From: Eledone cirrhosa
Taxonomy: Eukaryota
Length of the DNA stretch: 64,000 nucleotides
Reading direction: 5' to 3'
Assembly (NCBI GenBank): GCA_964016885.1
Contig: OZ024741.1
Span: 96,162,001-96,226,000 of the forward strand
Positions within the stretch are counted from its first letter, which is position 1, and each line of letters opens with the position of its first letter. The notes below the pieces were generated by a model. That model did not search any database. It saw nothing but the letters and a program-made list of their open reading frames with translations, and was not told where the DNA came from. Positions 1-64,000 of this stretch are shown here, in pieces. A program made the translations under genes and the position numbers.

Positions 1-400
1 GTTGGGGTAGTGGTAACTGCAAGTGATAGTTGTAGTTATAGACGATAGTGATGATGGTGGTGGTGCTGATTGTAGTAAATGGCCATAGTAGTGATAGTGG
101 TGGTACAGATTTTGATAGTTTTAGAGTTGTTGTTGATGTTGGTGGCCTTAGGTGAAGGTGGTGGGGTGGTAATGATGGTAATGATGCATGTAGGGATTGT
201 AGGCGTGATGAAGATGGTGGTGGTGATGCTGGTGGTGGTGATATTTGATTGCCATGTTGTTGTAGTGATAGTGGTTGTAGCGATGTTGATATTATTAGTG
301 AAGCTAGTGTAGTGGCCGTATTTGCAGTAATGATGATGGTGACGATTGTGTTCGGGCGTGAGTAAATTAAATAACGTGTAATGCAAGACAGATGGTAAAC
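1..400. repeat. Degenerate trinucleotide low-complexity tract (GGT/GAT/GTA)
   Basis: Runs of ggt/gat/gta/gtt; the overlapping ORFs are poly-V/T/H artefacts. Confidence 0.8.
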
Positions 401-732
401 AGAGTTAATAGTTACTGGTGTCAAGTAGTGTTGGAATGTTTGTGGTAACAATCAAGACGAGAAGACTGCAGGGGCCAACTGAAGATATGGATTTCATCAG
501 TTGGCGTTCGGCTTGTCAGGCTAGCTGGCTAGTTGGCTGGCTGGCTGGTTGGTGGAATGGTGGATGTCAAGTTTGCTGGTTGTATATCTGGCTGTCTGGC
601 TGGCTATAGTGCTGTTATATATATATATCCAAACTTCATGAATCTACCATCACCCCACAGACATTTCTTTCTTTCTTTCTTTCTTTTTTCTTTCTTTCTT
701 CCTTTCTTTCTTTTTTTCTTTCTTTCCACATT

Positions 733-806
733 ACGTTCTAACTTCAAATCCTGCCGAGACGAACTTTGCCTTTCATCCTTCCGGGGTCGATAGAATAAAG
801 TACCAG
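733..806 (+). mobile_element. tRNA-derived cephalopod-type SINE, family A fragment
   Basis: ttcaaatcctgccgagacgaactttgcctttcatccttccggggtcgatagaataaagtaccag; recurs at 4468, 6283, 10650(-), 35858, 36265, 38311 and 61840. Confidence 0.8.
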
Positions 807-1010
807 TTAAGTTTGCTAAAATAATCAAATTAATTTAATTCAACAGTTAAACACAAATAGGAATAATAAGGTTGTTAACCAAAGGGCCAGAAGATTGACA
901 AATCGTCCCCAAATATTACTAATAGCTCTAGGAAACGACACCACATCTTTTTAACTTTGATTTTGAAAGTAGGTTTATAATTATCAATTTTTATTATTCT
1001 TTTGTAGTTG

Positions 1011-1080
1011 TCTTGGTGGCTTAGTTGCATGAATCATAAACGGTGGTGATCTTGGTCTGATGTTCGATCCTAATCGGGAA
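1011..1080 (+). promoter_or_regulatory. Pol III type-2 promoter-like head (tRNA or SINE relic)
   Basis: A-box-like TGGCTTAGTTGC (1017) and B-box GTTCGATCC (1062) at tRNA-like spacing; no full cloverleaf. Confidence 0.4.
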
Positions 1081-1247
1081 TAGGGTTACCCGTAAACCTT
1101 TTCAGTTTTTTTTCTATTGGTTGTAAAATAAAACCTGAAAGAGGTTACATGTACCTCTTGACCAGGATTGAAGCAAAGGTCAGGATCTCCACCGTCTCTA
1201 GACTATATTTTAACCTGTAATCCATGTTTCATTTCTGTTGCACCCCC

Positions 1248-1317
<70 letters not shown>

Positions 1318-1438
1318 TTATATATGTATATATATCTTTCTCTTTCTCTCTGTGATATTCAAATATACTCTGATTTGGGCTTACCTTATTCCTATATATA
1401 TGTTTTTGCATTTCAGATTCAAACTTACAATGATTGGC

Positions 1439-1494
<56 letters not shown>

Positions 1495-1495
<1 letters not shown>

Positions 1496-2680
1496 ATAAT
1501 ATTAATAAATTATCTTTATAAAACCCTATTTATTTTATTATATATATTTCAAGGGTACCAAAATGTTGGTACGCTCTCATCAGATAAAATACAAAAGTTG
1601 TTTTACAGATAGTGACATATTAAAAACTAGAACTTAACGTTTTGAGTTCTGTTTGAATAGTGAAGAAGAACTTCAAATCATAGGATGAATATGCTAATGA
1701 GGATAACGTTAAAATTGAAAAAGATGGTTATGTTTAGACGCTAGATTTATTTAAATAATTGTTAGGATTATTTTTTAAAGGAAAAGGAAATAGAGGTTAT
1801 TATTAGGGAGGAAGGAAATTTAAGGAAAGATTTTAAGAAAAAAAAAAATTAAAGTTAATAATAGACTATTAATATGAATATATGTATATAATTGTGTGGA
1901 GCATTATTTTTATTTATTTTATTATTTAATTATATATTTTGGGAGTATTTATAATATAATGTGTGATTTATAAATGTGTTAAAGTGAGAGAATATTAATT
2001 TAAAATGTGAGAGAGATATATTCTATTGGTCTTTTAATATCATAAAGATGGTATTTATAAGTATATTTTATGAAGATTACAGTTGTAAGTATATTTATTT
2101 TATTATATTACGGCAGGTTAGTTATATATATATAAATAGTTTTGGTGAGTATATATGTTGTTTATTTAATTGATAGATAATTTATATATTTTTTATATAT
2201 GAAGCGTTAGGATAATTTGTGTTTATATTTTCAATATATGGTTTAAGAAAATATTTTAGTATAGAAGATGCACACTATTTAGTATATTCAATAGCTGCAT
2301 CAAGATAGGAATAAATTTACGAAATTTAATAAATTTTAATATTTATGTAAAGTTTACCTGTTACTTAGATAAAATGTGTAACCCCGTTTCATTTCAAAGG
2401 AAAAGATAAACCTAATATTTCTTAGTTTAAATAGTTAAGTTATATTTACCGTTTATTCTAGAATTATCTTCCAAATAATATTCTAATTGTAATATATGGA
2501 AAAATTATTTTATATATGATTTTATAGTATCATACATATTTTCTAAGATAACAATTTTTTTGTATTTTGTTAACATTACTTATATCCATGCTTAAGTTTA
2601 ATGATATTAAGTATTTGTATGTATGGATTTACAACGCTTATAGAGTCTATTAGGAAAGAATTCAACAGACATCCAAAGTA
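1495..2680 (-). mobile_element. Highly degraded Penelope-like element (GIY-YIG relic, 3' UTR and pLTR)
   Basis: Minus-strand remnants LTCRN...HLYDIK; G-poor strand like the other PLE 3' UTRs; ends in a hammerhead homologous to the one at 60471. Confidence 0.45.
1531..1591 (-). ncRNA. Type I hammerhead ribozyme, intact core
   Basis: Minus: TATTTTAT CTGATGA gagcgtacca-acattt-tggtaccctt GAA ATATATAT A ATAAAATA; 8-bp stem I, palindromic stem III, AUA triplet. Confidence 0.85.
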
Positions 2681-2685
2681 TATAA

Positions 2686-2830
2686 AAAAATATCATTAAA
2701 AACATCACAAAAAAAACATTCAAGAATATCATTAAAAACCGCACAAAAAAAAAACATTCAAAAATATCATTAAAAACATCACAAAAAAAAAACCATTCAA
2801 AAATATCATTAACAACATCACAAAAAAAAA
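2686..2830. repeat. Minisatellite, about 31-bp unit, about 5 copies
   Basis: aaaaatatcattaaaaacatcacaaaaaaaaacattc repeated. Confidence 0.8.
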
Positions 2831-3244
2831 CCCCAACAAAGCACGGCAAAGACATATAAAATGTAAATAGGTGAGATATAGAGGCTATAAATAATATTTT
2901 CTATAGATTATAGATACTTCTAAAAGTCTTAGACTGACGATGAGTGCAAGAGTTAAATAATTGTTTCTTTTTGTTTATAGCGTTTTTTTGATTGGTAATG
3001 ATGTGAAATATTTCTCCAATACGTAAATGACAAACTCTTGCGAGAGCCGTATTCCGGTATGCGGGCGCTTTCGAAATCGTTCTCCAAGAGATTGAATAAT
3101 CAATATTATTGTCTTTTAAGTGCCAAATTAGATGTGAAAGTGATGTTGAGAATTTTTTATCCGATCTATTAAATGTGTGTTTGTGATTATACCGGTGTAT
3201 ATATTTTTTGCCCGATCTATTAAATGTGTGTTTGTGATTATACG

Positions 3245-3298
<54 letters not shown>

Positions 3299-3370
3299 TG
3301 GTGGACTAGGTCTAAAAATATTGGTTGCCCACCTATATATAGAATGCTATCATTTAATTTTTATAATGAA

Positions 3371-4100
3371 CTAGCAGCAGTACCCAACGTTGCCTGGGTA
3401 GGTAAAATAATATCTGCTTTGATGAAAAGGTGTTGACCTTAGCGACTGCTTCTCGATGACTCATCTATGGCCACACACAGGCCACGGGTGACTGACGAAG
3501 GGGCATGCTGGGGGAGGGAGTTTCAAATTTGAACGAAATCGCTTGAAAAATGTGGGAGCTAGAGCCGAAAAGGCGGAAATTTGAGCGAAAAGGTGGTATT
3601 TTCGAATATTTAAGCGACTGCCACACCGTTCCTGAACAAAAAATCCAAAATGTAAAGCCACCTTAAGACGTGAAATAATCAGCTCTAGCGTAGTGTAAAA
3701 TTTGAACAAAGTAGGTTGATTAATGTGGAAGCTAAAGCCGAATAAGTTGAAATTTAAGTCTAAAAGTGGTATTTTTGAATATTTAAGCGGCTGCCACGCC
3801 GTTCCTGAACAACATATGCAAAATATAAAGCCATTACAGGATGTGCAATGATAAATTCTATTTTGCTTTAAAATTTGAACGAGATCCGTGGCAAAATGTG
3901 GGAGATAGAGCCAAATATCTTATTTTTATCTGCAAAATGACCACGGAATAAAAAAAAACGATACGCTGATATATAGAAAACACTCTCCGATGACTAATCT
4001 ATATGCCTGTAAAGTTTCATGAAAATCGGTCGTAAGATGTAGGCCCCTACAGGTAATACACAGACACAAACACACATATTTAATTTTATATACATACAGA
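3371..4100 (-). mobile_element. Non-autonomous Helitron
   Basis: Minus-strand 5'-TC at 4100 and 3'-CTAG at 3371 preceded by hairpin tacccaacgttgcctgggta; inserted between A and T; internal ~175-bp tandem duplications. Confidence 0.7.
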
Positions 4101-4256
4101 TAAATAACATTTTCAAAAGATATATAAGTGGAAACAAAACAGTGCAATCAAATTTTTTGCGGAAAAATATCTTACCTTCTCCAATAAAGGAATATTATGT
4201 ATTTTGCGAAATCCAGTGACTTTCAATAATGACCTTAGGTCTTTCATACTCACTCA

Positions 4257-4344
<88 letters not shown>

Positions 4345-4467
4345 ATGTGTGTGTGTTTATGTGTGTATGTGTGTGTGTATATATATACATATATATACAC
4401 CACCTTCACCACTAATTGATTTGACAGATGTCTTTAACCTATTGATACCAAATATTATTTGGTTAGA

Positions 4468-4570
4468 TCGAGGTTCACTTTGCCTTTCATCCTTACGGGG
4501 TCGATAAAATAAAGTACCAGTAATGCACTGGGTAATTGCTGGCCTTGTGCCAAAAGTAGAAACAATTATT
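4468..4570 (+). mobile_element. SINE family A, 3' part
   Basis: gaggttcactttgcctttcatccttacggggtcgataaaataaagtaccag...gtagaaacaattatt. Confidence 0.8.
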
Positions 4571-4599
4571 TGGTTAGTAGTTCGTGTGCAAGTATATAA

Positions 4600-4656
<57 letters not shown>

Positions 4657-4693
4657 TAAAAGGAAAAGAAAATGCTGACAGATTGACTTTGTT

Positions 4694-4744
4694 AGTTTCA
4701 GAAGATCCCGTTAAGGGTGAAAGCAGCGATTCTTTGCTTAAGCT
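4694..4744 (+). ncRNA. Hammerhead-like motif with A4 core variant (CAGAAGA)
   Basis: AGTTT CAGAAGA t ccc-gttaa-ggg t GAA AGCA-gcgattctt-TGCT T AAGCT; stem I extended by acagattga/ttaatctgt; second copy at 41363. Confidence 0.6.
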
Positions 4745-4851
4745 TTAATCTGTTATTTTAATAAATATTTGCTCTACGGTTCTTATATATTTGATATATA
4801 TTTATCCTTATTGAGCCCTCTTTGGATTTTAGTCTTCAAATTTATTATTAT

Positions 4852-5093
4852 TACTATGAACTATAGTAGCACTTTTGGCCAATTTTGGCTCAACAAAATA
4901 ATTTGGAGTTAATTATAAAGAATTAGTATATCTACTAACATATATATATACAGATGCATACTTATGTCAGCAAATATATAGGTTTTGTCTTAGTAACTTT
5001 GTGGTTCAATGCATGGGGATGCAGAACAATAATATGAAAGACGTAAAATAAGAAAATTATAAAAATTAACTTAATTACTAAAATTTCACTCCA
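4852..5093 (-). mobile_element. Copy of the ~545-bp hammerhead repeat family, ending at the predicted cleavage site
   Basis: Homologous to 29281-29527; similarity stops at cactccaa. Confidence 0.75.
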
Positions 5094-5271
5094 AACATTA
5101 TAATAAATGTTCGGTAAACGCATACGTACATATATATATATGTGTGCATGTATGTATATATATATACATACTACTGTACGTCTGTATACATATATGTATG
5201 TACGTATACATACTTACATTGAAGTATCAGCCGTACTAAGAGTGAGATATGAAATTTCGTTTCATTCTTTA

Positions 5272-5339
<68 letters not shown>

Positions 5340-5822
5340 TTGTGCGTCTATGTCTATATATGTATGATTTGCACTATCGTATATTTTGGTTTCTAGTAAT
5401 TTCCTGGGGAACTGGTTGACCAAATGCTTTCCTTAATTGTGTTAAAAAAAAAAATGTTATTTTTTTAAAGCAAAGCATTGGCCCCTAAAATACCACATTG
5501 GGGCCTGCAATTCTACTGTGGGGTCTTGTAATATTAGTTCGTGTGTGCGTTGTGAGGGGGAAGGGGGGTTGGGGGTGTTTAGTATTATTAGTGGCGGGGT
5601 GGTCGAATGTGGATGTGTGGTTGGGTGTTATTGTGGTAGTATGGTGTGTGAATAGTGTGAGTGCATATATATACTGGTGTGTGTTCATGTTGAGGGTGTG
5701 GGTGCGTGTGTGATAGGCGGAGGGAATGGGGTTGTTAGTAATATTAGTGGTAGGGTGAATCAAGTGGGTGGGTGTGGCTGGAAGTGCAGGGGACTGTTAA
5801 TCTTGGGAGTGTTTTAGTTGTG

Positions 5823-6215
5823 TTAGTAGGGGGTGTAGGGGAGGGGAATGGCGAAGGCTAAAGGAAGAGGAGTGAGCAGTTCAAGCCGGGGGGGGGGGTC
5901 TGTAGGGTGAAGATGGTGTTTGATCCGGAGGAGTTGGGGGTAAGGAATGGAGTGTGTAGGGTGGGAGGAGGTGATGTCGAGGTAGGAGTGGGAGTTGGTG
6001 GGTTTAAAGAAAGCGGACGTGATGAAGGAGTGGTGGAAGGGGTCGATGGCAACGGAACTGTCTAAGAAGTGGACGTGGGTGGTGGAAATAGAGGTGATGA
6101 AGTGGAGGGAGGGGTGGAAGGAGCAGAAGAAGGAGAGAAAGGAGCCGAGCTGTTCTCGGGTGAGGGTCGTGGCCCCGATGCAGTCGTCAATGTAACGACC
6201 GTACAAATGTAAGTA
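5823..6215 (-). pseudogene. Penelope-like reverse transcriptase fragment (YIDD type)
   Basis: YGRYIDDCIG, VHFLD, KPTNSHSYL, SSHP, SIPYPQLLRI motifs. Confidence 0.8.
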
Positions 6216-6282
6216 TGCATGGCACCGCTTCAAATTGTTTACAAACAAATCGAACATTATTATTAATGCTTTCCAGCATAGT

Positions 6283-6422
6283 TACGTCCTTTTACGATCT
6301 GAGTTCAAATCCCGCCGAGGTTGACTTTGCCTTTCATCCTTACGGGGTCGATAAAATAAAGTGTACGAGTAATGCACTGGGTAATTGCTGGCCTTGTGCC
6401 TAAAGTAGAAACAATTATTATT
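6283..6422 (+). mobile_element. SINE family A
   Basis: gagttcaaatcccgccgaggttgactttgcctttcatcc... with B-box and family tail. Confidence 0.8.
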
Positions 6423-6553
6423 AATGTTCGATATAACACATATGTACATATGTATATGTATATTATATGTGTGTGTATGTATATATGTATGTACGTGTGC
6501 ATGCTTACATTTATGTATCAGCTGTGCTAGGGCGAGAAATAAAATTTTAATTG

Positions 6554-6584
<31 letters not shown>

Positions 6585-6720
6585 ATACAAAACAGTAGTA
6601 ATAATATTAGCAACTGGAGTATTAAGACTGCTTTACCGGTTGGTTAAAAGTTCAATCCAATGGGCTTCACACAGCTGTTATATATTAATTTCAAAAGCAC
6701 TGAAGATTAAAACCATTGTC

Positions 6721-6847
6721 TAACTGACATATGTTTCTGTCGACCTAAACTCACACAGGGGCCATACAAATTTCAAAATTTTAAATTTTAAACTTTTATA
6801 ACTTTATAACTTAACCCCTAGGTGTTGATTCAAGGTCGACATCATCA
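6721..6847 (-). ncRNA. Hammerhead with long stem II; 5' stem I and C3 lost into a (GAT)n tract
   Basis: Minus: aTGATGA tgtcgacct...aggtcgaca GAA ACATATGT C agtta. Confidence 0.65.
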
Positions 6848-6853
6848 TCATAC

Positions 6854-6907
<54 letters not shown>

Positions 6908-6989
6908 TATCATCATATATATATATATATATACTTCGTTTTCGTATTTGTTTTGCAAGATTCCTTATCTGAAAACGTGTGTTGAAATA

Positions 6990-7225
6990 GATATTGTTAC
7001 ACTTTGGGAGGGTCATGCTGCCAATAAAAACACACGCACCTTTTGTGTTTCACTTCCATTCATTACAAATTTCCGATTGGTTGGTTTAATAACTAGATGC
7101 TTTTTGTTTTTACTTATTGTCAAAGTTCCTTCGTTACACATTCTGTGACAACCTCAGTGACTAATTTGCTATTTTGTGTCTCACCTTTGTTCTGTCCTAC
7201 ACCATCTTGATATTGTGTGTTGTGT
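6990..7225 (-). mobile_element. Short repeat family copy with a degenerate hammerhead (7119-7161)
   Basis: Reverse-complement homologue of 41020-41285. Confidence 0.7.
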
Positions 7226-7262
7226 GCTGTGTATTTGGGTTGCGCATGCATTATATATATAT

Positions 7263-7800
7263 AGTAGTGGGAGAGTGAAGAATAACATGGTCGGCTGTAC
7301 AAAAAGGGTTTCATTTACAGTATTAACAATTGTTTCATTGATCAGGTGAGTCTAAAGGCCGCTAATCACTCAAAGTTGCGTCACTCGACCTTAAATACAG
7401 TGTGTGTCTCTGATCAAATCATCAGAATACTGGATGGTGTAACACATGGCATTGGTATTTATAGATACATCGGAGAATCAAGTGAATGAAAACAATAACA
7501 TCAATAATAAAAGATAATAATAAAGAAGTTAGAATGACGTAACTTGGAGTGATTAGCGGCCTTTAGACTCACCGGATTAATGAAACAATTGTTAATACTG
7601 TAAACAAAAACCCTTTTTGTACACCCGACCATGTTATTCTTCACTACTTTTACTCCAAGAATAACCTGCATGGGAATTCACGCAAACTCGCTACCTAACT
7701 AAGGAAACCTCTTGACGAGTCAAACAACGCCGTACGTTAAAACTATCCATAATACAGAGTACTCACAACCTCTAACTGGATTACCTAAAACGATAACTTG
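7263..7800. mobile_element. ORF-less pLTR-like insertion with a ~125-bp inverted repeat
   Basis: Arms ~7268-7392 and ~7525-7650; the right arm carries the 3' half of the hammerhead and gagtactc (7757); flanked by (TA)n. Confidence 0.7.
7318..7432 (-). ncRNA. Type I hammerhead ribozyme with a large stem II insertion
   Basis: Minus: CAGTATT CTGATGA t ttgatcag-(~65 nt)-ctgatcaa t GAA ACAATTGT T AATACTG. Confidence 0.85.
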
Positions 7801-7826
7801 TTATATATATATATATATATATATAT

Positions 7827-8000
7827 ATAGGAACAAGTAAGACCCCGACGGCTGAGCTCAAGCCGTTTCGACGGCTAATTCTGTACGGCTTGAGCTCAGC
7901 CGTCGGGGTCTTACTTGTTCCTATTACCCACTCTACTACCCTAAGTATTGAGTACTTTGGTGCGTTATGGTCCACCTGGTTCCTTACCACATTTCCTTCG

Positions 8001-8002
<2 letters not shown>
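7827..8002 (+). mobile_element. pLTR fragment of the 41.6/43.5/45.5-kb PLE family with a 40-bp palindrome
   Basis: Arms 7827-7866 and 7885-7924; matches 45533-45650; (TA)n on both sides. Confidence 0.8.
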
Positions 8003-8044
<42 letters not shown>

Positions 8045-8391
8045 CCCTCTTTTATACTCTTTGCGTATGTCCCTCACTCTCCTTCTCTCGCCAGCTTCTC
8101 TTCCACCCATTCCTTTTCTTCCAACCCTTAGATTCGGTAGTTTGCTAACCTATTTTTGTTAAGCTCTGCTATCTATGTTCCTTTGACTAAAGTCTAATTT
8201 TCCCATCTTTCCAACATTAAGCTGCTGCACATTTTACAATGTATTTTGTCTTAATTCAGCCCCAAATCTCTAGTAATATTTTTATGTATTTAACTCTGCA
8301 GAAAAACATTTTTCTGATTATATTTATATATATATATATATATATACACTCACTTAGACACACACACACAAACACACACAAACACACACAC

Positions 8392-8467
<76 letters not shown>

Positions 8468-9889
8468 GCGCGCACGCGCGCACGCGCACACACACACGTA
8501 CATATATATATATATGCACCAGTACACCATGATAGTATTAGAAGGAACAATAATATAGATTGTTTTCAAACTTTTATAAGTTCTCAATTTCCTCTTTCCT
8601 AACTGAATTTAACGGGTAATGAGAAGGATGTTTTCTGTTTTCATTTTAATTGTATTTATTTTTATTTGTCGCTACATTTGTGTAGTGCAACAAACATTAT
8701 TGATATACCTACAAAAAATCTAAAACGTTGATATTTTCACGGCTGTAATTGATATAAGATTTATATGAAATCTGCATTGAATCCGAAATCATTTTAAACG
8801 ATTGTTTCAAATTACAGTACTGTGAAAGATATGCTTCACTGAACACGCCAGAATATTATCAAAATATGTCCAAACGTGTCTCCCATACTTGTCAGGAAAG
8901 TAGTAATTTGACTAATATCTTTTTCACTCATATTTAATTCTTTTCGGTTTTATATTGCTCTATGCATTAAATATGAGAGCACTAACTTAACGATTGAGTT
9001 AAATTCAATGTAAAAAAAAGAAATAAATGAGAAAACCTTGCCAACGTGAAATAGACATTTTAATTTTTTTTTTCACTTTAGCCATTGTGTAGTACATTAC
9101 TTCGATTTTCTTACGTTCAATTTCTTTTCTTATTTCTATCTTATTTTGCACATGTCAATCATTGTCAGTTATCTTCTACACAAATATCGAATTCTTCTTG
9201 ATATATTACAAATCTTTTCCCTTTATTTTTGTTGCCTAGCAACTCCAGCAAGATATGGCAAATTTGTTATTACGCGTGCCTGATTTGGCCGTACAAGGAC
9301 CAATCCTCTGAAAAGCCATATCTTCTCTTTCCCTTGATTGTTCTCGATATCGAAATATTTTTAGGGAATAATATCAAATCTTGATATTTCCACACATTTC
9401 TTCATTTAAAAACATTAAAAAATGATTTTAAACATTTTATTTATATATTGAAATAAAATTTGCTTTAATAAATTTTTTTAAGCATGTTATTTCATCCTTA
9501 TAGGATTATTGATTCATGTGGCATTTGTGTATCATGCAGACAGCATTTGCTGCTCACTCCTGTTGTTTCCTTATTTCTATATTGTGATTTATATACTTTT
9601 CGCCGTTATAATTGAATAGGTTAAAAAATTGCGCATTGACAGGAATTTTTTAAATAATGTCTACGATAAAATCTTAAAATATAAAATACATAGTAAGCAA
9701 TATTTGAAATATATTATTCGCATTTAGAAATAGCGAGATATGTTTTTTTAAATTTCCATGGTGACCAAATGTTATGGAATGATATTTCTCCTCATTTCTT
9801 CTCAACCTCCACTCTATCCTCCATACTTACATCATTTTCCCCAAAAGACGCCTATACACACACACAACACACACACGCTCGCACACACG

Positions 9890-9992
<103 letters not shown>

Positions 9993-10649
9993 GGGCAGAA
10001 GATTCAGTAGATCCATAGAAAACTGGTGAGGGTACCAAAGTCACCACTCGATGCTGGCGCAGAGTGTATATAGTAAGAACAAAGTGGGGTGTTACATAAA
10101 AACTTTATTGATCAATTCTGGTTACAAATGTTTCACAAACAGCCGGCTGCATGTGATATTTTTTGGAGTCGATGTCTGAAGTTGGTGTTAGAGAAGTGCC
10201 GGCATTTTTATGATGTACATACTGATTCGAGGGCAGGGACAGTCTTTCCTGCGCATACACGTGAGTTGAGTGGAGCTAAGGTTGTGTTTGTGAGACATCT
10301 GGGGTCTGTGGTTTCGAATTTGCGATCAATGAATCCATCCTGAAGATCGCTTCACCTTAAAAACTGTTTTTCTGCTAGAAGAATTTCATCAAATAAATTC
10401 AACCACGACATGAAACCTTCTTCTGGCACTGATAAAATAAAGTACCGCTGATAAAACAAAGTTGACCCCAGCGGGACTTACACTAATAACATATAGAGAT
10501 GCAATTTATTCCATCACCATAATGCTTCTATCAATAACATCTTAATAAGAAATAATGATTTCTAGCTTTCGAAAACTACCATTAAATTGTTTGAATGAAT
10601 GTCACTAGATGACAGTTACATATATTTTTTATCAAGACCATTATAATTG

Positions 10650-10855
10650 TTTCTAACATAGACAGAAGGCCAGCAATTTTGTAGAGAGAGAAAAATCGAT
10701 TACATTTTCACTAGTAATATATTTTATCGAGTCCTGCAGGAGGAAAGGTAAATTTGACCTCGTCAGGTTTTGAATTCAAAATGAAAAGAGCTGGAGCAAA
10801 TACCACAAAGCATTCAACCAAAGTTCTAATAAGTCTACCAATCCATCGCCCTTTA
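10650..10855 (-). mobile_element. SINE family A, diverged
   Basis: Reverse complement of the ggcgatggattggtag...ttgaattcaaaacctgacgaggtc...gataaaata pattern. Confidence 0.6.
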
Positions 10856-11794
10856 TCAAGACCATTATAATGAAATCCAATGTAGATTTTAATCACAGTA
10901 GATTTTAATCACAGAATATAATCGAATGAAATCAAACAAACCAAGGTACATAACACTCTAATATTTCCGCCAATGTTAGCAATAACTCTGATGATAAAAA
11001 AAAATTAAACTTTAATTTCGAGTGCTATAAAGGGATGGAAACCAAAGCAACCATATTCCCATTATCCTTATTGCCACTTATTATTCCTCTGAGCCTATCT
11101 CCCTGATCCAGATAATCCACTACATATTTGCACTAAATGTCTGCACCTAAAATCCGTGCATGCACCAATAACACACTTCTGCAACATCCTAATCAAGCTA
11201 TTACAAATATGAAACTCAGCAAATGAAGATGATGGCATAATAGATTTTAAGAATGGATCGCCTCAGTTTCAATTTCTTTTAAGCAGGAAAATATTACATG
11301 TAGGTTTCATTCGGTGCAGTGTATTCGGTTTGCTGATTGAATCACTAAATGAACCGTAGTAATTAATCAGCCAGACATAGCAAGTACATTTAAAATTCAT
11401 TGGTAATGAAGTAGCTGGGAGTGAAACTGGAACACGCGTGAGAAATAAGCTGATTCATCACATTTTCTAATTACAAGTGTAGTTCAATGTATAGAAAGTC
11501 TAATGCAACGGATTAAATGTCTTAGTTTATGAAGTTTCGTTTCTCAATGATCTGAGTTCGAATTCTGCCTCTGTAATAAAATTATAAATTCATCTAAAAC
11601 AGCTAATAGCTTCAATAAATTTACTACAATTGAAAACAAATATCATGAATCGTAAATTACGTAGTACTATATCCCATCAAAAACAGTTGTCAAACTGCCG
11701 TAGCGATTCCTTTATCATGTGCGAATGTAGTAAACATGGAACTAATTCAAACATTAGGTCATTGAAAGGAAAATATGTCATCAGTTCCTACCAT

Positions 11795-11920
11795 CAGGCA
11801 TAGCCAGTGATAAGAGGTTCACTTCACTACCACATGGTTCGGAGTTCAATCCCAATGCGTTACATTATCTACTCTGCCTTCGGTTATGCCTTGTGAATGA
11901 AATTTGGTAAACAGAAACTA
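11795..11920 (+). mobile_element. tRNA-derived SINE family B, diverged
   Basis: ccacatggttcggagttcaatccca...gccttgtgaatgaaatttggtaaacagaaact; homologous to 52928. Confidence 0.6.
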
Positions 11921-13844
11921 CAGATAGTAAACGCTTTCATCACGTCTCTTGTATATATATTGTTCTCTATCTATATTATGGTGATTTCCAAATAGATTTG
12001 ACAGTAAGATTTAACATGTTGGAGATGTTATGAATATGATATATTTATATATAAATAGGATCAACATTGCTTCAGTAGAGATTGCTTTAGTTTAGACGTG
12101 CCAATTTAAATTGATGCTAAAAATGTATGTAGCAATAGCTTCTGGTTAATATAGTTTCCTTGAACTTCAATACAACGAACATTACGGAACTTGCTGAAGT
12201 ATGGAATTTCAAAATTAATATCTGAGAAAAATAAGCCCATATATGTTTAGGAAAATTGATAGCATTAGATAAGTAGATATATACGTTTATAATAGAATGA
12301 CTACTATGCATTGTATTGAAGAGTTCACGAATGAATTAAAACAACAAAGCATATTACACATAAAAGTGAGCCAACAAGGGATCGTCTACATGCTAAAAAT
12401 AAAACAAATCTCCTTTAAAGTGCACCCTCTCGACTTAAATAAGTTATGGCATATTAAATAATACAATCTTAGGCATATCCCTAAAAGCACGGGTTTGTTA
12501 CGGTTGGAACACATTTGGTGAAAAGTAACCTCAATCAGTGGTAGATTTGTGTTAAGAAAACATCTTGGACAGAAAGAAATCATTGACATATTTAAATTTG
12601 TTAATATCAGTAATGATTTATAGAGACACTGATAGAAATTGAAGCCATCTTTTGAAGATAACCTCAAAGAAGATAAAAGGATAAGATAAAAGAAATCAAA
12701 TAAAGTGATTGTGTTGTGTTGATTAATTTCATTCTTATGATCTGAGTTGTTTCAGAACTTATGCTATAACTGCACCCTTTATTCATTAATTTGAAAATAA
12801 AATATCTGAATTTCGTAGAGAAAAGAAATCCTTTATTGTAATAAGTCATTTTTAATGTCTTAATCAAATGGTAAAGGGCATCATCTTTGACTTTTTCAGA
12901 AACTCTGTAACTTGTGTAGAAATGAAGGAAGATACCAAGATTTGTAAGCTGTTGCTATGCAATATATCGATCATAGTAAGTAGACCAGCAGTATATCAGC
13001 AACTGTGGGTGGGCCTGTCAACAAATAAAGAAATCATTAAATGTGTTGTTGTTGAAACCAGGTCCTTATTGAATCTGATCGAATACCTTCACGGCAGAAC
13101 CATTTCAGTCTGTATTGAATTTAAATGTAATATCTTTACTCTATCAAAATCAACAGTGAGAAACAAAATATATAACAATACTACACTATCAGCTTTTAAA
13201 CATAACACTATTATCCTTCCTCGTGTTATAAATAATAATATTATCCTTCCTCACCATGGATTACTATAGGGGGTAGAATAGTCTGCATATTCCCCGCAGC
13301 ATCGTTTCACAAAATAAACCGTCAAAATTTGAGCAAATAACACCAAACAATTATCCTTTGATCATTTCCAGGATGTGACTTTTTTAAGGGTCTCCAAAAT
13401 GGGTCGGAGAAAACCATTCTGAGGCAAGATACCTGGACACTTAATGCTAACAACAGAATGAACTCAATTAGCGGCAACCAAGAACAAGTTGGTGGTATTA
13501 AACAATGTGGAAAGAAGGGCTGGTTTAAGTGTGATTTGGCTACTATATCTAGAACGAAATGGATATCGTAGAGGCATCCTCGTTGTAATTGATGATTATT
13601 TGTCATATATCTAAAGTAACCTCCCTGTTCAATAGTTTTCTGTAACATTTGAAAGAGAAAATTATGTTACAAACGATAGAATGTATAATCTTCTTATCAC
13701 AATTGGTTTAGTTTACAAAATCCAATATGATGAAAACTTACTAAAAAAACAAGAACTCCCATCACCTGATCTCGGAATTATTACTTCCGTATTTCATGAA
13801 ATTTTAACAGCGTTATTTGCCCTACCATAGACTGTTAGATACCA

Positions 13845-13907
<63 letters not shown>

Positions 13908-13968
13908 CATACATACACATACACACACACATATATATATATATGTGTGTGTGAGTGTGTTTGTTTGT

Positions 13969-14065
<97 letters not shown>

Positions 14066-14230
14066 CATGTCTGTGTGTATACAAACGTAAAATACAAGCA
14101 GTTATTTGTATCTACGAAAGATCACAGGACTTATTTTCATATATTTATACAAGTCAAATTCTTTTATTTACCTAACAACCCGTAAGAGCATGTTGTATAG
14201 ACAGAAATTTATATTATATATATATGTGTA

Positions 14231-14261
<31 letters not shown>

Positions 14262-14297
14262 CAATAAGTGATTTTTTCTTTTTTTGCGCGGGTCATA

Positions 14298-14550
14298 GAA
14301 ATAATCGGGCTGGATGCCCGATCGCGCAGTTAAACCACTGGGAGTGAAGAACCCCTAGCCCTTGTCAGGAGAAGGCATCTCAGGAAACTGGGTTAACTCC
14401 GACATAAAACCTGCGGCTCAGTAGTTACCGATGATGTTGATCCTTTCTTCTTTTCGGGTTATAGCTACTGTCGCCCAGAGAGTGGGATTAGCTCAGTGCA
14501 CGGTCTTTCCTCACTTTAAAAATATTCGTCACGCACAGGCATTGCACGAT
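14298..14550 (+). mobile_element. RTE-5'UTR-like non-autonomous element, partial
   Basis: Highly similar to 23687-23955; followed by the (TAT)n tract that holds the R4/Dong insertion. Confidence 0.65.
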
Positions 14551-14736
14551 TGCATTAATTAATAATTATTAATAGTGTATTATTATTATTATTATTTGCA
14601 TTTATCTTGCTTTATGTTCATACGAGTTATCACCAAGTCACAACCAGTGACCTCAAGAGACAACAAGGTCCGCCATGTTCAAGAAAGAACATACATATTC
14701 ACACATGCATCCTTAGTGTTTAGACTTGTGATGTAC

Positions 14737-17700
14737 TTATATTGACAGGATCTTCCTTAGTATATGGGCAGTTCCCATTAGTACTATCTTTTGTATTTCT
14801 CCTATACGCGGGTTTCCTGGGATTTGCGATAAGTAGTCGTTAGACCCCTTAGGTATCATTCCCAGAGCGCCTACAACCACTGTTATTGTTTTAGTTCTCA
14901 ATTTCCACATTTTTCCAATTTCTATCTCCAGGTCCTTATACTTGCTCAATTTTTCAAATGTTTTTATAGATACATTCTTGTCTATTGGAACAGACATATC
15001 AATTAGCAGGCATACCCTCCTTTGAAAGTCCTTCAATATTATATCAAGTCTATTTGCATCTATTTTTCGGTCTGTTTGGATGCTAAAGTTCCACAAGATT
15101 GAGATGTGATCTTTTTCAAGTATGGGAGGTGGTTGATGCTCCCACCAATTCTTTTGATGGGGCAGGTCAAAATGCTTACACATTATCCAATGTATGTATT
15201 GTGCAGCTCTGTCATGCCTGTTTAGGTATTCGGTTGGAGCTATAGGACTGCACATTGAAATTATATGGTCAATGGTCTCTGGTTGTTTTTTGCATACACG
15301 GCATAATGGGCTGCACCCATTTCTTATTATGTTGGCTTGGTAATTTTTTGTTGGCAGACACTGATCTTGTGCTGATATAATCAGTCCTTCAGTCTCCGAT
15401 TTCAGTCTAGAGGATGCCAACCACTGATGGGTTAAAGTTTTGTCAACATCAGGATTGTTAGCTCGCTCTGGGTATTTTCCATACAGAGGCTTTTCTTGCC
15501 ATTTCTTAGCCAGTTTCTGTAGCAGTTCTTTCTTTGCAGTTACTTTTACCTGCTTTGCTTTTTCTGTGTTTTCCATTTCAGCAGTAAATGGGACTTCTGA
15601 AATTTGTAGTCCATTACTGTATCTTTGTGCATCTTTTGTAATGGAATATGATCTTTTGGTGCTTTCGTGTTTCAAAACGAGTTTTATCATCCAATCATGT
15701 GATTCCCTTAGATATGTGGATAATCCAATTGTTGCAGTTTTCAACGCAATGTCTAACTGGATTAACCCGCGTCCTCCTTCTTTCCTAGGGAGATATATTC
15801 TATCTATGTCTGCCTTAGGGTGATGCATTCCGTGCATGGTTAAGAATTTTCGGATTTTTGTATCGAGCCTACGGATCTCTGTGCTTGACCAGTTGATGAC
15901 ATTGTAACTGTAGGTTACTACTGGTATGGCAAGTGTGTTTATGGCATCGATCCTATTCCTTGCATTCAATTCCGTTCTTAAGATTGCTCTGACTCTGCGG
16001 TAACATTCCTTCCTTATCCTTTCCCTCATTGTCGAGTGCTTGATTCCGTCTCCTTCACAAACACCTAGATATTTGTAAGTTTTTTCTTGATCAAGCTCTC
16101 TTATCACGTTCCCCCGATCAAGATTAATGTCTGAACTCTTCAGCAGCTTTCCTCTGGTGAACGTTGCTTTGGCGCATTTATCCAGTCCAAACTCCATTTT
16201 AATGTCATCACTGAACTGCTTCACAGTGGATAATAGCCCTTGCAATTGTTCATCATTTTTTGCAAATAGTTTCAGGTCATCCATGTAGAACAGGTGATTA
16301 ATGGTTTTGTCATAGACTCTATATTCATGTTTTGTTTCATTGAGCATTTTACTTAATGGTATAAGTGCGATGCAGAATAAAAGCGGTGATAAAGAGTCAC
16401 CCTGAAAAATTCCACAATTAATATTAACTTCTCCAGCTTCCATTGATTTTGTTTCACTATTCAAAAGGAGTGTCGTTCTCCATGTCCTCATACTGAATGA
16501 CAAAAACCTCCTGACAACGGGGGATATTTTGAAAATCTCTAAACATTTTTCAATCCAACTGTGTGGCAAACTATCGAATGCTTTTTTATAATCTATCCAA
16601 GCAATCGATAGATTTTTGTGTCTATTATCACAATCTTCCAGTATCATTTTGTTAACCAGAAGCTGATCCTTACAGCCATATGAGCCTCGCTTACACCCTT
16701 TCTGCTCAATGGGAAATAGGTCATTTGTTATCAGGTGGTCATATGTGTATTCAGTTAGGACTGATGTTAAAATTTTATACATTGTGGTCAAGCAGGTTAT
16801 CGGTCTGTAATTTTTGGGATTGTTTGTCTCATCATTCTTCGGTAGCAGGAATGTAATGCCGTTAACTAGCCATGATGGTATCTTTTCTGGCTCCTTAACT
16901 ATTTCATTGTAAAGTTGGGCTAACAGCTCATGAGACTCTGTGATGGCATTTATCCAAAAGTTTTGTATTTTGTCTTTTCCTGGGGATTTCCATTTGCTGG
17001 TTTTTCTTAGAGCCAAGCGCAGCTGTTCAACTGTTATATTTTCCCATGTTTGTTCTTCAAGGTGAGCTGTTTCTTTCATTTGTCTGTCTATCCATGGGGC
17101 ATGTATGTTATGAACTTTTTCTTCGGCCCAGATTTTTTCCCAGAATTCTTGCACTTCCTCCTTGGGTGGTATTGATTTAGCAGTTATTGTTGACTTACCA
17201 ATTTTTCTGTAGAAGTTTCTTTGGTTGTTTTTGAACATATTATTGTCCTTATAGAATCTAGATCGTTTTTCAAAGCGCCTTATACGAGCAGCTTTGGCCG
17301 ACACTTTTTGCTTGATTGTTTCTATCAGCATGTCTATGTCACATGTTGATCTTATACTGTACTTTTTTTTCAATTTTCTAAGTTTAGTTTGTTTAACATG
17401 TTCACCTACTTTATAGTTTGTTAAAATTTCTATGTCAGATCGGAGAAGGTTTATTTGGCGATTGATGTTATCTTGCCAAGTAGATTTCTTGTGGGAATTC
17501 CTTTGTTTTTTCATCTTCACTCCACATAAGTGAGTGGTGACTTTAGCCGATGCATAATAGAGATGATTTAAGTCAGTAATGTTTAGTTTGTTTGTGATGA
17601 TAATGTTTTTGAGAATTATGTTAGTCTTGTGTATTATCTTTTGGTTCTGTTTGGAGTTCTGGATCTTAGGGAGGGTGTCTCGTTGCCCCATGTCAGATTC

Positions 17701-17835
17701 TTTCATTTTCATCCATTCGATCATAATTTCATCCTTCAAGTTGGCAAGTTCATTCTCATTCATTTCTTTATCATTTACGATCTCATTATTTTTATTTTCA
17801 TTTGGAGTTTCATCCTGAGCATGCACTCCCTCCAC
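14737..17835 (-). CDS. RT, CCHC zinc knuckle and RLE endonuclease (1032 aa)
   Basis: NYRPITCL, IDYKKAFDS, GIFQGDSLSPLLF, YMDDLKL, CRVC..ETIDHIISMC, RHD, NRLDII, IDMSVP, K..KYKDL. Confidence 0.9.
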   Translation of the reverse strand: MEGVHAQDETPNENKNNEIVNDKEMNENELANLKDEIMIEWMKMKESDMGQRDTLPKIQNSKQNQKIIHKTNIILKNIIITNKLNITDLNHLYYASAKVTTHLCGVKMKKQRNSHKKSTWQDNINRQINLLRSDIEILTNYKVGEHVKQTKLRKLKKKYSIRSTCDIDMLIETIKQKVSAKAARIRRFEKRSRFYKDNNMFKNNQRNFYRKIGKSTITAKSIPPKEEVQEFWEKIWAEEKVHNIHAPWIDRQMKETAHLEEQTWENITVEQLRLALRKTSKWKSPGKDKIQNFWINAITESHELLAQLYNEIVKEPEKIPSWLVNGITFLLPKNDETNNPKNYRPITCLTTMYKILTSVLTEYTYDHLITNDLFPIEQKGCKRGSYGCKDQLLVNKMILEDCDNRHKNLSIAWIDYKKAFDSLPHSWIEKCLEIFKISPVVRRFLSFSMRTWRTTLLLNSETKSMEAGEVNINCGIFQGDSLSPLLFCIALIPLSKMLNETKHEYRVYDKTINHLFYMDDLKLFAKNDEQLQGLLSTVKQFSDDIKMEFGLDKCAKATFTRGKLLKSSDINLDRGNVIRELDQEKTYKYLGVCEGDGIKHSTMRERIRKECYRRVRAILRTELNARNRIDAINTLAIPVVTYSYNVINWSSTEIRRLDTKIRKFLTMHGMHHPKADIDRIYLPRKEGGRGLIQLDIALKTATIGLSTYLRESHDWMIKLVLKHESTKRSYSITKDAQRYSNGLQISEVPFTAEMENTEKAKQVKVTAKKELLQKLAKKWQEKPLYGKYPERANNPDVDKTLTHQWLASSRLKSETEGLIISAQDQCLPTKNYQANIIRNGCSPLCRVCKKQPETIDHIISMCSPIAPTEYLNRHDRAAQYIHWIMCKHFDLPHQKNWWEHQPPPILEKDHISILWNFSIQTDRKIDANRLDIILKDFQRRVCLLIDMSVPIDKNVSIKTFEKLSKYKDLEIEIGKMWKLRTKTITVVVGALGMIPKGSNDYLSQIPGNPRIGEIQKIVLMGTAHILRKILSI

Positions 17836-18380
17836 TTTTTAATTTGTTCTGTTGCCAGTGATTCCGCCCCAACCCTGGGATTCGAAGTGTTACAGTTTAC
17901 CTCGTTTTCACTGACACATGCTTCATTTTCCCTTCGCTGACTTTGTGCTACTAGCTTGATCTGATCAATTTCTATATCAGTTAGTAACTTTTTTCTTACA
18001 ATATTTCTTCGTATAATGGCTAGTTTGTTACTGTCAATATAGCCTCTGTTTTCGGGATGTTTCTTTTTCCAGTTGATATATGTTTGTTCTGTATTCGATG
18101 TATTTGATGGGTAGTACATGGCAGTGTAGAAAGCCTCAAGAACTTCTTTATTATCTTCCCTTGACCATTTTTCTCTCTTTTTCTTTGGATTTCTTGGTGG
18201 TGAGCATGGAGGGCCAACAGTAGGAGTATTCCGGTTATGGGAGGTCTCCAGCTCCGAAGTGATGGGAAGGTTTGAACCATTAGCTGATTTTTCGACCCCA
18301 GTCTGGTTCCTCTCTGAGGGACGCGGCCCTTTTTTACCCGGGTGACGGCCGATCCGGTATGAGATTTTATCATTAGACAT
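17775..18380 (-). CDS. N-terminal part of the same R4/Dong ORF (frameshift near 17835-17840)
   Basis: KREKWSREDNKEVLEAFY, LAIIRRNI..KKLLTDIEI N-terminal motifs; joins EQIKK to VEGVHAQDE across an A-run. Confidence 0.8.
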   Translation of the reverse strand: MSNDKISYRIGRHPGKKGPRPSERNQTGVEKSANGSNLPITSELETSHNRNTPTVGPPCSPPRNPKKKREKWSREDNKEVLEAFYTAMYYPSNTSNTEQTYINWKKKHPENRGYIDSNKLAIIRRNIVRKKLLTDIEIDQIKLVAQSQRRENEACVSENEVNCNTSNPRVGAESLATEQIKKWRECMLRMKLQMKIKIMRS

Positions 18381-19536
18381 TTACTTTATTTTGTCGCGTT
18401 TTATCCTTATCCGCCAAGGGGTAATCATTTCGTGTTACCACTTCTAGAACGAGTGTCAACCAAGACTATTCCCCGCCGGCCGCCATCCCGGTATTTCTTG
18501 GTCACGGGGTTTTCTTTTTGTTGTTTTTTTTTAAATTTTTATTATCATGTGAGTGGTTCCTTAATGTGAGCATTGCGTGGCTTAAGAATGAAATTATTAA
18601 TAATTGTCTCCACTCCAGGCACAAGGCCAGCAATCACCCAGTGCATTACAATAATATAATATACTTTTTGTTGTAGTTGGCTGTTATTGTTGTTGGCTAT
18701 GTCGGTGGTGGTGCCGGGGCTTTTTATATTGTTGGTGAGGAAGGGGTGAGCCAGCAGTCCCATAATTGTTGATGTAGACGTTTGGCCGGTGGCAAGGTCA
18801 CCAAGTCAATCTATTTATATCTTTTGCTAGCCTCTCTCTTGTCTAGTGATACCGCCACCTTCCCTTTTCTCTCTCAAGTTAACAGGGGAATAGTGTCAGT
18901 AGCATTGAATGAGTGGTGGCGGCGATGATGGATGTGGTGGGGTGGTGGCAGCGGTGGTGTTGTGGTTACTGATATAGTATCTATGAGTTTGTGTTCGTAT
19001 GTTTAATATATATTTTTATTATATTTTGTGTTGACATATTCCCGTAAAATTTGAATTAAACATTTTTTAAAATTTGAGACAATAATAATAGTAATTATTA
19101 TTATGATGCTGGTGAAATTGCCGTTATCTGGCTGTTATATTTAGTGTGATGGGATAGGTAGTGTATCAAGTTTCTGGTGTTGGTGAAATTGAAATTGCTG
19201 CTGTTCTATATAGTGTAGACAGAGGGTGTTTTGTTCCATTTATAACCATTTTCTTTTTTTGAATATAAAATATATAATACAAAATTGAATATTTGAGCGA
19301 TACAACAATATAATATGGATCCGAAACTTTATGGGACCTCATTCGGTGCCTTTATGCAACATTTGTGCTAAGAATTGTTCTTTCACAATTGATTTAAATA
19401 TGTTAAAAATCAAAAAACTTACGGGAGCAATTTCGTGACGTTCTACCACCTCGTGCGTCTTCTTCCCTTATTATTATTATTATTATTATTATTATTGTTA
19501 TTGTTATTCCTTGAATCTCAGTCCTTGAATCTCAGA

Positions 19537-19648
<112 letters not shown>

Positions 19649-19849
19649 GTTGTTATTCCTTGAATCTCAGTCATTGATGTTGGTTAACTGGAAAGTCCGT
19701 TGGATTGAATATCAAGCCACTACATGCAGCCTCAGATATTCAGGACGTATCGGAGGGTTCTTCTTCTTATTATTATTATTGTTACTATTATTATTACTTT
19801 TTTTTCCCCCAATTCAATGATGTCCCAGAACAATATAAAAGAGATAATG

Positions 19850-22800
19850 GCAATTTAGGTTCTGGAACAAAAAAGATAATTGGCAATAAGGGCAGGGACC
19901 CCAAGTTATCACAGCCTGGGCGCACTCGTCATCGTGCCATTGTAATAGAGCCAAACAAGGCATTTAGTCTTGGCTGCTGGAACGTACGGACGCTGCTTGA
20001 CAGGGATTCCTTGGAGCGTCCTGAACGAAGGACCGCTCTTGTTGCAAAGGAGCTTCGACGTTACGATCTTGACATCGTGGCTTTATCTGAGACGAGGTTA
20101 GCTGAAGATGGTCATCTTACAGAATTTTGTGGAGAATATACATTCTTCTGGAAAGGAAGAGATGAAGGAACCAGAAGAGAGTCTGGGTAGCATTTGCTGT
20201 TAAGACCGTTCTTGTGAATAAATTAGAAGAATTCCCAGTAGGGATTAGTGAGCGTCTTATGTCCATGAGAATTCCGCTGTACAAAGGAAGATATGCGACC
20301 CTGGTGAGTGTGTATGCTCCAACTATGAATTCTGTCGATGAAGAAAAAGTGTCCTTTTACCATGCCTTGAAAGGTGTTTTAAGAAATATCCCTCAGGCAG
20401 ACAAAGTCATCGTGCTTGGTGACTTTAATGCTAGAGTGGGTAGGGATTTTAACACATGGAATGTAATCGGAAGGCATGGGGTGGGAAAGTGCAACAGCAA
20501 TGGTATGCTCCTGCTGCAGATGTGTGAGGAGCTAGATCTGTGTGTTTCCAACACCAAGTTCCAACAAAAGAACAAATTCAAGACCACATGGATGCATTCT
20601 GCATCTAAGGAATGGCATCTTTTGGACTACGTCCTAGTCAGGATGCGTAACAGACAGGATGTGAAGTGTGTTCGTGCTCTTGGTGGAGCTGAGTGCTGGA
20701 CGGACCACCGCCTGGTACGCGCAAAAGTGAAACTAATCACTAAACGTAAAATCTGGGCTCCTGGTGTTGCCTGCCCAAAAGATTGAATGCTGCTCGTCTT
20801 AAGGATAAAAATGTGAAGAGGACATTGCAAGAAGAGATGCAGGCTGCAGATCTTGGTGAGGAATGGCCGACCCTTAAAAAGTCGGTTTATGATGTAGGCA
20901 GGCGTGTTCTGGGATTGGTGCAGAGAAAACATCAGGACTGGTTTAATGAGAATGATGTACATATAGAAGACTTGTTGGCTGATAAGAGGCGTGCTCTGTC
21001 CGCTACTTGACGGCAAAACCACAGGAGAGGAATACGTTGCATGAGGAACTCAAGGATGTAAAATCACGTGTTAGGTGGAGTCTTTCTCAGATGAAGGATC
21101 AGTGGTGGAGTGGGAAGGCTGATGAGATACAAACTGCGTCAGATTCCAATAACACAAAACAGTTGTACAGTCTCTTGCGTGAAGTTTATGGACCGTCTTC
21201 TTCTCTGGTGACACCGCTTCGCAGCAAGGATGGCAAAGAACTTCTTCGTGACTCACAAGGAATTCTACGAAGGTGGCGAGAGCACTTTGATGATATTTTG
21301 AGTCAGCCGTCTGTCGTCAATGAAGATTTCCTCAATCTCATTCCAGAAAGTCCTGTGAAAGTAGCTCTCGCAGAACCTCCGATGCTTGTGGAAGTTGCAG
21401 TGGCTATCTCAAAGCTGAACAGTGGAAGGTCTCCAGGTATGGATGGCATACACGCTGAGCTCCTACAATATGGTGGTGAGAGATTCCTGCAACATCTTCA
21501 CTCTTTGTTTGGCAGGATATGGGCTAATGAATCCGTACCTGAGGACTGGAGAGATGTAGTAATGGTGGTCTTGTACAAGGGAAAGGGTTACAAGAATGAT
21601 TGTGGGAACTACAGAGGTATATGATTGCTTTCTGTCGTAGGGATGTTTTATGTAGGGTGCTTCTGGACCGTCTGCTGACACACATTGCAGATTATGTTCT
21701 TCCTGAAAGTCAATCTGGTTTTCGTGCTGGACGCAGCACTACTGATATGATCTCCTCAGCTAGACAGCTCCAGAAGAAGTGCATGGAACAAGGTTTGTAT
21801 CTGAATCAGGGTTTTGTCGATCTGTCAAAAGCTTTCGATGCTGTTAACAGAAATGCATTATGGAAGGTTCTCCAGAAACTTGGTTGCCCTGATAAGTTCC
21901 TTGCTTTAGTTAGGTCTTTCCATGACGATATGAAGGCTTGGGTTAATGTCGGAGGTAACATGTCGGAGCCTATCTCATTAAAAAATGGAGTGAAACAGGG
22001 GGATATTCCAGCACCGACCCTGTTTGCCATATACTTTGCAATGGTTTTCTGTATTGCATTCAGCAATTGCGAGCATGGTGTTTACATCCGATATCGAACC
22101 TCAGGCAGCATATTTAACATCAAGCGCTTTGCTGCAAAGACAAAAGTATTTACATCAATCATCAGATACCTCTTGTATGCAGATGATTGCGATCTTGTAG
22201 CGCACACAGAGAGTGATATCCAGCACATTTTGAATGCATTTTCTGACGCTTGCACTGCCCTAGGTCTGACTGTCAGTCTCAAGAAAACCGTCGTCATGTA
22301 CCAACCTGCCACTGGTAGGCAGTACAGTGAACCAAATATCTATGTGTATGGTAAACGACTTGGAGTAGTTGATCAGTTTGTCTACCTGGGAAGCACTGTC
22401 AATCGATACAGCAACCTTGATAGTAAAATCTCACTTAGGATTAGGAAAGCAAGTGATGCTTTCGGAAAGCTAGAAAGGCGACTCTGGGGTCGGCGAGACA
22501 TATGCAAGAAGACAAAGGTAAAGGTGTACAAGGCATGTGTGCGCTCTTCTCTTCTTTATGCCTTCGAGACCTGGGTCACATATCGACACCACCTTAAGCA
22601 ATTGGAGCGTTTCCATCAGATGTGTCTCAGACGGATCCATGGCGTTCACTGGAGAGACCACATCAGTGATGTCGAGATTTTGGAAAGCTCTTTGCGTGAC
22701 AGTATAGAAGCTCTTGTGGTTAAGTAACGACTCCGTTGGAGTGGTCACCTTGCCAGGATGTAGAATTCTAGAATACCAAAACAACTCTTTTATGGAGAGT

Positions 22801-23486
22801 TAGTTAAAGGAAAACGACCGCCACATAAACCAAAAATGTGGTATAAGGATTCCTTGAAAGCCCCTTTGAAAGACGCTAACATCTTTGCTGATACATGGCA
22901 AAATATTGCTGCTGATCGTAATAAATGGAGAAAGACTGTATATGAGGGAAAAGTTGCCTTTGAGGCACCTCGAATCGCATACGAGAAAATAAAGCGGGAT
23001 GTGAGGAAGGTCATTGCTGTTGCACTTCCAGACGGCGAGGGACCTCCTATGTTGCTGACATGCAGCGTCTGTGCGAGACTCTGCCTAAGCAAAGCTGGAC
23101 TCGAAAGTCATCTTCGCAGTCATAAAGTAAGACCAGTGGTTGACTACCAGGCTGCTGTTGGAGATGCTACTCATCATGCTTGCCAAGCATGTGGTAGAGA
23201 ATGTAAATCAGCAGGAGGGCTCAAACGACATGCAAAAGTACATGAACTCCAACCACAGCCGGCTATTCCCAGTGAATGTTTTGGTTGCCGTCTCTGTGCA
23301 AGACATTTTAGATCATTGGCTGGGCTAAAAAGCCACATTCGATCGCAGCGCTGTTAGTTGCTATCGTGTGTGTGTGTGTATATATATGTTTATGTGTGCG
23401 CGTGTGTGTGTATATATATATGTATATTATTATTGTTGTTGCCGTCATTATTATTATTTTTGTTATTATTATTATTATTGTTATTA

Positions 23487-23578
<92 letters not shown>

Positions 23579-23624
23579 TTTTCTCGTGCAATGGCCATAC
23601 TTCATAACGAGGGGGAAGCCATCA
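19850..23624 (+). mobile_element. RTE-clade (BovB-like) LINE with stops and frameshifts: APE, RT and three C2H2 fingers
   Basis: LGCWNVRTL, ALSETR, SVYAPT, LGDFNARVG, LLDYVL, TDHRLV; [27 protein letters not shown]; 3' tail ...aacgagggggaagccatca beyond an inserted microsatellite. Confidence 0.9.
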
Positions 23625-23686
23625 TGTATGTATGTATATATGTGTGTGTATATATATATATACACACATATATGCGCTGGGATATA

Positions 23687-24021
23687 GAAATAGTCGGGCT
23701 GGACACTCGATCGCGCGGTTAAACCATTGGGAGTGAAGGACCCCTAGTTTTTGTCAGGGCATTCTTCTAGGAGAAGGCAACTCAGGAAAATGGGATAACT
23801 CCGATATAAAACCTGCGGCTCAGTAGTTACCGATGATGTAGTTGATCTCTTCTTCTTTTCGGGTTATAGCTACTGTCGCTCAGAGAGTGGGATTGGCTCA
23901 GTGCACAGTCTTTCCTCACTTTAAAAAATATCTTCACACACAGGCATTGCACGATAGAATTAATTAATAATTATTAATAATGGCATATCGTGCAAGGACC
24001 ATACTCGATAACGAGGGGACA

Positions 24022-24028
<7 letters not shown>
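23687..24028 (+). mobile_element. Bipartite non-autonomous RTE derivative (5' UTR-like part plus RTE 3' tail)
   Basis: 3' end tatcgtgcaaggaccatactcgataacgaggggacagccatca matches the adjacent RTE tail; second copy at 14298. Confidence 0.7.
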
Positions 24029-24074
<46 letters not shown>

Positions 24075-24989
24075 TTACAAATATTAGAATGTATATATAT
24101 ATATAAATATGCAAGTACATGTGTGTGATATATTTGTCTCTATGTGAGTGCATGCCTCCATGAAGTATAATAATACTTAGGTGTTATTATAGCTCTAATA
24201 TGTATAAGTTTTAATAAAATGGGGGAAACATATTTCCGATGAAATATATTACATAACTTTTGCAATTTCAGTAAAAAATTGCTATAAATTGCTTAGATTT
24301 CATAACTGGCATTATGATGTCATTTCTGTAATCGTTGTTTACGATATTGTTGTTTACGATATTGTTGTTACTATTGCTATTGTTGCCGTTGTTTTTGTTG
24401 AGGTTGTTGTTTTTGTTAGTTTTCTATTAGTTGTGCTGCCGTTCCTTCAGGGCAGATAATGACGTCATCGGTAAATCCAATCGCAATCACATACCCTTCC
24501 TCTCTTCACCCGTTTATTCCATTCGTTATTCTACTTTCCCACACTACCCTAACCAATTCTCAAATTATCACCACTATCAAATACACATCTGAACAGCGGA
24601 AAATATTCATAGCCTTCTTAAAGCTAATTCAGCTTTTATATTATATAGCCGTAAAAACGAATAAAAAAAAAAAAAAAAAAAATTTAAATAAAACAAAATC
24701 CGATGTAAAATATCGCTGAGCAACACATCAACAAAAATAGAAAATGGAAGGGAAATGGTGTTAAGGCGATTTACAAGAAAAATCTGCAAATGTCAGCAAT
24801 AATGTACTTCCTCTCGCTGCTTCGTCAAGCGATTGATCTCTGGACCGACGTGTCACCAAAATCAAGCCACGTTCCTCATCGCATTCAATTTGTTTCTAGC
24901 AGTTAATATCAAAGATTGACTTGAATTAAATCAACATTCCTCTCTTAATATCACTTCCATTATAAGTGATTACTTCACATGCAACACCA

Positions 24990-26053
24990 CATCAACTTCT
25001 CTCCCCATCTTGCTTTCCCTCTCTCCCTCTCTTGCTTTCCCTCCTTCGCTTGCTTTCTATCCTTCCCTTGCTCTCTCTCCCTCTCATGCTCTTTCTCCCA
25101 CTCATGCTCTCTCTCCCCCTCTTGCTCTCTCTCTCTCCCTCTCTTTCTTTCTCCCCTTCTCTTGCTCTCTATTCTTCTCTTGCTCTCTCTCTCTCTCCCT
25201 CCCATGCTCTCTCTCCCCATCTTGCTCTCTCTCTCTCCCTCTCTTGCTTTCTCTCCTTCTCTTGCTCCTCTATTCTTCCCTTGCGCTCTCTCTCCCTCTT
25301 ATGCTCTCTCTCGCGCTCATGCCCTCTCTCGCTTTCATGCTTTCTCTCCCTCTATTCCTCTCTCTCCTTCTCCTGCTGTCTCTCCTTCTCTTGCTTTCTT
25401 TCCTTCCCTTGTTCTCTCTCTCTCCCTCTCATGATCTCTCTCCTTCACTTACTCTCTCTCCTTCTCTTGCTCTCTATCTCCCTTTCTCTCCCCTCATTCT
25501 CCATTTCTCTATATATTCTCTCCCCCCCCTATCTTTCTTCCCTCACTCCGATCTTTCACTCACACTTCTTTATCTATGCCTCTTTCTCTCTCACTCACCC
25601 CTTCCTTCTCTGTGCCTCTTTCTCTGCATCTCCCTCTACCCCCTCTCTCTCTCTCTCACTCTTTCTCTGTAACTCTCTCGTTCCCCCATCTCTCACTCAC
25701 ACTTCTTTCTCTGCGCCCCTTTCTCTGCATCTCTCTCTTCCCCCTCTCTCTCTTCCCCTCTCTCTCACTCACCCCCCTTCTTTCTCTATGCCTCTTTCTA
25801 GGTATCTCTCTCCCGATCTGTCTTTCCCCCTCCTTCTATGCCCCATTCTCTCTATTCTTCTCTTCCCCCTCTCTCTGTTTCCATTATCTTTCATGTATTT
25901 CACCCTCGGAATGTTCAGACTTTCAACTTTCAATTATTCACCTTTTCTAATTCTAACAATTGTCTCTTCTCTTTATGTTTCCGTTCCTGTCGTTATCATT
26001 CTCACTCTATCCATCCATCCACTTCCGTCTCAGCCTGTCTCTTCTTTTCTTTC

Positions 26054-26122
<69 letters not shown>

Positions 26123-26125
26123 TCT
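24990..26125. repeat. CT-rich polypyrimidine low-complexity tract
   Basis: Degenerate ctcttgctctctctcc units ending in (CT)n. Confidence 0.85.
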
Positions 26126-26160
26126 CACAGACTCATTCTCTTTATATATATATATATGTA

Positions 26161-26469
<309 letters not shown>

Positions 26470-27303
26470 GAATGTATGTGTACTATATTTGGCAATATAC
26501 CGTATGGTAATTAAAAACATTTATATATATATATACACACACACACTCATCCCCACTCCCCACACACATGATTTCCAATATAATATAGTACTTGTTCTTG
26601 GTGTTGGTCGAGTCAGGATATATAGAAAATGTTTTTCAAATTTTTGTTTAAACTTAAATCTTACCATTTTTTTCCAGACACATCGACTAACAAACATGCT
26701 CATAGAATACTTGTTACACATTCATACACACACATCCTGAGAGGGTCGCACCTACACACACAACCACAAATAAGCATTCACAAATACCTAATACTTATAT
26801 ATGAGTTCATACACACATACTAATGTACAACTACATTATGCGTGTATATGAATTTATAACAAAATCATGTACACACAAAGTACCACACATTCACAAAAGC
26901 ACAGACTGACAAACAATCAAGCACATAAAGATGTTAAGGAAAACGATAAGTGGCTGAGAGTGGAACGGAGAGAGAAAGGGTGTATTGAAGAGAATAACAG
27001 AGAGATAGACTAAAGGAAGACAGAAGGAGAAAAATGAACAGGTTAGAAAAAAATATAAATATTCCATTTATTGATCAAACATTCTGAACTATTACCACTT
27101 CCGGTCCATTAAAACCTTCAGTGTTCCTGCATCTGATTTCTAGAATGTTCCCTGTATACACTAGGGGTGGCTAGGGCTAGATCCCTGCACCAAATTTCGT
27201 TTTGATTGATTGATAAATGACGATGTTGTCTCAAAGAATCAAACTTTCACTCTCATTATACAGTTATATTCGATCGAGAAAAGAAACTACAGGGCTGCGT
27301 ATT

Positions 27304-27403
<100 letters not shown>

Positions 27404-27523
27404 TATATAAGTTTATCCCGGGTTCAATCAGGGGGTAAGCACAGTACGGTACTCAATACATAGTAGAGTATAAATATTTAATATACAAATGGCTTCTACA
27501 GGACTATATATATATATATATAT

Positions 27524-29604
<2,081 letters not shown>

Positions 29605-29839
29605 CATTTCAGCGAGATCGGATTTCGGCTGTGGTAGAAAACAAAGCGAAATGTAATATCCGAGTTATGCTGGCAAGCGCTCCATGGACCAAATAAAGAG
29701 CAGAGCAATAAAGATAAGTTATAAAGGCTAAACAAACTGAGATGGCGGTCAAAAAGCCATTAACCACCTATGCCAACAAGACGAGGCAAGCCAAACAGGT
29801 CAAACAAAATAATTGAATATTTATATATATATATATAAA

Positions 29840-29872
<33 letters not shown>

Positions 29873-29879
29873 GTGTGTG

Positions 29880-29945
<66 letters not shown>

Positions 29946-30039
29946 TCTTATGTTAACTATTTTCCCATTTCGACGCTATAGTCACATATATGTTATGGAA
30001 TACTGTTAGCTTCTCGCTACAACAATTTCTATACTTTTC

Positions 30040-30074
<35 letters not shown>

Positions 30075-30097
<23 letters not shown>

Positions 30098-30557
30098 TTC
30101 TTTATTGATAGTATTGTAGGTATTATTATTAGTTAATTGAAATTTATTGGTAATACTATTAGTTAAAAGTTGGTTATACAAAGTAGTATTAACTTCAAAG
30201 AGATTTTTAGTTTTATCAGAAAGAACAAAAGTGTTTGTAGAATTTCTAAAGTCAGAAATATCGTTAGATAGTTTAGTTTGAAAGTTATTATTGTACCTAC
30301 GAAATTTGATATCACTAATTAGATTAACAAGGTCTAATTCGAAGTTGGCCATGTCTTAAATTCTAGGTGGATATTTACGGGATTTGATGTCAAAACAATC
30401 TTTAGTATCAGCACTGAATAGTCCATCGTAAACCATTGCCTTCCATCTCATTCTTTTAACGACTTGTTCGATTTTATCTATGAGGAATTTTGTTATAAGT
30501 TGTGTTGGAAGGAGTGGGTATATTTTTGATTGAATAATCCAATTCATAAAGATCCAT
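30075..30557 (-). pseudogene. PLE ORF N-terminus
   Basis: ATG at 30557: MDLYELDYSIKNIP...KRMRWKA...FELDL.NLISDIKFR...SDKTKNLFE. Confidence 0.8.
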
Positions 30558-30773
30558 GGTGTATGTTGGTTAAATTCCTGAAAACTGTAGAGTGCTCAAC
30601 TAATCGGGCTAGAAAGTGCCAATCGTATATGTAATATAGAATATGCTTCAATCAATCCCAGTTGGAGCTGTATAAATGAAGTAATTCCGTCGGAAAAGTC
30701 CAGGAAAAAAGAGTGCTCTATGTAGGTAACGGAGCTTAATAGTTATGTAATAAACAACATAAGGCAATTATTC

Positions 30774-30826
30774 CATTTACCAGTGGTTTCTTAAAAGCAA
30801 AAATTTTGCTTTCAATCCTCAGAATG
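30774..30826 (-). ncRNA. Type I hammerhead ribozyme (GUA triplet), 220 nt upstream of the PLE ATG
   Basis: Minus: CATT CTGAGGA ttgaaagcaaaatttttgcttttaa GAA ACCACTGGT A AATG. Confidence 0.85.
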
Positions 30827-30982
30827 AAAAAAATCCTGGTGTTTATTGAATTTGGATTTTAAAAACAAAAATGCAATCTATATGAAAGTGAGGCTGGAGA
30901 AGGAAGAAGGAAAATAAAAATAAAATAAAACTACACATGCAAACACACATACAAAAGCACGCACACTCACACACGAAAGCAT

Positions 30983-31035
<53 letters not shown>

Positions 31036-31810
31036 CATATATATACATATATATATACACATACATACACTCATACATACACATACACATATATATACAC
31101 ACATATTTGTGTATATAAATACACACATACACATACATATACACATATATACATACGCACATAAATATCAACACATCCATACATACACATACATATATAC
31201 AACCTCACACACATATATACACACATATACACATGCATGCATATAGAAACATAAATATAAATACATATACATACACACATATACATACATATATATATAT
31301 ACATATACATATATATATATGTGTACAACCATACACATACACAAACATAGCCATACACACATACATATACATACATACATGCACACAATCATACATATAT
31401 ACACACGTACATACATACACATACATAAATGCATTCTTCTACATATTCACACACGCAAATAAATATAAGAAAAAATATACATATATATATATAAAAAAAT
31501 TTTGACAGCGATACAAACGGCGGATAACTGGACAGACACGCGTGGTAAGTAATACACACAAATGCACTTATACATACGTACGAAATAGTAAATACATACG
31601 CACACTCACACATAAATATACATATACAAATACATATACACACATATATGTATATGTAATTATATACACATATATATATATATATACATAAATATAAAAA
31701 TACACACACACACATATATGTATACATACACACACACATATACATACATAGCTATACAATTATACACATACAAATACGTACATATCATAAACACGCACAA
31801 CCAAATACAA

Positions 31811-31845
<35 letters not shown>

Positions 31846-31979
31846 CATACATACACATACATACACATATACATGTGTGTGTGTGTAAAACTCAGTCTTA
31901 GATAATTCATAAGAACCTTACATATACATATATATAGTAGTAAAGTAATAAAGTAATAAGCAACACAAAGCAATTATTC

Positions 31980-32033
31980 CATTCACCAGTGGTTTCTTAA
32001 ATGCAAAAAATTTTTCCTTTAATTTTCAGAATG
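31980..32033 (-). ncRNA. Hammerhead paralogue with G17 and an altered core
   Basis: Minus: CATT CTGAAAA ... GAA ACCACTGGT G AATG. Confidence 0.6.
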
Positions 32034-32100
32034 AAAAAATCCTGGTCTATCTACATATACATACATATACACACACAAATATATATATATATGTATATAT

Positions 32101-32177
<77 letters not shown>

Positions 32178-32293
32178 AATATACATACACATACACATAG
32201 GTATGTGAAGGGTAAGGCAAAAAGAATATATGGGGGGGGGGGGGGGCATAGGAAAAGGTGAAATATAAGGGGAGGTAAGGAAGAAAAAAAAAT

Positions 32294-33850
32294 AACCGGG
32301 CTAAATCCGAGGTTGGCCTTGCAAGTAAGAAAATCTTAAGAAAAATAATTCTCCAAATTAGAACTAACACTGACTTATCACAGTGGCTAAATACTTCCTC
32401 TGTTATTTCTTGGTTTAATAATATACAAGGTAAAAATAAGTGTAGATTTACCCAATTTGATATTGTCGATTTTTACCCATCTATTACTGTTTCCTTATTA
32501 ACTAATGCATTAGATTTTGCAAGACCCTTCCTTAATATTTCTAAATTAAAAGAAGACATTATCTTTCATGCTAGAAAAACTTTACTCTTTACTAATGATA
32601 ATATTTGGGTTAAAAAGTCAAACCCTGAAAACTCTTTTGATGTTGCAATGGGTTCATATGACAGTGCGGATGTGTGTGACTTAGTAGGATTATTCCTTCT
32701 CCACACCCTCAAAGAGAAATTTCCGTCCCATAATATCGGTTTATACCGTGATGACGGATTAGCAGTTTCTCATACCACCAACCGCCATAACCTTGATAAA
32801 TTCCGTAAAGATTTAATCAATACTTTTGCTAATCTTAACCTTAAAATCACTATAGATACGAACCTTACTAATGCTAACTTTCTTGATATTAATCTTGATC
32901 TACTTACCGCCTCTTTTAAACCCTATCATAAACCTAATGAAAATCTTAGGTATATACACAAAGAGTCTTGCCATCCCCTATAGTTTTTAATAATCTTATC
33001 CCTAACATTAGCCGTAGGATTTCTACCTTATCTTCGTCTATAGACATTTTTAATAAAGCCGCCCCTTATTATAATAAAGCCCTTAAGAACAGCGGTTCTA
33101 CAGAAAAAAAGTCTTATTCACCTACCCCCCCCCCAAAAAAAAAAAAAACTAACCACAATAACAAGAAAAGCAAGATTATTTGGTTCACCCCCCCTTCTCT
33201 CTAACTGTCAAAACTAATGTAGGAAGGAAATTCCTTGAACTCTTAGACAAACATTTTCCTACTAATCATAGATATTATAAGATATTTAATAGGAACGTAG
33301 TTAAGATCAGCTACTCTTGTTGCCCATCTATGAAGTCCAAAATCACCAGTTCAAACCATACGAGAACAAATCCAGGATGCAGTTGCAGGAAGCCGGAGGA
33401 ATGCCCATTGCAGGGTAAATGTAACACCAAATCTGTTGTTTATGAGGCTAAGATAACACCGGTAATCAACAACCAGCCAGCCAGCCAGGAGTGAGCGATA
33501 TGTCGGTATGACCCAGGACAGGTTTAAAACCAGATTTTACTCACATGTCGCTTCTTTTAAGCACTCCGATAAACGAACATCAACGGCCCTCGCAAGTAAG
33601 GTGTGGGTACTCAAGGATAGTAACATCCCGTACTCTATTGATTGGTCTATGTTAGACCATTCGAGAGAGTACCAAAGGGGCACAAAGAATTGTTCTTTGT
33701 GTACCAAAGAAAAGTATAGGATTTTGCTAAACTTGAGAGCCACTTCCGCTTGCCTTAACTAAAAGACTGAGATCTTCAGATGCTGTCCTCATCTGAAATC
33801 GCATCTGATCTGTAACTGGATTGACACTCCTATGATAAATCAACCGCCTT
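32294..33850 (+). pseudogene. PLE RT and GIY-YIG endonuclease, frameshifted
   Basis: QFDIVDFYPSI, FDVAMGSYDSADVCDLVG, LYRDDGL, FLDI, KPYHKPN, IIWFTPP, CSCR..ECPLQGKC, VVYEA, YVGMT..RFKTRFYSH, CSLC. Confidence 0.9.
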
Positions 33851-34039
33851 GAACTCCTTTCCTGATCTTTACTTCTACTACGGTTTTTATTTTGCTAAAT
33901 CTACGTTCTGTACTCTTGTATATATATTTTTTTTTCTCCCTTACCTCGCCTTATATTTTACCTTTTCCTATGTCCCCCCCCCCCCATATATTCTTTTTGC
34001 CTTGCCCTTCACATACCTATGTGTATGTGTATGTATATT

Positions 34040-34124
<85 letters not shown>

Positions 34125-34191
34125 ATAAATATATATATATATATATTTGTATGTGTATATGTATGTATATGTAGATAGACCAGGTTTATTT

Positions 34192-34245
34192 CATTCTGAA
34201 GATTGAAGGAAAAATATTTTGCTTTTAAGAAACCATTGGTGAATA
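34192..34245 (+). ncRNA. Hammerhead paralogue with G17 (GUG triplet)
   Basis: CATT CTGAAGA ttgaaggaaaaatattttgcttttaa GAA ACCATTGGT G AATA. Confidence 0.65.
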
Positions 34246-35229
34246 GAATAATTGCCTGATGTTGCTTATTACTTTATTACTTTACTACTATATATATGTA
34301 TATGTAAGGTTCTTATGAATTATCTAAGACTGAGTTTTACACACACACACATGTATATGTGTATGTATGTGTATGTATGTATATATATATATATATGTAT
34401 GTGTGTGTTTGTATTTGGTTGTGCGTGTTTATGATATGTACGTATTTGTATGTGTATAATTGTATAGCTATGTATGTATATGTGTGTGTGTATGTATACA
34501 TATGTGTGTGTGTGTGTGTATTATTTATATTTATGTATATATATATATGTATGTGTATATAATTACATATACATATGTGTGTGTATATGTGTGTGTATAA
34601 TTGTATACTTGTGCGTGTTTGTGCATGTTGTTGTGTATGTGTATGTATGTGTTTATGTATTTGTATATGTATATTTATGTGTGAGTGTGTGTATGTATTT
34701 ACTATTTCGTACGTATGTATACGTGCATTTGTGTTTATTACTTACCACGCGTGTCTGTCCAGTTACTCGCCGTTTGTATCGCTGTCAAAATGTTTTTATA
34801 TATATATATATATTTTTTTTTCTTATATTTATTTGCGTGTGTGAATATGTAGAGGAGTGCATTTATGTATGTGTATGTATGTACGTGTGTATATATGTAT
34901 GAATGTGTGCATGTATGTATATGTATGTGTGTATGGCTATATTTGTGTATGTGTATGCTAGTACACATATATATATATATATATGTATATGTATATATAT
35001 ATATGTATGTATATGTGTGTATGTATATGTATTTATATTTATGTTTCTATGTGCATGTATGTGTGTATGTGTGTATATATGTGTGTGTGGTTGTATATAT
35101 GTATGTGTATGTATGGATGTGTTGATATTTATGTGCGTATGTATATATATGTATATGTATGTGTATGTGTGTATTTATATACACAAATATGTGTGTATAT
35201 ATGTGTGTGTGTGTATGTATGAGTGTATG

Positions 35230-35292
<63 letters not shown>

Positions 35293-35449
35293 ATGCTTTT
35301 GTGTGTGAGTGTGCGTGTTATTGTGTGTGTGTTTGCATGTGTAGTTTTATTTTATTTTTCCTTTCCTTCTTCCTTCTCCAGCCTCACTTTCATATAGATT
35401 GCATTTTTGTTTTTAAAATCCAAATTCAATAAACCGACCAGGATTTTTT

Positions 35450-35503
35450 CAGTCTGAGGATTGAAAGCAAAATCTTTTGCTTTTAAGAAACCACTGGTAA
35501 ATG
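35450..35503 (+). ncRNA. Type I hammerhead ribozyme (GUA triplet)
   Basis: CAGT CTGAGGA ttgaaagcaaaatcttttgcttttaa GAA ACCACTGGT A AATG. Confidence 0.8.
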
Positions 35504-35857
35504 GAATAATTGCCTTATGTTGTTTATTACATAACTATTAAGCTCTGTTACCTACATAGAGCACTCTTTTCCCCCTGACTTTTCCGACGGAATTACTTCA
35601 TTTATATATATATATATATATTTGACGTATACGAAATAATATAGAATATGTTTTTGTTTAATAAACATTGAAATTTTGTTACGATTGTTTTAATCTGTGA
35701 AAATGTATGTAAGCTGTAGCTTATTCAAATTTCACTACTTAGCGGGATAACATCACTTATGTCGGATAAAATCCTGAATTACAAGTTTCTGGCATTCTCA
35801 CACGGATACTGAAATAGTTGTAACATGATCATAGTTATGACACATTTGTATTTATTA

Positions 35858-36042
35858 GGGGCGGTGGATTGGCAGTATCTGTAGACTCCATGCTTTGACG
35901 CATAGAATTACGGTCCTTGCCATTCTGAGTTCAAATCCCGCCGAGGTTTACTTTGCCTTTCATCTTTGCGGGGTCGATACAATAAAGTACCAGTAATGCA
36001 CTGTGTAATTGCTGGCCTTGTACCAAAAGTAGAAACAATTAT
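35858..36042 (+). mobile_element. SINE family A, near full length
   Basis: ggggcggtggattggcag A-box region, gagttcaaatccc B-box and family tail. Confidence 0.8.
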
Positions 36043-36264
36043 ATGTAAGCATATCATGGTATATTAGTGCTACTGCTATTTACATATATATGTTCTCACA
36101 CTAAGCCGTTTGTCCACTGTTTAACGAATAGTGTACAGTCTGAATTACGGACTCGTACTTCCAACATGCAATTATTCTAACCCATGTAGTGAGTGGATAG
36201 CGGTTGGGATATACGCAATCTCAACGTATATTTTACATTTAATTATTATTATTATTATTATTAT

Positions 36265-36390
36265 TTCAAATCCCGTCGAGGTTAACTTTGCCTTTCATCC
36301 TTACGGGGTCCCATAAAATAAAGTACCAGTAATGCACTGGGTAATTGCTGGCCTTGTGCCAAAAGTAGAAACAATTATTATTATTATTAT
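36265..36390 (+). mobile_element. SINE family A, 3' part
   Basis: ttcaaatcccgtcgaggttaactttgcc...gtagaaacaattattatt. Confidence 0.8.
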
Positions 36391-36523
36391 TATATAAATA
36401 TATATATATAAGGAAAAGAAATCGAATATCCAACTTGAGTCTTTTTAATAATATTTATTTATTTCCTTTACCGGTTTCACAGTTCTTATGCTTTTCAAAA
36501 GTAGAATTGATATGGAGGGTTTA

Positions 36524-36608
<85 letters not shown>

Positions 36609-38310
36609 TATATATATGTGTTTGTGTGTGTGTGTGTGTATGTGCGTGCGTGCATGTGTGTATATATGTTGAGTAAATTTTCATATTTTTAATTGGATAA
36701 GAGGGGAATTGTCAATTAGGTAAGAATATACGCAAAATTGAAAATACATTTTTCTATAGAGGTAGTCAATTCGAAATACGAAAAGGAAACCTTCTTTCAA
36801 TATTAACTGCTCTCAATATTTCTGTCAACCTGGCAGCCATTTTTAGAATGGTCTCATAAATAGGTGAACCTGAACATGAAGAGCGACAACCAAGGAGTGC
36901 CTTCATCTTTTTATGGGAGAATTGCTACATAAAGGTCAATGTTTCAGAGGTTCCTAACATTTTGGAGGATGTCACCTTCATAAGAGCTTAATGCCAACTA
37001 GAAGAATATCAGGACTGTGTGAAAGATGTGTGCAAATCTGCTCATGCATTTGAAACTATCTCATATATATATCACCAGTATTTCCAAAATGTTCCAATGT
37101 GTACTAGGATAAACCATATCCGACCAAGTTCATATCTAGAAAGTGTACTTTTTAAGTCAGCGTTATAGTTCGGGATTTTGACTGGTCGGGTACACGAATA
37201 CCAACCTTGTGATGTTTACAGGATTTAAATACAGCGACCCGATTGATAGATGCCAAACTTCTTCCTGACACGAATACATTTGATAGGGTATAGCCAAGAG
37301 GTATGGATACAACACATTATATTTGGGAAAAGTTAGTTCACAAATAAGAATAGCCAATTCAATAAACGTACCGGAATCGACGGGGCAATGCATTTGGTGG
37401 TACGTCAACCATAGCATTCTATTGAGAGCTCTGTTGGGGAAAGCGCGATTTTCTCAAGCAAGCAGGCTCTAACTGTCAAAGTAGATCGACTGGAGATCTA
37501 CAGTGTGACTGTCTCAATTTGTCAGTATATTGCTCAGTCTCTCAATGTATCTGCCACAGTCTTTTGATGTGAGAGTTTCAGTCTTTCACTAGGCTAGGTC
37601 TTTGAGCCGTATCTTTCTCGTTCTTTCAGTATGAAGGTTTCAGAATTTCAGTATGACTCAGTATTTTAGTATATCTGTTTCAATCTTTCAGTGCGTGCAT
37701 GTCTCACTCTCTCACTGTATATATTTATCTCTCTCTTTCTCCAATTTACTCTCTTTTTCTATCTATGTCTATTTCTCTCCCTATTTTTCTCCAGTATTTG
37801 ATGCCTTTCCTTTGCACTATTCCAAAATTATTTCTTCTCTCAAGCAATCTTCCTTCATTCCACAACCCACCATTACCCCCACTACCATTAGCACCATCAC
37901 TATCACCACAAATACCGCCTCCCTGTAATCACCACCACTACCATCACCACCACCAGCTACACACCTATCACTTTAATACCATGGCGATGCATACAAATTA
38001 GAAGTATACCGACAGAATGAATCTGACTATTGATATATGTGTGTAAGCGCTCTCACACGCGCGCGAGTGTGAGTATGAAAATACAAACGTTTGAACACTA
38101 TAAATACAAAGTGTTTATATAAATGCTATAGTTATGCATGTATGTATACCACCATAGTTGATAAAGCATATTGTTATACATGTGTGTAGAACATATATAT
38201 ATATACTTGATTTCTATTTCTGTATTTGTTGCTTCACAGTTAATAAAACCTCTTCTCTCTCACCTTTGAGAAAATTTATATCATCATTCTTCTTTCTTCT
38301 TATTGCTATT

Positions 38311-38470
38311 AGTGGCTGTTGGGTTGGTAGTATCGGTAGAGCATCAAACAAAATAATTTACGGTATTTAGATACGACGTTATACGTTCTGAGTTCATATC
38401 TCACCGAGGACAACTTTGTCCTTCTTTCCAGTCGATAAAGTAACATACCTTCAGGAGTCGATAAAGTAAT
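38311..38470 (+). mobile_element. SINE family A, diverged
   Basis: acgttctgagttcatatctcaccgaggacaactttgtcc; a further relic lies at 38545-38650. Confidence 0.6.
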
Positions 38471-38731
38471 GAGGTAGACATAGCCGGCTTTCTCCTTGCC
38501 CCTCAATATGCTGGATCTGTGTATATGTTAGGAGAAAATCAGTGGGAGTTCGATTGGTAAAATTGTTAAAGTGTCAGACGAAATGAAGTGTGGTATTTGT
38601 TACGGATTTTTAATCTCCGGGTTCAAATCTTCTCCAGGTCAACTTTGCCTCCCGGAGAGGCTAAATTAAAATATTAGTCCAATATTAGGGCCAAATTAAT
38701 TGAGTTGCTGCTGCTGCTGCTGTAGTAGTAG

Positions 38732-38769
<38 letters not shown>

Positions 38770-38829
38770 CTTCTTCTTCTTCTTCTTCTTCTTCTTCTTC
38801 TTCTTCTTCTTCTTCTTCTTCTTCTTCTT

Positions 38830-39458
38830 GAAAGGGGCGTCGGGGCAGAGTCCCCAAAGACTCCTGCCAGAAGCAAACATTTCTAACTGATCCGGCTGGA
38901 TGCCCAAGCGTAACCAGTCAAGTGCATGGATGTTATCCAACTATCTTTCTCAGCGTCTACTCTTGGGTCTCCTCCTGACTGGTTTTGCCAGTAAAATCTT
39001 CCCAGCGAGTCTTTCCTGAGACATTCTAACCACATGCCTATAGTATCGGAGCTGTGATCACTCAATTCGGAAAAGTAGTGATTCTCCCTGGAGTGACTCT
39101 CTGATCTCCCAGCTACGAACTTTATTGTATAACAATACTCCAAAGATCCTTCGGAGGAACTTCATTTTGGCCGCTTCTTTTCGCGATCGTATTCTTTCGG
39201 TCATTACCCAAGATCCATGACCATAGGTAAAGGTTGGTACGAATACCGAATTGAAGATAGCGAATTTGGCTTTTACACCTACCTCCCTTCTTCTGATTAC
39301 TGAATGCTGAAGCTGGTGCATTACTGCAACAGCTACTGCATTCTTGCACTTAATTCAGCCTCCTGCCTTCCATCACTCGGGAGATACTTGAACTTCTCCA
39401 CCTGCTTCAGGGGAACTCCATTCACATGTATAGTGCACTGATCAGGCTTCCCTGAAAG
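38830..39458 (-). mobile_element. 5'-truncated RTE LINE fragment with an (AAG)n(AAC)n tail
   Basis: VEKFKYL, KAKFAIFNSVFVPTFTYGHGSW, MKFLRRIFG, LLFRIE. Confidence 0.8.
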
Positions 39459-39650
39459 GCAGGTAATATAATTAATGCATGGCTGATTTGAAATCTAGTT
39501 CGAAATCCAAATCGTATTAACGGGAGGTAACTTCGAATTCGGGGCAGGTTGAAATATTCACAACGGAGTTACATTACACTGCATATAACCAAGTTGTTGC
39601 ACTATAGGATTGAACCTGGAATGATGTGGTTACCAAAATAACTTTTCCCC

Positions 39651-39745
<95 letters not shown>

Positions 39746-40925
39746 TTTCAAACCTCTTGCATCTAATTTATACTAGGAGGTATATACACGCAATTTTCAC
39801 ATTCTTACAAACATACACAGGTGTATACGCAATTATGAGTGTTCACACACTTACATGTTCATATACGTACACTCTCTTTACATTCTCTCTTTCACACATA
39901 CATACATCCCACAAAGGAAAGACAGACAGGCAATCATTGATAGAGTAAGAGAAAGTTATAGTTAAAGCGACAGACAGAGGGGCAGAAGGAGAGAAATGTG
40001 GAGGAGGAAAGGAAGTATGAAAACGAGAGTGAGAGAAAGGGGAGTGAGAGATTAAAGAAAGTGTGTGACAGAGTGCAAGATATATCACTGGAAGATTATT
40101 TGGTCAGAATACATAGATTGGTGAATCAGACACGGTGGCACCATCACAGAGCTGCAAGCAATAACATTGAACAGAAGCCACACCTTTATTGGAATGTTGT
40201 ATTGACGGAGGAAAGGGGCTGGATACTGTTTGTATGAGAATGGGTGTGTTGATGAATGTAGTGGGGGAAGGAAGGTCGTAGTTAGCAAGAGGAAAGAGAT
40301 AGATATGACAGAATGATAGAAAACTTTGAAATACGGTGAAAAGGAGAATGGAAGACCATTCTCCCTTTCACCTACTCCCTTAAACGCACAGACACACATA
40401 TATATATAGATAGAATGATAGAATGGTAGATAGGACGATAGATAGATAAGGAAAATGTGTGAGAGAAGTAGAGAGATAAAGCAGATAATATAACAGAGAC
40501 CAATGGACATATTATGATGATATATAAGGGACAAATACAGATATATATAATTAAAAAATCAAGTTAGATAAATACGTAGATAGAGGTGCACAGGCAGGAG
40601 TAGAGAGTAAAAAAAATGGAAGAGTGATAGAAAGACATAATTCAGATAATGTAATACATACACATAAAAGGTAATGAACATATTAGCATAAATAAATAAT
40701 AGATAGAGATAATTAGGTGCATATGTACATATATTGCTTAAGGAAGAAAGAGGCCTAACACCCAGGTTACTAGAAATGGTCTGTGTTGGCAAAAACAACA
40801 ACAATAACAACAAAATGAGCTAACTGGATTTGAAAAATATGTGTTCTGGTATTGGATGCACGGTCTTCCATAGAAAAATGGAAAGATCTATAGATTGATA
40901 GTGATATGCAGAAATCGGGAGAGTG

Positions 40926-40992
<67 letters not shown>

Positions 40993-41089
40993 CGACAGGG
41001 ATGCCCTCTTTCCCCCTTTCTGACACACAAAAACAAGATGGCGTAGGACGGAACAAAGGAGAGGCACAAAACAAAGAAAATAATCCCCA

Positions 41090-41132
41090 GTCACTGAAGA
41101 GGTCACAGAATGTGTGACGAAAGAACTTTGAC
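41090..41132 (+). ncRNA. Minimal type I hammerhead within a short repeat (41005-41285)
   Basis: GTCA CTGAAGA g gtcaca-gaatg-tgtgac GAA AG-aa-CT T TGAC. Confidence 0.75.
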
Positions 41133-41299
41133 AATATATGAACAATCGTCCGGTTGTTGGAACCAACCAACCAACCGGAAATTTATAAATTCTTAAATTT
41201 ATAAATTTAATTTATAATAAATTGGAGTGAAAGCCAATGGTGCGTGTGTTTCTTATTGGCAACATGACCCTCCCAAAATATAACAATATATATATATAA

Positions 41300-41528
41300 A
41301 TTTATTAAAATAACACATTAAAGTTGAAGCAAAGGATCGCTACTGTCACCCTTAACGGGATCTTTCAGAAGATCCCGTTAAGGGTGAAAGCAGCGGTTCT
41401 TTGCTTAAACTTTAATCTGTTATTTTAATAAATTTTAATAAATATTTGCTCTAGGGTTCTTATATATTTGATATATATTTATCCTTATCGAGCCCTCTTT
41501 GGATTTTAGTCTTCACATTTATTATTAT

Positions 41529-41530
<2 letters not shown>
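41300..41530. mobile_element. Palindromic insertion of the CAGAAGA hammerhead family
   Basis: Inverted arms centred on tttcagaa (~41365); the right part matches 4696-4852. Confidence 0.75.
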
Positions 41531-41570
<40 letters not shown>

Positions 41571-41647
41571 CAAAGGAATTTTGGTAAGGGACCAAATGGA
41601 CCATAACGCACCAGAGTACTCAATAGTAGAGTGGGAAATAGGAAAAA

Positions 41648-41751
41648 GTATGAACCCGATGGCAGAGCTCAAGCCGTTTCGACGGCTATTTCAAGACTAA
41701 ATTAGAATTTTTAACCTGGGGAATAAATAGCCGAACTTTTCAAGGGGGTAC
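41648..41751 (-). ncRNA. Hammerhead, U3-A8 variant, long stem II
   Basis: Minus: ccccc TTGAAAA gtt cggctattt...aaatagccg tc GAA ACGGC ttgagctct GCCAT C gggtt. Confidence 0.65.
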
Positions 41752-42354
41752 TTCCTTATATGAGAAGATTGTAGTTGTCAAGAGGATTGGTTAAAATTTG
41801 TTTTAAACACAAATAAGTCTATCATGGCATTTGGTGGGAGGTAGGGGTGGCTGAACTTGCCTGTAGAACAATAGGTGAGTGAGCGGAGCAGTCAAGCGTT
41901 GAAAGTGATATGTATACATCAGATTCTAAGGATAGTGTACGAAGTGGGGGAGGGAGGTTATAGAATAGGTAAATCGAAAGAGAGTAGGAGACAATAAAAG
42001 ATACTAGAAATAAATAAAAAATAATAAAAAAAAAATATATAAAATTAAATAGTGAGAAATGACTAAAGAAATCCCAATGCTATCTTACAATTACAAGTTA
42101 AAAAGTTGAGAATAGAAAAGTCTTATAGAAATTACAAAACAGATACAAACTTAAAGGGTTTTTTAACACATCTGCTATAAGTAGTTAGTAAAACGTATTC
42201 GGCCAATTCTATCTTAAAATAACAGGGCTGGGGGGAACTGATGCTACAAGGCCCGATGGGCTGCATCGGGTAGGGGAAAGGGGAAAGCGGGACCATCAGG
42301 CGACACCGCTGCTCAGGCAACGTAACGTGGTTCAATCCTCCCCACAATGCCGAG

Positions 42355-43008
42355 GTGGCAACACCTATCGGGAAAATTTTCTTTAGACTCCTCGAAAAAC
42401 ACTTCCCACTACAACACCGCTACCACAACATAATCAACAAAAACACCATCAAACTCTCCTACAGCACCACACCTAACTTCGCACAAAACATCGTCTCCTC
42501 AAACAACAAAAAACTAAACCCCTATGGAAGAAATAACCTAGACATCAGTGGAGAGCCGACCAGGAGGTGTAACTGCCCTGATAGATCCACGTGCCCCCTC
42601 ATCAACAAATGCCGAGAACGTAACGTGATCTACCAGTGCAACGTGAGGACGGACACCTCCAACAAAGCTTATATAGGATTAACCGCGTGTGACTTCAAGA
42701 CCCGGTTCTACCAACACCGACATACTTTCCGAAACCCGGTCCGGCGCAATGCCACTACACTCTCGGGTCACATCTGGGACCTCCAAGATAACAATATAAC
42801 CTACAATCTCACTTGGAGCTTACTGTCCAGAGCTAACTCTTACACAGGAAGACGCCGTCCGTGTAACTTATGCTCGGGGGAAACATTACAAATGCTGTTT
42901 TCGAAGGACCAACTCCTAAACAAGAAAGATGAACTGGTAACCGCATGCAAACACAGATTTCGTAGGACTTACCTCGCCCTCAAACCCTATAACGACCCAG
43001 GTGGGTAG
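42355..43008 (+). CDS. PLE C-terminal linker and GIY-YIG endonuclease (fragment)
   Basis: KHFP..HRYH.IINKNTIKLSYS, CNC....CPL..KC, VIYQC, AYIGLT..FKTRFYQH, CNLC, CKH. Confidence 0.85.
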   Translation: MATPIGKIFFRLLEKHFPLQHRYHNIINKNTIKLSYSTTPNFAQNIVSSNNKKLNPYGRNNLDISGEPTRRCNCPDRSTCPLINKCRERNVIYQCNVRTDTSNKAYIGLTACDFKTRFYQHRHTFRNPVRRNATTLSGHIWDLQDNNITYNLTWSLLSRANSYTGRRRPCNLCSGETLQMLFSKDQLLNKKDELVTACKHRFRRTYLALKPYNDPGG

Positions 43009-43547
43009 ACAAGGGCTGATACCTCTCCCCCCACAAACACACTTGCCGAATAAGTTAGGGGAAACCCCAGCTTACATAGGTAAATGTATCACTTTTCTTT
43101 TCCTCTTTGTCTCCTTATTCTCCCTGTCTCCTCCTATCACTTCCTTCCACCCCCTATTTTATTCCTTGTCTGCTTTCCCCTTTCGCCTACCCCGATGCAG
43201 CCCATCGCGCCTTATAGCATTAGTTCCCCCACCCCTGTTATTTTAAGATAGAATTGGCTGAATACGTTTTACTAACTACTTATAGCAGATGTGTTAAAAA
43301 CCCCTTTAAGTTTGTGTCTGTTTTATAATTTCTATAAGATTTTTCTATTCTCAACTTATTAACCTGTAATTGTAAGATAGCATTGTGATTTCTTTATTCA
43401 TTTCTCACCGCTCCACTCACTCCCTTATTGTTCTACAGGCAAGTTCAGCCACCCCTACTTCCCACCAAATGCCATGATAGACTTATTTGTGTTTACAACA
43501 AATTTTAACCAATCCTCTTGACAACTACAATCTTCCCATATAAGGAA

Positions 43548-43651
43548 GTACCCCCTTGAAAAGTTCGGCTATTTATTCACCAGGCTAAAAATTCTAATTT
43601 AGTCCTGAAATAGCCGTCGAAACGGCTTGAGCTCTGCCGTTGGGGTCATAC
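43548..43651 (+). ncRNA. Hammerhead, U3-A8 variant, long stem II
   Basis: gtaccccc TTGAAAA gtt cggctattt-(hairpin)-aaatagccg tc GAA ACGGC ttgagctct GCCGT T ggggtcatac. Confidence 0.7.
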
Positions 43652-43658
43652 TTTTTCC

Positions 43659-43790
<132 letters not shown>

Positions 43791-43833
43791 AAATAACAGG
43801 AGGCTGGACTGGTGTAATTCCTTAAAGATTTAT

Positions 43834-43892
43834 TATACTATGAACATTTCAATGACCGCGTTCAGTATGAATCTGGTGACATCATCAATATA
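43834..43892 (-). ncRNA. Degenerate hammerhead related to the one at 49972
   Basis: Minus: tata TTGATGA tgtcacc...ggtcatt GAA ATGTTCAT A gtata. Confidence 0.5.
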
Positions 43893-44426
43893 TAAATATG
43901 TATCACGGCTTTGCCAAACATCTAGTTGGCTGGCGAGTCATTTGGGTGAAGATAATACGTTAATCTGTATTTCCGAGTGATTAATTATTTGGAGTCTCCA
44001 TCTGCCTCGAATCATTCAATGAACGCTACATATTTTGAATACAATAATAAAAAAAAACAGACAAGACAACAAAACAATATAGATTGGGATGATTTGACTC
44101 AATTGACAGAGAAACAAGACGATAAATAGACATATTTATACGAAAGAGGAAAGATCCTAAAATAAAACGCCTGGAAAACACGACAAACAAATATGTAGAT
44201 AGGCAAAAGAGGTTTGATATGAGTTCGTTCGAGTGATAGTCACTGAACTCATAGGAAACAGCACGATGGGATACAACAGTTAAACTGTTGAACTGAAAAA
44301 GACCGAGCTGGTAGTAAGAGACTGGCATGATCGGAAGGTTATAATTTTTGCTGCATCACTCAGTTTATCCATTGCATTAATGCGTTGGATCGGAATGTAT
44401 TCATCTTCTTAGTCTAAACTGAATTA

Positions 44427-44464
44427 CGAGCTGAAGATCCGCTAAGGTGAAACAATTGTTCTCG
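44427..44464 (+). ncRNA. Minimal type I hammerhead ribozyme
   Basis: CGAG CTGAAGA t cc-gctaa-gg t GAA ACAATTGT T CTCG. Confidence 0.8.
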
Positions 44465-44577
44465 GTATGGTGAACTAACTTTGTGTAACCACTTCTACCT
44501 AACTCGTCCCATGGACTGAGTGCTCTACCACTACGGATATTACTTTCGAGTGTTCCACCACTATATATATATATATA

Positions 44578-45650
44578 AATACCCCCTGAGAAGTTCGGCT
44601 ATTTATTTACGAGGCTAAAAATTCTTAGACGTAACTTTTTTATCTTTTCCTCTATGTTTCCTTCTTCCCCACTTCTCTTCCTAGTCCTTCCATCCCAGAT
44701 CTCCTTCCTCGTCTTTTTTTCACCTTTCGCCTACCCCGATTCAGCCCATCGGTCCTCTGTAGCCTTAGTACCCCCCCCCCCCTAATTTTAAGATAGAATT
44801 GACTTTTTATAGCAGATGTGTTAGACCCCATTAACTTTTTTATTTCTGGTTGCTGCTCCATTTCTGTGGTTTCTAAATTTCTTAGTGGTATTTTTGTATT
44901 AGTATTTTTGTAGTAGTATTTTAGTATTTTTGTACTCAACTTATTAACCTGTCATTGTAAGATAGCATTGGCTGATTACTAACTATCTATAGCAGTGGTG
45001 TTAGACCCCCTGTAAAGCCAGCTTTATAAAATTCTTTCACTACTTTCTCGTTTTTAGTATTTTTCCCATTCTCCACCTATTAAACCTTTCTATAGCTTAG
45101 CAATACCAATGAGAGATTTGGTGATTGTGGAAATGGAGTAGTAACCAGAAATTGTTTTTTATATATTTATTTCCTTATTTTTATAATGGTTTTTTTTTTT
45201 TACTCCCTTTGATTTACCTATTCTTTCACCCCCCTCCTCTTCTCCAGTACACTTTTTCGACCTTTTATACACTATCCTTAGACTCTGCTGTATATATTTC
45301 ACTTTCAACGCTTGACTGGGTTTCCCCCACTCCCTCTTTGTTCTACCGGCAAGTTCAGCCACCCCTACCTCCCACCAAATGCCATGATAGATTCATCTGT
45401 CTCTACAACACATTTTTGACCAATCCTTTTGACAATTACTATCTTCCCATATAAGGCAATACACCCTGAGAAGTTCGGCTATTTATTTACCAGGGTAAAA
45501 ATTCTTATTTAGTCCAGAAATAGCCGTCGAAACGGCTTGAGCTCTGCCGTCGGGGTCATACTTGTTCCTATTACCCACTCTACTAGCCTAAGTATTGAGT
45601 ACTTTGGTGCGTTATGGTCCATCTGGTTCCTTACCACAATTCCTTCGTTA
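44578..45650 (+). mobile_element. ORF-less pLTR/3' UTR copy of the 41.6-43.6-kb PLE family
   Basis: Starts with the 5' half of the hammerhead, is homologous to 43176-43660 and ends like 7885-8002. Confidence 0.8.
45461..45561 (+). ncRNA. Hammerhead with a CTGAGAA (C3/A8 mismatch) core
   Basis: acacc CTGAGAA gtt cggctattt...aaatagccg tc GAA ACGGC ttgagctct GCCGT C ggggt. Confidence 0.6.
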
Positions 45651-45656
45651 TATATA

Positions 45657-47221
45657 CAGTGCCCCGCAAAAGTTTACAACACATTAGGAAAAATGCGGTT
45701 TTAGGTATTTCTAATAAAGTTAGGGTAATGATAGAACATATAATGAGGCATTTAATGATACAATCATATTTTTAAAAAAATAACAAGGAAATAACTCATG
45801 AAGAAATATCAATATTTTTATAACGCAAAAGTTTACAACACATTTTATATTTATCGCTTTTTGTCAAGAAAATTCTTAAATTTTCAGATTTAAAATTCAG
45901 TAGAATGTTCTAGATTAGGTTTAAGGTAACTTCTAAAGACTATTAAAAACATTATGTCATTATTTGTCTGACAACCATCCTGTAAACATTGACAACCGTC
46001 CTGTAAACATTGACAATATGGGGAAAAATAAACTGATCAAGACCTCCGTAATCGGATTGAAGACCTTCATACAATTGGTGTTGGTTATAGAAAGATATCT
46101 TGTCTGTTAAATGAGCCATTGAGTTCAGTTAGTACTATAATTCGTCACTGGAAATCTCATCATTCCATTTTTCCTTTAATTAGTTCTGGTCGTCCTAGAA
46201 AGATAACAGAACGTGCAGCTCGGTTATTGACGAGAAAGGTTGGCAACGAACCCCGGTGTACTCTTAAAAATCTTCTAGAAGAAAGTGGAGTAAAATTGAG
46301 CACAGATACAATTAGTCGTTCACTTCGTCGATATGATATCTTCTCGGGGTCTCCAAGGAAAACACCACTTCTTACGAGGAAACACGTTCTTCGTCGATTA
46401 AACTTTGCAAATGAGCATCTCATCAAACCTGCGTCATTTTGGGAAGATGTACTTTGGTCGGACGAAACAAAAATTGAACTTTTTGGTCGAAATGCTGTGG
46501 CAAAAGTCTGGAGAAAGAAAGGTACTGAATATTCGCCGAAGAATACTATTCCAACTGTAAAATTTGGAGGTGGATCAATCATGGTCTGGGGTTGCTTTAG
46601 TGCCACAGGTGTAGGAAATATTGAAATAATAGAAGGAAGAATGGATGGCGCTTATTATAGAGGTATTTTGCAAAGGAATTTACATCAAAGTGCACATTCT
46701 CTCAGTTTAAAGTCAGGTGGGTTTTTCAACAAGATAACGATCCAAAGCATACTGCAAAGCTAACACAATCTTGGTTAAGTACGAATGGAATAAATGTTCT
46801 AAAATGGTCAAGTCAGTCTCCAGATCGAAAATTTGTGGAGAGAACTGAAACACAGAATTCAAAGAAGGAAACCCCAAAATATCCCTGAACTAAAGAAAAT
46901 TTGTTGTGAAGAATGGAAAATTATTAGCCAAGAAAAATGCAAGAAGTTTGTAGGGGGCTACTCCAAACGCCTATAACAACAAAGGTTACGCTACGAAATA
47001 TTAAGAGATGATTTAATAAATGTGTTGTAAACTTTTGCGTTATAAAAATATTGATTTTTCTTCATGAGTTATTTCCTTGTTATTTTTTTTTAAATATGAT
47101 TGTATCATTAAATGCTTCATGATATGTTCTATCAGTAGTTACATTTTCATTACCCTAACTTTATTAAAAATACCTAAAACCACATTTTTCCTAATGTGTT
47201 GTAAACTTTTGCGGGGCACTG
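45657..47221 (+). mobile_element. Tc1-family DNA transposon with long IR/DR terminal repeats
   Basis: TA|CAGTGCCCCGCAAAAGTTTAC...GTAAACTTTTGCGGGGCACTG|TA; ~190-205-bp TIRs, each with two gcaaaagtttacaacacatt direct repeats. Confidence 0.95.
46018..47004 (+). pseudogene. Tc1 transposase, frameshifted
   Basis: [50 protein letters not shown] with LNPI deleted, ENLW. Confidence 0.9.
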
Positions 47222-47851
47222 TATATATATATCTATATATATAATTATTCAATTGAAGAAAGTTGATTTATTAAAAGTATGTCGACTTATTGTTTAACAG
47301 ACGTGAAGCACTCCACGGTTTTTGTTCATCCGGAATTATATTGCGATACATAAGAGGGCCAGTTTTATTCATACACCCCTATTTTACTCGTTATACATAT
47401 TTCGAAGATATAAGGTAGTCATATAATGTGTATCGGACGGCGAGGTGAATAATACCTCCGACTGATAACATATCAATTGAATATTACATCTCGTTTGTAT
47501 GTTTGTTTGAAGAGAACGTGTAAACACCAGTAATACACTGGAATAATTGCTGGCCTTGTGCCAAATATAGAAACAATTATATAACTACCTTACATCTCTC
47601 TCTATATATATATAAAATTAGAATTTTATTTCTCGTCGTAGCGCAACTGATAGATAATGGTAAGTATACACACGTATACATATATATATATATGTAGGAG
47701 GTGAGTTTTATTGTAGTACAATAAAGCAATACATATTACATTACATAAAAACAAACTTAAACACTAACTAATTCCTCTAAATTCATAATTCATCCACTCT
47801 TCTACTTCTTTTCACATTATATCCTTAATAACATTAATATTTTTATTTTAA

Positions 47852-48011
47852 TAATACATATTAACAATTTCTTTTCATCGCACATATTATTAAACCCTTC
47901 AACATACAAACCTTAATTTAATATTATTCTTAATACATATTAACAATTTCTTTTTCATCGCACATATTATTAAACCCTTCAATATACAAACCTTAATTTA
48001 ATATTATTCTT
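47852..48011. repeat. ~80-bp tandem duplication inside a G-poor pLTR-like region
   Basis: taatacatattaacaatttc...aatattattct twice. Confidence 0.8.
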
Positions 48012-48345
48012 AATTTTTTCTCTTCATCAATTTTCAAATTCTTTTAAATTATATATTATCTTCCAACGGCTTTTTAACCTCTCTCTGTGAAACAATATAT
48101 ATTTTTCTCAGTTATAAAGGCTATCTCTCTCTTTCTATAACCCATCTCTCCCCCTATCTCATCCTTCCTTATTATACTCCTACCCAACCATTCTTTACTC
48201 TCATCTCCTCCTCTTTTTCATCCATTCCACCCCCCCCCCTCATTTTTCCCCCCAATATCACACATCAATCTTAAATTACTTTTCATATGTTGATTTAAAA
48301 CTTCACTATTCACAAGTGTTTTTTAACCTTCATATCATGTATCCC

Positions 48346-48416
48346 TATTTTATCTGGCGAAAACGCAAATATCATCTCATGATGATATTTGTTTTTGAAA
48401 TGCGCATAATAAAATA
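48346..48416 (+). ncRNA. Hammerhead with an A6G core change
   Basis: TATTTTAT CTGGCGA aaac gcaaatatcatc-tcat-gatgatatttgt tttt GAA ATGCGCAT A ATAAAATA. Confidence 0.7.
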
Positions 48417-48470
48417 CATGGAACTCTTTTAACCATCTTTTGATCTTATATTATATATATATATATATAT

Positions 48471-48497
48471 ACACGTTTCGGAAGTCCTTTTTCAGGA
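48471..48497 (-). ncRNA. Degenerate minimal hammerhead ending in (TA)n
   Basis: Minus: tc CTGAAAA aggacttcc GAA ACGTGT then (AT)n. Confidence 0.35.
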
Positions 48498-48861
48498 CAG
48501 TTCGGATATGAGGGAACAAGTCAGTACATACAAGTTGGGAAAACATTGATAGGTTGGGTGTGGTAGGCGAGAGGTCTGGCATTCGGAAATAGAAGCCGAA
48601 GTCGGGGGGGGGGGGGGGGGGGGTCCAGGTGTCTCCATGTGTGCTGATGGGATAAAATTGGCACGTGTCTACTATTGCTTCTGTTTGGGTATGTGTTCGC
48701 GTATATACATATATATACATACACACACAAACACTCATACACACACACTCTCTCTCTCCCACACACATATATATGTGTGTGTGTGTATGTTTATGTGTGT
48801 GTGTTTGCGTTGGGTTTTTATCTTTAAGTGATTTGTTGCTAAATTTGACTATCTCTCTCTC

Positions 48862-48916
<55 letters not shown>

Positions 48917-49346
48917 GCCTGTATATATATATATATATATATATAGTAATAATATTTATTTTAATAAATATATATATATATATATATAAGTTGAGAAAAT
49001 CTGGTTACTTTTTCCACAGTAAGGACATTAAATACATTTTGTTAAAAATATATTTTACATTATCAAAGGGACAAAACTAAAAAAACTGAACAGAGGGCAG
49101 AAATAAATCGGAACGCCCGTCGCTGGTGGGAGCCCGGGGAAATTGACTCTTTTGCTCCGCTTTAAATGCGATTCTGTATATAGATTGGTATCTACCTGTC
49201 TATAGTGGGGTCAATTACGCTGTTAGAACCCCATATAGTACGATCGTAATAATTCCAATGAAATGAGGAGATGATAGTTCTTGTATTGTAGTCTTTCGTC
49301 ATAGTGGGTTACGTTGAGCACTCAAACGAGCTACAGAATCATATAT

Positions 49347-49545
49347 GTGCTGAACAATGAAAAACAGAAGGTGGCGTTAAGTGCTTCATTAGGTCAGTGT
49401 TTTACGATTGTTTTAGAAGGTTGATTGATCATGATAAATCGATATAGCGACTAATTGTTTTATGATCAATCAACCTTCTGGAACGATCGTGAAATAATGA
49501 ACTAATTAAGCACTTAACTTCGCTTTTTGATTTCATTGTTCAACA
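49347..49545. repeat. Diverged ~85-bp inverted repeat
   Basis: tgaacaatgaaa...agaaggttgattgatcat / atgatcaatcaaccttct...tttcattgttca. Confidence 0.75.
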
Positions 49546-49571
49546 CACACACATATATATGTATATATATA

Positions 49572-49614
<43 letters not shown>

Positions 49615-49634
49615 CTTTGTTATATATATACATA

Positions 49635-49703
<69 letters not shown>

Positions 49704-49709
49704 CTTTGT

Positions 49710-49785
<76 letters not shown>

Positions 49786-49787
<2 letters not shown>

Positions 49788-49906
49788 ACAAAGGAATTGT
49801 GGTAAGGAACCAGATGGACCATAACGCACCAGAGTACTCAATACTTAAGATAGTAGAGTGGGAAATAGGAAAAAGAGTGACTCCATTGGGGTCATACTTT
49901 TTCCTA
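49786..49906 (-). mobile_element. pLTR fragment folding back at the predicted hammerhead cleavage site
   Basis: Reverse complement of 45552-45650, then inverted ttggggtcatactttttccta. Confidence 0.75.
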
Positions 49907-49971
49907 TATATATATATATAGAATAAGTAAAAGCGAAGTAGTTTCAGATGTTCAAGTCCTTTAATAATAAT

Positions 49972-50045
49972 GCTGTGATATATATTTCAATGACGACACT
50001 GGCCACACTGTTCTGTGTGCGAGTGTCGTGACATCATCAGACAGC
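49972..50045 (-). ncRNA. Type I hammerhead ribozyme
   Basis: Minus: GCTGT CTGATGA tgtc acgacact...agtgtcgt catt GAA ATATATAT C ACAGC. Confidence 0.85.
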
Positions 50046-50263
50046 TTGTTACATAATAAGGTTATGTTTCCGAGGCAATTCAAGTTGAATAGACATGGGA
50101 ACGGACGAAGTGTGTGCTTTTGGGTTCTTCACCCGTTCCTCTGTGAGTACCAATTCACCCCCACCGGTCTGCACAGGCGGATTATTCGATATTTACTCCG
50201 TCACTCCTATGTGGAAAAAGTATGTTGAGTGCTTGAATTGAATTGCATCAATGTTTACGTTAA

Positions 50264-50319
<56 letters not shown>

Positions 50320-50355
50320 TCATATGCATGTATACATATATATGTATTCATATGC

Positions 50356-50411
<56 letters not shown>

Positions 50412-50521
50412 GTATATATATATGTGTGTATGTATGTATATATTCATACATATTTGTGTGTTATGCGTGAACTTAATATAACTGTAGAATTGCCTACTGT
50501 ATTTTGTTTGTTCATTTTTAA

Positions 50522-50593
<72 letters not shown>

Positions 50594-50919
50594 ACACACA
50601 CATATATATAAATATATATATATATATGTATGTATCAATAATATTTGTATATTTGGAGGTACATGTATGCAAGTGTAAATGTATGTGTGTGTGTTCCTGT
50701 GTGTTTCTGTAGTTGTCTGTATATCATAAATAAAATATTCATGAGAATCATTATATATATCTCAAAATACATATATTTGCATTCCATATCTTTGAAACTA
50801 ATATATATTTGCATTTTTATATTTCAAAACTAAATGTGTATTTTGAAAATACATAATGAGAAAAGCATAATAATTGTACAACATATATTCACACATTCTA
50901 CATACATTTACACACAGAC

Positions 50920-51080
50920 ACACAGGACATCTCTTCCCGCACAGCACTCACATATACAGAAAGACAATAGAAAGACACGCACACACACATACACACACAC
51001 ACACATACACACAGACGTCTCTTCCCGCACAGCACTCACATATACAGAAAGACACTAGAAAGACACGCACACACACATTC
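50920..51080. repeat. ~90-bp tandem duplication
   Basis: tctcttcccgcacagcactcacatatacagaaagaca...agaaagacacgcacac twice. Confidence 0.75.
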
Positions 51081-51097
51081 ACACCCACCCACCTATA

Positions 51098-51185
<88 letters not shown>

Positions 51186-51501
51186 TTGTTATAAAGAGAA
51201 GATGAAAGAACCGAACGAGAAGAGATTAGATTAAGAGTGAAAAAAACTAGGAGAGTATGCAAATGTGTATATAAATATGTATGCATTCGTCCCCAGATCA
51301 TTTTCATATTGGTAATATTTATGTATTTAGATATAGAAATATCTATCGTGTGTCTCTCTGTATCTAGTGCTATCCCCGTCTCTCCCGTTCTCTTTTTCTT
51401 TGTCTGTCTCCTTCCCTTTCTCTTTTTCTTCGGCCGTTTCTTTCTCCTTTTCTCTCTCTCTCTATAAATATATATCTTTATACAAATACTCACACATAGA
51501 C

Positions 51502-51572
<71 letters not shown>

Positions 51573-51614
51573 ATTTCTGTGTGCATGTGTGTGTATGTAT
51601 GCGTATATGTGTGC

Positions 51615-51692
<78 letters not shown>

Positions 51693-51934
51693 TTGCGTGT
51701 GTGTGTGTGTGTGTGTACAAGCACCTGTTTTCTAACATTAGAATGTTTTCGAAGTCGATATTCCACGGCTAAAGATATACGGTTTCCCCAGTATAAAAGT
51801 TTCCACTTCGGTAAACATCTTCTTAAGATACAGAATTATTCCTCGTTAAACGACACACTCAACTTTGCCGACAGAAATTGTTAATTTCCGGTTGAACGCA
51901 GAATTGCTTTTCGATACACGAAATAAATAAAGAG

Positions 51935-52020
<86 letters not shown>

Positions 52021-52927
52021 CGAGTTAGAGAGAGAGAGAGAGAGAACTAAGGGAACTCTAGAGAGAGAATTTGAAAATATTTTAAGTCTGATTCCCTGAA
52101 AACTAAATTAGTTCGTCTTTGTCTAAATGCTTTGTTTTAATCTAATTATTCCATTCGACGCATCCGACAAACAAATTGCGAATTTTTTAAAACTCCAGTT
52201 TCAATGTTTTTGCTTAAGTTCTAAATTAAATGGCAGACAATTGTTGACCGCTTTCCTTTTGTCTGGAGATTCTACTATTTAATTTATATCCAATGCAAAT
52301 TCAACAGTCTATTAATTGAGTTTTGCTTCCTTTGACTTGGCACAGATGTTTTATATTTGAAGAAAAGCAGGGAAAAAGAAAATGCTGTGATGCTGGTGGA
52401 GTATATGACGGAAATGTATAAATTGAAAATTATTGCTGTTCTTTTTGAAGACCTAACACAGCTCCGACGAAGGAATTCTATGATCAACACTTTTCACACA
52501 AGATCATCCATTCTATTGTTCAGACACACGGTCTCAATAATCTGACAGTGTTCATTACTGTCAATTGTAAAACCATTTTCAAATTAGAGAATTAGTCTTT
52601 TACTCGCAGTGGCGAATAAAAATAAATCCCCCACGCCGCTCATGTTTGGGTCATCATAAAAGAACATATATCATGGCCTTGTATCATAATTTCTTTACTA
52701 ATGCAGCAAAGAAATTTTTTTATAAATGAATCATACATGATAATGTCTTCTATTGACGAAAGTTCTAAATTTTAAGTGATTATACTATAGGCTTGCTTCG
52801 TGATTTCTTTACAAACAACACTGAATTATATTTCTTATGAATGAATCTCAACCAATAATAATTAGTGTTGATCTCAAGCAGATTTATCACACGGGGTTAA
52901 AAACACAATACTGGTAGGTATTATAGA

Positions 52928-53090
52928 CGCAGCGTGGCCACATAGTTCAGAAGTTTGCTACACAATCATTAGGTTCCGAGTTCGGTCCCACTACGTGGCC
53001 TTTTGGACAAGTGTCATTTACCATAATCTTGAGTCGACCCATGCCTTATGAGTGAAAATAGGTAAACGGAAACTGTTTGGCAGCCCATCG
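52928..53090 (+). mobile_element. tRNA-derived SINE family B
   Basis: gcagcgtggcc...gttccgagttcggtcccactacgtggc...gccttatgagtgaaaataggtaaacggaaactg. Confidence 0.7.
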
Positions 53091-54411
53091 GATGGGTTGT
53101 ACATGTAATTGAAAGGGTCATCCTTGTCACACAATGTATGTGGTGGATTTATGTTAAGGGTACATTTGTATGTGGAATACTCGCCTACTTATGTATTTCT
53201 TTTATTCGCAAGTTGTTCTGGCGATCTAACAATTGGAACACAGATCGTCGAAATCGACGGTTGTCCATTCCAATAGTTATTATTCATTTTACACATTATG
53301 TATTTTACATAGTGTTAGTGGGTTGTAACTTTTCTCTTTTATAATGTTGATACCCGAAAGTTACTATATAGCATCATAGGTGTTGATCTTAAACTTTTAT
53401 GGATTGATATATCAGAGTTAATTAATGTTAATGCATTTAAATCTTGACCTTTGAAGTCTTTTATGCATTTATTCTTCAGGACATTTTCGAAAAGGTTTCT
53501 TGACTTTAGTTCTGTCACATGTTTGTGTTATATACACAACATACCAGAGCTGTTTACTTCTATTTTGTTCTAAAGGAAATCCTGCTTTATCTCAGATACT
53601 TTAATTGTCAATTCCATTCAAAGGAACTGATGTCGTTAAGGAAATTTAATGATTCCATGTTTATCCTTTATTATGGTGTGGTATGTCAGTTCATATACCA
53701 TAAACAAATACTTGCGTTTCCCAACGTGAGTAAGAAAAATTAAAAGAATACATGAATGTCTTTTATGGACTTCGTGCTGTCAGGTTATTTCATGAGTTCT
53801 CACCAAATTTTCAGTCTCACTCACATACATTCCCTTTCAAAATATTGCACATATACAAGCTTGTTAGAGTAATACATCACATAAGACTCTACATGCTGTT
53901 AACTCTCTACATGTTGGTTAGCTATCTTCTTAAACCACCTAAAACCTATTACCTTTTGGAAAGCTTGAAGGGATTTCATTCTCACTGATCGGTTTCTACA
54001 ATTGCCTGAGTGATAAAGACAGGAGAAAACGGTGTTCCATCTTATTTGAAAAAATTTCTGCAATATCTGTTATCATGTAACGCAAAGATTCTCTTTAAAG
54101 AGAGACAATTCGCTCGTTCTATTCTGGGATACACTTGTGATAAATGTCTCGTACAAAACTTTAACGTACACACATGGCATATACGTTTCTATTTTCAACC
54201 AAGTATATATTTTTTATTTAATACAAGTTTACAGAAATAATTACCTCTAGCTTACGCGTCTCTTTATGGGCGGAGAATAAAAACAACCGTGTTAATGATT
54301 AAGTCCCTTGCAAGTTAGGTATTCAATCGACAAAATTGTAAAGTAAAAAAAGTATATTATATTGCATAGAAAATAATACAAAGAAAGGTAGTTATGTGCT
54401 GATAAACGTGT

Positions 54412-54466
<55 letters not shown>

Positions 54467-54591
54467 CAATGCTAGCAAATATATAGGTTTTGTCTTATTA
54501 ACAATGTGGTTCAATGCATGGGGTTGCAGAACAATAATATGAGAGACGTAAAATAAGAAAATTATAAAATTAACTTACTTACTAAAAAATC

Positions 54592-54674
54592 ACTTCCAAC
54601 TAATTAGTTTCTGGAATGGAGTAAATATATTTTCCGAAGAAACATATGGAAAATCATTCCGTCATCAGGAAAGT
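54592..54674 (-). ncRNA. Type I hammerhead ribozyme
   Basis: Reverse complement of 54955-55037. Confidence 0.85.
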
Positions 54675-54954
54675 CTTTTTCCGTATAGGTCTCCAATTCA
54701 TTTGTCGAGCAATATTTGGCCATGACTGCTACTATGGTAGTAAGCTAGCCGCTGTCTTAATAACCACTCGCTTTCCACTGATTGACCTCGATGTCACGTG
54801 ATTGATTCTTTTTGAATTTGCCACGGACGTAGAGGCAGTGATTTTCTCAATGGCTTGGAATCCAGTCCACGCATCGCTATTTCCATTCCACTGAATTATT
54901 TTTTTAATAAGTTTCCAGTGTCCTCGCTATGCCTGGAGACCTATACGGAAAAAG

Positions 54955-55037
54955 ACTTTCCTGATGACGGAATGATTTTCCATATGTTTCTTCGGAAAAT
55001 ATATTTACTCCATTCCAGAAACTAATTAGTTGGAAGT
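54955..55037 (+). ncRNA. Type I hammerhead ribozyme with a cUUCGg-capped stem II extension
   Basis: ACTTTC CTGATGA c ggaatg..atatgtttc-TTCG-gaaaatatat..cattcc a GAA ACTAATTAGT T GGAAGT. Confidence 0.9.
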
Positions 55038-55109
55038 GATTTTTTAGTAAGTAAGTTAATTTTATAATTTTCTTATTTTACGTCTCTCATATATATATGT
55101 ATGTATATA

Positions 55110-55121
55110 TCATCATCATCC

Positions 55122-55168
<47 letters not shown>

Positions 55169-55305
55169 GTTTAACGTCCATCTTCCACGCTAGCATGGGT
55201 TAAACGGTTTTGTTCCATCAGGAGACCGTGTCTCGCTCGTACGGTAGTGTCTCGGGCAGGTTTTTTACAGCTGGATGCACTTCCTAACACCAACACTGGA
55301 CTGGG
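55110..55305 (-). mobile_element. SINE 3' part with a (GAT)n tail
   Basis: Minus: ggtgttaggaagtgcatccagctgtaaaaaacc...cccatgctagcgtggaagatggacgttaaacgatgatg. Confidence 0.7.
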
Positions 55306-55375
55306 TACTATTTGTGGACGAACATGGGAGGATGGGGTAGGGTGTGTGGGGTGGGGTGTATATATATATATATTC

Positions 55376-55525
55376 TTCAAATCGTAACGAATGGAGTTAC
55401 GATTTGAAGAATACAATTGGGACTACATGGATGAGGAAAGCACGATCCAGAGAGTAATGGACGGCGTGCTGTGACCAGCGGCGCCGAATGGACGCCCGAC
55501 AGACTGGTCAGTCAAGGTGATCAAG

Positions 55526-55530
<5 letters not shown>
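55376..55530 (+). mobile_element. RTE-like 3' end fragment with a 13-bp palindrome at its 5' junction
   Basis: ttcaaatcgtaac/gttacgatttgaa; DLKNTIGTTWMRKAR; tail caaggtgatcaaggtgat. Confidence 0.5.
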
Positions 55531-55573
<43 letters not shown>

Positions 55574-55847
55574 AAACTTAGGAAAATCAACAAGTGTAAA
55601 CAAGGCAGAACAAAAAAGAATTATTTTAAGGGGAAACATTAAAGAAATATTTTTTGAAAATAAAAATACAAACGGTTCATCGGAAGTTGAGAGGGACTTT
55701 GGCAGTTTCGACCCCCTTCCAACGGTACAGTGTCACAACAGTCAAAGCGGTATCCTATGGAGTAAGAGACGAGACAAATGAGCAACTTACAGCACGAAAC
55801 ACTGATGATTGAAAGAAAGGAAAAAATAAAAAAATATATATATATAT

Positions 55848-56020
55848 TTAATATATCTCATATAAAATAATACAGCCAATTATCCACAAAATACAATATA
55901 GTTAGTACCCCAAACGTTTAAATGGGAATATACTCCGGTATTTCCTAATGTTTGTTGAGTGAGTTGGAAATTGGTCGGAGTATCGCTAATAGCTTTCTCC
56001 GTTTATGTAATTATATACTT
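55848..56020 (+). mobile_element. Diverged homologue of the 27524/28523 terminal repeat
   Basis: tctcatataaaataatac...ccacaaaatac...ctaatgtttgttgagtgag...tcggagt. Confidence 0.8.
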
Positions 56021-56024
56021 TTTT

Positions 56025-56650
56025 CTAGAGCGAGTAAAATTCCCGAGATCCATGGACGAGGTCTCTCCAGCGGTCTCTGTCCCTCATTATCGCTGCCATG
56101 TCCTGCGTCTCCAACAGACCAGTGTCTGTTCTTAGGGCATCAACATACGTTAACCTTGGTCTTCCTCTTCTAGTGTGTCCATGTAGGGGATCCCACAGGA
56201 GCACTGAGTGCAATGCCAACTCTGGATGTCGGTGAGCATGTCCAGCTAACCTCAGTCTCCTCTGTGTCACTTTTGAGCTGACTTTTGGGATGCTCCCATA
56301 CAGCTCTGAGTTTTTCATCCTCAGTGTATACTGATTAATGTTCAGAGCCATCCTCAGCATTCTCGTGTAGCACCCATCCACCATCTGAGTGAGTTTCTTG
56401 ATCAGTGTCCAAGTCTCAGACCCGTACAGCAGCACAGACTCCACTACAGCAATGAAGAGGCGGATTTTCAGGTCTTTATGCAGGTCAGATTTCCATACCG
56501 ATCTCAAGCTGTGGCATGCTGCCCAAGCTTTGCTCGTCCTCTCAACCACATCATCTTCCGTATTCCCAATATTTGCTCCCAAATACCGGAAGTCCTCAAC
56601 CAATTCTAGCGGCTTCCCGCCTACATTAATGATCCCTCTGGCTTCTTAAC
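56025..56650 (-). pseudogene. RTE-type LINE 3' ORF fragment
   Basis: VEDFRYLG, LKIRLF.AVVESVLLYGSETW, RRLRLAGH, RRGRP. Confidence 0.85.
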
Positions 56651-56700
56651 ATTCTCTACCAGATATTTTGTTTTAGTCTCATTCGTTCTCAGCCCCATAT

Positions 56701-57235
56701 AGATATAATCTCGAAAAGGCGGAGGGAGAGTCAATCACGTGATACAGCGGTCAGCTACCATTACTCATACTTCTCGCCTTCTCAAACAACCTCTTTCACG
56801 GCTTTTATATAAATACCCCATCCGCCTCCGTGGTATTTTTTTCAGGGTTATAAGGGGCTTAGCTCTGTTTCTTGACCGCTGTATCACGTGATTGACTCTC
56901 TCTCCGCCTTTTCGAGATTCTATCTCGCGCATCATAGACGTGTTTTGAAACCCTTAATGAGGTATCCTCTTAATAAGTCGGCAGAACCTCACAAAAACTC
57001 TATATCTCTATGATGTAGTGTTTTTGCCTAATATGCCACGAAACTACGTAGTCGGGGACTATAGAAGCAGCTTAGGTATGATATATCTTATTACTAATTA
57101 TATCTAATGTTTCTTCTCTCTTCATAGTGTATTATATAGCTCTGATACTGAATCAGTCTAATCCATTCGGATTGGTTTGTCCCAGTTATTCATAGAGCAT
57201 CATCGGTTGAGGTTTGTACCACTAACTCAGGGATA
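56701..57235 (+). mobile_element. pLTR-like element with a 54-bp inverted repeat and the 3' half of a hammerhead
   Basis: Arms 56701-56754 and 56873-56926; GAA ACTACGTAGT C gggga at 57040-57058. Confidence 0.55.
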
Positions 57236-58158
57236 TATGTGGATATATTCATGTGTATGTATGTGTCCGCATGTATCTGTGTGTTTCTCTCTATATATTG
57301 CATATATATATATATATATATATATCTAGGGACTGTAACTTGGAATTACTGCAGGTTCACCCGGTTGAGCACTCGATGTTTAGGTTCACTTCTGTGTTGT
57401 GATGTAGAGCTATACAGAGTGTAATATATTGAAAGGATAACAAGGACGATTGGTTACTCCTTCATTACATTTATTGGTAGGTGACGCACGTTTTGCCACT
57501 GATCAGCTCAAGGTTCAATCTGTATCGATCTTACCCGACTCAGTAATCGGCAGCTCGACGGATCCTTTAAAATGGTATAAGAAAATGAATACATGCTATG
57601 TGATAAATTCATAAGTTCATAAGTTGTACAATATGGGTTGTTTTGATTGGAGGAAAAGATCATAGGGATGTATTGGCCTGTAGTGCATGTGGAGGTGGAT
57701 GTAATGATAAGGTGTTGGTGACGGTCGCTGGTTGCGATGGGCTGTGATGTGGGGGTGGCGGATTGACTTTCGCCTGCAATGTGTGTCGGGGTGGATGTGA
57801 TGATAAGATGGTGGTGACGGTCGCTGACTAGGATGGGCTGTGGTGTGGGGGTAGTGGATTGTCGGTAGACAGGTTGGCGTATATTTGTGGCTGGTTATTG
57901 TGTGGGGTGTGGTTGTGGTGTTGTTGTTTATGGTAGTGGCATATGTGGTGGTGTGGTGGATGTGTTGGTGGTGTCAAGTCCATGGGGAGGTACATATCTA
58001 GACACTCTTAGTCTGACAAATACGTTGTATATATATACATGCGCATATGTACTGACATATATACATACACACTTATATACACACACATACACGCCCCCAC
58101 ATACATCCACACGTACATATATCTATATGCATATATACACACACACATATATATGCGC

Positions 58159-59553
58159 GGTAGAAATTGAACCTAACAGTAGGACAGAAAACCTTTTAGA
58201 TGTCACCCTAGAATTAGATTTAGGTCTCTACCGTCCATACCACAAACCTAATGAAAATCGTAAATACGTCAACAGACACTCCAACCACCCTAGGAGCATA
58301 ATCAACTCAATAGTTAAAAGCGTCAACAATAGAGTATCCACCCTGTCGGCTAATAGAAATATCTTCAACCAGCACGCGGAATACTACAACTCCGCACTTG
58401 TAAACGCTGGTTACATTGAGAAGATTTCTTACATCGATCCAAATAGAAACGTAACGCCGCCAAACATAACCGGACCCTTAGAAACGAACACAGAAGAGGC
58501 CACCACACCTAGAACAAATAATAACTTAAGACCCCCTGTAGCCGGCAGGGCAGCCAGCGTCACACACAACCGTCAAGGAGATAAAGCCATACTCTCCAAC
58601 CCCAAATAAGGACTCCGACTATCGCACACGTTTACGTAGTAATAGAGACAAAAGACATAACGCCAACAGATTTCTAGGAACCCCTATGACACATATGCCT
58701 GACCAAAACGCACCCATACTACCACCTAACCACAAAAACCTCACTAAACACCGCAGAGCCCGAAGTAGACCTGTCACATGGTATTCTATACACGTTGCAA
58801 CCAATATACCGGGAACCTTCTTCAGGGCTCTTGAACAATCTTTTCCACACACACATAAATACCACAAGCTCTTCAATAGACACACTGTAAAATTCTCTTT
58901 CTCCACAGCACCAAATCTAGGCCACACAATAGCACACACCAATAGGACAAAAATACGAAAAAAAATGGTTTCCCCACAACAAACCACTACCACAACCCAG
59001 AATGAAACCACATACACAACACAACACAACAACCCACATGCCAGCTCCACACAGCACGCCACCAACCGACAACGTGCCACCACACTGGTAACACCCAACT
59101 GCAACTGCAAAAAAACGGGCTGAATGCCCACTAAAGGGGGAGTGCCTCGTTAAAAACATTGTTTACCGGTGTGATGTCACAGCCGGCAATAAAGAGTACT
59201 CATGTATAGATGCAACCTCCACTACATTTAAGGAGCGCTGGTATGACCATAGAAGCTCCTTTAAACATAGGCTGAAACGATCCCAAACCAAACTGGCCGA
59301 CTTGATCTGGGACCTCAAGGACAAAAACATCGAATCCCAGGTCACATGGTCAGTCAAAAGACGCGTGGCACAACTCCCCAGTGACAGAAACCACTGCAGG
59401 TTATGCCTAGCCGAAGCGGCAGAAATAATTAAATTAAAATCTGTCATAAACTATAGGTCAGACATAATTGTCAATTGCAGACACACCAGGATGAACACAT
59501 TTTCCGCACAAATATTCGGTGGAGGGCCGCACACTAACCATGACCCAACATAA
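58159..59553 (+). pseudogene. PLE RT thumb and GIY-YIG endonuclease, disrupted, with Thr/Asn-rich inserts
   Basis: LLDVTL, YRPYHKPNE, SNHP, HKYHKLFNRHTVKFSFS, CNC...CPLKGECL, IVYRC, FKERWYDH, CRLC, CRH. Confidence 0.85.
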
Positions 59554-60470
59554 TAATAACCACCTCTGCCCCGTCTCACCATCGCCCATCTCAGTGAATT
59601 TATTTTATTGTATTGCATGTAACCATTTGTAAGCCCGTATCTTGTATATCATGCCGCATACATCACCCCACCAAAAATCACATCGCCATACACCCCTCAT
59701 CTTTGCAACATTGTGTTCTATCTGCCCTCTCTGTCAGGTTTTACCTTGCAAACCATAGTAACATCCGATCATATCACCCCATCGCCACCAACACCACCGT
59801 CCACATCGTTATATGTCTACCATCCCACACCCGCAACCTTACTCTCCCATGTTCCCTCTGTCTACCCTAACCTACAACCCCACGCAAAATTCGATCCTGT
59901 AAATGTACTGTCGAACACACCACCACCGCCACCACTAGATACATCCACATACTTCAACAATCACTAACATCATTAACATCATCAACACATATCATCCCTC
60001 CCTCCCAGAACCACTGTGTTATATCTGCCCTCTCCCTATGCTTTACCCTGTAACCCACCGTAACATCTGATCATGTAATCATATTGTTGAACATATCACC
60101 CCATCACCACCACCACCACCACCATGACCACAGCACACATCGCTATACGTCCACAAACTTTTTCCCCCGGTGTTCCCAATGTCACCTTTTAACCTGTAAC
60201 CCATCGTATTATTCGATCCTGTATATTTTTGTCGCTAACATCTCCACCACCGCCACCACAAGACACAATTCCATACCTCAACATTCATTAACTTCATTAA
60301 CATCGCCAACACATACCTTCCCTCTCGAACCAACGCAAGTGTGTGTGTCTGTGTGTAAGTATTTTTATATATGTGTGCATATATATATGCATATATATAT
60401 ATAGCCAATTTCAACCGTTGAGGTTGTCTTTTTTCCGGGTATGTCAATATTTATTTATAAAACAAATCTG

Positions 60471-60535
60471 TATTTTATCTGATGAAAGCGCACCATAATT
60501 TACCTTGGTCGCCTTGAAATATATATAATAAAATA
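60471..60535 (+). ncRNA. Type I hammerhead ribozyme in a separate short insertion (60404-60670)
   Basis: TATTTTAT CTGATGA aagcgcacca-taatttacct-tggtcgcctt GAA ATATATAT A ATAAAATA; stem I extended by tatttataaaac/gttttataaata. Confidence 0.85.
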
Positions 60536-60676
60536 ATTTTGGTTTTATAAATATAGTTTCCATTTATTAATATATTGTATAATTACTCCACTAAATTGTT
60601 GAGTGCTTTATATCAGTTATAAAATTTTTTAAGCTTGTTGAATCCCAACAAATTAAATATAACCTCTGCATATATA

Positions 60677-60751
<75 letters not shown>

Positions 60752-61544
60752 ATATATATATGTATATGTATATCTGTGTGTACGTGTATGTGTGTATATC
60801 TATATGTGTATGTGTGTATGTGTATGTGTGTATGTATGTGTATGTCTATATGTACAACACCATATCCATTGGCTCTCACCATCCCTCTATATTTGTACTA
60901 CGCCACCCCCACCGATACCCCCCTCTCTGTATATCCACACGCGCGCATGCGCATATATATGTGTGTGTATATATGCATATAGATATATGTACGTGTGGAT
61001 GTATGTGGGCGCGTGTATGTGTGTGTATATAAATGTGTATGTATATATGTCAGTACATATGCGCATGTGTATATATACAACGTATTTGTCAGACTAAGAG
61101 TGTCTAGATATGTACCTCCCCATGGACTTGACACCACCAACACATCCACCACAAACGCCACTACCATAAACAACAACACCACAACCACACCCCACACAAT
61201 AACCAGCCACAAATATACGCCAACCTGTCTACCGACAAACCACTGCCCCCACACCACAGCCCATCCTAGTCAGCGACCGTCACCAACACCTTATCATTAC
61301 ATCCACCCCCACATGCACTACAGGCCAATACATCCCTATGATCTTTTCCTCCAATCAAAACAACCCATATTGTACAACTTATGAACTTCTGACTTCATCA
61401 CATAGCATGTATTCATTTTCTTATACCATTTTAAAAGGTCCGTCGAGCTGCCGATTATTGAGTCGGCTAAGATCGATACAGATCGAACCTTGAACCTACC
61501 AATAAATGTAATGAAGGAGTAACCAATCATCCTTGTTATCCTTT

Positions 61545-61595
<51 letters not shown>

Positions 61596-62301
61596 CATAT
61601 TTACATATATATGTATTAGATAAATGCAGAAAAGTCTGCAATGTACACGATTTAATTGCATTAGATTAGTAGATTTAATTAACTGAAAGGGAAAAATGAA
61701 ACAAACGTTAAAACGCTAAAATCCACGACTATGATCCGTAGTTGCATCTTTCAGTTATCAACATTGGAGAAGAATAAAAGTATAGCCAAAACACAGAATG
61801 TGGGAAATCGATGGGTAATGGTATCGTGTGTGAAGCAATATAATTCCGTCGAGGATAGCTTCGCTTTTCCTCCTTACAGGGTCGATAAAATAATGTACAA
61901 ATAACACAATAGGATCGATATAATCAACTTCCCCCTACTCAATTATTGCTTCCCTTGTGCCTAAATCAGGAACAATTAAGTGAGCTACATTCATCATAAA
62001 TGTTACATAGAGCATTAGTAAAGTTACAAGCTGCAACATTATTTCTATTATGAACCATGGATAGATTTTCAGTGAAAATGCAAATTAATTAGTCATTAAA
62101 TAGCAATTCTATGTTTGACAGTAATAAGCCTTTTCTGGGCACTATTAATTGTTGCAGCTAAATGGGTGAATAGAAGCAGCAGGGATAAAGGGGTTCAAGC
62201 TGTTACCGATATTTCAGTCAATATCGACTCACATATGTAATACTTCTAACAGAAGATGCGCATGTTTGGGAGACCGTGGAGGAAAACTTTTATAATACAA
62301 C

Positions 62302-62501
62302 NNNNNNNNNNNNNNNNNNNNNNNNNNNNNNNNNNNNNNNNNNNNNNNNNNNNNNNNNNNNNNNNNNNNNNNNNNNNNNNNNNNNNNNNNNNNNNNNNNN
62401 NNNNNNNNNNNNNNNNNNNNNNNNNNNNNNNNNNNNNNNNNNNNNNNNNNNNNNNNNNNNNNNNNNNNNNNNNNNNNNNNNNNNNNNNNNNNNNNNNNNN
62501 N
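62302..62501. other. Assembly gap (200 N)
   Basis: Run of n. Confidence 1.
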
Positions 62502-62988
62502 CTTAAAGCCTTTCTATTTTGCGAACGTTACAAGCAGCAAATTCTCCGTAGCCACAAATATTTTACTTCGGTTAGGAGGAGTGGGTGTTTTGCTACAGTT
62601 TTCTAGTAAATCTTCAGCCTCAATAAAGCACGTTAAACTGTTTCTTTTAGTGGCTTCTCTCCTTGACTCCAATGAAAAGCTTTTCAAGAGGAAAGTGGTT
62701 AACTATGTAAGACAAGAGGGTTATATTGTTGAGAAATTACATAACCACGTATACAAACACACACACATCTATCTATCTATTTCCGGATGATATAGACGTT
62801 TTTCACATCGGCTCCTCGATTATTGGATATATTACGTGTTAACGGTAAGTGTTTGTCTGTATTCTTGCGTTATTGTGTTAATTAACCCCCTTGCCTGGGT
62901 CTTCGCATATTAGGGTTAATTTATTTCACCCCTTTTAGGGTGAAATGTTTCATCCTAAAAATCTTGTAATTACCTCTACGCTAGTGGT

Positions 62989-64000
62989 AATGGAAGCCAT
63001 TACCGCAGGTAACGATGACACGCCCACTAAACAAACTGAAGGAGAGCGGGGTAGCGGGTGCAACAAGCCTCCCTACTGAAAGAATAATGATTATTAGAAA
63101 CATTTAAAAAATGGAGCCTAACCCTAATGAAAAAAATTGACTCGGAGAAATTGCCAACATTAATGGATGCCGTTTCGACTTTTCACGGCGCCACACCCAC
63201 CAGCAAAGGTGAAAGAGAAGTAGTAGCTGTGACTACAAGTCTCTCGGATACTGAAAATATAAGTGAACATATTGAAAAAATGGAGTCTAACCCCAACGGG
63301 GAAAAAAATGTGAACGCATACACCAACATAAATAACACAAACACAACAAAAAATGAAAATTGTAACAACAAAAGACAAGAAAACAACCACATTTCGACAC
63401 ATGTAAACAAAGAGGGGGCGAACAAAATGACGTTCACTCAAACTACGAAAAAAACATTGTGTGTGAACCTATTGACATTTCGAACATGGCCCAGCAAATG
63501 GAAAATGCACGGAAGTATATAACTTTGGAGGAGAATGGTCTATTTTCGTTAAATTCTCCCCCAGAGCTAAAAAAAGGAAAATAGCTTAAAAACTATTATT
63601 TATAGGACAATATCAAACAATACCCGTAAGCCAGTACAACTCACACAGACAGAGATTGAACTGGCTTTAAAAGATCATCTGAAAAACATTGTATTCATTC
63701 GGAATGAAAGATAAATTGACGGCCGAAAAACATTCCCTGGCCCCAATTGTGTCCCCCTTATTTACCTTCTTCCCCACTTATTTGGGAAGAAGAACGCAAA
63801 TATTGACCATACACAGTATCGATCCGGATATTGATTTCTGGGCGGTACTGTGTGGCCTCTTCGACTTGAAAGAGGAAGCAGTAATTTCGGTAGGTAAGTC
63901 TTCCAGCAACGTGTTCGGTGGAACTAGCATGCAAGTTCTGGTGCAAATGCAAGCCAGAACGAATTGCTAGGATCCCCGACCGCATATTGCTGGATGGGCT
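62989..64000 (+). pseudogene. Probable broken LINE ORF1 (L1/Tx1-like), running off the window
   Basis: Frameshifted low-complexity N-terminus, then FFPTYLGRRTQILTIHSIDPDI; hairpins in the upstream UTR; the clade call is tentative. Confidence 0.35.

Follow-up and report, generated by a model that had tools for sequence, protein, structure and literature searches.

A bulged helix on both sides of the insertion end of an Eledone cirrhosa retrozyme, and its putative role as a binding signal for Hydra-clade Penelope proteins

Structured RNA recruits reverse transcriptase and sets its start in the R2 3' UTR, the stem-loops of L2 and SINE elements and the template-flanking elements of telomerase RNA, and it is established that in target-primed elements the 3' end of an insertion is defined by reverse transcription. 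Penelope reverse transcriptases are the sister group of telomerase. Closest to the system reported here are the animal non-LTR retrozymes, non-coding tandem units that carry one type I hammerhead ribozyme with a palindromic loop 3, occur both as dispersed monomers and in long arrays, and are linked to Penelope-like elements (PMC7229834; bioRxiv 10.64898/2026.07.22.740005). In their accessible parts the preprint leaves the mechanism of mobilisation open, and neither source describes a cis motif of the kind presented below. Penelope-like elements of the Hydra clade (Craig et al. 2021, PMC8557442) have (TA)n targets and GUH hammerheads near the 3' end; the available text of that paper reports only the hammerhead for this clade and not the motif. 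For Poseidon of Anolis (PAc), which belongs to another clade, the available text (Frangieh et al. 2024, PMC11167929) describes an internal start in vitro 85-92 nt past the hammerhead site, a need for RNA on both sides, AT-rich targets and a predicted protein dimer; the region concerned lies inside the ORF, and a binding motif is only hypothesised.

The window analysed here is a stretch of 64,000 nucleotides of the Eledone cirrhosa assembly (GCA_964016885.1, contig OZ024741.1, positions 96,162,001 to 96,226,000), from a genome of 3.0 Gb that holds many (TA)n runs and Penelope-like fragments. A preliminary description of the window had compared 28545-28700 with 55857-56010 and proposed a covarying RNA domain just downstream of a ribozyme; the sequences and coordinates it gave for the compared copies are correct. 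We identify 55850-56015 as the 3' terminal domain of a retrozyme that is non-coding, arranged in tandem and present in the window in two families (M1 is the motif described further below):

55850..56018, plus strand: family A copy, 5'-truncated so that just the 3' terminal domain is left, with a (TA)n run on one side and a short TATATA on the other, without a hammerhead of its own
27520..28706, plus strand: family B insertion, which spans 1.2 tandem units of 999 bp and has (TA)n flanks
27546..27707, plus strand: first family B domain, M1 at 27595-27651, reading through into the unit
28545..28706, plus strand: second family B domain, with M1 at 28594-28650 and (TA)n at its end
28392..28516, plus strand: type I hammerhead with stem I at 28392-28396/28512-28516 and its core at 28397-28403 and 28500-28504; stem II is branched, a palindromic tetraloop caps the 2-bp stem III, and cleavage is predicted after 28511

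The domain at 55850-56015 has two relatives within the window at 77% identity, the one at 27546-27707 being its third copy there. Genome-wide there are 2186 candidates, and a pattern drawn from the two most constant segments of the domain has 4343 exact matches against 0 in the reversed control. The tandem units measure about 680-1000 bp with one type I hammerhead apiece, and occur as an array and as dimers of 679-1000 bp; they are about 680 bp long in family A and 750-1000 bp in family B, which includes a long array on C2. This array (C2:312270000-312325000) consists of dozens of 747-749-bp units and extends over at least 55 kb. In both families the hammerhead combines a branched stem II with a stem III of 2 bp and a palindromic loop. 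Stem II (28404-28499 in the window; also L152-L171) has grown into a branched domain of about 95 nt that is kept with different letters in families A-F. Over 27520-28706 the family B insertion contains no ORF reaching 120 aa. Related sequence is found in contigs of three other organisms, where it covers 23, 25 and 17 of 30 family B unit bins, with no piece spanning a unit.

(TA)n is the insertion target of the retrozyme, and its 3' end is fixed while 5' truncation varies. With insertion ends taken from the assembly alone, 56 of the 70 copies of the domain run into (TA)n at their 3' end, in 52 cases 50-58 nt past the GAGT of M1; in a further 10 the sequence continues into the next unit, and 4 are interrupted by other inserts. 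The 5' ends of 15 of the 70 fall between 18 nt after and 2 nt before the predicted cut and none in the next 23 nt upstream, at a site that is itself TA-like and in a partly biased sample. Non-coding tandem units, hammerheads, fixed 3' and variable 5' ends together make this the anatomy of a non-LTR retrozyme. Units of 680-1000 bp, the branched stem II and a cis motif in common with one Penelope clade set it apart from the animal retrozymes as the available text describes them, and unlike the Hydra-clade elements, whose (TA)n targets and GUH hammerheads near the 3' end it shares, it encodes nothing.

The statement that the domain lies directly behind the ribozyme is true of the family and of the copy at 28545, which follows the hammerhead at 28392-28516, but not of the copy at 55856, which is cut about 12 nt past the predicted cleavage site. 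A CTGATGA at 55802 was rejected as a hammerhead, since neither a stem II nor GAAAC..GUH comes after it. An inverted pair of one identical CTGATGA-containing segment lies at 54668(-) and 54961(+). What we take to be a LINE 3' fragment (56025-56645, minus strand) abuts the 3' end of the 55850 copy on the other strand. The window also holds, at 46032-46763 on the plus strand, what is presumably a Tc1-like transposase fragment and, at 14737-18380 on the minus strand, a near-intact 1033-aa non-LTR reverse transcriptase ORF (RVT_1, E 1e-29) with an overlapping frame upstream.

The transcript of the family A domain is predicted to fold as follows:

55869-55874 with 56006-56011, plus strand: closing helix P0, nearly invariant; the insertion ends just 3' of it
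55875-55886 with 55965-55975, plus strand: P1, a strongly covarying scaffold helix
55906..55961, plus strand: motif M1, its outer helix formed by 55906-55910 and 55957-55961 and its inner helix by 55911-55915 and 55950-55954, with a UU bulge at 55955-55956
55921..55949, plus strand: P3, a covarying hairpin in the loop of M1
55976..56001, plus strand: P4, a hairpin with an internal loop
56012..56018, plus strand: 3' end of the insertion and inferred start of reverse transcription, an A/U-rich stretch that merges with the TA repeats

We aligned 26 copies from 7 subfamilies, chosen out of about 65 by leaving aside truncated, deleted and near-identical ones. RNAalifold returns P0, P1, P3, P4 and a helix between the segments previously taken for linkers, in a register slightly unlike our manual one. 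In the manual register 9 of 46 pairs show double changes (6/10 in P1, 3/12 in P3) and 94% of cells pair, compared with 35-41% in slid controls; the covariation score was attained by 0 of 500 shuffles, which ignore relatedness. When each subfamily is reduced to its majority sequence, pairing persists in every state at 12 of 16 variable pairs, against 68 of 1308 random pairs of variable columns, and 10 variable pairs show a double change against 59 of the 1308. P0 is predicted and not shown by covariation because it is nearly invariant. The covariation that the preliminary description expected is thus found in aligned copies, and two of its three stems, P1 (actgg/ccagt against gccaat/attggt) and P3, do vary on both sides while keeping their pairing. 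Its remaining stem, P4, has no double change within the seven subfamilies, where families A-E show one-sided changes only and the differences lie in the internal loop; here the claim survives only against the distant family F, in which P4 does show double changes. Family F, which surfaced through a short-gap pattern that mostly gave deletion copies, preserves the layout, with P1, P3 and P4 built from different letters. M1 likewise has no double change within A-E, and its outer helix contains one C.A mismatch there that is U-A in F. The linkers were said to be invariant; most family A copies read ccacacaatac in place of ccacaaaatac and further subfamilies differ again, and the second of them, aatgtttgttgagtgag, is not a linker: it supplies the bulged helix M1 with its 3' strand.

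Folding against shuffles is stronger for the sense strand (z -2.06 and -3.08) than for the antisense strand (-0.79). In single-sequence folds the outer helix of M1 has a probability of 0.48 in family A and 0 in family B, where a downstream ACUC pairs with the GAGU of M1 instead and where P1 is at 0 in the monomer. Rfam 15 gave 0 matches at gathering anywhere in the 64-kb window and none for the domain at E up to 10 (copies L004 and L032). We conclude that the RNA structure at 55850-56015 is real, covarying and beyond the Rfam families. As a compact, covarying domain in the terminal repeat of a retroelement, a place where ribozymes are common, it might be a second self-cleaving ribozyme. HDV-like, twister and pistol ribozymes have pseudoknotted folds. 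No pseudoknot of these kinds is present here, a screen of the unpaired columns having found no additional 4-bp helix retained by 90% of the rows; the core that other families share is a simple hairpin, and together with the negative Rfam search this makes a second ribozyme highly improbable. The parts of the domain outside M1 are likely to be a family-specific scaffold that sets spacing.

That shared core, motif M, is a bulged helix of the form RC(U/C)C-stem...stem-U(U/A/C)-GAGY, first met behind other hammerheads of the same window and lying 30-79 nt ahead of a (TA)n junction in some 22 unrelated families of repeats in this genome. At least six more hammerhead families occur in the window (1583(-), 26219(-), 30822(-), 34196, 35454, 44431, 50040(-) and 60479), mostly followed by M and then (TA)n. 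A 615-bp tandem repeat (L121:70-740, L025, L123) carries M1, M2 (the second copy, described below) and a likely third M per unit with (TA)n ends, and no hammerhead core was noticed in it. We scanned 144 sequences (523 kb) with a descriptor of M, using reversed and complemented strands as control. Outside the query families there were 95 matches against 17 in the control, falling into 44 clusters, 2 of which are stragglers of the query families. Of these matches 65 lie 30-79 nt 5' of (TA)n, as do 8.8% of random positions and 6 of the 17 control matches, while 15 of the 95 lie so on the upstream side; by cluster the figure is 24 of 44, both stragglers included. Over these 24 families the outer pair is A-U in 16 and G-C in 8, and the inner pair is U-A in 12, C-G in 8, A-U in 3 and G-U in 1. 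Inner pair 2, at which the descriptor did not ask for it, is purine-pyrimidine in 24 of 24. The totals of genome-wide scans were set aside, since TA runs are multiply counted and the control also matches inverted copies; among 33 distinct places scored from them, several from one family, 18 have a 3-bp inner stem against 7.5% by chance.

A metagenome scan asked only for a hammerhead core and the 3' half of M, and returned at least 119 stretches. Among the matches listed, the 5' half of M with a 3-bp inner stem is found in 33 of 46 that are hammerhead-like (13 of 24 families) and in 2 of 73 others, which leaves 13 of the 46 without full M; under a stricter hammerhead test, again among the matches listed, full M is found in 21 of 29 against 14 of 90. 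At least 13 of the metagenome loci carry pieces of Hydra-type ORFs. Three loci with hammerheads of another type (GAAACATGT; L243, L266, L284) lack M, a hint that M is clade-restricted.

The conserved letters of M could instead act as DNA, as an internal promoter or an endonuclease recognition site. GAGY is often directly followed by RCT, so that GAGYRCTC would be near-palindromic, and as far as the respective texts describe it Drosophila Penelope has an internal promoter inside its terminal repeat (PMC2377424) and an endonuclease that needs tail sequence (as cited in PMC11167929). The two-sided changes over variable loops, the sense-strand G-U found at inner pair 2 in 7 of 24 families and the strand difference in folding are RNA-like, however, and the retrozyme family studied here has GAGTGAG, which is no palindrome; we regard a DNA-level function as very unlikely.

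A second copy of the motif, M2, lies beyond the insertion end, as seen in family B:

5' strand 27711-27717 with 3' strand about 27888-27896, plus strand: motif M2, the strands about 178 nt apart
about 27962-28148, plus strand: M2 repeated by internal duplication

Internal duplications of family B (27947-28190 in the window; L034, L045, L065) copy a 250-bp module that starts from the end-site sequence and includes the whole of M2. In read-through copies M2 begins 5-10 nt past the insertion end, with ACTCTTR 59-61 nt after the GAGT of M1 in 10 of 10, and in a wider set 15 of 25 have the matching TTGAGT 175-236 nt later. RCUC stands 5-10 nt past the end site in six families (A-E, F, the 615-bp repeat, L178, H1 and window 30822). 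The inner helix of M2, over about 175-195 nt, is TTGG/CCAA in A and CCAGC/GCTGG in F, wholly different letters with pairing kept; it has only 2-3 bp in H1, C and E and is imperfect at window 30822, and a 3' half was looked for in L178 and not found. The alignment fold pairs M2, in a set that was chosen for having both M2 halves, and single-sequence folds give its long-range pairing a probability of 0-0.02. Since those folds lack M2, and family B prefers GAGU with ACUC, a switch or a protein-stabilised fold would be needed. With M1 before the end site and M2 after it, the inferred start of reverse transcription is bracketed by two copies of one motif, and the evidence places the signal in the supposed linker helix and in this second copy, not in the variable stems where it had been sought.

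The same signal is found in autonomous elements. The Penelope proteins of the window and of family H1 carry the Hydra-clade marks DKT, RW(K/R) (RW(R) in H1) and CxCx5C, and M is common to the retrozyme, H1, window 30822, the metagenome loci with Hydra-type ORFs and, as far as the published material shows them, the Hydra-clade consensi. By eye, M is clear in 4 of 6 of these and doubtful in 2 (Amil-1 and Crog fit poorly), and the Ajap-1 and Obim consensi as published end without M1. The element in the window is:

30380..30830, minus strand: 5' end of a broken, unrelated Hydra-clade element, running from hammerhead through M1 and end site to M2, whose inner stem is imperfect, with an ATG 36 nt later

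H1 (L130:1501-3360) has 11,592 candidates genome-wide, with many 713-aa open frames, and many of its copies have inverted terminal-repeat pieces at the 5' end. At the metagenome loci the second motif comes 40-47 nt past M1, with a Hydra-type ATG 33-45 nt further on in at least 3 loci. None of 120 loci screened was an autonomous element with this exact domain or with terminal-repeat homology to it. L087/L121 was rejected as an autonomous parent: there the domain is truncated by a Hydra element that is unrelated and has a terminal repeat of its own.

Throughout the autonomous elements M2 is a short hairpin that precedes the ATG, by 22 nt in H1, 36 nt at window 30822 and 33-45 nt in the metagenome. 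This is what would be seen if M were a translational operator or an RNA stability or export element, to which a protein or host factor binds at M2, with M1 a mere duplicate. Against this, non-coding retrozymes retain both M2 halves, with 175-236 nt of diverged sequence between the two, and hold them at a constant distance from where the insertion ends, and we think it quite unlikely that such a role is the whole explanation; it may be a second role of M2 rather than the sole one. M could also, as a protein-binding or tertiary element, serve to regulate the hammerhead (its folding, the cleavage of dimers or circularisation) and not the start of reverse transcription. M1 always lies close behind a hammerhead, the weak stem III is of the dimer-dependent type described in the available text of PMC4209133, and the Anolis hammerhead is described as cutting only with protein present (PMC11167929). 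The hammerhead-to-M1 distance nevertheless varies from about 65 to 215 nt while the M1-to-end and end-to-M2 distances are narrow, and insertion by the Anolis protein in vitro is reported, in the available text, to be unaffected by hammerhead mutants (PMC11167929), so that we consider hammerhead regulation unlikely.

The reading we prefer, at a probability of roughly 0.7, is that M1 and M2 are binding sites of the Hydra-clade Penelope protein and fix an internal start of reverse transcription. A multimeric or hammerhead-cut transcript would fold P0 to P4 and present M1 and M2; the reverse transcriptase-endonuclease of an autonomous Hydra element, acting in trans and possibly as a dimer, would bind the bulged GAGY helices, nick (TA)n and prime on the short A/U-rich stretch that separates P0 from M2. 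M1 would then be copied into every insertion and M2 left out. As the 3' end of an insertion marks where reverse transcription began, the start is placed between M1 and M2, and such a start would leave M1 in the insertions and M2 outside them, which is the genomic pattern. We know of no sequence or Rfam similarity to the R2 3' UTR, the L2 and SINE stem-loops or the telomerase RNA elements, and the bracketing of an internal start by a small repeated motif differs from all of them. Compared from the paper's description, PAc is alike in its internal start downstream of the hammerhead, the RNA required on both sides, its AT-rich targets and its predicted dimer, and unlike in its clade, in the location of the required region inside the ORF and in the nature of the start site, which is an AC-rich stem-loop there and an A/U-rich strand between helices here (PMC11167929). 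The covariation, the strand-biased folding, the negative Rfam search, the fixed 3' position and the core shared with Hydra-clade elements lend most support to the reading that the preliminary description had suggested, an undescribed cis-acting RNA linked to a Penelope-like reverse transcriptase. The twin motif around the start site appears to be undescribed: we found no description in the literature, though supplements, Repbase notes or subscription papers could mention it.

We also entertain, tentatively and at less than even odds, a wider proposal for the Hydra-clade elements as a whole. In these the paired bulged GAGY helices would be docking sites for a protein dimer and at the same time a ruler, with the start 5-10 nt before the second helix, comparable to the template boundary of telomerase RNA. 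Any RNA carrying the pair would be mobilised, which would explain the animal retrozymes, and M2 would in addition be a feedback operator before the ATG.

How Penelope reverse transcriptases recognise RNA and start internally has been addressed in only one in vitro study, which in its available text merely hypothesises a binding motif (PMC11167929). A small motif with covariation across families and a fixed geometry around the start makes the question directly testable, and the 713-aa frames of H1 could readily supply the protein for in vitro experiments. M can serve as a marker for classifying the many short (TA)n-inserted repeats and, if its role is confirmed, would be a minimal cargo tag for a Penelope-based insertion system. 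For the retrozymes themselves, it points to the Hydra clade as their likely autonomous partner.
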